Source of the DNA: Pseudodesulfovibrio piezophilus C1TLV30
GTDB taxonomy: Bacteria > Desulfobacterota > Desulfovibrionia > Desulfovibrionales > Desulfovibrionaceae
Length of the DNA: 32,000 nt
NCBI RefSeq assembly: GCF_000341895.1
Contig: NC_020409.1
Location: 2,970,001 to 3,002,000, forward strand
Reading direction: 5' to 3'
Part shown: in pieces, positions 1-32,000 of the stretch
How positions within the stretch are numbered: the first letter of the stretch is position 1
Layout of the letters: every line of letters starts with the position of its first letter
Program-made: the position numbers and the translations under genes
The notes under the pieces: generated by a model
The model's database searches: none
The model's input: only the letters and a program-made list of their open reading frames with translations
Told to the model about the DNA's origin: nothing

Positions 1-755
1 CGACCGAAAAGGAAACGTTTCATTATGGTGCCGTGGAAAGTTCCTTGCAACTTGAGAATGTTTCCTTCAGCTACCCTGGAACAGACAAGGCCGTTCTTCA
101 TGACATCAATTTGAATCTCAAGCCCGGTGACAAGGTCGGTATTGTCGGCCGAACCGGGGCAGGTAAATCCACCCTCGGCAAACTGATAGTCGGTCTTTAC
201 CAGCCGCTCAGTGGTGCGGTGAAGGTTGGTAATATCGATCTGCGTCAAATGGATGTGGCAGATTTACGGCGTAAGGTGGGATATGTCTCGCAGGATTCCC
301 TGCTTTTTTACGGGACACTCAAGGATAATCTTGCTTTCGGGTTGCCGGAAGCAGATGACCAGACGATCAAGGAGGCGGCTGATATCGCCGGGGTCAATGA
401 TTTCGTCAAGGATCATCCTGCTGGATTCGGCATGATGGTGGGAGAGCGGGGGACTTCGCTGTCAGGTGGGCAACGCCAAGCGGTTTCCGTGGCTCGGGCC
501 ATTTTACCCGATCCTGAAATTCTGATTATGGATGAACCTTCCAGCAATATGGACAATCAGTCGGAATATCGGCTCAAGTCAAAGCTTGAGCCATTTGTCA
601 GGGAGAAGACTCTCATCGTGATTACACATCGTCATTCCATGTTGGACTTGGTGAACAGGCTGGTTATCATGGATAAAGGGCGCATCGTTGTTGATGGGCC
701 GAAGAAGGCTGTTCTCGACGGGTTGCGATCCGGCAAGATCAAGGTCAACATGTGA
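1..755 (+). CDS. Type I secretion ABC transporter ATPase/permease, C-terminal nucleotide-binding domain (5' partial; gene starts upstream of window)
   Basis: Frame 3 is open from the window edge to the TGA at 753-755. Walker A GRTGAGKST, ABC signature LSGGQRQ, Walker B ILIMDEPS, H-loop ITHRH. Followed 8 nt later by a HlyD-family adaptor gene. Confidence 0.9.
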   Translation, partial: TEKETFHYGAVESSLQLENVSFSYPGTDKAVLHDINLNLKPGDKVGIVGRTGAGKSTLGKLIVGLYQPLSGAVKVGNIDLRQMDVADLRRKVGYVSQDSLLFYGTLKDNLAFGLPEADDQTIKEAADIAGVNDFVKDHPAGFGMMVGERGTSLSGGQRQAVSVARAILPDPEILIMDEPSSNMDNQSEYRLKSKLEPFVREKTLIVITHRHSMLDLVNRLVIMDKGRIVVDGPKKAVLDGLRSGKIKVNM

Positions 756-762
756 GGCCGTG

Positions 763-2091
763 ATGAGCAATAAAAAATTTGATAGAGAAACACTGCTGTT
801 CATGTCCGAAGTGGATCAGGCCATGCATGGTTCCGGGCGAAAGCTTGCGTATCTGATGTCTGTTTCCATTGTGTTGATGTTCGTGGGTTTTCTGGTCTGG
901 GCCAAGTTTGCCGTTCTGGATGAAGTGACGCGGGGGTTTGGCAAGATCATTCCATCCCAACGAATTCAGGAAATACAGAATCTCGAAGGCGGCATCCTGA
1001 GCGAAATTTATGTTGATGAAGGCCAGGTGGTCAAAAAAGGCGATGTCTTGTGCCGGTTGCATAATGAGCAGGCTGCCAGTTTTTACCGAGATGCCTTTGC
1101 AAAAGCGCTTGAGCATCGGGCGGCTATTGCTCGGTTGATAGCCATTGTTGAAGGGATTGAACCAGTCTTTGATGATGAATTGGTGGAAAAAGCGCCGCAG
1201 TTGGTGCAGGACCAGCGCCGTATTTATAAAGCCCAATTGGATCAGTTTGATATCGAAGTCAGTTTGCTCCAAGATCAATATGAGCAGAAGAACCAGGAAA
1301 TCAATGAGATGAAAGCGCGCCGCAACCAGCTCGATTCAAGCCTGAAAGTGGCAAAAAAACAGCGGGCTATTGCCAAACCATTGGTCGAGAAACATATTCA
1401 TTCAGAACTGGACTATCTGGCGCTTGAGCAAAAAGTACTGGAGTTGAACGGAGATGTTCAAGCCTTGAATTTAGGTATTCCCCGCGTGGAATCTGCGGCT
1501 CGTGAGGCAAAGGGACGTGTCGAGCAGCGCAAAGCCGAGTTTCGCAGTGCTGCACTGGAAGAAATCAACCAGCGTCGACAGGAACTGAGTTCTATTCGGG
1601 AATCCTTGAGTGCCGGAAGCGACAGAGTGACACGGACCGATGTTCGATCTCCGGTGAGAGGGATTGTCAAAACGATTCACATCAATACCTTGGGTGGTGT
1701 TGTTCAGCCTGGTGAGTCGATCATGGAAGTCGTTCCTTTGGATGACTCCCTGCTCGTCGAAGCCCGTATCAAACCTGCTGATATCGCTTTTCTTCATCCC
1801 AGACAGGCTGCCCAAGTTAAAATTACTGCATATGACTCAGCTATCTACGGTGGACTGGATGGGACTGTCGAGCATATCAGTGCGGATACCATTGCCGATG
1901 AACGAGGCGAAAATTATTATCTTGTGAAGGTCAGAACCTCGAAGAGTGTCATGGAATACCGTGGAGAAAGCCTTCCTATCATTCCGGGCATGACCGCTCA
2001 GGTTGATGTCCTGACCGGCAAGAAGTCTGTTTTGGATTACTTGCTCAAGCCTATTCTCAAAGCCAAACAAAACGCGCTCCGGGAGCGCTGA
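763..2091 (+). CDS. HlyD-family type I secretion periplasmic adaptor (membrane fusion protein)
   Basis: ATG at 763 (MSNKKFDRE) just after the ABC stop. The track start at 688 overlaps the ABC gene and is unlikely. One N-terminal TM (LAYLMSVSIVLMFVGFLVWAKF), a long coiled-coil middle, and a C-terminal GMTAQVDVLTGKKSVLDYLLKPI typical of HlyD/LapC-type MFPs. Confidence 0.9.
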   Translation: MSNKKFDRETLLFMSEVDQAMHGSGRKLAYLMSVSIVLMFVGFLVWAKFAVLDEVTRGFGKIIPSQRIQEIQNLEGGILSEIYVDEGQVVKKGDVLCRLHNEQAASFYRDAFAKALEHRAAIARLIAIVEGIEPVFDDELVEKAPQLVQDQRRIYKAQLDQFDIEVSLLQDQYEQKNQEINEMKARRNQLDSSLKVAKKQRAIAKPLVEKHIHSELDYLALEQKVLELNGDVQALNLGIPRVESAAREAKGRVEQRKAEFRSAALEEINQRRQELSSIRESLSAGSDRVTRTDVRSPVRGIVKTIHINTLGGVVQPGESIMEVVPLDDSLLVEARIKPADIAFLHPRQAAQVKITAYDSAIYGGLDGTVEHISADTIADERGENYYLVKVRTSKSVMEYRGESLPIIPGMTAQVDVLTGKKSVLDYLLKPILKAKQNALRER

Positions 2092-2100
2092 TCGTCGTTG

Positions 2101-3174
2101 ATGACGCGAGCCAGCCTCATACGTCGGATGGCGGCGGTCGCTTTATTGGTGGCCGCCTTCGCTATTTATCCGATGGTTGGTGGGACGACGCAGACGCAAG
2201 GTGCCGGGAACACGGAAAAGGAGGCGGCTGCGGATGATACAGTTGCTGAAAACCCCTCGGTTGAGAGCGGTTCAGAAGAGACTCAGGTTCGGGAAGTAAT
2301 CTCTTCGGGCAGGCAAGAGACACCCCCGAAGAAGGCCGTTTCCACTCAGGCCGTCACAAAAGAGGTGGGTATTCACGCTGACCGGGGTGCCTCAACTCCG
2401 GTCGTTCCAGCATCCAGCCAGGCTGAAGCAGTGTTTTCCTCAACCCCGGTCACTTCCAAAAAAACGTCCCCCGTACTCAAGTCATCTCAACCGACCTCTC
2501 CCGTAGCCAGGAAGGAAAAGGTCCCGGTTGTCCGTTCGGTGCCTGCTCCTCGAAAAGCAGGAAAAGAGACCCCCCAATCAAAGAAAATTCTGCTTTTCGA
2601 CACCATTGAATTTAAGGGAAAAATAAGAAAACTTCCCAAGTGGTCGAGAGTGCTTGCCAAAATGAAGGCTTGGAAAGGATACTTCAAGGATGCGCAGAGC
2701 GCGAAGCTTCCTTCCAGGTCAGGTTGGGTGAAGCTCAGGCGTGATGTCGCGGGGCTTGATCGTATGGGAAGACTCAAAGCGGTCAATAAATTTTTCAATA
2801 AATGGCCGTATCGATTGGATGCGGCGAATTACGGGGCCAGTGATTACTGGGCGACCCCCATGGAGTTCCTCAGAAAATCAGGAGATTGCGAGGATTATTC
2901 CATTGCCAAGTTTTATGCGTTGCAGGAGCTTGGTTTTACTGGTGATTCAATGCGAATAGTGGCTCTCAAGGACCGGATCAGAAATATCGGACACGCAGTT
3001 CTTGTGGTCTATCTTGGCAACGATGCCTATGTGCTGGATAATCAGACCAATATGGTCCTGTCTCATGTCAAATATAAGCATTATGTTCCCCAGTATTCGG
3101 TGAATGAGCACTTTCGATGGATGCATGTTCCCAGGTCGAAGAAGAGTGTGCGTCGAAGCGTGAAGAAAAAATAG
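2101..3174 (+). CDS. LapG-like periplasmic cysteine protease (bacterial transglutaminase-like cysteine proteinase, BTLCP / peptidase C93)
   Basis: Signal peptide MTRASLIRRMAAVALLVAAFAIYP, then a ~135 aa Ser/Thr/Pro/Lys-rich linker. C-terminal BTLCP core: DYWATPMEFLRKSGDCEDYSIAKFYAL (Cys codon 2887-2889), GHAVLVV (His), YVLDN (Asp). Starts 9 nt after the HlyD stop. Confidence 0.85.
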   Translation: MTRASLIRRMAAVALLVAAFAIYPMVGGTTQTQGAGNTEKEAAADDTVAENPSVESGSEETQVREVISSGRQETPPKKAVSTQAVTKEVGIHADRGASTPVVPASSQAEAVFSSTPVTSKKTSPVLKSSQPTSPVARKEKVPVVRSVPAPRKAGKETPQSKKILLFDTIEFKGKIRKLPKWSRVLAKMKAWKGYFKDAQSAKLPSRSGWVKLRRDVAGLDRMGRLKAVNKFFNKWPYRLDAANYGASDYWATPMEFLRKSGDCEDYSIAKFYALQELGFTGDSMRIVALKDRIRNIGHAVLVVYLGNDAYVLDNQTNMVLSHVKYKHYVPQYSVNEHFRWMHVPRSKKSVRRSVKKK

Positions 3175-3210
3175 AGGGAGAGGCATGCTGCCTGTCCTGT
3201 CAACAACCAG

Positions 3211-5304
3211 ATGGAGTCAACTATGGCACAGCAGACCAACTCAGAATTACCGATAAGCATCGGCGGAGCAAGGCAGGGGGTTAAGATCACCGTTGTCCTC
3301 GCTTTCGTGCTGGTGATTTCCGCAGGTATCCTGTTCCTGGCGAGCCGGGCAGTGGGCATCAAGAAATCCGAAGGACTGGAGAATCTGGAGAAACGGTATA
3401 AACTTTTGGCTCATGGCCGTGGTGAAATGTTTACGGCCTGGCTGGAGAACCTGTCTCATCAGGGTGACAGGTTGATAAAGTCTGATCTTTTCAGGCTCTA
3501 CGCCGCTGAAGTGGACAGTTTTGATGGTGATCTGGCCGGTATTTTCGGTGCTGTCGCCATTGAAGACGATGATTCTCAGGGAGAGGGAGCCGAACTCGCG
3601 GCACAGTTGCCCATGATGCAGAATATGCTTAGGGAATTTTCTACTTACTCCGGCTTTGTCAATGCCCGGATTCTCAATCGCCATGGGGATGCCTATATAG
3701 CCACGGATGGCTATCTGCCACCAATGTTGCCGGAGCAGTTGGAGCAGGCGACAGAATCCATGAAGAGCGGCAAACCTCGATTCTCTCCCCTTCGCAAGAC
3801 TTTGCAGGGGCTTGAGATGGATGTCTATGTGCCTCTTTATTCTCCTGATGGGGCGGAAAATGAGGAAGCACCAATCGGTGCGCTGATGATGACCCGACAA
3901 GTTTCTGGTAAAATAACGGAGCTGCTTGCGAATTCAGTGCTTTCTTCTCAGGGCGAACGGACTCGTTTGATCCAGAAAGGCGTTGGAGGCTATCGGCAGG
4001 TGACACCGTGGACCACGGATGGCTTTACACCTGTGCATAGTGATATCGCATTGGATGAAAACGGGGATATCCCATTTGGTGAACGGGGAAGCCTCTCCGA
4101 GCCTGAACAGAAAGTTTTTTCACTTGGGCACATGATCCATGGTCCTGATTGGTGGGTTGTTCAGGAAGGTGATTATAGTGAGGCCATGGGACCTCTTGTC
4201 GCTTTCAGAAACAGTGTGACTGTGGTTGCCGGATTGGGAATTCTTACGGCCTTGCTGATAGCGGGCTTGGCTTGGTGGGTTCTTGCCGGAGTTCAAAGCC
4301 AGAGAATAGCAGAAGAATTCAAAGCTCTTGCTGCTCAGATCGACGATCAGAAACGGTTTATCGATTCCATCAATGCCAATATCGATGAATTTATTACTCT
4401 CAAGGACCTTGAGGGGAAATACACATATGTCAATGATGCCTTCGCCGAAGCGGTTGGGCGCAAGAAAGATGAACTGATAGGTATGGATTCCGCTGCTGTT
4501 TTCGGTTTTGACACGGCAAAGCGAGTGGGGGCGGATGATGGAATTGTCTGTCAGACGGGACGCAAGGAAATCATCAATGAGTCATTTTTCCTCCATTCTC
4601 AGCGCTATGAGTTCCAGATTTCCAAGTCTCCCTACATGGACAAGGACAACATGTGTCAGGGGATTGTCGAGGTCTACAGGGATATGACGGAATTTGTGGC
4701 AGTGCAGGAAAAGAACAAGCGTCTGATCAAACGGGCCATGGAGGCCCTCGGTTCGACGATTGAGGCCGCAGACCCGTATTTGGGCGGGCACACCAAGCTG
4801 ATGGCCGGGCTTTCAGTGGAAGTCTCCAAAACCATGCACTTGTCGGAAATGGAGATGGCTGAAATAGAAACAGCCGCCAACCTTTCGCAGATCGGAAAAA
4901 TGTTTGTCGCCAATGAGATCCTGACCAAGCCGGGCAAATTGACTGATGAAGAAATGGCAGCCATGGAAGAGCATGTGGAACATGCGTATCGGATACTCAA
5001 GGATATAGACATCGATGAAGGGGTGTTGAAGGCCATTTATCAGATGAATGAGCGAAATGATGGATCTGGATATCCCAAACAGCTTGAAGCGGAGGATATT
5101 ATTCTGTCTGCTCGCATTCTTTCGGTGCTCAATGTCTTTTGCGCGATGATCCGTCCGCGTTCCTATCGAGGAGCCAAGGCACCCCGCGAAGCTTTGGGAA
5201 TTTTGGCAGCAGATGCGACCAAATTCGATGCTGCTGTTGTCGAAGCATTGGGGAATGTCCTCAAGACTCCTTCGGGTGAGCGGTTACTCGAAGGTCGGGC
5301 ATAG
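3211..5304 (+). CDS. Inner-membrane signalling receptor: TM, ~290 aa periplasmic (Cache-like) domain, TM, coiled coil, PAS, degenerate HD-GYP domain. Functional LapD analogue is proposed.
   Basis: TM1 about aa 24-47 and TM2 about aa 337-362. PAS-like IDEFITLKDLEGKYTYVNDAFAEAVGRKKDELIGM. HD-GYP fold with GGHTKLMAG, KPGKLTDEEM and DGSGYP, but the HD dyad reads SQ (LSQIGK, 4882-4899), HHE reads QMNE, and DxFDA reads NVFCAM. An alternative start at 3223 is possible. Confidence 0.8.
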   Translation: MESTMAQQTNSELPISIGGARQGVKITVVLAFVLVISAGILFLASRAVGIKKSEGLENLEKRYKLLAHGRGEMFTAWLENLSHQGDRLIKSDLFRLYAAEVDSFDGDLAGIFGAVAIEDDDSQGEGAELAAQLPMMQNMLREFSTYSGFVNARILNRHGDAYIATDGYLPPMLPEQLEQATESMKSGKPRFSPLRKTLQGLEMDVYVPLYSPDGAENEEAPIGALMMTRQVSGKITELLANSVLSSQGERTRLIQKGVGGYRQVTPWTTDGFTPVHSDIALDENGDIPFGERGSLSEPEQKVFSLGHMIHGPDWWVVQEGDYSEAMGPLVAFRNSVTVVAGLGILTALLIAGLAWWVLAGVQSQRIAEEFKALAAQIDDQKRFIDSINANIDEFITLKDLEGKYTYVNDAFAEAVGRKKDELIGMDSAAVFGFDTAKRVGADDGIVCQTGRKEIINESFFLHSQRYEFQISKSPYMDKDNMCQGIVEVYRDMTEFVAVQEKNKRLIKRAMEALGSTIEAADPYLGGHTKLMAGLSVEVSKTMHLSEMEMAEIETAANLSQIGKMFVANEILTKPGKLTDEEMAAMEEHVEHAYRILKDIDIDEGVLKAIYQMNERNDGSGYPKQLEAEDIILSARILSVLNVFCAMIRPRSYRGAKAPREALGILAADATKFDAAVVEALGNVLKTPSGERLLEGRA

Positions 5305-5327
5305 CTCGTAATATTCCATCTGGTATG

Positions 5328-5365
5328 AAAAAAGTCCCCGAAGCTCCGTCTTTGGGGGCTTTTTC
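5328..5365. terminator. Bidirectional Rho-independent terminator between the convergent receptor gene and the RND permease gene
   Basis: 10 bp stem GTCCCCGAAG (5334-5343) / CTTTGGGGGC (5350-5359, two G-U pairs), 6 nt loop. A-tract upstream and TTTTT downstream. Confidence 0.7.
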
Positions 5366-5430
5366 TTGAATCGGAGAAAGGGAGCAGAGGACTGCGGTAA
5401 ATTGAGGGCAGATCCTTTTGCCTTGTGTGG

Positions 5431-8400
5431 TCATATGTTTCGCATGAAGTGACCGATTTTCTCGGCGATTGTTTGAACGAAAACATACAAGGCAGGAACA
5501 ACGATGACACCGAGCACTGTTGCCGCGATCATGCCGCCAAAGACCGAGGTGCCCAATGCATGGCGGCTTCCTGAGCCTGCCCCGGCAGCAGTGACCAGCG
5601 GGATGACACCGAGAATAAAGGCGAAGGAGGTCATGAGAATGGGTCTGAAACGAAGCCGTGCCGCCTCCACGGCTGCTTCGGCAATGCTTTTCCCCTGTTC
5701 ATGTTGTTCCTTGGCGAATTCAACGATCAAGATGGCATTTTTGGCTGCAAGACCAATCAGCATCACAAGGCCGATCTGGGCATAGACATTGTTATCCAGC
5801 CCTCGCACCCATTGGGAAGCCATGGCCCCGAAGATGCCGAGGGGAACGCAGAAGATGACGGCAAAAGGAGTTGCCCAGCTTTCATACTGAGCCGCCAGCA
5901 CCAGGAAGACCATGACAATGGCCAGAGTGAATATCATGCCAGCCTGACCACCAGCAGTCTTTTCCTGATAGGCGATCCCGGTCCATTCATATCCATAGCC
6001 GGTGGGAAGAGTCTCATCGGCGGTCTGCTCTATTGCGGCCATGGTCTGGCCAGAACTATATCCGGTGGCCGGTGTGACAGTGATCTCCACAGTGGGGAAA
6101 ATGTTATACCGCTGAATGTATTCCGGCCCGGTCATTCGGGTCGCAGATCCAAGGGTGGTGAGAGGAACCATCTGTCCTTTTCCTGACCGCATGTAGAATT
6201 TACTCAGGTCGTCAATCCTGGTGCGGTAGTTTGATTCCGCCTGGGCCATGACTCGGTATGTTCTGCCATATTTATTGAAATCATTGATGTAATATCCGCC
6301 AAGATAGGTCTGCATGGTGGTGAAGACATCATCGATTGGCACATTGAGCTTTTTGACTTTATCCCTGTCTATTTCAACGTAATACTGCGGGACTCTACTG
6401 GAAAAGGTCGTAAAGGTGCTGGCGACCTGTGGCAGTTTGTTGGATGCACTCATGAAATTGTCAGCCACGGCAGACAGCTCATTGATTGATGCGCCTGAGC
6501 GGTCTTGCAGTTCAAACTGAAGCCCCCCTGTGGAACTCAGTCCTCGAATTGGCGGGGAAGCAAAGGCCATGACACTGGCTTCCTGAATGTTGCCGAAAGC
6601 CTTGCGGGCATGACCGAGGATCGTGTTCAAAGACAATTCGGGAGTTGTTCTCTCGGACCAATCGTCCAGTATGACGAAGACAGCTGAACTATAGGAGGAA
6701 TAGGCTCCTGAGAGCAGACTGAATCCCCCCAGAGTCACATAGCTGTGCACGCCGGGAGCTGTTTTGAGGTAGTCTTCGAGCTTGTGGACTACCTGGTCCG
6801 AGCGTTCCAGTGAGGACGCTTCCGGGAGCATGCAGTTGACGATGAAATAGCCCTGATCTTCATCCGGGACAAAGCCTGTCGGGAGTATCGAGAAAAGGCC
6901 ACTGCATCCAGCCGCGAAAACAGCTGCCGCGACAATGCCCAGAACCGAGCGTTTTACCAGTTTTCCGACGCCATTATTGTAGCGCTCGCTGACTGCATCG
7001 AAAATCAGGTTGAATTTGTCGAAGAACCATCCCAATGGTCCTCTCGCAGGCTTGTAGGGACGCAGGATGAGGGCACTCAGCGCCGGAGACAAGGTCAGGG
7101 CGTTGATGGAAGAGATGATTACCGACACCGAAAGAGTCAGAGCAAACTGTTTGTAGAGCTGCCCGGTGATGCCGCCCATGAAGGCGACGGGAATGAAGAC
7201 CGCTACGAGGACCAGCGTGGAGGCTATGATCGGTCCGGTGACTTCCTGCATGGCTTTTCGAGTTGCGTCTCGTGGGGAGAGTCCTTCGTCATCTATGATG
7301 CGCTGTGTTGCTTCAACCACGACAATGGCATCATCCACGACAATGCCGATAGCGAGGACAAGTCCGAAGAGCGTCAAGGTGTTGATGGAAAAATCCATGA
7401 GTGGGAAGAGCGCAAAGGTGCCGATCAAGGACACCGGAACGCAGACCATCGGAATCACCGTGGTGCGCCAATTCTGGAGAAAAACGAATACCACGATGAA
7501 GACGAGAAACAACGCTTCGATCAGGGTATGCATGACTTCCTCGATAGAGGAATCGACAAAGCGGGTCGTGTCATAGGGGATAGAGTATTCGATACCCTTG
7601 GGGAACATGGTGGTCAGTTCATCCATGGTATGGCGGACACTTTCGGCAACATCGAGGGCATTGGCTCCCGGCAATTGGTAGATCAGCAAAGAGGCCGTAT
7701 CCTGCCCGTTGAGTCGGGCAAAGGTGTAATAGTTTCTTGCGCCCAATTCCACTCGAGCGACATCCTGGATCCTGACAGCGCTGCCATCTTCATTGGCTTT
7801 CAGAATGATTTTTCCAAATTCATCCGGGTCGGTCAGGCGTCCTTTCACGCGAACCGACATCTGGAATTGTTGCCCTTTGGGAGCGGGAGGCATACCGATC
7901 TGCCCGGCCGGAGCCTGCACATTCTGTTCTTCGACAGCTCCGATGACATCGGAAACAGTCAGCCCGTATGTCGCCAACTTGTCAGGGTTGAGCCAGAGGC
8001 GCATGCCATAATCCTTGTCGCCAAAGAGGCTCACATCGCCGACTCCCTCGACACGGCGCAAAGCGTCATAAAGGTTTATTTGTGCGTAGTTATTGAGAAA
8101 AAGCGTGTCGTATTGTGGCAGACTGGATGTCAAATTGATAATCATGACGATGTCAGGCGACTGTTTCTTGACCGAGATCCCTGCGTTGCGGACTTCCTGC
8201 GGAAGCTTGGATGTTGCGAGGTTGACCCTGTTCTGTACATCCACGGTAGCAAGTTCCAGGTCACGGCCAAGCTCAAAGGTGACCTTGAGTGCCATGGAAC
8301 CATCGTTGGAGGAGGTTGACGACATGTACATCATGTCTTGCACACCGTTGACCTGTTCCTCGATGGGTGTTGCCACTGATTGCATGACTGTTTTTGCATC

Positions 8401-8559
8401 GGCACCAGTGTAGCTGGCCTGAACGCTGACGGATGGTGGTGCTATCTGCGGATACTGGGCAACCGGGAGCGAAAAGAGACTCAGTCCTCCAACGAGAAGG
8501 ATGATGATGGCGACCACTGAAGCGAAGATGGGACGGTCTATGAAAAAACGGACAAACAT
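5431..8559 (-). CDS. RND efflux transporter permease (AcrB/HAE1-type, 1042 aa)
   Basis: N-terminus [25 protein letters not shown], 12-TM/two-large-loop layout, conserved [10 protein letters not shown] in TM4. ATG lies 2 nt after the adaptor stop. Confidence 0.92.
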
Positions 8560-8561
8560 GG

Positions 8562-9782
8562 CTAGCCGTCCTTGCGTGTTGTCTCGGTCCTCTCTGTCGT
8601 TTCGCCTTCATGGGCCGAGTCTTTTGGTGTTTCGTCCAGGGGGACAACTTCGGGAGTGACGGTCATACCGGGTCTGACCCGGTTGATTCCATCAACGATG
8701 ATCTGGTCGTCAGCCTTGAGGCCGCTCTTGATGACAACGAGGCCATTGACCTCGAATCCGAGGGTTACCGGCTGATTGACGATCGTTCCTTCGTTGGTCA
8801 CGAGGTACACTGATTTCATCCCCTGGACGTCAAGGATACCTCGAACAGGAATGACAATCGCCTCTTTGGCCATATCCATGAGCACACGTATTTTCCCATA
8901 TTGTCCGGGGCGGAGCAGCCCACTGGGGTTCGGGAATGAGACCCGTATACCCAAGGTGCCTGTCTGGGAATCAATGGCTCGGTCAACCATGCTGAATGAG
9001 CCACTCTGGTCATATTCTTCACCATCGGCCAAGATCAGTTTAATACTGTTTTTGGGAGGTTTCTCCCCGAGTTGGCCTTTTTTGGCCCTGACATATTCAC
9101 TTTCGCTGACGCTGAAGCTGACATAAACCGGGTCCACCGTGGAGATTGTCGCCAGGAGTGTGGATTCATTTTGGCCCACCAAATTACCAATATCAACTTG
9201 AGCTCGGCCAATAACACCGTCTATGGGAGAATATATTTTGGTATAGCCCAATTGGATCCGGGCATTTTCGACCTGTGCGTTACTTTCACGAACCTTTGCC
9301 TGGTAAGTGTCAAAATCTGTTTGATATCCTTCGAACTCATCCTGACTGACCACGCCTTCTTCCAGCAGTTTCTGGAACCGGTCAAAATCCTTTTTTGCCT
9401 TGGCAAGCAGTGCCTGATTGTATTCCAGCCCTGAGAGAGCCACGTTCAAATCTTCCTCAAAAGGTTTGGGGTCGATGATGAAAAGCAGATCACCCTTTTT
9501 GACGTGAAGTCCTTCCTTGAATCGTTTTTCCTGCAAGAATCCGGCGACACGGGCGCGCACATCGACTGAGTCCACTGCGCTGATCTGACCGATAAACTCC
9601 CCCCAGTAAGGCATATCTCTTGTCGTGGCTCTGACCACTTTCATGGAGGGAGCTAATTGTACCTCTGGGGGAGCTTTTTCTTCCCCGCCGTCACATGCTG
9701 TCAGGAGTTGGATGCACAGAAAGATTCCCATGATGAGAGCGGGATAGTGGAATATTTTTTTCTTGGCCATGGTATCCTTCAT
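8562..9782 (-). CDS. RND efflux periplasmic adaptor subunit (AcrA/MFP family lipoprotein)
   Basis: Lipobox LLTAC after a hydrophobic leader. Biotinyl-lipoyl-like [11 protein letters not shown], coiled-coil hairpin, [13 protein letters not shown] motif. Immediately upstream of the RND permease. Confidence 0.9.
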
Positions 9783-10006
9783 TGTTTGAGGTTGTATGTC
9801 CTGGTCCGAATTTGTTGAGAATTATATGAGAATTCAATATGATATCTTTGCACTCTTTTGCAGAGCATGATCAATCTATGACTCAGAGTCTGTATGGGCG
9901 CAATGATTATAGCCGGGCTGGATCCTGCAAAGCCACATGTTGACTCAAATGGCGTGAAACCGTACTGAACTTTTACGAACAATTGTCATTCTTATCGGAG
10001 GCGAGG

Positions 10007-10294
10007 ATGTCTGACAAAACATGCAGAGAGAATCCTATGAAAGGGGTTCCGCTTGATATCAACTTCACAACATTTATCTATTCACTTTCTTCGTCCGCCA
10101 TGGTGACTTTGGGCGAGGCGGCAGACCCGACCACGGGCAAAGTTGAGTTCCATCCGCAGATGGCCAAGCACACGATTGATGTGCTCGGTATGCTCAAGGA
10201 AAAATTTGATAATGGGTTGGATGAAGATGAACGGAAACTGTTGTGCGACATTGTCTATAATCTACGCATGACATATGTGAACAAAAACAAATAA
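10007..10294 (+). CDS. DUF1844 domain protein
   Basis: ATG at 10007 preceded by GGAGGCGAGG. Pattern INFTTFIYSLSSSAMVTLGE...DPTTGK...AKHTIDVLGMLKEKF..L..DE..LL..IVYNLRMTYV matches my recollection of DUF1844. The track start at 9983 is a TTG and less likely. Confidence 0.7.
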   Translation: MSDKTCRENPMKGVPLDINFTTFIYSLSSSAMVTLGEAADPTTGKVEFHPQMAKHTIDVLGMLKEKFDNGLDEDERKLLCDIVYNLRMTYVNKNK

Positions 10295-10412
10295 CGCCGT
10301 TTCGTCTGTCGTAACGCCTTGATGTCATATGGATCTCGGCGGACTCATGGGAACATCTTTGCCGAGGAGTATGTTCTCCTGCTCCATGGCCTTTGCAAAT
10401 GAAGGAAGAATA

Positions 10413-11468
10413 ATGGCTCAGACTATCAAAGCCGGATTGGTCGGTGTGACCGGCTACACCGGTATGGAATTGGCACGGCTCATGGTGCATCATTCATCCA
10501 TGGAGCTCGTTCGGGTGACTTCCCGGTCCGAGGCGGGTAAATCCCTTGCCGAAATTTATCCGTTTCTGAACAGGCTTCCTCTTGGTGATCTGGTTATTAC
10601 TCAACCGGACCCGGCTGATCTTGCTGCGGAATGTGATGTGGTTTTTCTAGCTGTTCCGCATAAAACAGCCATGGAAATTGCTGCGACCTTACTTGAAGAA
10701 GGCGTGAAAGTCGTTGACCTTTCGGCTGATTTTCGCCTCAATGACAAGGACACCTATGAGCAATGGTACGCGACGGAACACACCAGAGCCGGCCTGTTGT
10801 CCGAGGCGGTGTACGGTCTGCCTGAACTCTATCTTGATCAAATCATGGGCGCGCGTCTTATCGCCAATCCCGGATGTTATCCCACGTCATCCATTCTCGG
10901 ACTGGCTCCGGCGCTTGCTCGGGGCATTGTCCGTTCGGACGATATCGTGATTGACGCCAAGTCCGGTGCTTCAGGTGCAGGGCGCGGCAAGAGTATAGGG
11001 ACACTCTTTTGTGAAGTGCACGACTCCTTCCGCGCCTACGGGCTGCCCACTCATCGGCATACACCGGAAATCGAGCAGGAAATTTCCAAGATTGCAAACA
11101 CGCCCATAACCGTTTCCTTCAATACCCATCTGCTTCCTGTTGATCGCGGCATCTTGTCGACCATTTACACGAAGCTGACTGCTGATCTGTCTTTGGATGA
11201 GGTTCATGCAGTCTATACGGATTACTATGCGGATAAACCGTTGGTCCGTGTCATGCCCAAAGGGCAGTTGCCCGAGACCCGTTTTGTCCGTGGGACGGTC
11301 TTCTGCGATATCGGGCTGGTTGTCGATCCCCGCACGGGGCGGTTGGTCATCCTGTCTGCCATCGACAACCTCTGTCGTGGGGCATCGGGACAGGCTCTGA
11401 TGAACGCCAACCTGATCTGCGGTCTCGATATTGATGAAGGGGTACCCATGGCTCCGATGATGCCGTAA
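10413..11468 (+). CDS. argC: N-acetyl-gamma-glutamyl-phosphate reductase
   Basis: MAQTIKAGLVGVTGYTGMEL N-terminus (Rossmann GxxGxxG) with GAAGGA SD upstream. Active-site ANPGCYPTS. The track start at 10329 adds an unsupported 28 aa. Confidence 0.92.
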   Translation: MAQTIKAGLVGVTGYTGMELARLMVHHSSMELVRVTSRSEAGKSLAEIYPFLNRLPLGDLVITQPDPADLAAECDVVFLAVPHKTAMEIAATLLEEGVKVVDLSADFRLNDKDTYEQWYATEHTRAGLLSEAVYGLPELYLDQIMGARLIANPGCYPTSSILGLAPALARGIVRSDDIVIDAKSGASGAGRGKSIGTLFCEVHDSFRAYGLPTHRHTPEIEQEISKIANTPITVSFNTHLLPVDRGILSTIYTKLTADLSLDEVHAVYTDYYADKPLVRVMPKGQLPETRFVRGTVFCDIGLVVDPRTGRLVILSAIDNLCRGASGQALMNANLICGLDIDEGVPMAPMMP

Positions 11469-11488
11469 GTTCTTTCGTCATAACCGGA

Positions 11489-11538
11489 CGAGGGCCACAT
11501 GAAAAAACAGATTGAACTGATTTTTCATGTGGCCCTCG
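11489..11538. terminator. Strong hairpin / bidirectional terminator between convergent argC and mlaA
   Basis: Perfect 18 bp inverted repeat CGAGGGCCACATGAAAAA (11489-11506) / TTTTTCATGTGGCCCTCG (11521-11538), 14 nt loop. There is no external T-tract, but the inner stem is A/T-rich. Confidence 0.6.
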
Positions 11539-11544
11539 TGCGTG

Positions 11545-12342
11545 TTAACGCTTGATATCCAGTTCCCGTTTTTTCGTATAAATGAAGCGGACCATTTCAT
11601 ACTCGAAGGGAGAGCCTGTCGAGTGATATCTGAACGGTGTGTTGGCTCGAAGATTGATGCCCCGCACAAGCTGTTCAGTCAAGCTTCGGGCAGTGGTGTC
11701 ATCAACGCCAATGGCTCTGTAAATGTACTGCATCTCCAGATATTGGAGGAGCGTGTCACCACCATAGCCTGCGGCATCTCTGAGATTGGATGGCCCGATG
11801 ACCGGCATGACGAAGTAGGGACCGTTGCCCACTCCCCAGAAGCCCAGAGTCTGGCCTATGTCTTCCTGCTGGCGGGGTAGGGATTTTGCCTTGGATGCCT
11901 GGTCCCATATACCTGCGACGCCAAAGGTTGTGTTGATCAGGATTCGGGAAATCGTGATGAAAGATTTTTCCAATTTCCCTTGGAGGAGGCAGTTGACCAG
12001 AACAGGCACCTCGTGGAGGTTGTTGATGACATTGCTCACGCCAGTCCGGACCGGGGAGGGAAGAACCAGTCGGTAGGCTTTCGTCGCAGGAATCAGAACA
12101 TATTCATCCACATTGGCATTGAATTCATATAAATTCCGATTCATCGGCTCCCATGGATCGTAAACATCCAGGAACCTGAGCGATCGGGAATCTTCAGTGG
12201 GCCAGCGGTGAACCTGTGTCTTGAAACCTGTGGGTTGCAGATTCGACATGGGGTCAATGGTCGTCATGGTTTTGGGACCACATGCCCCGAGCAGGAGCAT
12301 CACCGCAAATATGAAGGCAAGATGGGGCTTGAGGTGTTTCAT
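11545..12342 (-). CDS. mlaA: MlaA/VacJ family outer-membrane lipoprotein
   Basis: Lipobox LLLGACG. DPWEPMNRNLYEFN, NLHEVPVLVNCLLQGK, INTTFGVAGIWD and GPYFVMPVIGPSNLRD are typical MlaA/VacJ blocks. Confidence 0.88.
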   Translation of the reverse strand: MKHLKPHLAFIFAVMLLLGACGPKTMTTIDPMSNLQPTGFKTQVHRWPTEDSRSLRFLDVYDPWEPMNRNLYEFNANVDEYVLIPATKAYRLVLPSPVRTGVSNVINNLHEVPVLVNCLLQGKLEKSFITISRILINTTFGVAGIWDQASKAKSLPRQQEDIGQTLGFWGVGNGPYFVMPVIGPSNLRDAAGYGGDTLLQYLEMQYIYRAIGVDDTTARSLTEQLVRGINLRANTPFRYHSTGSPFEYEMVRFIYTKKRELDIKR

Positions 12343-13607
12343 GGGCGCACCATCCGAACCATGGTTTCGACAAAGGCAGGATGTCTCATATTGCCGCAGT
12401 GTCCACCGGTGGGGAATAGAAAGGCCCGCGAGCCGAAAGTATTTTCGATGAACCGTAAATCATCCCTGTCAAGAATGACATCATCCCGATTGCCGATAAG
12501 GACTATCTTGTCGGTCGTCTTGAGGTATTCGCTGATATCCTTGAGACTGCACTGTCGCAACACTGTCCTCCTGTCCAGTCCCGGCTTCATGTATTGGATG
12601 AACGGGAGCAGGTATTCATCCAGATACTCTTCAAATCGAACGTCAAATGCCTGCTGGGCATACGGCAGTAATGATGTGCCCGTTTTGAGCGGATAGTCCT
12701 GAGGGGGAACGAGGTATTCCGCCCGTAGACAGACATCTGAGGCAAAGATCATGGAAGCGGATGAGGTGCGGAAAGCGCCTCCGATAAGTGTCTTGAGGTC
12801 TTTGTCCCGGAAATTTACACGGGTCACCATGCGGTAGAGAAAGTCATCATCGAGGTCGGTAACATCAGCGGTTCTGTAGTATTCTGAAAAGCGGTCAATG
12901 ACTTTTTCGATCTGCTCCCGGACCGTTGTATCGCCGAGGTTTTCGTCTGTCAGCCATGCATCAAGCCGTGTGACCGAACTGTAGAGGGACACGGGCGGAT
13001 TGATCATGAGCACTTTCTGAAAGCCAAAATCCTTCAGCGTGGAATCCGCATGGGCTATGAAGGCGGCATGCAGAGCGCCGAGACTGTACCCGGCCATGGA
13101 GTATCCGGTTATGTCACATTCCTTTTCCACATCTGTCTTGATCCACTGCATGACCTTGTATAAATCTGCTACGTCGTATGGGACATAGCCGGGAACCCCG
13201 TGCTCGGATGCACTGACAATGAAATTCATATGGGTTGGAGACGACAAAGCCACCACATGAAATCCGGCCTCATGGAAGACTTGAGTCAGGAATGCCATTT
13301 TCAGAGAATTGTGCTCGGCTCCGGTTCCGGCAATGAGAAAAAGTAGTGGGGCAGCCGTGTCTTGCAGGGCCGTTGTATAATACATGTCGCGGCTGTACGA
13401 GAAGACATTCGGAACCTGACGGCCTTCTATTCGGAGGGACCGGATTTCCGGTTTGACCGGATTGCTCACTCTATAGCGACTCTCTGGCGGTGTGCCATAG
13501 ACAGTGGCTTTGTACGGATTGTCAAATGGGTAATCATAGTCCGCCGCTCCAGCCGAGAGTATCGGAAGGAAAAGGACGAAAAAGGTAAAAGCAAGGGTGA
13601 ATCGCAT
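12339..13607 (-). CDS. Secreted alpha/beta-fold serine hydrolase (lipase/esterase-like), function unknown
   Basis: Start chosen at MRFTLAFTFFVLFLPILSAGA/ADY (signal peptide). Oxyanion-region LLFLIAGTG, nucleophile elbow GYSLG, acid DDVILD, His in TGGHCG. Its stop overlaps the mlaA ATG (ATGA, 12339-12342). Confidence 0.7.
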   Translation of the reverse strand: MRFTLAFTFFVLFLPILSAGAADYDYPFDNPYKATVYGTPPESRYRVSNPVKPEIRSLRIEGRQVPNVFSYSRDMYYTTALQDTAAPLLFLIAGTGAEHNSLKMAFLTQVFHEAGFHVVALSSPTHMNFIVSASEHGVPGYVPYDVADLYKVMQWIKTDVEKECDITGYSMAGYSLGALHAAFIAHADSTLKDFGFQKVLMINPPVSLYSSVTRLDAWLTDENLGDTTVREQIEKVIDRFSEYYRTADVTDLDDDFLYRMVTRVNFRDKDLKTLIGGAFRTSSASMIFASDVCLRAEYLVPPQDYPLKTGTSLLPYAQQAFDVRFEEYLDEYLLPFIQYMKPGLDRRTVLRQCSLKDISEYLKTTDKIVLIGNRDDVILDRDDLRFIENTFGSRAFLFPTGGHCGNMRHPAFVETMVRMVRP

Positions 13608-13916
13608 AAGCCTGCAAGGGAAAAAGATTGGATGGTCGCAAAAATATACGGAATAGACCCTATCGTGAACAGAAAAGGGATGCAATGGGTATCGGGGCGC
13701 TGGGGAAAGCCCGGTGTGTTGTGCCGGGTGTCGGAAGTGAGGAATCTTTCCCATGCCGCTCCTGTTTTGGAGAGAGCCCCAATGTCCACGACTTCCTCTT
13801 TCCCCATAGTATATGTATTAGACAACCTCTCTCAAATGCCTTACAAGCTTCCCCACACGCCGTGATTCGGCGTCTTTCCCCATGCCCGGAGAAAAATTTC
13901 ACTCACAATGAGAATT

Positions 13917-15722
13917 ATGAGCAATATCGATAAAATACGTAATTTCAGCATAATCGCCCATATCGACCACGGTAAGTCGACATTGGCTGATCGCATCCTT
14001 GAACTCACCGGTATGGTTGGGGATAGGGAAAAAAAAGATCAGTATCTGGACAAGATGGATCTGGAACGTGAACGTGGTATCACCATCAAGGCGCAAACTG
14101 TGCGCATCCCGTACACCGATAGCGATGGGCAGAAGTATATTCTCAATCTCATCGATACACCCGGTCACGTCGATTTCAGTTATGAAGTCTCGCGATCTCT
14201 TTCCTCCTGCGAAGGAGCCCTCCTGGTGGTCGACGCCACGCAGGGTGTCGAAGCGCAGACCTTGGCGAATGTCTATCTTGCCCTTGATAATGATCTGGAA
14301 GTCATTCCTGTTCTCAACAAGATAGACCTACCCAGTGCCGATCCCGAGCGGATCAGCCGTGAGATCGAAGATGTGATCGGCCTGGATTGCACCAATCCCA
14401 TTGCGGTTTCCGCCAAAACGGGCCTCAATGTTCAGGATGTTCTGGATGCAGTCATTCACTTGCTGCCTGCCCCCAAGGGGGACCCTGACGCTCCGCTCAA
14501 AGCTCTTATCTTTGATTCCTGGTATGACTCGTATCAGGGCGTGGTCGTCCTTTTTCGTCTTCTTGACGGGACAATCAAGAAGCGTGATCAAATCAAGATT
14601 TTCTCCACTGGCAAGAATTTCGAGGTCACCCGCCTCGGTGCATTCATGCCGGAAGCAGTGGACATCAAGGCCATGGGGCCGGGCGAAGTCGGATTCTTGT
14701 GCGCCTCCATGAAAGAATTGGGTGACGCGCCTGTGGGTGATACCATCACTCACGCAGAGCGGCCTGTCAGTGAGCCGTATCCCGGTTTTAAACCGGTCAA
14801 GCCCATGGTCTTTTCTGGATTGTATCCCATCGAGCCAAGTGAATACGAAACCCTTAAGGCCGCACTGGAGAAACTCCAGCTTAACGATGCCGCGTTCAGT
14901 TATGAGCCGGAGACATCGCAGGCTCTCGGGTTCGGATTTCGCTGTGGGTTCCTTGGGCTGCTGCACATTGAGATCATTCAGGAGCGGTTGGAACGGGAAT
15001 TTGAAGCCAAGCTCATTACCACGGCTCCCTCGGTTATTTACGAGGTCAAGACAATCGCTGGCGATATCTTGAGCATCGATAATCCGAGTAAGCTGCCCGA
15101 TCCGAGTAAAATCGACTCCATTCGCGAGCCGTATGCGCATTTGGAAGTGCATGTGCCCAATGAGTTTGTTGGCGCGGTGCTGGCTCTGTGCGAGGAGAAA
15201 CGTGGTATTCAGAAGAATATGGCCTACATCACGGAAAACCGTGTGGTCATCACTTATGAAATGCCTTTTGCCGAAGTCATGTACGATTTCTTCGACAAGC
15301 TGAAGTCCTCCACCAAGGGCTATGCCAGCCTTGACTACGAGATCATCGACTACCGAGAGGCCGATCTGGTACGCCTCGATATCCTGATCAACGGCGATCC
15401 TGTCGATACTTTTTCCTGTATTGTTCACAGGGAAAATTCGGCACGCACGGGTCGTTCGCTGGCTCTCAAGCTCAAGCGGTCCATACCGCGACAGATGTTC
15501 GAGGTGGTCATTCAGGCCGCCATCGGCAACAAGATTATCGCCAAGGAGCGTAATGCCCCATTCCGAAAGGATGTTACGGCAAAATGCTATGGTGGTGATA
15601 TCTCGCGTAAAAGAAAGCTGCTGGAGAAACAGAAAGAGGGGAAAAAACGAATGCGTCGCATGGGGAACGTCGAAATCCCACAGGAAGCCTTCCTTTCTGT
15701 GCTGAAGGCTGACGAAGATTAA
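13917..15722 (+). CDS. lepA: Translation elongation factor 4
   Basis: [39 protein letters not shown] GTPase motifs. LepA-specific C-terminal domain. Followed by lepB as in the classic operon. Confidence 0.95.
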
Positions 15723-15845
15723 TCGATTCATGTGATGCACAAGGAGGTCTGAAGGGGAGTCCCTTCGGCCGTCGGAAACGAAATCACCCGACATTGCCGC
15801 CTAGGCGGTTTCCGAATCTGATTTCACCATACCAGGAAATAACCA

Positions 15846-16466
15846 ATGACCAACGATTCCATGAAATCATTCCGCGACACTCTCGAAGCTATCGTCGTGG
15901 CGCTTCTTCTGGCTTTTGTCATCCGTGCCTTTGTGGTCCAGGCATTCAAGATTCCATCTGGTTCCATGCTGGAAACCCTTCAAATCGGTGATCACCTGCT
16001 GGTGAGCAAGTTTGCATATGATGTCCGTTTGCCGTCCGACATATGGCTTGATACCACCGACGGCAAAGTCCTTTACAAAACCAGTGATCCCGAACGCGGT
16101 GACATCATCGTTTTCAAATTCCCGCAGGATGAGTCCAAGGATTACATCAAGCGTATCATAGGCTTGCCCGGTGAAACCGTGGAAGTTCGCAACAAAGTCG
16201 TTTATATCAATGGCCAGCCGCTGGACGAACCGTATGTCCTGCACACTGATGCCAAGAATTTGCCTGTGCGTGACAACTTTGGCCCGGTAACTGTGCCGGA
16301 AGGCCGCTACTTCATGATGGGTGACAATCGAGAAGGCTCATTCGATTCCCGCTGGTGGGGAACCGTGAAGCGAGAGAAGATTGTCGGTAAAGCACTTATT
16401 ATCTACTGGTCTTGGGGATCTCTCACCGATATCCGTCTTGATCGTATCGGAACCATGTTCCGGTAA
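15846..16466 (+). CDS. lepB: Signal peptidase I
   Basis: Catalytic Ser box IPSGSMLETL, GDHLLVSKF, Lys box YIKRIIGLPGE, GDNREGSFDSRWWG. Confidence 0.93.
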   Translation: MTNDSMKSFRDTLEAIVVALLLAFVIRAFVVQAFKIPSGSMLETLQIGDHLLVSKFAYDVRLPSDIWLDTTDGKVLYKTSDPERGDIIVFKFPQDESKDYIKRIIGLPGETVEVRNKVVYINGQPLDEPYVLHTDAKNLPVRDNFGPVTVPEGRYFMMGDNREGSFDSRWWGTVKREKIVGKALIIYWSWGSLTDIRLDRIGTMFR

Positions 16467-16534
16467 GCATCTCTCAAAAGTGCCTCTGAATTTTCTTCCG
16501 AGGCAGGTAGGATCACGAGGGTGGTGCTCCAAAG

Positions 16535-16585
16535 AAAGATCAGAATCAATCGTCCTACAAGTGCGTTTGGTTCTGATCTTTTTTT
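16535..16585 (+). terminator. Rho-independent terminator of lepB
   Basis: AAAGATCAGAA (16535-16545) pairs with TTCTGATCTTT (16571-16581). The T-run continues to 16585. Confidence 0.6.
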
Positions 16586-16701
16586 GTGCCACCCCGAGAG
16601 GCTGTCCTGTTTTTCTTCTCAGAACCCAAAAGGTTTGTTCAGTGATGGAAAATCTCGTGCTCGGAACTAGGGACGAGCTGAAAAATCATGTCAACGGGGA
16701 G

Positions 16702-16757
16702 GTACAAAAAATGGGCCTGGCTCCTTACTCAATCGGAGAAAGTTGAATTTTTTGTAC
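16702..16757. repeat. Perfect 11 bp inverted repeat GTACAAAAAAT / ATTTTTTGTAC separated by 34 nt
   Basis: Arms at 16702-16712 and 16747-16757, read directly. About 100-155 bp upstream of the sigma-54-type promoter at 16857. Confidence 0.6.
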
Positions 16758-16811
16758 TGTTCGCTTTATGGGGCGGAAGTGGACATGAGAAGTTTATTTT
16801 CAGTAACTATC

Positions 16812-16830
16812 TGATATATAGGTGATATAT
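16812..16830. repeat. Tandem direct repeat TGATATAT-AGG-TGATATAT in an AT-rich spacer
   Basis: Copies at 16812-16819 and 16823-16830, with 11 bp periodicity. They lie between the inverted repeat and the -24 element. Possible bending or IHF-type site. Confidence 0.4.
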
Positions 16831-16856
16831 TTTTATTTTGGTTTTTTGAGAAGATG

Positions 16857-16872
16857 TGGCACGGAAGATGCT
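16857..16872 (+). promoter_or_regulatory. Sigma-54 (-24/-12) type promoter
   Basis: TGGCACGGAAGATGCT: GG and GC have the canonical spacing of TGGCAC-N5-TTGCW. Intergenic and AT-rich context. It shares the -12 flank ATGCTAA with the second candidate at 23005. Confidence 0.45.
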
Positions 16873-16882
16873 AATAAGAAAG

Positions 16883-16943
16883 TATCTTCCTTTTATTTGC
16901 ACTGAGAAAATCAAGGCCTCCGCAAGGGGGCTTTTCTCGTTTT
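16883..16943 (+). ncRNA. Candidate sigma-54-dependent small RNA (~60 nt), antisense to the last codons of the solute-binding protein gene
   Basis: Bounded by the predicted sigma-54 promoter (inferred +1 near 16883) and the GCAA-tetraloop terminator at 16915-16943. No ATG or ORF inside. Contains a CU-rich stretch UCUUCCUUUU. Confidence 0.3.
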
Positions 16944-17711
16944 GGTGGCAGGGAGCTTTGGACCAAAGAGGCCATGGTACTGCGCAATGATATCAGCCAA
17001 CTTGCCGGAGTTACGAATATCTCTGAAAGCTCGCCGAACCCGGTTGACAATTTCATCAGAGGTGGCGGTCCCAAAGGCCATGTAGAGATCTTCCTTAAAA
17101 AGGGGGAGCTGCTCCACCCAGTATTCGGGGTGCAATTGGGCCTTTTTGAGCCAACAGGCCAGTGAGAGCCGGTCCCCTGTTGTCAGGTCGATCCGCATGG
17201 TTTCCGGTTGGGATTTCATGGCGTTCTGCTGTTCGCTGTTGACCGGGAAGAGATTCACGCCTTCGATAAACCCTTTGGAAAGCAAGTAGTGGTGTGTGGA
17301 GGTCTGTCGCGTGACTCCCACGCGAAACCTTTTGGCATCGGCGAGGTTCCTGATCGTGATATCAGTCCTGTATTGGGGTTTGAAAAGATACATGTCGATA
17401 CTCAGGCCATCTATCTTGATCCATTTGAAGCTCTTACTGCGGGAAGGGAGTTTCAGGATGCTGTAAATGAGGATATTTTCGCCGTCGCGCGCCATGGTAT
17501 AGGCTCGGGCAAACGGGTACAATTCGATGGTATAATTCAACCTGCTTTGATCGAGCGCGGCGCGTATTATTTCAGTGACAACGCCAGATATTTCGCCATT
17601 TTTGCTGTACGTATATGGTGGCCATGTTTCGGTCACGACACGAATAGACTCCGCGTGTGTCGGGGGAGCATGCAGTATTAAGAGCAGGATGGGGAGATAC
17701 CACCACCTCAT
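16911..17711 (-). CDS. Periplasmic substrate-binding protein, family 3 (amino-acid ABC / PBPb-like), orphan
   Basis: Signal peptide MRWWYLPILLLILHAPPTHA. IRVVTETWPPYTY and later blocks are typical of SBP_bac_3-type proteins. No permease or ATPase gene is nearby. Confidence 0.7.
   Translation of the reverse strand: MRWWYLPILLLILHAPPTHAESIRVVTETWPPYTYSKNGEISGVVTEIIRAALDQSRLNYTIELYPFARAYTMARDGENILIYSILKLPSRSKSFKWIKIDGLSIDMYLFKPQYRTDITIRNLADAKRFRVGVTRQTSTHHYLLSKGFIEGVNLFPVNSEQQNAMKSQPETMRIDLTTGDRLSLACWLKKAQLHPEYWVEQLPLFKEDLYMAFGTATSDEIVNRVRRAFRDIRNSGKLADIIAQYHGLFGPKLPATKTRKAPLRRP
16915..16943. terminator. Bidirectional intrinsic terminator overlapping the 3' end of the solute-binding protein gene
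   Basis: GGCCTCC (16915-16921), GCAA loop, GGGGGCT (16926-16932), followed by TTTTCTCGTTTT on the + strand. On the - strand it is followed by CTTGATTTTCTC. Confidence 0.5.
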
Positions 17712-17808
17712 CGGCGTGTTCCTCTTTAATCTTAGTGGATACGGTTCTTCGCAAATCCATGAGCAAAGGTTCTAATATCCTAATAGACACTATCCGAAGA
17801 GGAATTGT

Positions 17809-19125
17809 CTACTCCTTACGCCATGCTTTGATACGTTGTAACATGCGTGACATGTGTGATGCCGATTTTTTCCCGGCCTTGGCTGCGTTGCAGCATGCCT
17901 TGGCCGTCTCAGTTCCTATTCGATGTCCATTTTCAACGACTCGTCGACTCCCGGTAGCAACACGATGCCCTGTGGAAATTGCATTCTTGGCAGTTCTTTC
18001 AGCGGCTTTCCTGACAGCTTGTGTCCCTTTTCCTACCCCGTGTCCCACTGACCGAACCGCTTTTTTCGTTCCTCCACCGATCTTTCGTGCACTGACTCCA
18101 ACCATGCTGGCTGAAGTTGATGCAGCGTCCTTGACGCTCTTTCCCATCCGGCGAGCTCCGCCTCCAACGGCTCCTGCGGTGCCGGTCGCTGTCTCTTTCA
18201 CGCCTCGGACCGCTTTTGCCGATCCGGTTTTGACCGCTCCGGTCGCACCACGAACCAGCGCTTTGGTCACAAAAGTAACGGTTTCAGCACTCATGGAAAC
18301 AAACATGCGTGAGGCCTCACCTGTTGCGGCTCGACGCATTGCGCCCTTTGTGTTCAGGTTCAATGCGACATACTCACGAGCCACAATCCCACACCGTAGT
18401 GCCAATAAACAATTGGTCGAACCGGTCAGGATCGAGGCGGTAATTATCCCCGAAATTGCCTGAGCACCCGGAACCGCGCCAATGGCTGACCCGCCAACCA
18501 AAGGCCCCATCAGTTCGCCGATAAAATCTTCGATTCCGAATTCTTCAAGGCTTCCTGCCAGGAATGATGTTGCCGCAATATTCGCATATAAGTTGATCAA
18601 CTCCCGATAATGGGGCCTTTGGTGGTAAAGCTTGGCCACCCGCCATGTCATTCGCGTTATCAGAAACAGCACTATGAGTGTATCCAGTCGGCCGTTTTGA
18701 GAAATCGCACTCCCGATGAAAACCTGTTTGGCCGTGGTCCGTATCTCTTCGTTCGCTTTTTCCCGAAGGACAGCCAATCCGGCTTCAAGGTCGTGCTCAT
18801 CATTGATCACGACCTCGGCATCCCTCAGGTGGCGATTCTTTCTCAGGCGGCGCAGCAATGCAGCACGAAAGGCTCGCATATCTTCATGTGTCGGATTGGC
18901 GTAGACAAGCAGTGGTTTGGGGCGAAAAAAAGCGATGCTGGCCAACCATAAGATCATACCGGATACCATGGCGAAAAGGCACCAGAAAACCCATGGTTCA
19001 AATGCGGGTGAAATGCGACCGGCAAAACCGGCCACTCCTTCGATACAAGTGTACAGGAAGGCCAGGAAACTCCCGATAACCAGCAGTCCGATAAATGAGA
19101 GGCAGTGTTTCATGTATTTAGACAT
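17809..19125 (-). CDS. DUF697/YcjF-like (UPF0283) membrane protein with a C-terminal basic Gly/Ala/Lys/Arg-rich repetitive tail
   Basis: Two N-terminal TMs. The segment GRLDTLIVLFLITRMTWRVAKLYHQRPHYRELINLYANIAATSFLAGSLE...ITASILTGSTNCLLALRCGIVAREY parallels my recollection of E. coli YcjF ([30 protein letters not shown]...). Residues ~260-438 are low complexity. Confidence 0.65.
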   Translation of the reverse strand: MSKYMKHCLSFIGLLVIGSFLAFLYTCIEGVAGFAGRISPAFEPWVFWCLFAMVSGMILWLASIAFFRPKPLLVYANPTHEDMRAFRAALLRRLRKNRHLRDAEVVINDEHDLEAGLAVLREKANEEIRTTAKQVFIGSAISQNGRLDTLIVLFLITRMTWRVAKLYHQRPHYRELINLYANIAATSFLAGSLEEFGIEDFIGELMGPLVGGSAIGAVPGAQAISGIITASILTGSTNCLLALRCGIVAREYVALNLNTKGAMRRAATGEASRMFVSMSAETVTFVTKALVRGATGAVKTGSAKAVRGVKETATGTAGAVGGGARRMGKSVKDAASTSASMVGVSARKIGGGTKKAVRSVGHGVGKGTQAVRKAAERTAKNAISTGHRVATGSRRVVENGHRIGTETAKACCNAAKAGKKSASHMSRMLQRIKAWRKE

Positions 19126-19241
19126 GCCAAACCCTACCTGTTTTCACTGGTTCGCGAAAGAGGGATGCTCCTGGGGGGAAAGCCTGATGACTTTCCTCCT
19201 CATGCACCAGAACTGTCTTCTACGAGTTTCGGTCAGCCTGA

Positions 19242-19277
19242 GGCAACTCTCTGAAAAATGACTTTCAGAGAGTTGCC
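19242..19277 (-). terminator. Perfect 15 bp hairpin downstream of ribB (possible terminator or 5'-leader structure of the DUF697 gene)
   Basis: GGCAACTCTCTGAAA (19242-19256) / TTTCAGAGAGTTGCC (19263-19277), 6 nt loop. No clear U-tract on either strand. Confidence 0.4.
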
Positions 19278-19376
19278 TATCAAGATTACTCTGTGTGTTC
19301 GGAACGGGGAAATAGTGGTTCTCTGGGGAGAATCCAGCGCTTCCCACGGCTCTTGATCGTGAAGTCTGGGGCTGAT

Positions 19377-20042
19377 TTATGCAGCCGCATTTTTGTTCAA
19401 AACTTCTGTAGCTTTACGATAAGCGACGATGTCGTCCACTGTGCATACGGGCAGGCCGTGTTGTTTGGCAAAGGTCACGATTTCAGGAAGGCGCGCCATG
19501 GTGCCGTCGGGATTGGTGACTTCACACAAAACGCCACACGGTGCAAATCCAGCAAGCCGTGCCATGTCCACGGAGGCTTCTGTATGCCCACCTCGCTCCA
19601 ACACGCCGCCAGCACGGGCGCGCAAGGGGAAAACATGACCGGGGCTGGCAAGGTCGGCAGGGCTGGCTTCAGCAGCGATGGCCGCCTTGATGGTTGTCAC
19701 CCTGTCAGCAGCTGAAACTCCAGTCGTGACACCGCAAGCCGCTTCGATGGAGATGGTGAAGGCTGTTTGATACTGGCTGCTGTTGTTTTCGACCATCATG
19801 GGCAAACCGAGTGACTGAACCTTGTCATCAGTCAGGCAGAGGCAGACAATCCCGCTGCATTCGCGTATCAAAAGTGCCATTTGTTCATTGGTGAGTGTTT
19901 CTGCTGCAAAGATGAGGTCGCCCTCATTTTCGCGGTCCTCGTTGTCGGTAACAAGGATTCCACGGCCCTCGCGGAGGGCACACAGAGCATTTTCGACACG
20001 TTCGGTGGGAGTGCCGAACTGGTTGAGTAGAGACTGATTCAT
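19377..20042 (-). CDS. ribB: 3,4-dihydroxy-2-butanone 4-phosphate synthase (monofunctional)
   Basis: From ATG at 20042: [45 protein letters not shown]...[11 protein letters not shown]...[23 protein letters not shown]. Collinear over the full length with enterobacterial RibB as I recall it. No GTP cyclohydrolase II domain. Confidence 0.93.
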
Positions 20043-20166
20043 CGTGAATCTCCTGAATGTAGAAGATGAGTGAATCAGGGCGCAAGGAAAGACAGTAAAC
20101 GACACAGCCCGGAGGGGCGCGAAGCCGCTGTCGCGCATCATGGCGCGGCGGGGTATGACTGTCATA

Positions 20167-20303
20167 TTCTCTTTCATCCGGACTGTTACCGTCGGCCCCG
20201 GAGTTACACCGGGTCTGCTGACCTCCTTCACCCGAAGGAGCGCTCGCGGGCTTTCTGGCAAACCAGATTACCGCCGGTGGGGACTTCCACCCCGCCCTGA
20301 GAA
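20167..20303 (-). promoter_or_regulatory. FMN riboswitch (RFN element) aptamer in the ribB leader
   Basis: Minus-strand sense reads UUCUCAGGGCGGGGUGGAAGUCCCCACCGGCGGUAAUCUGGUUUGCCAGAAAGCCCGCGAGCGCUCCUUCGGGUGAAGGAGGUCAGCAGACCCGGUGUAACUCCGGGGCCGACGGUAACAGUCCGGAUGAAAGAGAA. All conserved RFN blocks are present, and the P1 helix closes UUCUC/GAGAA. Confidence 0.93.
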
Positions 20304-20315
20304 CAAGTTGAGGCA

Positions 20316-20343
20316 AATGTATTCTCTCAGCTGGATTTGTCAA
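20316..20343 (-). promoter_or_regulatory. Sigma-70 type promoter of the ribB riboswitch transcript
   Basis: Minus strand: TTGACA (20343-20338), 16 nt spacer, TACATT (20321-20316). The predicted start is a few nt before riboswitch P1. Confidence 0.6.
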
Positions 20344-20408
20344 GTGTTGGCGGTTCCTCCCGCAAACGCTCTTGCCGCCTCCTGATTTATGGGGTAATCG
20401 AATGTCCC

Positions 20409-20765
20409 ATGCATGAAATGTCCATAGTTCAGTCCATACTCGGCATCCTGCGCGAGGAAATGGTCAAATATGACGGTCAGAGGCTCAAGAAAGTGGTCAT
20501 CAAAAACGGCGCACTCGCCGGGATTGTCACAGAATCCCTCAAGTTTGCCTGGGAGGCGCTCACACCGGGTGGGGAATTTGACGGAGCAGAGTTAGAGGTT
20601 ATCGAAATTCCCATTCGGGTGGCGTGCGGAGACTGTGGTGAAGAGTTTTCGCCAGAGCATACCCGGTGTATGCCATGTCCGAAATGTGATCAGTTAATCG
20701 GTCATACCGTTTTACAAGGGAAAGAAATGCTTATCGATTCCATAGAAATCGATGATCAGCAATAA
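20409..20765 (+). CDS. hypA: Hydrogenase nickel insertion/maturation protein HypA
   Basis: Canonical MHEMSI N-terminus (Ni site). Zinc motifs CGDCG and CPKC. ~118 aa. The track start at 20337 is an unsupported extension. Confidence 0.92.
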   Translation: MHEMSIVQSILGILREEMVKYDGQRLKKVVIKNGALAGIVTESLKFAWEALTPGGEFDGAELEVIEIPIRVACGDCGEEFSPEHTRCMPCPKCDQLIGHTVLQGKEMLIDSIEIDDQQ

Positions 20766-20784
20766 GAGCGGGAGGAGGAACCCC

Positions 20785-21447
20785 ATGTCTCAGGAAGTCA
20801 CCATTGTTCGCAATGTTCTCGAAGCAAACGACAGGCTTGCCGAAGAACTCAAAAACATATTTCGTGAAAAAAATATTCTTTGCCTGAATTTAATGAGTTC
20901 TCCAGGGGCAGGAAAAACCACTGTGTTGGAGCGTACATTGACCGACTTGAAGGACGAATTCAAGATGGCGGTCATCGAGGGCGATTTGCAGACAGACAAC
21001 GATGCCCAAAGAGTGGCGGCTACTGGCGCGCAAGCCGTGCAGGTCAATACTGAAGGCGGTTGTCACCTGGATTCCGGCATGGTGCTCGATGCCATCAAGG
21101 CCCTTGATCTCGATGGAGTTGATATCCTCTTTGTGGAAAATGTGGGCAATCTTGTCTGTCCGGCCGAATTCGAGGTTGGCGAGGATTACAAAGTGACTTT
21201 ACTGTCGGTGGCCGAAGGTGATGACAAGCCTGAGAAATACCCTCTCATGTTTCACATCTCAGCCATCATGTTGCTGAACAAGATCGATCTGATGCCTTAT
21301 GTTGATTTTGATCTGGAGAAAGCGACGAAACACGCAACCAAGTTGAACAAGGACATCAAAGTGATGCCCATGTCAGCCCGGACCGGTGAAAACATGGAAG
21401 CATGGTATGCCTGGTTACGCGAAAAGAGGGCGGAAAAAGCGTCTTAG
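20785..21447 (+). CDS. hypB: Hydrogenase nickel incorporation GTPase HypB
   Basis: GGAGGAGG SD before the ATG at 20785. P-loop SSPGAGKTT, metal-binding EGGCHLD, ENVGNLVCP, NKIDL. No His-rich N-terminal stretch. Confidence 0.92.
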   Translation: MSQEVTIVRNVLEANDRLAEELKNIFREKNILCLNLMSSPGAGKTTVLERTLTDLKDEFKMAVIEGDLQTDNDAQRVAATGAQAVQVNTEGGCHLDSGMVLDAIKALDLDGVDILFVENVGNLVCPAEFEVGEDYKVTLLSVAEGDDKPEKYPLMFHISAIMLLNKIDLMPYVDFDLEKATKHATKLNKDIKVMPMSARTGENMEAWYAWLREKRAEKAS

Positions 21448-21469
21448 CTCTCGCTTGTGCAAGGATATG

Positions 21470-21503
21470 CTCCCGAAAACAACAGGTTTTCGGGAGTTTT
21501 TTT
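21470..21503 (+). terminator. Rho-independent terminator of hypAB
   Basis: Perfect 11 bp stem CTCCCGAAAAC (21470-21480) / GTTTTCGGGAG (21486-21496), 5 nt loop, then TTTTTTT. Confidence 0.85.
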
Positions 21504-21582
21504 CGCCCACCGGGAGGAATTCCCGCCCGATTTAGGCATTTTCCCCATTGGCATCCCCATACCCCTGGCGTAGTGTGCGGGT

Positions 21583-22917
21583 ATGTCATTTCCCGAAAAT
21601 CTTCCGCTTGAGGATGTTTTTGCCTCCATTGCCGATGGCCTGTTCACGGTGGATGTGGACTGGAACGTCACGTATTTCAATGAGTCCGCCGAGCGCATCA
21701 CTGGCATCAGAGCGGAGGAAGCTCTTGGGCATAAGTGTTGGGATGTTTTTCGGTCCAGCCTGTGCGACGGGCAATGCGCCATCGATGAATGTGTCAGAAA
21801 AGGTGGGCGCATCGTCAATAAATCCATTTTTATCATCAAGAGTGACGGGACCAAGCTCCCGGTTTCCATCTCAGCGTCGCCCTTGCGTAACGGTAATGGA
21901 GAAGTCGTGGGTGGAGTCGAGACTTTCCGTGACCTGACTGAAATTCATGTCATGCGGCGAAAGGTCAGGGATCTTTATAGCTTTGAAGATATCGTCGGAC
22001 GCAGCGAAGGGCTGGATAAAATTTTTCGCATTTTACCGCAGGTCAGTCAAAGTACGGCCACAGTGCTGGTTCTGGGGCAGTCCGGCACTGGCAAAGAATT
22101 GTTCGCCAGAGCTATACACAATCTCAGCCCTCGCAAGGAAAAACCATTTGTTGCTGTCAATTGCGGAGCGTTACCCGATACCTTGTTGGAGTCGGAACTC
22201 TTCGGCTATAGGGCCGGTGCATTTACCGATGCTCGAACTGACAAGCCAGGCCGGTTGGAAATGGCTGAAGGGGGCACGGTTTTTTTGGATGAAATCGGTG
22301 ATATGGCGGCTCCTGTTCAAGTTAAGCTCCTTCGGTTCCTTCAGGAGCGGACTTTTGAACCTCTTGGCGGGTTGGAAACCATTTCAGCCGATGTCCGCAT
22401 CGTGGCCGCGACGCATCAGAATTTGGAAGCTATGGTCGCGGCAGGGACATTTAGACAGGATTTGTACTACCGGCTCAATGTTGTGACCCTCGATCTCCCC
22501 GCCCTTGCAGAAAGGCGGGAGGATATTCCCATACTCATTGATCATTTCGTGGCCGAATTCAATGCAGTTCAGGGGCGGGCTGTGGAAGGAGTCAGTGAGG
22601 ATGTGTTACACATTCTGATGCGGCACGATTTCCCCGGCAACGTTCGTGAACTGGAAAATATCCTTGAATATGGTTTTATCCTCTGTCCGTCCGGTTTCAT
22701 TCAGACGGAACATCTGCCGGAATACCTCCAGGCGGCCTCACGGATGACACAGGGGGCAGGGGGGTTGCATGGGACCATGGAAGAGATCAAATGCCGAGCT
22801 GCGTCTCAGGCGCTCAAGCGGAACCATGGTCGGAAAATGGCCACTTGCCGCGAACTCAAGATTTCCAAGGATACTTTACGGCGCATGTTGTCAAGATGCC
22901 CAGAAGACGAAGAATAA
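21583..22917 (+). CDS. Sigma-54-dependent transcriptional activator (PAS sensor, AAA+ domain, Fis-type HTH; no receiver domain)
   Basis: PAS (FTVDVDWNVTYFNESAERITG) carrying Cys52/61/65/70. Walker A GQSGTGKE, ESELFGY, sigma-54 contact loop GAFTDA (variant of GAFTGA), Walker B VFLDEIGD, R-finger region. C-terminal HTH MATCRELKISKDTLRRML. Confidence 0.9.
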   Translation: MSFPENLPLEDVFASIADGLFTVDVDWNVTYFNESAERITGIRAEEALGHKCWDVFRSSLCDGQCAIDECVRKGGRIVNKSIFIIKSDGTKLPVSISASPLRNGNGEVVGGVETFRDLTEIHVMRRKVRDLYSFEDIVGRSEGLDKIFRILPQVSQSTATVLVLGQSGTGKELFARAIHNLSPRKEKPFVAVNCGALPDTLLESELFGYRAGAFTDARTDKPGRLEMAEGGTVFLDEIGDMAAPVQVKLLRFLQERTFEPLGGLETISADVRIVAATHQNLEAMVAAGTFRQDLYYRLNVVTLDLPALAERREDIPILIDHFVAEFNAVQGRAVEGVSEDVLHILMRHDFPGNVRELENILEYGFILCPSGFIQTEHLPEYLQAASRMTQGAGGLHGTMEEIKCRAASQALKRNHGRKMATCRELKISKDTLRRMLSRCPEDEE

Positions 22918-23004
22918 GTCTTTTTTGTGCAAAACGGGCGCAATATTCGCCATTAATTATATATCATCATTCTGTAGTGTGCTGTAATGTAACGATTTGT
23001 TCAT

Positions 23005-23020
23005 TGGCATACTCCATGCT
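23005..23020 (+). promoter_or_regulatory. Sigma-54 (-24/-12) type promoter upstream of the NifX-like/Mrp genes
   Basis: TGGCATACTCCATGCT with canonical GG-N10-GC spacing, 43 nt before the ATG at 23063. Directly downstream of the sigma-54 activator gene. -12 flank ATGCTAA is identical to the 16857 site. Confidence 0.55.
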
Positions 23021-23062
23021 AACGTGTATCCGCTGGCGGGTCCTGCCGGATTGGAGTGGGCT

Positions 23063-23527
23063 ATGAAAACATCCTCCGCGACATTACTCTGTTTGGCGTG
23101 TTATCAGGACCGGTTGGCCTCTGTTTGCGAAAATGCGGACGAGTACAAGTTATTTGAAATTCGTAATGATAAAATTTACCCCGCAGGCCTCCTATCCCTT
23201 CCCTCAAAGGACCCTATGGACAGGACATCCGCCATATTGGCCTGCGGGGTATTATTCTTTGTCTGTGGCGCGATCTGTTCCACGACCCTGACCCGGCTGG
23301 AGGAGAACGGCGTCATTGTCGTCCCTTGGTTAACCGGGCATATCGATGAGGTGCTGATGCGCTTTGCCGAGAATTCGCTTTTCGCTTTGGTGATGCCCGG
23401 ATGCATAGATACGGTTGGGCGGCAATGTGGCGAGAAGTGGGGAGCTTCCGCAGCCCGAGAGGACCCCTCTCAGGAGACTCAGCGAAAGTGGGGCGGCTAT
23501 TTCTCCCCTCTTGGTTCAGTTATTTGA
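23063..23527 (+). CDS. NifB/NifX-family (dinitrogenase Fe-Mo cofactor biosynthesis-like, PF02579-type) small cluster-binding protein, Cys-rich variant
   Basis: Pattern MKTS..LLCLAC....LASVCENADEYKLFEI...K......DRTSAILACGVLFFVCGAICSTTLTRLEENGVIVVPWLTGHIDEVLMRF resembles the NifX/NafY-like fold family, which is often paired with Mrp ATPases. The C-terminal ~40 aa is unassigned. Confidence 0.5.
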   Translation: MKTSSATLLCLACYQDRLASVCENADEYKLFEIRNDKIYPAGLLSLPSKDPMDRTSAILACGVLFFVCGAICSTTLTRLEENGVIVVPWLTGHIDEVLMRFAENSLFALVMPGCIDTVGRQCGEKWGASAAREDPSQETQRKWGGYFSPLGSVI

Positions 23528-23637
23528 CATTGCATCAACGATGTTTATCTCTCTCAGATCGCTTGAAACCCGTTTTTTGGCGGTACCCCAATGATAGACA
23601 ACGGCGGTTTTCACCGCCTTATTTCAGGAGAAAAATT

Positions 23638-24516
23638 ATGAGCGAGTGCAGTGGATGCGCTTCAGCCACCCCGGAGGGCGGCTGTTCCAGCGCTTCCGGG
23701 TGTGACCAGCCCGGTGACGAGAAGCTTCAGAAAACACTTGGCCGCATTAAACACAAGATTGTGGTCATGTCAGGCAAAGGCGGAGTGGGGAAGTCCACGG
23801 TTGCTGCCAATATAGCAGTAGCCCTTTCCCTGGCCGGGAAAAAAGTTGGTCTTCTGGATGTGGATGTCCATGGTCCAAGTATCCCTCGGCTTCTCTCTCT
23901 CAAGGGACAGCGCCCGCATATGGGGGATCAGACGATGGAGCCGGTGCCCTGGAGCAAGAATCTTTCTGTGATGTCACTCGGCTTTTTGCTTGAAGATGAT
24001 CGGCAAGCTGTCATCTGGCGTGGCCCGGTGAAGGTCGGACTGATCAAGCAGTTTGTTGAAGATGTCATGTGGGGCGATCTCGATTACCTTGTGGTTGATT
24101 GCCCTCCCGGAACGGGAGATGAACCTCTTTCCACTTTGCAGACACTCGGACCCACGGCCATGGCCGTTGTCGTTACCACCCCGCAGGGCGTGGCGATTGA
24201 TGATGTTCGCCGTTCACTTTCTTTTGTGGGACAGGTTGGTAATAGGGTCTTCGGTCTTGTGGAAAACATGTCCGGTTTCGCCTGCCCCGATTGTGGCAAG
24301 GTGCATAACATATTCAATTCCGGCGGTGGTGAAGATCTTGCCAAGGAAGCGGGTGTCAGATTTCTGGGCAAGATTCCCATGGACCCGGCAGTTGCCCATT
24401 CCGGTGACGAAGGATTTCCCTTCATGAAAGTTCATCGTGATACCGCTACTGGGAAAGCCATGAATGAAATCATTGCCCCCATGCTTGATCTCCCTGACCC
24501 GGTGGTGACGGCATAA
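23638..24516 (+). CDS. mrp: Mrp/NBP35-family Fe-S cluster carrier ATPase
   Basis: AGGAGAAAAATT before the ATG at 23638. Deviant Walker A SGKGGVGKST, DCPPGTGDE, CPDCG (CxxC). N-terminal CSGC-x8-C-x5-C cluster motif. The track start at 23401 overlaps the previous gene and is rejected. Confidence 0.9.
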   Translation: MSECSGCASATPEGGCSSASGCDQPGDEKLQKTLGRIKHKIVVMSGKGGVGKSTVAANIAVALSLAGKKVGLLDVDVHGPSIPRLLSLKGQRPHMGDQTMEPVPWSKNLSVMSLGFLLEDDRQAVIWRGPVKVGLIKQFVEDVMWGDLDYLVVDCPPGTGDEPLSTLQTLGPTAMAVVVTTPQGVAIDDVRRSLSFVGQVGNRVFGLVENMSGFACPDCGKVHNIFNSGGGEDLAKEAGVRFLGKIPMDPAVAHSGDEGFPFMKVHRDTATGKAMNEIIAPMLDLPDPVVTA

Positions 24517-24619
24517 AAAAGTATGATTTTGAAGATATGCTGCGTACCTGCAAGAGCAGAACGTTTTTGATAGGTTTGTTGGCCTTTCCTGATCCGGGGT
24601 GGCCGATGTGTGTGAAGAT

Positions 24620-24661
24620 AAGAAAGCGCCCCTTGAATTTTAATTCAAGGGGCGCTTTCTT
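24620..24661. terminator. Bidirectional terminator between convergent mrp and the aminotransferase gene
   Basis: 20 bp perfect inverted repeat AAGAAAGCGCCCCTTGAATT / AATTCAAGGGGCGCTTTCTT centred at 24640/24641. Confidence 0.75.
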
Positions 24662-24712
24662 GTTTCTTTCAAATGACTAGGGGCGAATGGAAGAAGGAAT
24701 TCCTCGGGGATT

Positions 24713-25909
24713 CTATCGTTCGCTGTGGGCTTTCATGGCGCGTGCAAAAGCATCTTTGGCCCGCAGGATGATATCTTCTCCCACGCAGAAGGCGAGCCGG
24801 AAGTATCCGGGACAGCCAAAGCCGGAGCCAGGGACTGCCAGAATCTTTTCTTCCTGCAAAAGGGCGCAAAACTTGACGTCGTCCCCTCCCGGTGCTTCGG
24901 GGAAAAAGTAGAAAGCGCCTTTGGGCATGGTGTATTTGAAACCTGCATGATCAAGCACAGCTGCCATGGCTTTTCGGCGAGCGTCATAGATGGAGATATC
25001 AACGGAACTGCCGAGTGCTTTGCCGAGAAGTTTCTGTGCCAATGCTGGTGCATTGACGAAACCGAGGATACGGTTTGCCATGATAATAGAACCGATGAGC
25101 GGTTCCTTGCCTTTGATGGCCGGATTCACCAGTGCATAGCCGATGCGTTCGCCAGCCATGCTCAGATTTTTGGAAAATGAAGAGCAGACAATGGAGTAGG
25201 TGTATACATCCAGCAGGCTTGGCACATTCACATCATCAAAGGCGAGGAATCGATACGGTTCGTCGGAGAGAATGTAGATCGGGCGTTCCCGTTGTGCATT
25301 ATGCTTTTCGAGAATGGCAGCCAGGGCGTCCAGTTGCTCTCGACTATAGACTGCTCCGGTGGGATTGTTCGGTGAATTGATGAGGACCACGCGGGTTTTG
25401 TCGTTAATGGCGGCGTCAATGGCCTCAAGATCCAGTTCAAAGGTCAATGGTTTGGATGGGATGGGCTTGAGCGTGGCGCTGTGGTTGTCGGCGTAAAAGC
25501 CATACTCCACAAAGAACGGGGCAGGGGTCAGGATTTCGTCACCAGGTTCGAGTACGGCACGAAAGACTGAATTCAGCGCACCGGCAGCTCCACATGTGAT
25601 CACAAGGCACTCGGCGGGAACGTTGACGCCCTGTTCTTTGGACACTTCCTCTGCCAGGCGGGTGCGCACATCAGGGTATCCGAAGTTCGGCATATACCCA
25701 AGAAAGAATGGCTGATCGGCCTGTTCGGCCAATTCGGCAAGGGCCTCCTTGATGGTGGAGGGCGGTGGCAGATCCGGGTTGCCAAGGCTGAAGTCGTGAA
25801 CGTTGTCTTCGCCGAATTCTTTTTTCAGGCGGATACCTTCTTCAAACATCTTGCGAATCCATGAAGCGCGTTCGATATATCCGGTCATTTGTGATGAAAT
25901 CAGTTGCAT
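24713..25909 (-). CDS. Class I/II pyridoxal-phosphate-dependent aminotransferase (Asp/Ala aminotransferase-like)
   Basis: Start at MQLISSQMTGYIERASWIRKMFEEG. LGNPDLPPP, NSPNNPTG, and the PLP-lysine motif CSSFSKNLSMAGERIGY. Confidence 0.88.
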   Translation of the reverse strand: MQLISSQMTGYIERASWIRKMFEEGIRLKKEFGEDNVHDFSLGNPDLPPPSTIKEALAELAEQADQPFFLGYMPNFGYPDVRTRLAEEVSKEQGVNVPAECLVITCGAAGALNSVFRAVLEPGDEILTPAPFFVEYGFYADNHSATLKPIPSKPLTFELDLEAIDAAINDKTRVVLINSPNNPTGAVYSREQLDALAAILEKHNAQRERPIYILSDEPYRFLAFDDVNVPSLLDVYTYSIVCSSFSKNLSMAGERIGYALVNPAIKGKEPLIGSIIMANRILGFVNAPALAQKLLGKALGSSVDISIYDARRKAMAAVLDHAGFKYTMPKGAFYFFPEAPGGDDVKFCALLQEEKILAVPGSGFGCPGYFRLAFCVGEDIILRAKDAFARAMKAHSER

Positions 25910-25957
25910 GCTCTCTCCTTGTGGGCTGAATGAAGCCGTTACCCTACGGTAAAGAGA

Positions 25958-25989
25958 AAAGCCCCGCAACATGGAAGCTGGGGGGCTTT
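25958..25989 (-). terminator. Putative terminator after sppA
   Basis: AAAGCCCC (25958-25965) / GGGGCTTT (25982-25989), 16 nt loop. On the minus strand it is followed by TTTTCTCTTT. Confidence 0.5.
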
Positions 25990-26010
25990 GGTTCGCGTCA
26001 TATGAGCGAT

Positions 26011-26988
26011 CTAATGTGTCATTCCCTGAGGCCAGACATAATAGAATCCGGCTTGTGGCGGAGCAAGAAAACCAACATCAAGACCGAGCATGTCGAGTTT
26101 TCCGATTTCGGTCGCGGTCATGGTGTTGTATGGGTTATCGTTGGGATAGGTGTCTCGGCGGTATGTAACAATCGTGGCATCAACTGGCAGGTGTGCGAGT
26201 TCTCGGGTTTTACCAAAGGCATCTTGAATATATCCGATCTGGTCGATGAGGCCGATCTCCCTAGCCTGATCTGCCGTGAAGACTCTTGCAGACTTGATCA
26301 GAGCCATATGAGCCGGTGTCGGGTGGCGATGCTGGACAACCAGGCTGTGGAATCGATCGGCATATTTCTCGATAATGGTTTGAAACAGAGCGGTTTCCTC
26401 AGGAGTGGAGGGGCGGAAAGGCGACCCCATGTCCTTGTCCTCTCCCGACTTGGAGACTTCCACACCGATGCCGATTTTATCAAACAGCTCGTGCAGTTTG
26501 GGGCGCATGAATATCACGCCGACAGAGCCGGTAATGGTGGTTGGGTGGGCTATGATCCAGTCCGCAGGGAGGGCTGCATAATACCCTCCGCTTGCAGCGA
26601 CATCGAACAGCGCGGCAACAACAGTTTTTTTTGTCCGTTTCTTGAATTCAGTGATCTCGTGATAAAGGATATCCGATGCAGTTGTTGTGCCTCCGGGCGA
26701 ATTGATGGCGATCACGATACCTCGAACAGATGAGTCGGATGCGGCCAGTTCCAGGGAACTGACCAATTCCTGCACCTGACTGGGCGAAGGGCGGAATGTG
26801 CCGGTTTTCGGCTGTGAAGTTAGGACCCCTGTCAGATGAATCAGAGCTAGTTTGTCTTCCCCATGGCCCTCCAGAACAACTTCCCGGAGCGGATCAGTGG
26901 GTTGCGCAGAAAAGAGTTTGATCTTGGGAGCGCAACCCGGAAAGAGAATAAGAACTGTCACCAAGAGAATGGAGAGATGATGCCGCAT
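26011..26988 (-). CDS. sppA: Signal peptide peptidase SppA, 36K type (lipoprotein)
   Basis: Lipobox-like LFPGCAP. INSPGGTTTAS, nucleophile region DVAASGGYYAA, Lys region SGEDKDMGSPFRP. Confidence 0.88.
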   Translation of the reverse strand: MRHHLSILLVTVLILFPGCAPKIKLFSAQPTDPLREVVLEGHGEDKLALIHLTGVLTSQPKTGTFRPSPSQVQELVSSLELAASDSSVRGIVIAINSPGGTTTASDILYHEITEFKKRTKKTVVAALFDVAASGGYYAALPADWIIAHPTTITGSVGVIFMRPKLHELFDKIGIGVEVSKSGEDKDMGSPFRPSTPEETALFQTIIEKYADRFHSLVVQHRHPTPAHMALIKSARVFTADQAREIGLIDQIGYIQDAFGKTRELAHLPVDATIVTYRRDTYPNDNPYNTMTATEIGKLDMLGLDVGFLAPPQAGFYYVWPQGMTH

Positions 26989-27172
26989 GCAACCTCCGTG
27001 ATTTTTTTGAGTGTCTCACGGTACGGTGTAGACAGCATCTTGCCAAGCTCCGAATCTCTTATTCAAGAGACGAAGGACTTTATTGGGAGAGGCTTGTCGC
27101 TCGACGGTCTGTCCTCCTGCAAGGGGAAAGTCGCTCTATAGCCGTCTGTTCATATTGTCTCGCCAAGAAGAA

Positions 27173-27910
27173 TTAGACGAGCAGTGCGAAACCGAGTCCG
27201 GCTGCGACTTCTCCCAGCAGGACGGCACAACCGAGGAAATCTCCATTAGCACCGCCAACGTGTTCGGCTAACCTATGCAGGAAATAGAGAGCGCAGGAAG
27301 CGAAGAAGATGCCGACAATGGTCGTCCCGAAGCCAGCGAGAAAGAATCCGAGAAAGGTTGTGAGTGCCCCGGCCACGAGGGCAACGGGCAGGGTTGCACC
27401 GTCGATGTAAAGTTTGCCGAGTCCCGGACGGGTCAGATGGCGCACCATGTACCCCAGTCCCACGCAGGCGGCTCGGCCGAGCATGAATGTCCAGATGATG
27501 GTGGTAAAGGCTCCGGCCGTGATCATTTCATGGAATAGGATACCCTCGCCGCCGATGATGGAAATCAAACCGATGACGCCGAATGCACCTGTGTGGCTAT
27601 CTTTGATGACTACCCAGAATCGGATTGGATCGGTATGAGTGGTCACGGCATCGCAGACATCGCCCAGCCCATCGAAGTGCAGCCCGCGGGTCAGGGTGAT
27701 ATTGAGCATGACCATGAGCCATGCCTGAACCCATGGGGAGCCGGAAAAAAGACCGAGCCAGAAGGGGAGTACGACAATGAAACCGAGTACCAGGCCGACC
27801 GCAGGCATGAAACGCATGCAACGGTTCATTGTTTCTTCAGGGATGATGCGGGCCGGGGCAAGGCGGGTGAGAAAGCCGAGCGTGTCGAAAAAATTGCGAA
27901 TGAACTGCAT
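27173..27910 (-). CDS. cobS: Adenosylcobinamide-GDP ribazoletransferase (cobalamin synthase)
   Basis: MQFIRNFFDTLGFLTRLP-type N-terminus. LHFDGLGDVCDA motif. Polytopic membrane protein of ~245 aa. Confidence 0.88.
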   Translation of the reverse strand: MQFIRNFFDTLGFLTRLAPARIIPEETMNRCMRFMPAVGLVLGFIVVLPFWLGLFSGSPWVQAWLMVMLNITLTRGLHFDGLGDVCDAVTTHTDPIRFWVVIKDSHTGAFGVIGLISIIGGEGILFHEMITAGAFTTIIWTFMLGRAACVGLGYMVRHLTRPGLGKLYIDGATLPVALVAGALTTFLGFFLAGFGTTIVGIFFASCALYFLHRLAEHVGGANGDFLGCAVLLGEVAAGLGFALLV

Positions 27911-28735
27911 TTACTTCTCCCAGGTCAGAGTGACTTTATCGCCGATGGAGAGGCCGAATTCCTTTGCTGCGGATCGCTGATTGACCGCTATTTCCAGGAA
28001 CCCCTGGCTGCCTTCAAGGAGTCCGGGGGCACCTTTGGGCATGTCGGCGTATGTGGTAACGTAGGCGAGGGGACCGATGGATGGCGAGGTCATGTTCAAC
28101 TCCACCGGCGTTCCAAGGCTTCCTGCCTCCAGGTTGAGCACGCAGTTGCCGAAGCGGTCGGTATGCAGGACATGGGCTATGGCCCTGCCTTGAACGACAT
28201 CAGGGCGTGACCATGCGCAGGAAACAAGGGTGGACGGATCGATTTCGCCGCCAAGCCCCTTGGGGTCGCCTCCCAGGGCGAGCCAAGCAGTCAGAGGTGA
28301 AAAGACATCCCGTCCGTGAAAGGTATGTGAAATTTTTTTGGGCGCAACCATGGCCTGCGATAAGTCAAAGGCGTGGATTTCCTTTGCCCATGACGTTTCC
28401 AGTGCGAGGGAGAGCAAACCATTGTCCGGTGCGATGAGGAGTCGTTCATCAAGTTGGAGTCCAACTATCTTGCGGTCACTCCCCACTCCGGGGTCAACAA
28501 CACTCAGGATCACGGCGTCCTTGGGAAAATGGCAGTAGCTGGCAGCCAGAAAGAAACCGGCTTGAGGCACATTGAATGGTTGAACACCATGAGAAATGTC
28601 AAGGACAGGGCACGCAGGAGCCTTTTTATTGAGAACTGCCTTCATCTGGCCCACGTAGGGGTCTGACAAACCGAAGTCTGTCAGCAATCCGATAGTCCTT
28701 GGGCGTGACATGTCTTTTTTTGCCGGGGTGAACAT
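27911..28735 (-). CDS. SAM hydrolase / SAM-dependent halogenase family protein (DUF62, S-adenosyl-L-methionine hydroxide adenosyltransferase-like)
   Basis: LLTDFGLSDPYVGQMKAVL N-terminal signature, PDNGLLS, VLHTDRFGN, two-domain size of ~274 aa. The stop codon abuts the cobS ATG with no spacer. Confidence 0.85.
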   Translation of the reverse strand: MFTPAKKDMSRPRTIGLLTDFGLSDPYVGQMKAVLNKKAPACPVLDISHGVQPFNVPQAGFFLAASYCHFPKDAVILSVVDPGVGSDRKIVGLQLDERLLIAPDNGLLSLALETSWAKEIHAFDLSQAMVAPKKISHTFHGRDVFSPLTAWLALGGDPKGLGGEIDPSTLVSCAWSRPDVVQGRAIAHVLHTDRFGNCVLNLEAGSLGTPVELNMTSPSIGPLAYVTTYADMPKGAPGLLEGSQGFLEIAVNQRSAAKEFGLSIGDKVTLTWEK

Positions 28736-29614
28736 CTAATAGACCTTTCTTGCTGAAAATCCCTGGCCCAGGACATGAAAACCCGAGCCCATAATAAAGA
28801 ATGCATCATTGTCGATGGTATAGACAAGCTCTTCCAGTTCTTTGAGTTGCATGGCCGAGATCATAGTCAGGATAACCTTTTTGGGGTCACCGGACCAGCC
28901 TCCCGTGCCGTCGAGGATGGTCACTCCTCGGTCCATGTCATCAAGGATGGCTCTGCGGATTGTTTCATGGTGATCAGAGATGATCACACACATCATACGT
29001 TCACTGAACATGCCAAGAATATATTCAATGGCCAATGCCGTGATAAAGGTCATGGCAATGGAATAGAGAACGATGTGCATGTTGAGGAAGGCGAAGCCGC
29101 CTACGAATCCGATCATGTTGAACCAGAATTCGAATGACCCCATGGACATATTGAATTTTTCCTTGCAGATAACCGCCAGAATGTCTGATCCGCCGGTGGA
29201 CCCCAATGAGCGCAGGGCCACTCCAACTCCGGCACCGAGAAGTCCTCCACCTGTCAGCACAGCCAGCCAGACATCATCAATGGGGAGTGTCCATGGAATC
29301 AGGTCAATGAAAATCGATGTCATGAACATGCCGAAGAGTGAATAGAAAAAGAAGCGTTTGCTGACGAAAACCCAGCCCAGAACAAATACCGGAAGGTTGA
29401 GCAACAGATACCATTGCCCGGTGGTCAGGCCGCCGAAGACATAATAGCACAGCAGGGCAATCCCTGACATGCCTCCGGTCAGAAGACCGTGCGGCACGGC
29501 AACGGCTTTGACGGAAAATGCGATGAGGAACGACCCGAAGGTCAGCAGCATGAGATTCCAGGGAATTCCGAAGGTCAGGCCGCGCAAATTGTTTTTCAAG
29601 GTATTTGTTTCCAT
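28736..29614 (-). CDS. YitT-family membrane protein (DUF161 repeats + C-terminal DUF2179)
   Basis: Five or six TMs with GGMSGIALL and GSTGGSDILA motifs. C-terminal soluble domain VTILDGTGGWSGDPKKVILTMIS...FFIMG. The stop abuts the DUF62 ATG. Confidence 0.8.
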   Translation of the reverse strand: METNTLKNNLRGLTFGIPWNLMLLTFGSFLIAFSVKAVAVPHGLLTGGMSGIALLCYYVFGGLTTGQWYLLLNLPVFVLGWVFVSKRFFFYSLFGMFMTSIFIDLIPWTLPIDDVWLAVLTGGGLLGAGVGVALRSLGSTGGSDILAVICKEKFNMSMGSFEFWFNMIGFVGGFAFLNMHIVLYSIAMTFITALAIEYILGMFSERMMCVIISDHHETIRRAILDDMDRGVTILDGTGGWSGDPKKVILTMISAMQLKELEELVYTIDNDAFFIMGSGFHVLGQGFSARKVY

Positions 29615-29705
29615 GTATTCTCTCCGCTCATGGTTCTAGCGGGTTTTGGCATCGCTGAAAACCTGAAATACGTGACTGTTTGGTCGAATCTTCGATGAAA
29701 GTGTG

Positions 29706-29734
29706 TTGACATACATGATTCTTCATGTAGCGTT
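29706..29734 (+). promoter_or_regulatory. Possible sigma-70 promoter with an embedded 6 bp inverted repeat, upstream of the lipoprotein gene
   Basis: TTGACA (29706-29711), 16 nt spacer, TAGCGT. ACATGA (29713-29718) / TCATGT (29723-29728) lies within the spacer. Confidence 0.3.
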
Positions 29735-29765
29735 GAATATATCCATAAAAGCATTGGGGGATGCC

Positions 29766-31268
29766 ATGAAAGCAGTCAGACGAATCGTGTGTGTCGTTGT
29801 TCTCGCGTGCTGTCTTGGTGCGTGTACCAAAGATAAATATGACAGGAGCATGGAGGATGTCGCTCGGAATTGGTGCATGACGATCCGGGCCTCTCAGGTC
29901 ATCCCGATCTATCCTCTGGAGGAGAGTATCCGGCCCGGTGACGTCTTTCTGGTCGGAGCGCCTCATGCAAAGGAAGTGACGCTGTATAGAGAGAAAGGAT
30001 TTTTGCCCATGGATACCCATCTGCATCGAATCAGCGGATTGGAGAAGGATTATGTGGATTTCTACGGGGAAGGATATTTGAATGAGTACCCGGCTCCTCC
30101 TAAAAAAGAGGTTTCTGTGGCGAATGCTTCTTCGGGACAGTCCTCAAACTCTTCGTTACCCTTGAGAGACTGCGCGAACTCTTCTGACGAATTTGGTCGG
30201 CTTATGTGTCTCATCGAAAAACAGAACGGCGCAAAGGGCGGTCGTTCAATGCAATGGCCTCTCGCCGTTTTTCCTTCCTATACGGTCAAGGTGGGGACTG
30301 ATGCTTCGCTGGGAGCGGGGCTTTCCCTCAAGGGGATACCCCTTGGGTTGTCCTTCCTGCATGCATCTCAAGCTTTGGCCATGGTGACTATCAAGGACAG
30401 CTATAGTGTGGGGCTTCCCGTGGATGTGCTCTACCCGGAAGTGACAGCTTGGGCAGCGCGGCCGGAGGCAAGCGAATTGCTTGATGAATATGTCGATGGC
30501 CATGAAAACGTCCTCTACGTTCGGCTTATCACAAAGGTCTTTTTGGCGCAGCAGTTCGACATAGCTCTTCTCTCAAACTCCCAGACTGGCGGCAGGGTAA
30601 ACGTCAATACAGAATCAGCCGAGGGAAACGCGACTGCCGACAATGCAACCATGACCGAGCGCTTGACAGAGCTTGTCATGCAAAACCTCGTGACCGCAGC
30701 GGCCGACCAGATGCCCAAGGGCGAGGTGGCTTTCATGTCCGGTTCATCCAGTGCCGTGAGCCTGCGAGAGACGTTGGATCGTCCTGTTGTTCTCGGGTAT
30801 CACGCTGTTGATATACCGGTTTTTGACGGCGGGAGGCTTGGAGCACCGGTTGCCACACAAAGCTTTCTCCTTGACCGGGCAACGCCCTTGGCCTCGGCCA
30901 GGGAAATCAGGGAAAACCGGTTGAGCATCGTGGATCTGAATCGCGAAGTAAATTCTCTATCCAGGACGTGCGCTGTCTTTTTCATGCATATTATGGCGGA
31001 TAGAAGTCCTGATCGTTATGGCTCAATCGTATCTTTACTCGATCGATTGGTCGCAGAAGCTCAAGAAGGATCAGTGACTGAGAGTTTCTTTGACGCGACA
31101 AAAAAAGATTTCGATGACGTTACCGATGACTGGATTAACGAGGCTGCCAATGCATCAACGGAAGAAAGCGACCGGATTTTACGATCGATCAAGGCGGAAT
31201 ACGTGCGAGCGCTCGGGATGGCCCGGCGTCGATGCGAGAGCATGAAGAGCAGGAGGAATTATGAGTGA
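29766..31268 (+). CDS. Uncharacterised ~500 aa lipoprotein: N-terminal ~400 aa beta-rich domain with a gasdermin-N-like sequence pattern, C-terminal ~110 aa helical acidic/basic region
   Basis: MKAVRRIVCVVVLACCLGAC lipoprotein signal (Cys20 codon 29823-29825). No recognisable catalytic motifs. See the finding for the block pattern. The track start at 29703 adds 21 aa without a signal-peptide rationale. Confidence 0.6.
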   Translation: MKAVRRIVCVVVLACCLGACTKDKYDRSMEDVARNWCMTIRASQVIPIYPLEESIRPGDVFLVGAPHAKEVTLYREKGFLPMDTHLHRISGLEKDYVDFYGEGYLNEYPAPPKKEVSVANASSGQSSNSSLPLRDCANSSDEFGRLMCLIEKQNGAKGGRSMQWPLAVFPSYTVKVGTDASLGAGLSLKGIPLGLSFLHASQALAMVTIKDSYSVGLPVDVLYPEVTAWAARPEASELLDEYVDGHENVLYVRLITKVFLAQQFDIALLSNSQTGGRVNVNTESAEGNATADNATMTERLTELVMQNLVTAAADQMPKGEVAFMSGSSSAVSLRETLDRPVVLGYHAVDIPVFDGGRLGAPVATQSFLLDRATPLASAREIRENRLSIVDLNREVNSLSRTCAVFFMHIMADRSPDRYGSIVSLLDRLVAEAQEGSVTESFFDATKKDFDDVTDDWINEAANASTEESDRILRSIKAEYVRALGMARRRCESMKSRRNYE

Positions 31269-31473
31269 CGGAATACAGTATGAATACAGAGTGTTTCAAC
31301 AGGATAAACCGTTTGTTTTCGTCTCGGGGCAATTGGAAACATGGAAGGACAACGGTTACCTCGCGGTGGAGCTGCTGGACAGAGAAGGAGTCTGGTATGC
31401 ACTGCGTTGGCTGAAGACTCCTCGAGGCATAGACGGCAAACCTTCCGATGATCCGGAAGGGCTGGAATTGTAG
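31261..31473 (+). CDS. Small 70 aa protein, translationally coupled to the lipoprotein gene
   Basis: The ATG at 31261 overlaps the upstream stop (ATGAGTGA) and is preceded by AGGAGGA inside the upstream gene. No TM or signal peptide. Confidence 0.5.
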   Translation: MSDGIQYEYRVFQQDKPFVFVSGQLETWKDNGYLAVELLDREGVWYALRWLKTPRGIDGKPSDDPEGLEL

Positions 31474-31589
31474 GTTTTCGAAAGGGGCTTCGGATACGGT
31501 CCGGGTGTTCTTGAGAGTGCCGGAGTTTTGCACATCATTGCCAGCCCGGAAAGTTTGCGTTAGGGCCGCTCTCACAAGGAGTTGCTCTC

Positions 31590-32000
31590 ATGAAGTCGAC
31601 CATAACCCCGGCCCGTTTCCGTTTGGTCATTCAAACCGTTTTCGTCGTTTTTAATATTTACGTTGGTATTCGCTTTGCCGCATTTGTGGCCTGGGCCACG
31701 AACAAGACTGATGTCTTTACCCCCAAGCCCGGTGCCGTAGAAGGTTTCTTGCCAATCAGTGCCTTGCTTGGTTTCAGGCAATGGATCACGACTGGGCTCT
31801 GGGATACTGTCCATCCGGCTGGCTTGACGATCTTTTTGGCTTTGCTGGTCATGGCGCTGCTTTTTCGTAAAGGCTTTTGCGGATATATCTGTCCGATTGG
31901 TTTCCTTTCCGGTCTTCTTGACAGGGCAGGGCGGAAGATGGGCCTATCCCGTATCCCGGTCAAATGGGTGGACTATCCACTCCTTTCCGTCAAATATCTG
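31590..32000 (+). CDS. NapH/MauN/YccM-like integral-membrane 4Fe-4S (polyferredoxin) protein, 3' partial
   Basis: Not in the supplied track because it has no stop inside the window. AAGGAG lies 8 nt before the ATG at 31590. 137 codons are open to the window end. Several TMs and the family motif KGFCGYICPIG. Confidence 0.75.
   Translation, partial: MKSTITPARFRLVIQTVFVVFNIYVGIRFAAFVAWATNKTDVFTPKPGAVEGFLPISALLGFRQWITTGLWDTVHPAGLTIFLALLVMALLFRKGFCGYICPIGFLSGLLDRAGRKMGLSRIPVKWVDYPLLSVKYL

Follow-up and report, generated by a model that had tools for sequence, protein, structure and literature searches.

A probable Dvh-type adhesin-release module with a degenerate HD-GYP receptor in Pseudodesulfovibrio piezophilus C1TLV30

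Which system is encoded by a Lap-like gene cluster in which the position of LapD is taken by a different kind of receptor? The window analysed here is a stretch of 32 000 nucleotides from P. piezophilus C1TLV30. Its positions 1–5304 carry four genes, all on the + strand, as are the features described below: the 3′ end of a T1SS ABC exporter gene, and the genes of an HlyD adaptor, a BTLCP protease and a two-TM receptor. The intergenic gaps are, in order, 7, 9 and 36 nt (the last is 48 nt if counted from the RefSeq start of the receptor). A preliminary description of this DNA had recognized the same four tightly spaced, co-directional genes, all of which are present at these coordinates. Its values for the two later gaps are exact, but it gave 8 nt for the gap between exporter and adaptor.

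We consider it very probable that in P. piezophilus C1TLV30 the four-gene module is orthologous to the Dvh system of sulfate reducers, known from D. vulgaris Hildenborough (Nitratidesulfovibrio; Karbelkar et al. PNAS 2024, PMC10990149; Font et al. Nat Commun 2026, PMC13090378). In that strain, DvhB and DvhC correspond to DVU1017 and DVU1018, DvhG to DVU1019 and DvhD to DVU1020; DvhD is a dCache-PAS-HD-GYP c-di-GMP receptor controlling the BTLCP protease DvhG, and the function of both proteins is experimentally supported (PMC10990149; PMC13090378). The gene order, ABC, HlyD, BTLCP, receptor, is the same in the two organisms. The DvhA/DvhG/DvhD precedent, which the preliminary description had mentioned, is an exact match, the receptor aligning with all three DvhD crystal structures, and the DvhG/DvhD orthology supports the Lap-like inside-out adhesin-release module that had been proposed. 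The finding is correct, but neither the module nor the architecture of its receptor is new, because both key proteins are already catalogued: Font et al. 2026 list WP_015416033.1 in their supplement as DvhD ortholog #12, and WP_015416032.1 in Supplementary Table 7 as a DvhG homolog (PMC13090378).

The linkage of the four genes was followed in 80 species-level loci carrying a DvhD relative, counting only loci with enough flanking sequence. A BTLCP gene lies directly upstream of the DvhD relative in 69 of 72 loci, and the ABC and HlyD genes are also present in 58 of 61. Four-gene linkage is near-universal among the relatives.

The receptor gene (WP_015416033.1, 3211–5304; RefSeq start at the ATG at 3223) codes for a dCache-PAS-degenerate HD-GYP protein. 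It matches the DvhD crystal structures from end to end: 9rc0 (PAS/HD-GYP, E = 5e-92), 9rbz (HD-GYP, 1.1e-57) and 9rc2 (dCache, 1.4e-54). Hydropathy places TM helix 1 at residues ~24–46 (3280–3348) and TM helix 2 at residues ~336–358 (4216–4284). The periplasmic domain between them (residues ~47–335; 3349–4215) is therefore ~289 aa long, close to the ~290 aa first estimated. Residues 58–320 align to 9rc2, in agreement with the Cache-like character that had been assigned to this domain. It has no match among the Pfam Cache models, which is consistent with the remark that the Cache similarity of DvhD is visible by structure only (PMC13090378). In the cytoplasm there follow a PAS domain (residues 386–496; 4366–4698; PAS_4 PF08448 over residues 391–496, 40.3 bits), located within the 9rc0 alignment, and a degenerate HD-GYP domain (residues 516–676; 4756–5238; HD_5 PF13487, 128.9 bits). 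A Pfam profile search of the receptor for GGDEF, EAL, HAMP and LapD_MoxY_N found none at E ≤ 0.1. As had been described, a Cache-PAS-HD-GYP receptor unrelated to LapD thus fills the LapD position.

Conservation of the periplasmic domain is high in the DvhD family, and its invariant residues include Q132, P134, M136, F143, R153 and G200. Such conservation could reflect a bidirectional receptor, in which the dCache domain would also take an extracellular small molecule that gates the protease, making the protein a coincidence detector and not a pure c-di-GMP relay. Ligand sensing is typical of dCache domains, and the authors of the DvhD structures are undecided about a dCache ligand (PMC13090378). 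However, the DvhD dCache crystal shows no ligand density, the conserved periplasmic patches are read as a surface for DvhG docking (PMC13090378), and the lack of a fit to any Pfam Cache model also counts against this possibility, which we regard as unlikely.

The protein that would dock there is the product of the gene at 2101–3174 (WP_015416032.1, 357 aa), a BTLCP/LapG-type Cys protease, as first annotated (PF06035, 63.6 bits with a cut-off of 27), and the DvhG ortholog. Its catalytic core (2596–3174), delimited by alignment with DvhG and LapG, shares 57% identity with that of D. vulgaris DvhG and 34% with P. fluorescens LapG. The catalytic triad is intact (Cys263, 2887–2889; His298, 2992–2994; Asp313, 3037–3039), as is the Ca-site motif GDCEDY, which encloses Cys263; triad and motif are shared with DvhG. 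The protein begins with a hydrophobic segment (residues ~10–28; 2128–2184; hydropathy peak 2.0), which on its sequence may be a signal anchor or else a signal peptide that is hard to cleave; the published SignalP values for WP_015416032.1 are 0.55 for OTHER and 0.38 for SP (PMC13090378). Next comes a low-complexity linker of about 137 aa, rich in S, V, A, T, E, K and P (2185–2595), in whose coding region a search for tandem DNA repeats found none. D. vulgaris DvhG also has a hydrophobic N-terminus and a long low-complexity linker, although its linker is longer (about 180 versus about 140 aa). This arrangement has no counterpart in 11 related loci from the Pseudodesulfovibrio clade, in which the stretch ahead of the protease core measures 37–55 aa, versus 166 aa here.

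The two remaining genes code for the secretion machinery, namely the inner-membrane half of a type I secretion system of LapB/LapC type. The exporter ORF is cut by the 5′ edge of the window and has its stop at 755; the fragment (1–755) contains a nucleotide-binding domain (PF00005, 110 bits) of the LssB/LapB, DvhB-like type, its best NCBIfam model being TIGR03375 (LssB type). The full-length gene of 803 aa, taken from a metagenome contig of identical sequence, reaches 932 bits with TIGR03375 (cut-off 693) and includes a C39-like domain. The HlyD-family periplasmic adaptor, DvhC-like (WP_015416031.1), is encoded at 763–2091 (TIGR01843, 409 bits; cut-off 209).

Neither an adhesin gene nor an outer-membrane factor gene is present in the whole 32-kb window, as had been noted for both components, and none was found in the 7.5 kb upstream, where the preliminary description had suggested looking for them. 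They lie elsewhere in the same genome, ~70 CDS from the four-gene module. The T1SS TolC is CCH50061.1 (TIGR01844, 238.7 bits; cut-off 225), and the adjoining gene codes for a giant cadherin/RTX adhesin, whose length of 2365 aa or more is a lower bound as the protein was read without its N-terminus. The two genes are not co-transcribed with the four-gene operon. Since the N-terminus is missing where contigs break inside the repeats, the cleavage site on this adhesin is predicted by analogy. In the congener STD2_191, the adhesin, only distantly related to that of P. piezophilus, starts with a retention-module-like domain and has a TAAG site. DvhA-like N-termini were found on the adhesin genes of 24 other loci, and the motif (E/P)(T/P)AAG...GGxGEYxDDxG is conserved in most of those that were read.

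This arrangement differs from the N. vulgaris dvh operon, where adhesin and TolC genes are grouped with the T1SS genes (PMC13090378), and from several congeners, where both lie 1.5–4 kb downstream of dvhD; in one congener TolC alone is adjacent. A genome rearrangement that parted the pair from the four genes might have uncoupled the P. piezophilus module from adhesin control, leaving a remnant or a system for another T1SS substrate. We judge this quite improbable: all four ORFs are intact with their functional residues conserved, the readable parts of TolC and adhesin are intact, the two are syntenic with those of two relatives, and LapG-type proteases commonly act on adhesins whose genes lie elsewhere, MapA and DVU1545 among them (PMC13090378).

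The HD-GYP domain belongs to the fold family of the active phosphodiesterases PmGH (4mcw/4mdz) and the V. cholerae cGAMP phosphodiesterase (5z7c), whose PDB sequences it matches with E values of 1.5e-15 to 1.5e-23, and it keeps the GYP motif (residues 620–622). Unlike them, it lacks the metal ligands: SQ (559–560) replaces HD and MN (612–613) replaces HH. The same degeneracy runs through all 118 aligned homologs, every one with Q for the Asp of HD and with S (114) or C (4) for the His. D. vulgaris DvhD, which has the same substitutions, binds c-di-GMP metal-free and hydrolyses none with any ion tested (PMC13090378). Given these losses, the domain is predicted to bind c-di-GMP and not to cleave it, and an active phosphodiesterase that degrades c-di-GMP from outside in, upon a periplasmic ligand sensed through dCache and PAS, is extremely improbable despite the PF13487 score and a resemblance to the NCBIfam c-di-GMP phosphodiesterase NosR (96 bits, far under the cut-off of 400). 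The HD-GYP domain of the preliminary description therefore stands, but its role as an output does not; the degenerate domain reads as a c-di-GMP-binding input.

The cytoplasmic part of the receptor is only 47% identical to that of D. vulgaris DvhD, but most of the canonical c-di-GMP pocket is shared. Seven of the nine contacts are identical (Y523, L577, Y621, M646, R650, Y652 and R653), each conserved in at least 113 of the 118 homologs, and two are changed (K582M and E668D). None of the three residues of the ‘bridging’ c-di-GMP site of DvhD is conserved (K520A, P567A, R569E). Because these are replaced, and because P567T weakened c-di-GMP stabilization in D. vulgaris DvhD (PMC13090378), the binding stoichiometry or cooperativity of this receptor may differ from that of DvhD.

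By homology with D. vulgaris, the Dvh-type module would work as follows. The ABC exporter, the HlyD adaptor and the distant TolC-family channel would export the giant RTX/cadherin adhesin, which its N-terminal retention module would keep in the outer membrane. The receptor would be a dimer of the two-TM protein. At high cytoplasmic c-di-GMP, the nucleotide would occupy the catalytically dead HD-GYP domain and splay the PAS/HD-GYP stalk helices, a change that would cross the membrane so that the periplasmic dCache domain restrains DvhG. The contact between DvhD and DvhG is assumed by analogy with D. vulgaris, where it was derived from structure prediction (PMC13090378). A drop in c-di-GMP would free DvhG to cut the adhesin at [T/A/P]AAG, directly after the retention module, and adhesin and cell would leave the biofilm.

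The system resembles the Lap system found in P. fluorescens (LapA/LapB/LapC/LapE/LapG/LapD) in its T1SS-anchored giant adhesin, its periplasmic BTLCP protease with a homologous core, its inner-membrane c-di-GMP receptor acting inside-out and its exporter subfamily. Apart from the unrelated receptor, it differs from Lap in the protease, whose 93.6 bits are far under the LapG equivalog cut-off of 320; the LapD Trp-binding pocket of D. vulgaris DvhG is reportedly occluded (PMC13090378).

A weak terminator-like hairpin with a T-run, a consensus match only, is found on the + strand at 5344–5367 (one site versus 0.3 expected). It sits between the receptor gene and an RND pump gene, in a convergent spacer of 126 nt.

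Four co-directional genes had been proposed at the 5' end of the window (1–5304), and all four are present there on the forward strand. The first ORF, open at the 5' end of the window and stopping at 755, is the nucleotide-binding domain of an ABC exporter with TIGR03375 (LssB/LapB type) as its best NCBIfam model. It is followed by a HlyD adaptor (763–2091; WP_015416031.1; TIGR01843, 409 bits against a cut-off of 209), a BTLCP protease of 357 aa (2101–3174; WP_015416032.1, CCH49990.1; PF06035, 63.6 bits) and a receptor of 697 aa (3211–5304; WP_015416033.1, CCH49991.1). The accessions of the receptor, the protease and the HlyD adaptor were obtained by exact-sequence look-up; the RefSeq receptor has 693 aa, which places its start at the ATG at 3223. 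The gaps of 9 and 36 nt on either side of the protease gene agree with the preliminary description, and the gap between the ABC and HlyD genes is 7 nt rather than 8. A search for sigma-70-like promoters ahead of the ABC gene, on a contig identical to the window operon (L001), gave no match. The rest of the 32 kb window consists of housekeeping genes.

The locus had been read as a Lap-like inside-out release module, with the DvhA/DvhG/DvhD system of Desulfovibrio vulgaris named as a possible precedent. This reading holds, and by orthology the locus is the published Dvh system itself. In D. vulgaris, DvhD (DVU1020) is an inner-membrane protein of dCache–PAS–HD-GYP architecture that binds c-di-GMP with a Kd of 322 nM, shows no turnover and restrains the protease DvhG (Karbelkar et al., PNAS 2024, PMC10990149, and the later work of Font et al., Nat Commun 2026, PMC13090378, which extends it). 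The receptor of the window, WP_015416033.1 of P. piezophilus C1TLV30, is DvhD ortholog number 12 in the supplement of Font et al., where WP_015416032.1 also appears as one of the DvhG homologs with SignalP scores (PMC13090378). The system, its architecture, the structures, the phylogenetic spread and the window locus have all been published already, and none of them is new here.

Hydropathy places the two transmembrane segments of the receptor at about residues 24–46 and 336–358, leaving about 289 aa between them, in line with the periplasmic domain of about 290 aa proposed earlier. The Cache-like nature of this domain is borne out by a PDB sequence search, in which residues 58–320 align to the dCache structure of DvhD (9rc2, E = 1.4e-54). 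Residues 377–695 align in the same search to the PAS/HD-GYP structure of DvhD (9rc0, E = 5e-92), and the HD-GYP structure 9rbz also matches (E = 1.1e-57). Together these three sequence matches, all to D. vulgaris DvhD crystal structures from Font et al. 2026 (PMC13090378), cover the whole receptor and settle its predicted fold. Pfam searches locate the expected cytoplasmic PAS domain (PAS_4, residues 391–496) and an HD_5 domain (residues 516–676, 128.9 bits); as anticipated, neither GGDEF nor EAL matches at E ≤ 0.1. Membership of the LapD family can be dismissed, there being no match to LapD_MoxY_N, HAMP, GGDEF or EAL at that threshold. The gene lies directly 3' of the BTLCP gene, behind T1SS ABC and HlyD genes, which is the arrangement of a DvhD-type receptor.

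For comparison with D. vulgaris, the numbering was anchored on M646–R650–Y652–R653 and the published residues were then mapped onto the window receptor. The HD motif is replaced by SQ (559–560) and the HH motif by MN (612–613), and GYP is retained (620–622). An active HD-GYP phosphodiesterase was rejected, as the metal ligands are absent. The HD-GYP domain claimed in the preliminary description is present, but not in the output role assigned to it: with its SQ/MN degeneracy it would be a catalytically dead, ligand-binding input domain. In an alignment of 118 homologs (A1), the Asp of the HD motif is replaced by Q in every sequence, and the His by S in 114 and by C in four.

Seven of the canonical c-di-GMP contacts are identical to those of DvhD (Y523, L577, Y621, M646, R650, Y652 and R653), and two are changed (K582 to M and E668 to D). 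The canonical contacts are kept in at least 113 of the 118 homologs; M582 is the majority residue among the close homologs (63 of 81). Because they are family-wide, the SQ/MN HD-GYP domain and the canonical pocket are core features of Dvh systems. The window receptor is predicted to bind c-di-GMP.

Position 668 deserves a separate remark. E668 confers guanine specificity in DvhD, and the window receptor has D at this position (5212–5214). In a group of homologs of about 40% identity in alignment A1, whose few named members are Desulfuromonadales and Desulfomicrobium MAGs, the position is mostly G, S or A. A preference for 3'3'-cGAMP has been raised as a possibility for DvhD-type receptors (PMC13090378), and the substitutions hint that some DvhD orthologs could prefer another cyclic dinucleotide of this kind.

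At a second site in D. vulgaris DvhD, a third, 'bridging' c-di-GMP is contacted by K520, P567 and R569; the substitution P567T weakens stabilisation by c-di-GMP, and the authors left the generality of the site open (PMC13090378). None of the three residues is conserved in the window receptor, which has A520, A567 and E569 (within 4756–5238, forward strand). Across the 118 homologs K520 and R569 never occur (K569 is found in two), and P567 is present in 76. These counts suggest that the polar contacts of the bridging site are not general, and that the site may belong to the lineage of D. vulgaris rather than define the family.

The protease carries a complete catalytic triad, with C263, H298 and D313 aligned to their counterparts in DvhG and LapG. 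The motif GDCEDY, a putative Ca-site/active-site motif that holds Cys263, is identical in the three proteins. The core shares 57% identity with DvhG and 34% with LapG of Pseudomonas fluorescens. With the LapG equivalog model NF045674 the protease scores 93.6 bits against a cut-off of 320, which makes it a BTLCP of DvhG type, not LapG type. By sequence it is a homolog of LapG rather than its equivalog, and is closer to DvhG.

The N-terminal part of the protease (2128–2595, forward strand) comprises a hydrophobic segment (residues 10–28), which may be a membrane anchor or a cleaved signal, followed by a low-complexity linker of about 137 aa, rich in S, V, A, T, E, K and P. The region before the core spans 166 aa, against 37–55 aa in 11 other loci of the Pseudodesulfovibrio clade. 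Long forms (at least 120 aa before the core) are encoded at 17 other loci, including, by organism names, Nitratidesulfovibrio, Desulfomicrobium and Oleidesulfovibrio. SignalP values listed for WP_015416032.1 are 0.55 for OTHER and 0.38 for SP, and the membrane anchor of DvhG has been described as perhaps peculiar to D. vulgaris Hildenborough (PMC13090378). Proteases with a long linker seem to be more widespread, and more patchily distributed, than D. vulgaris Hildenborough only. An origin of the linker from tandem repeats was rejected, as no DNA repeats were found.

The Dvh system is spread across Desulfovibrionales (PMC13090378). A scan with one genome per species yielded 80 loci with a DvhD relative, the flanks of which were searched by tblastn with the window proteins. 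They belong to Pseudodesulfovibrio, Desulfovibrio, Nitratidesulfovibrio, Salidesulfovibrio, Oleidesulfovibrio, Desulfomicrobium, Desulfuromonadales, Geobacteraceae, Desulfobacterales and others. The co-occurrence of BTLCP and HD-GYP receptor genes, put forward as a test in the preliminary description, is seen in this sample: a BTLCP gene lies directly upstream of the receptor gene in 69 of the 72 loci with enough flank, and ABC, HlyD and BTLCP genes all accompany the DvhD relative in 58 of 61. The three exceptions (L051, L057 and L075) are MAGs of one project in which the DvhD-like gene (match from 10001 to about 11990) stands alone, with no BTLCP, HlyD or ABC gene in the 10 kb upstream. In L051 it is located between split UvrD fragments and a radical-SAM gene, in a neighbourhood that also holds GroEL. 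These three are either orphan receptors or artefacts of assembly or frameshift.

As stated in the preliminary description, the adhesin and TolC genes are absent from the window, nothing similar being found within its 32 kb. The 7.5 kb 5' of the window likewise contain no adhesin or outer-membrane factor gene; they hold alcohol dehydrogenase, CofD, sigma-54 activator and acetyl-CoA synthetase-like genes. With the TolC of P. pelocollis as a probe, the T1SS TolC ortholog of P. piezophilus was identified as CCH50061.1 (WP_015416103.1; TIGR01844, 238.7 bits against a cut-off of 225). On two contigs (L085, 3–8557; L086, 1–8462) from the same samples that carry the window's operon, the gene immediately before this TolC encodes an adhesin, truncated where the contig ends and at least 2365 aa long. 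The fragment contains Cadherin, Big_9 and HemolysinCabind domains (RTX repeats), and fits a giant RTX adhesin of LapA/DvhA type, with C-terminal T1SS signal, encoded beside a T1SS TolC in the same genome. It is orthologous to adhesins of two relatives, one of 4949 aa in strain zrk46 and one read over at least 3176 aa from a TARA genome. The whole block, in which the adhesin and TolC genes are followed by MatE, TauE, FMN dehydrogenase and GntR genes on the opposite strand, is syntenic in these two relatives. If accession order equals gene order, the TolC gene lies about 70 CDS after dvhD and about 48 CDS past CCH50013, the final large ORF in the window. The substrate machinery is present in the genome and unlinked from the window operon.

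Within the genus, the adhesin and TolC genes keep no fixed place with respect to dvhD (L090, L091, L010 and L012), P. piezophilus being a case in which they are distant. In P. pelocollis, P. karagichevae and the MAG STD2_191 they are adjacent: a TolC gene in convergent orientation comes after dvhD, together with the gene of a giant cadherin/RTX adhesin, and in two of the three there is an intervening MatE gene. In the congener MAG6 only the TolC gene adjoins dvhD, near glycogen-metabolism genes.

In D. vulgaris, the T1SS adhesins DvhA and DVU1545 are substrates of DvhG, with cleavage at [T/A/P]AAG after the retention domain (PMC10990149; PMC13090378). For P. piezophilus the adhesin N-terminus was not found, all contigs breaking inside the repeats, and the start of the zrk46 adhesin, at 4949 aa, falls beyond the 10 kb flank. 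An N-terminal profile of DvhA and DVU1545 gave five matches among proteins, none of them from Pseudodesulfovibrio, and no confirmed match in a scan of the genome collection. A metagenome scan with the adhesin N-terminus of STD2_191 found nothing, and one with a profile of three N-terminal sequences returned five unrelated loci, none from the P. piezophilus samples. The STD2_191 adhesin, which is only a distant relative of the P. piezophilus protein, begins with a retention-module-like domain, after which comes 'SETAAGS...GAGVYMDDEGNL' / 'SETAAGS...SSGAGVYMDDEGNL'. DvhA-like adhesin N-termini are encoded at 24 other loci, and most of those read share a conserved (E/P)(T/P)AAG ... SGGxGEYxDDxG ... 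D(K/R)LG pattern, in agreement with the published [T/A/P]AAG (PMC13090378). By analogy, the P. piezophilus adhesin presumably carries a cleavage site of this type.

Orthology, residue conservation, gene linkage and the presence of the partner genes are direct observations, and by orthology the mechanism in P. piezophilus is most likely that of D. vulgaris. At high c-di-GMP the nucleotide would be bound by the degenerate HD-GYP domain, the PAS/HD-GYP stalks would splay, and the change would cross the membrane and reach the dCache domain, which would then restrain the protease. For D. vulgaris the contact between dCache and DvhG was modelled with AlphaFold 3 (PMC13090378), and the same contact is presumed for the P. 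piezophilus pair. At low c-di-GMP the freed protease would cut the adhesin past its retention module, and the adhesin would leave the TolC channel.

The bridging site, the tethered protease and the adhesin linkage vary between species. It is conceivable, if rather unlikely, that the Dvh system of P. piezophilus forms a mechanistic sub-variant, combining a receptor that binds c-di-GMP at the canonical site only, a protease that independently gained a membrane tether on a leash of about 140 residues and adhesin/TolC genes about 70 genes away. In the sampled relatives of the Pseudodesulfovibrio clade, the N-terminus of the protease is of signal-peptide length only. In such a sub-variant, with all the bridging residues absent, the expected c-di-GMP stoichiometry would be 1:1, not 1.5:1, and the cooperative 'lock' may be missing. 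Two features stressed for D. vulgaris, the bridging by c-di-GMP and the tethering of the protease, would then be lineage-specific additions, not part of the family core. The window locus offers a point of comparison for separating the essential Dvh mechanism from the particulars of D. vulgaris Hildenborough.

Several other features of the window were recorded. On the reverse strand at 5431–9782, the genes of an AcrB-family RND efflux pump (1042 aa) and of its adaptor (406 aa) converge on dvhD, and no outer-membrane factor gene adjoins them; the stop-to-stop spacer between dvhD and the pump gene measures 126 nt and holds one weak terminator-like hairpin. Two large ORFs match no Pfam family at E ≤ 1e-4: one of 471 aa adjoining mlaA (12339–13754, reverse strand) and one of 521 aa (29703–31268, forward strand), annotated as 'protein of unknown function' (CCH50013.1), the start of which differs between annotation sources (517, 500 and 463 aa). 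An FMN riboswitch (RF00050; 116 bits, gathering score 66) is located at 20162–20308 on the reverse strand, upstream of a ribB-like gene for DHBP synthase. The mechanically called ORF at 19377–20261 overlaps the riboswitch, its Pfam domain begins only at residue 90, and the true start codon of this ribB-like ORF is probably well downstream of 20261.

Follow-up and report, generated by a model that had tools for sequence, protein, structure and literature searches.

A degenerate HD-GYP protein encoded next to a LapG-like protease in Pseudodesulfovibrio piezophilus: a probable ortholog of the c-di-GMP receptor DvhD

The locus described here raises the question of whether a membrane protein with an HD-GYP domain, in which most of the expected metal ligands are replaced, is still an enzyme or has become a receptor of its nucleotide. 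The window, i.e. the whole stretch of DNA that was analysed, comprises 32,000 nucleotides of the P. piezophilus C1TLV30 chromosome, and the gene in question occupies positions 3211..5304 of its forward (+) strand, as do all features below unless stated otherwise. The open reading frame encodes 697 amino acids, with Pfam matches to PAS_4 and HD_5 and PDB matches to 9rc2, 9rc0 and 9rbz; an alternative ATG at 3223 would give a product of 693 amino acids, as called in metagenomes. We refer to this product as the receptor. Its closest named relatives are found in Pseudodesulfovibrio spp. (70-76% identity). A search of NCBIfam returned no dedicated family, and assignment to the best match, a NosR-type response-regulator phosphodiesterase, was rejected because its score of 96 bits falls short of the cutoff, which is 400.

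Pfam, PDB matches, hydropathy and an AF2 model searched with Foldseek give the layout TM–periplasmic dCache–TM–PAS–HD-GYP. The first transmembrane helix (3274..3363, approximately residues 22-51) was located by a Kyte-Doolittle scan and corresponds to a long helix that the AF2 model places at 20-89; the second (4204..4299, approximately residues 332-363) was found by the hydropathy scan and corresponds to the modelled helix 322-388. These two segments bracket a periplasmic domain of 280 amino acids, whose dCache-type part (3382..4170, residues 58-320) aligns with 9rc2 in phmmer (E 3.7e-55) and resembles the periplasmic structure of DvhD with a target-normalised Foldseek TM-score of 0.88. The Pfam scan of the receptor sequence gave no match for this domain, and the periplasmic domain of DvhD is likewise without a Pfam match at the sequence level (PMC13090378). 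On the cytoplasmic side, a PAS domain (4366..4698, residues 386-496; PAS_4, E 4e-10) aligns with 9rc0 (E 6.8e-93) and precedes the degenerate HD-GYP domain, the predicted c-di-GMP binding module (4756..5238), which matches 9rbz and had been recognised from the letters alone; the profile PF13487 (HD_5) recovers it at residues 516-676 with E 2.1e-37. The AF2 model, which supports the fold only, has a pLDDT of 80, and its Foldseek ranks 1-6 are taken by 9rc0, 9rc2 and 9rbz, with the active HD-GYP enzymes 4mcw and 4r8z ranking below these DvhD structures.

When the domain is aligned by phmmer to active HD-GYP structures, only H527 and H588 are kept at the metal-ligand positions and six of the eight are replaced, in agreement with the loss of most ligands claimed by the sequence-only reading. 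The position of the Glu ligand (DPETQNH in PmGH) is held by Y523. The retained first histidine, H527, lies in GGHT and the second, H588, in EEHVEH. In alignments with 5z7c, 4mcw and 9rbz, the place of the HD dyad is taken by S559-Q560 (4885..4890), within the LSQIGK motif at 4882-4899 (L558-K563), exactly as had been read. The HH pair had been read as QM; its loss stands, but the register was one residue off, as the aligned pair is M612-N613 (5044..5049) and not Q611-M612, and neither pair supplies a metal ligand at that position. The DGSGYP loop (5059..5076, D617-P622) is intact, its G, Y and P being invariant in 117 homologs. In the segment NVFCAMIRPRSYR (5131..5169), which begins with NVFCAM (N641-M646, 5131-5148), N641 stands in place of the last metal-binding Asp, as also proposed earlier, and the same segment carries M646, R650, Y652 and R653, which are residues of the canonical site in DvhD. 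The register against V-cGAP3 (5z7c) pairs llHDIGK with nlSQIGK, aHHEKLDGTGYP with qMNERNDGSGYP and aDIFDAL with lNVFCAM, and that against PmGH (4mcw) is identical.

Could such a signature simply reflect a decayed enzyme? In the set used for residue conservation (117 homologs, 35-79% identity), position 559 is S in 113 and position 560 is Q in all 117, while M occurs at 612 in 116 and N at 613 in 109; altogether, the series Y, H, S, Q, H, M, N, N and the GYP motif are invariant or nearly so. Since the replacement residues are themselves invariant across homologs, we rejected the pseudogene reading, and, judged from this conservation, the degenerate signature is neither chance nor decay.

We propose that the receptor is an ortholog of DvhD (DVU1020/BfsD) of Nitratidesulfovibrio (Desulfovibrio) vulgaris Hildenborough, and thus a catalytically dead HD-GYP protein acting as an inner-membrane c-di-GMP receptor that serves sulfate-reducing Desulfobacterota as a functional counterpart of LapD; we put the probability of this reading at roughly 0.85. 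Both proteins share the domain layout given above (9rbz, 9rc0 and 9rc2 for DvhD), their lengths are similar (697 versus 701 amino acids), and the numbering of the C-terminal domain coincides. In DvhD the same residues (Y, SQ, MN, N) stand in for the metal ligands, and the GYP loop is common to both. The HD-GYP structure 9rbz aligns with the receptor in phmmer without gaps (E 7e-57, 48% identity), whereas the identities reported by Foldseek are 42% for the PAS/HD-GYP part and 36% for the periplasmic domain; this moderate identity to DvhD counts to some extent against the proposed reading. Among nine residues known in DvhD from canonical c-di-GMP contacts or mutagenesis, seven are identical (Y523, L577, Y621, M646, R650, Y652 and R653); K582 is Met in the receptor, with a Lys at 576 instead, and E668 is Asp. 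What was observed directly is the register of the sequence, the domain layout, the way the degenerate site is conserved among homologs, and the synteny discussed below. A published list of DvhDG neighbourhoods, Supplementary Data 1, covers about 18 Pseudodesulfovibrio species (PMC13090378) and includes the P. piezophilus C1TLV30 ortholog under WP_015416033.1 (PMC13090378).

The properties of DvhD itself are well described. In a structure at 1.8 Å, c-di-GMP occupies the degenerate HD-GYP site (PMC13090378, Nat Commun 2026), in which the HH pair has changed to Met and Asn, no metal density is seen and no hydrolysis occurred with any ion tried (PMC13090378). The dissociation constant for c-di-GMP was given as 99 nM in that work (PMC13090378, Nat Commun 2026) and as 322 nM before (PMC10990149, PNAS 2024). 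The tyrosine of the GYP loop, Y621 in the receptor, hydrogen-bonds the phosphodiester of c-di-GMP, and point mutations at contacting residues, with R650, Y652/R653 and M646 among the positions mutated, abolish the response to the nucleotide (PMC13090378). Binding is accompanied by c-di-GMP-dependent dimerisation and splaying of the stalk (PMC13090378), and in a reconstituted P. fluorescens system the LapG-like, adhesin-releasing protease DvhG was under c-di-GMP-dependent control of DvhD (PMC10990149). By analogy with this characterised ortholog, the receptor of P. piezophilus is inferred to bind c-di-GMP without hydrolysing it, to signal from the inside outwards and to control the protease. 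The view of the sequence-only reading that the domain belongs to a ligand-sensing pseudo-enzyme parallel to LapD is thus supported by homology to a c-di-GMP receptor that does not hydrolyse its ligand; this view appears to have been right, but had already been published for the family in 2024-2026.

The mechanism would then involve the following steps. With Y523, S559-Q560, M612-N613 and N641 standing for E, HD, HH and D, the metal centre would be lost, and because of this loss the receptor would be unable to hydrolyse the nucleotide. The seven identical residues listed above, including Y621 of the GYP loop, would still form the pocket in which c-di-GMP is clamped. A cytoplasmic change would be relayed via the transmembrane helices to the periplasmic dCache domain, and this domain may restrain the co-encoded DvhG-like BTLCP protease (2098..3174).

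The physiological ligand might instead be 3'3'-cGAMP, or cGAMP together with c-di-GMP. For DvhD, a Kd of about 0.5 µM was measured with 3'3'-cGAMP, and either nucleotide stabilises the PAS/HD-GYP fragment to the same extent; Hypr GGDEF synthases of cGAMP occur in some Deltaproteobacteria (PMC13090378). Moreover, the receptor has Asp in place of E668, the DvhD residue that reads the amino group of guanine, and this position varies among the 117 homologs (E in 64, D in 16, G in 12, S in 6 and A in 6). However, c-di-GMP is the tighter ligand of DvhD and the one that drives its function in cells (PMC13090378, PMC10990149), and the remaining base-clamping residues are the same in both proteins; we therefore consider this alternative improbable.

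In Xanthomonas RpfG, the GYP motif mediates protein-protein contacts and binds GGDEF proteins. An HD-GYP domain of the receptor serving similarly as a nucleotide-independent scaffold or output module, with the PAS or dCache domains, which are typical sensor modules, as the true inputs, is nevertheless quite unlikely: the residues conserved in the family, Y621 of the GYP loop included, are those contacting c-di-GMP in 9rbz, their mutation in DvhD removes the c-di-GMP response (PMC13090378), and an input through PAS or dCache could coexist with nucleotide sensing. That the receptor is a phosphodiesterase with a non-canonical or reduced metal site, based for instance on H527 and H588, is less credible still, for although both histidines are invariant in homologs and the family goes by 'HD domain-containing phosphohydrolase' in databases, such names are automatic, domain-based labels, six of the eight ligand positions hold residues from which no di- or tri-nuclear centre is built, and DvhD, with identical residues, has neither metal density nor hydrolytic activity (PMC13090378). 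The practical gain of our analysis is one of annotation, as the phosphohydrolase label is contradicted by the biochemistry of DvhD.

The genes around the receptor fit the proposed function. The gene order in the window is T1SS ABC–HlyD–BTLCP protease–receptor. The T1SS ABC permease/ATPase is represented by its 3' part (1..755; Pfam ABC_tran), as it is cut by the window start; the full gene (5122-7533 in locus L001) encodes 803 amino acids with a C39-like domain. It is followed by a T1SS membrane-fusion protein of the HlyD/AprE type (688..2091; Pfam HlyD_3), for which the gene call in L001 places the start at 763, and by the DvhG/LapG-like periplasmic cysteine protease at the coordinates given above (BTLCP, Peptidase_C93; PF06035, E 2.5e-17). 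The protease has an N-terminal hydrophobic segment and a linker rich in S, T, P, A and K, and carries the motifs GDCED from residue 262 (Cys264), GHAVL at 298 (His299) and VLDNQ at 312 (Asp314); in phmmer alignments with the LapG structures 4u65 (E 1e-19) and 4fgo (E 2e-16) the catalytic Cys, His and Asp are matched. Among related genome loci, the receptor gene is immediately preceded by a BTLCP gene in 71 of 72, and all four genes keep their order in 59 of 60. The T1SS ABC, HlyD and BTLCP protease partners are thus common to the operons of DvhD and the receptor. Unlike in the case of DvhD, genes for an adhesin and a TolC-like protein are not adjacent: none was found in the window or in the 10 kb that precede it, and no ORF of the window exceeds 1042 amino acids. 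This absence counts somewhat against the proposed reading. On the 3' side of the receptor gene there is a terminator-like hairpin with a T-run (5344..5367), beyond which an RND pump gene (5431-8559) is convergent with the receptor gene.

The likeness to LapD of Pseudomonas fluorescens, a degenerate GGDEF-EAL receptor of c-di-GMP that controls LapG, lies in the common logic of a dead enzyme acting as a receptor in the inner membrane, of inside-out signalling, and of control over a BTLCP protease in the periplasm, by which a T1SS adhesin is released. This parallel is functional rather than loose, because the receptor gene adjoins genes for a BTLCP/LapG-like protease and a T1SS. The nucleotide module of LapD is, however, an EAL domain and not HD-GYP, the periplasmic domain of the receptor is dCache-like, and the Pfam scan of the receptor gave no HAMP, GGDEF, EAL or LapD/MoxY domain. 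True homology was rejected, as the two proteins have no Pfam domains in common; on this domain comparison, LapD is an analogue of the receptor and not a member of its family. With active HD-GYP phosphodiesterases, PmGH (4mcw/4mdz), V-cGAP3 (5z7c) and PA4781 (4r8z), the receptor shares the fold, PF13487, the GYP loop, H527 and H588, but these enzymes keep the HD, HH, Glu and Asp ligands, whose replacement in the receptor means that no catalysis would be expected of it. Other degenerate HD-GYP proteins, for example PA2572 of P. aeruginosa (YN-GYP) and Bd1817 of Bdellovibrio (without GYP), are presumed to have a regulatory role; they show other substitutions and response-regulator or stand-alone architectures, and are not known to be tied to a BTLCP/T1SS adhesin system. 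The present locus places the LapD-like use of a dead enzyme as a receptor on an HD-GYP domain, with protease and secretion partners, in a (Pseudo)desulfovibrio-type genome, which is of relevance to the way sulfate reducers form biofilms and corrode metal.

The sole remaining novelty of the receptor, and a modest one, is its variant bridging site. In DvhD a second c-di-GMP site, the bridging one, involves K520, P567 and R569, and the substitution P567T raised nucleotide-independent dimerisation (PMC13090378); by residue mapping, these positions are A, A and E in the receptor. P567 is kept in 76 of the 117 homologs, A567 is shared with only one, and the exact K-P-R triad occurs in the set in D. 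vulgaris DvhD alone, so that the bridging site looks like a lineage-specific elaboration which does not define the family. These differences, together with those at K582 and E668, imply that affinity, stoichiometry and cooperativity may differ from those of DvhD. It is conceivable, though we hold this tentatively and rather doubt it, that the bridging site that locks the D. vulgaris dimer has been lost (K520A, P567A, R569E) and the phosphate-contacting Lys shifted from 582 to 576, leaving a single-site (1:1) receptor of different affinity, cooperativity or basal dimerisation. If this were true, the bridging site would be a lineage-specific tuning element outside the core switch. Position 582 is Met in 66 of the 117 homologs, and Lys or Arg is present at 576 in 63 of the 67 sequences with Met at 582, a count that is confounded by phylogeny and gives only a hint of co-variation between the two positions.

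The open reading frame at 3211..5304 (+) encodes a protein of 697 residues with a degenerate HD-GYP domain in its C-terminal part. Pfam places a PAS domain at residues 386-496 and HD_5 (HD-GYP) at residues 516-676 (window 4756-5238, E 2.1e-37), and a hydropathy scan gives transmembrane (TM) segments at residues ~22-51 and ~332-363, on both sides of a periplasmic domain. The top matches among PDB sequences were non-enzymes, namely 9rbz (HD-GYP domain; phmmer E 7e-57, 198 residues ungapped, 48% identity), 9rc0 (PAS/HD-GYP fragment; E 6.8e-93) and 9rc2 (periplasmic domain, against residues 58-320; E 3.7e-55), all released in March 2026 and all representing DvhD (DVU1020), the c-di-GMP membrane receptor of Desulfovibrio vulgaris Hildenborough. 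[quoted passage not shown] Because the PDB sequence matches, the TM hydropathy and the AF2/Foldseek results agree, the protein is, as judged from sequence and model, a full-length DvhD ortholog of the architecture TM–dCache–TM–PAS–HD-GYP. Two in-frame ATGs lie four codons apart, at 3211 and 3223; metagenome assemblies call the second, which gives 693 residues.

The register of the HD-GYP domain was set by phmmer alignment to the PDB sequences of two active enzymes, V-cGAP3 (5z7c, E 1e-25) and PmGH (4mcw, E 1e-15). In both alignments S559-Q560 occupies the position of the HD dyad and M612-N613 that of the HH pair, while in the D(I/V)FDAL block the Asp is replaced by N641 and the second Asp by C644; Y523 stands opposite the Glu of PmGH 'DPETQNH'. 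Two His ligands are kept, H527 ('GGHT') and H588 ('EEHVEH'). Thus, six of the eight positions of the di- or tri-nuclear metal centre, which follow the PmGH ligand list, bear non-ligating residues. The degeneracy proposed in the sequence-only reading, with the first His retained and the HD dyad (as SQ) and the last Asp lost, therefore stands on a proper alignment to active enzymes. That reading located LSQIGK (4882-4899), DGSGYP (5059-5076) and NVFCAM (5131-5148) correctly, and its span of 4732-5190 took in most of the domain. Loss of the HH pair was also recognized, but assigned to Q611-M612, one residue off, which has no consequence.

A set of 117 full-length homologs (35-79% identity), drawn from a search of 5.8 billion proteins, was aligned at these positions. 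Q560, N641 and both kept ligands, H527 and H588, are invariant, as are G, Y and P at 620-622 and the canonical-site residues R650 and R653 (117/117 each). Nearly so are M612 (116/117), Y523 (115/117; the Glu ligand position, a ribose contact in DvhD), M646 (114/117), S559 (113/117), Y652 (112/117), the latter and M646 also belonging to the canonical site, and N613 (109/117). Decay of the domain is ruled out, since the substituted residues are themselves near-invariant; to judge from this alignment, the metal-site substitutions are a selected signature. Pseudodesulfovibrio supplies the nearest named homologs (70-76% identity); remoter ones belong to other Desulfovibrionales, Desulfuromonadales, Desulfobacterales and a few Alphaproteobacteria-like MAGs. 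Public names for the family include 'metal-dependent phosphohydrolase with PAS/PAC sensor', 'PAS domain-containing protein' and 'HD domain-containing phosphohydrolase', of which the last is misleading and could be corrected; no NCBIfam model for the family was found, the best match scoring 96 bits where the cutoff is 400.

[quoted passage not shown] (PNAS 2024; PMC10990149), who found that the cytoplasmic fragment binds c-di-GMP with a Kd of 322 nM and, by reconstitution in P. fluorescens ΔlapDG, that DvhD controls the LapG-like protease DvhG in a c-di-GMP-dependent manner. In the structures solved by Font et al. (Nat Commun 2026; PMC13090378), HD is SQ, HH is changed to Met and Asn, and the canonical pocket holds c-di-GMP and no metal. 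Residual catalysis, for which the two remaining His ligands might speak, is unlikely, as DvhD gave zero hydrolysis with every ion tested (PMC13090378). It is also unlikely that cGAMP is the true ligand: DvhD does bind 3'3'-cGAMP, but with a Kd of 501 nM versus 99 nM for c-di-GMP (PMC13090378). Nor is the domain likely to be a nucleotide-independent scaffold, given its conserved nucleotide pocket.

This analysis itself establishes the fold and how the domains are ordered, the degeneracy of the metal site, the conservation of the nucleotide pocket and the linkage to protease and T1SS genes. As in DvhD, c-di-GMP would bind the metal-free pocket and escape hydrolysis, and binding would rearrange the HD-GYP dimer and stalk. 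In DvhD, c-di-GMP makes the HD-GYP domains dimerise, with a third c-di-GMP bridging the dimer, and the stalk helices splay, suggesting inside-out signalling toward the periplasmic dCache domain (PMC13090378). In the protein at hand, the signal would cross the membrane by way of the TM helices and reach the dCache domain, which would restrain the protease; when c-di-GMP is low, the protease would cut the retention module of an adhesin, releasing the adhesin from the surface. The ligand-sensing pseudo-enzyme suggested from the sequence is supported by the strong homology to the experimentally characterised DvhD, and corresponds to what was later demonstrated for that ortholog. An inactive c-di-GMP receptor HD-GYP of the DvhD type is an already known feature and of low interest as such.

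The sole departure from DvhD worth an experiment concerns the bridging site together with residues 576 and 582. As 9rc0 begins at residue 374 and the alignment is ungapped, DvhD numbering applies directly within the domain. At the canonical site Y523, L577, Y621 (the Y of GYP), M646, R650, Y652 and R653 are the same as in DvhD, whereas K582 is replaced by Met and E668 by Asp; at the bridging site K520, P567 and R569 are replaced by Ala, Ala and Glu. The bridging site is less conserved than the metal-site and canonical positions: P567 occurs in 76 of the 117 homologs, the exact K-P-R triad in D. vulgaris DvhD only, and A567 in just one sequence besides ours. Asp occupies position 567 in 35 of 37 more distant homologs (~40% identity), the few named members being Desulfuromonadales and Desulfomicrobium. 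Residue 582 (codon 4954-4956, + in the window) is a Lys in DvhD, where it contacts a phosphate, and 63 of 67 sequences with Met582 have Lys or Arg at 576 (4936-4938, +), a pattern confounded by phylogeny; the basic residue at 576 may be a relocated phosphate contact. From A520/A567/E569 and M582/K576 taken together, a receptor with 1:1 binding and possibly lower cooperativity would be expected.

The receptor gene is preceded on its own strand by the 3' end of a gene for a T1SS ABC permease/ATPase (to 755; the complete protein has 803 aa and includes a C39-like domain), a HlyD/AprE membrane-fusion protein gene (to 2091) and, directly before it, a BTLCP/Peptidase_C93 protease gene (2098..3174), which is the DVU1017-DVU1020 order of the D. 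vulgaris Dvh operon (PMC10990149). The protease aligns with the LapG structures 4u65 and 4fgo, with Cys (GDCED), His (GHAVL) and Asp (VLDN) matched. Its N-terminus has a hydrophobic segment (~5-31) and a linker of ~135 residues (~35-170) rich in S/V/A/T/K/P, followed by the BTLCP domain. The segment may be either a signal peptide that is cleaved or an anchor in the membrane, as in D. vulgaris DvhG; the SignalP call was likewise ambiguous for one Pseudodesulfovibrio ortholog (PMC13090378).

Among 80 related loci from species-representative genomes, counting those with enough flank, the BTLCP gene was directly upstream of the receptor in 71/72, and the ABC–HlyD–BTLCP–receptor order was kept in 59/60; DvhDG neighbourhoods of ~18 Pseudodesulfovibrio species are already in Supplementary Data 1 of Font et al. 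(PMC13090378). The single exception, locus L047 from an uncultured deltaproteobacterial MAG, is an orphan copy with the SQ/MN/N signature kept. This DvhD homolog (L047 10001-11986, 39% identity; SQ, MN and N-FCAM intact) lacks BTLCP, HlyD and ABC genes within 10 kb, and may act with a different partner.

No adhesin or TolC-like gene was found in the window or over 10 kb upstream (locus L001, 1-10000), so the gene for the substrate adhesin must lie in some other part of the genome; D. vulgaris DVU1545 sets a precedent, being a second adhesin encoded away from the operon. In D. vulgaris the adhesin gene DVU1012 and a TolC-like gene share the operon of the T1SS, protease and receptor genes, whereas the upstream neighbours here encode a zinc alcohol dehydrogenase, a CofD-family protein and a sigma-54 activator. 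The receptor gene is followed by a weak terminator-like hairpin (5344-5367), and convergent with that gene are genes for an AcrB-type RND pump (1042 aa) and a membrane-fusion protein (406 aa; together 5431-9782, -), beside which no outer-membrane factor gene was seen. Two ORFs, at 29703-31268 (+, 521 aa) and 12339-13754 (-, 470 aa), gave no Pfam match (E 1e-3 and 1e-5); the one at 12339-13754 is directly upstream of a MlaA lipoprotein gene, with a slight overlap.
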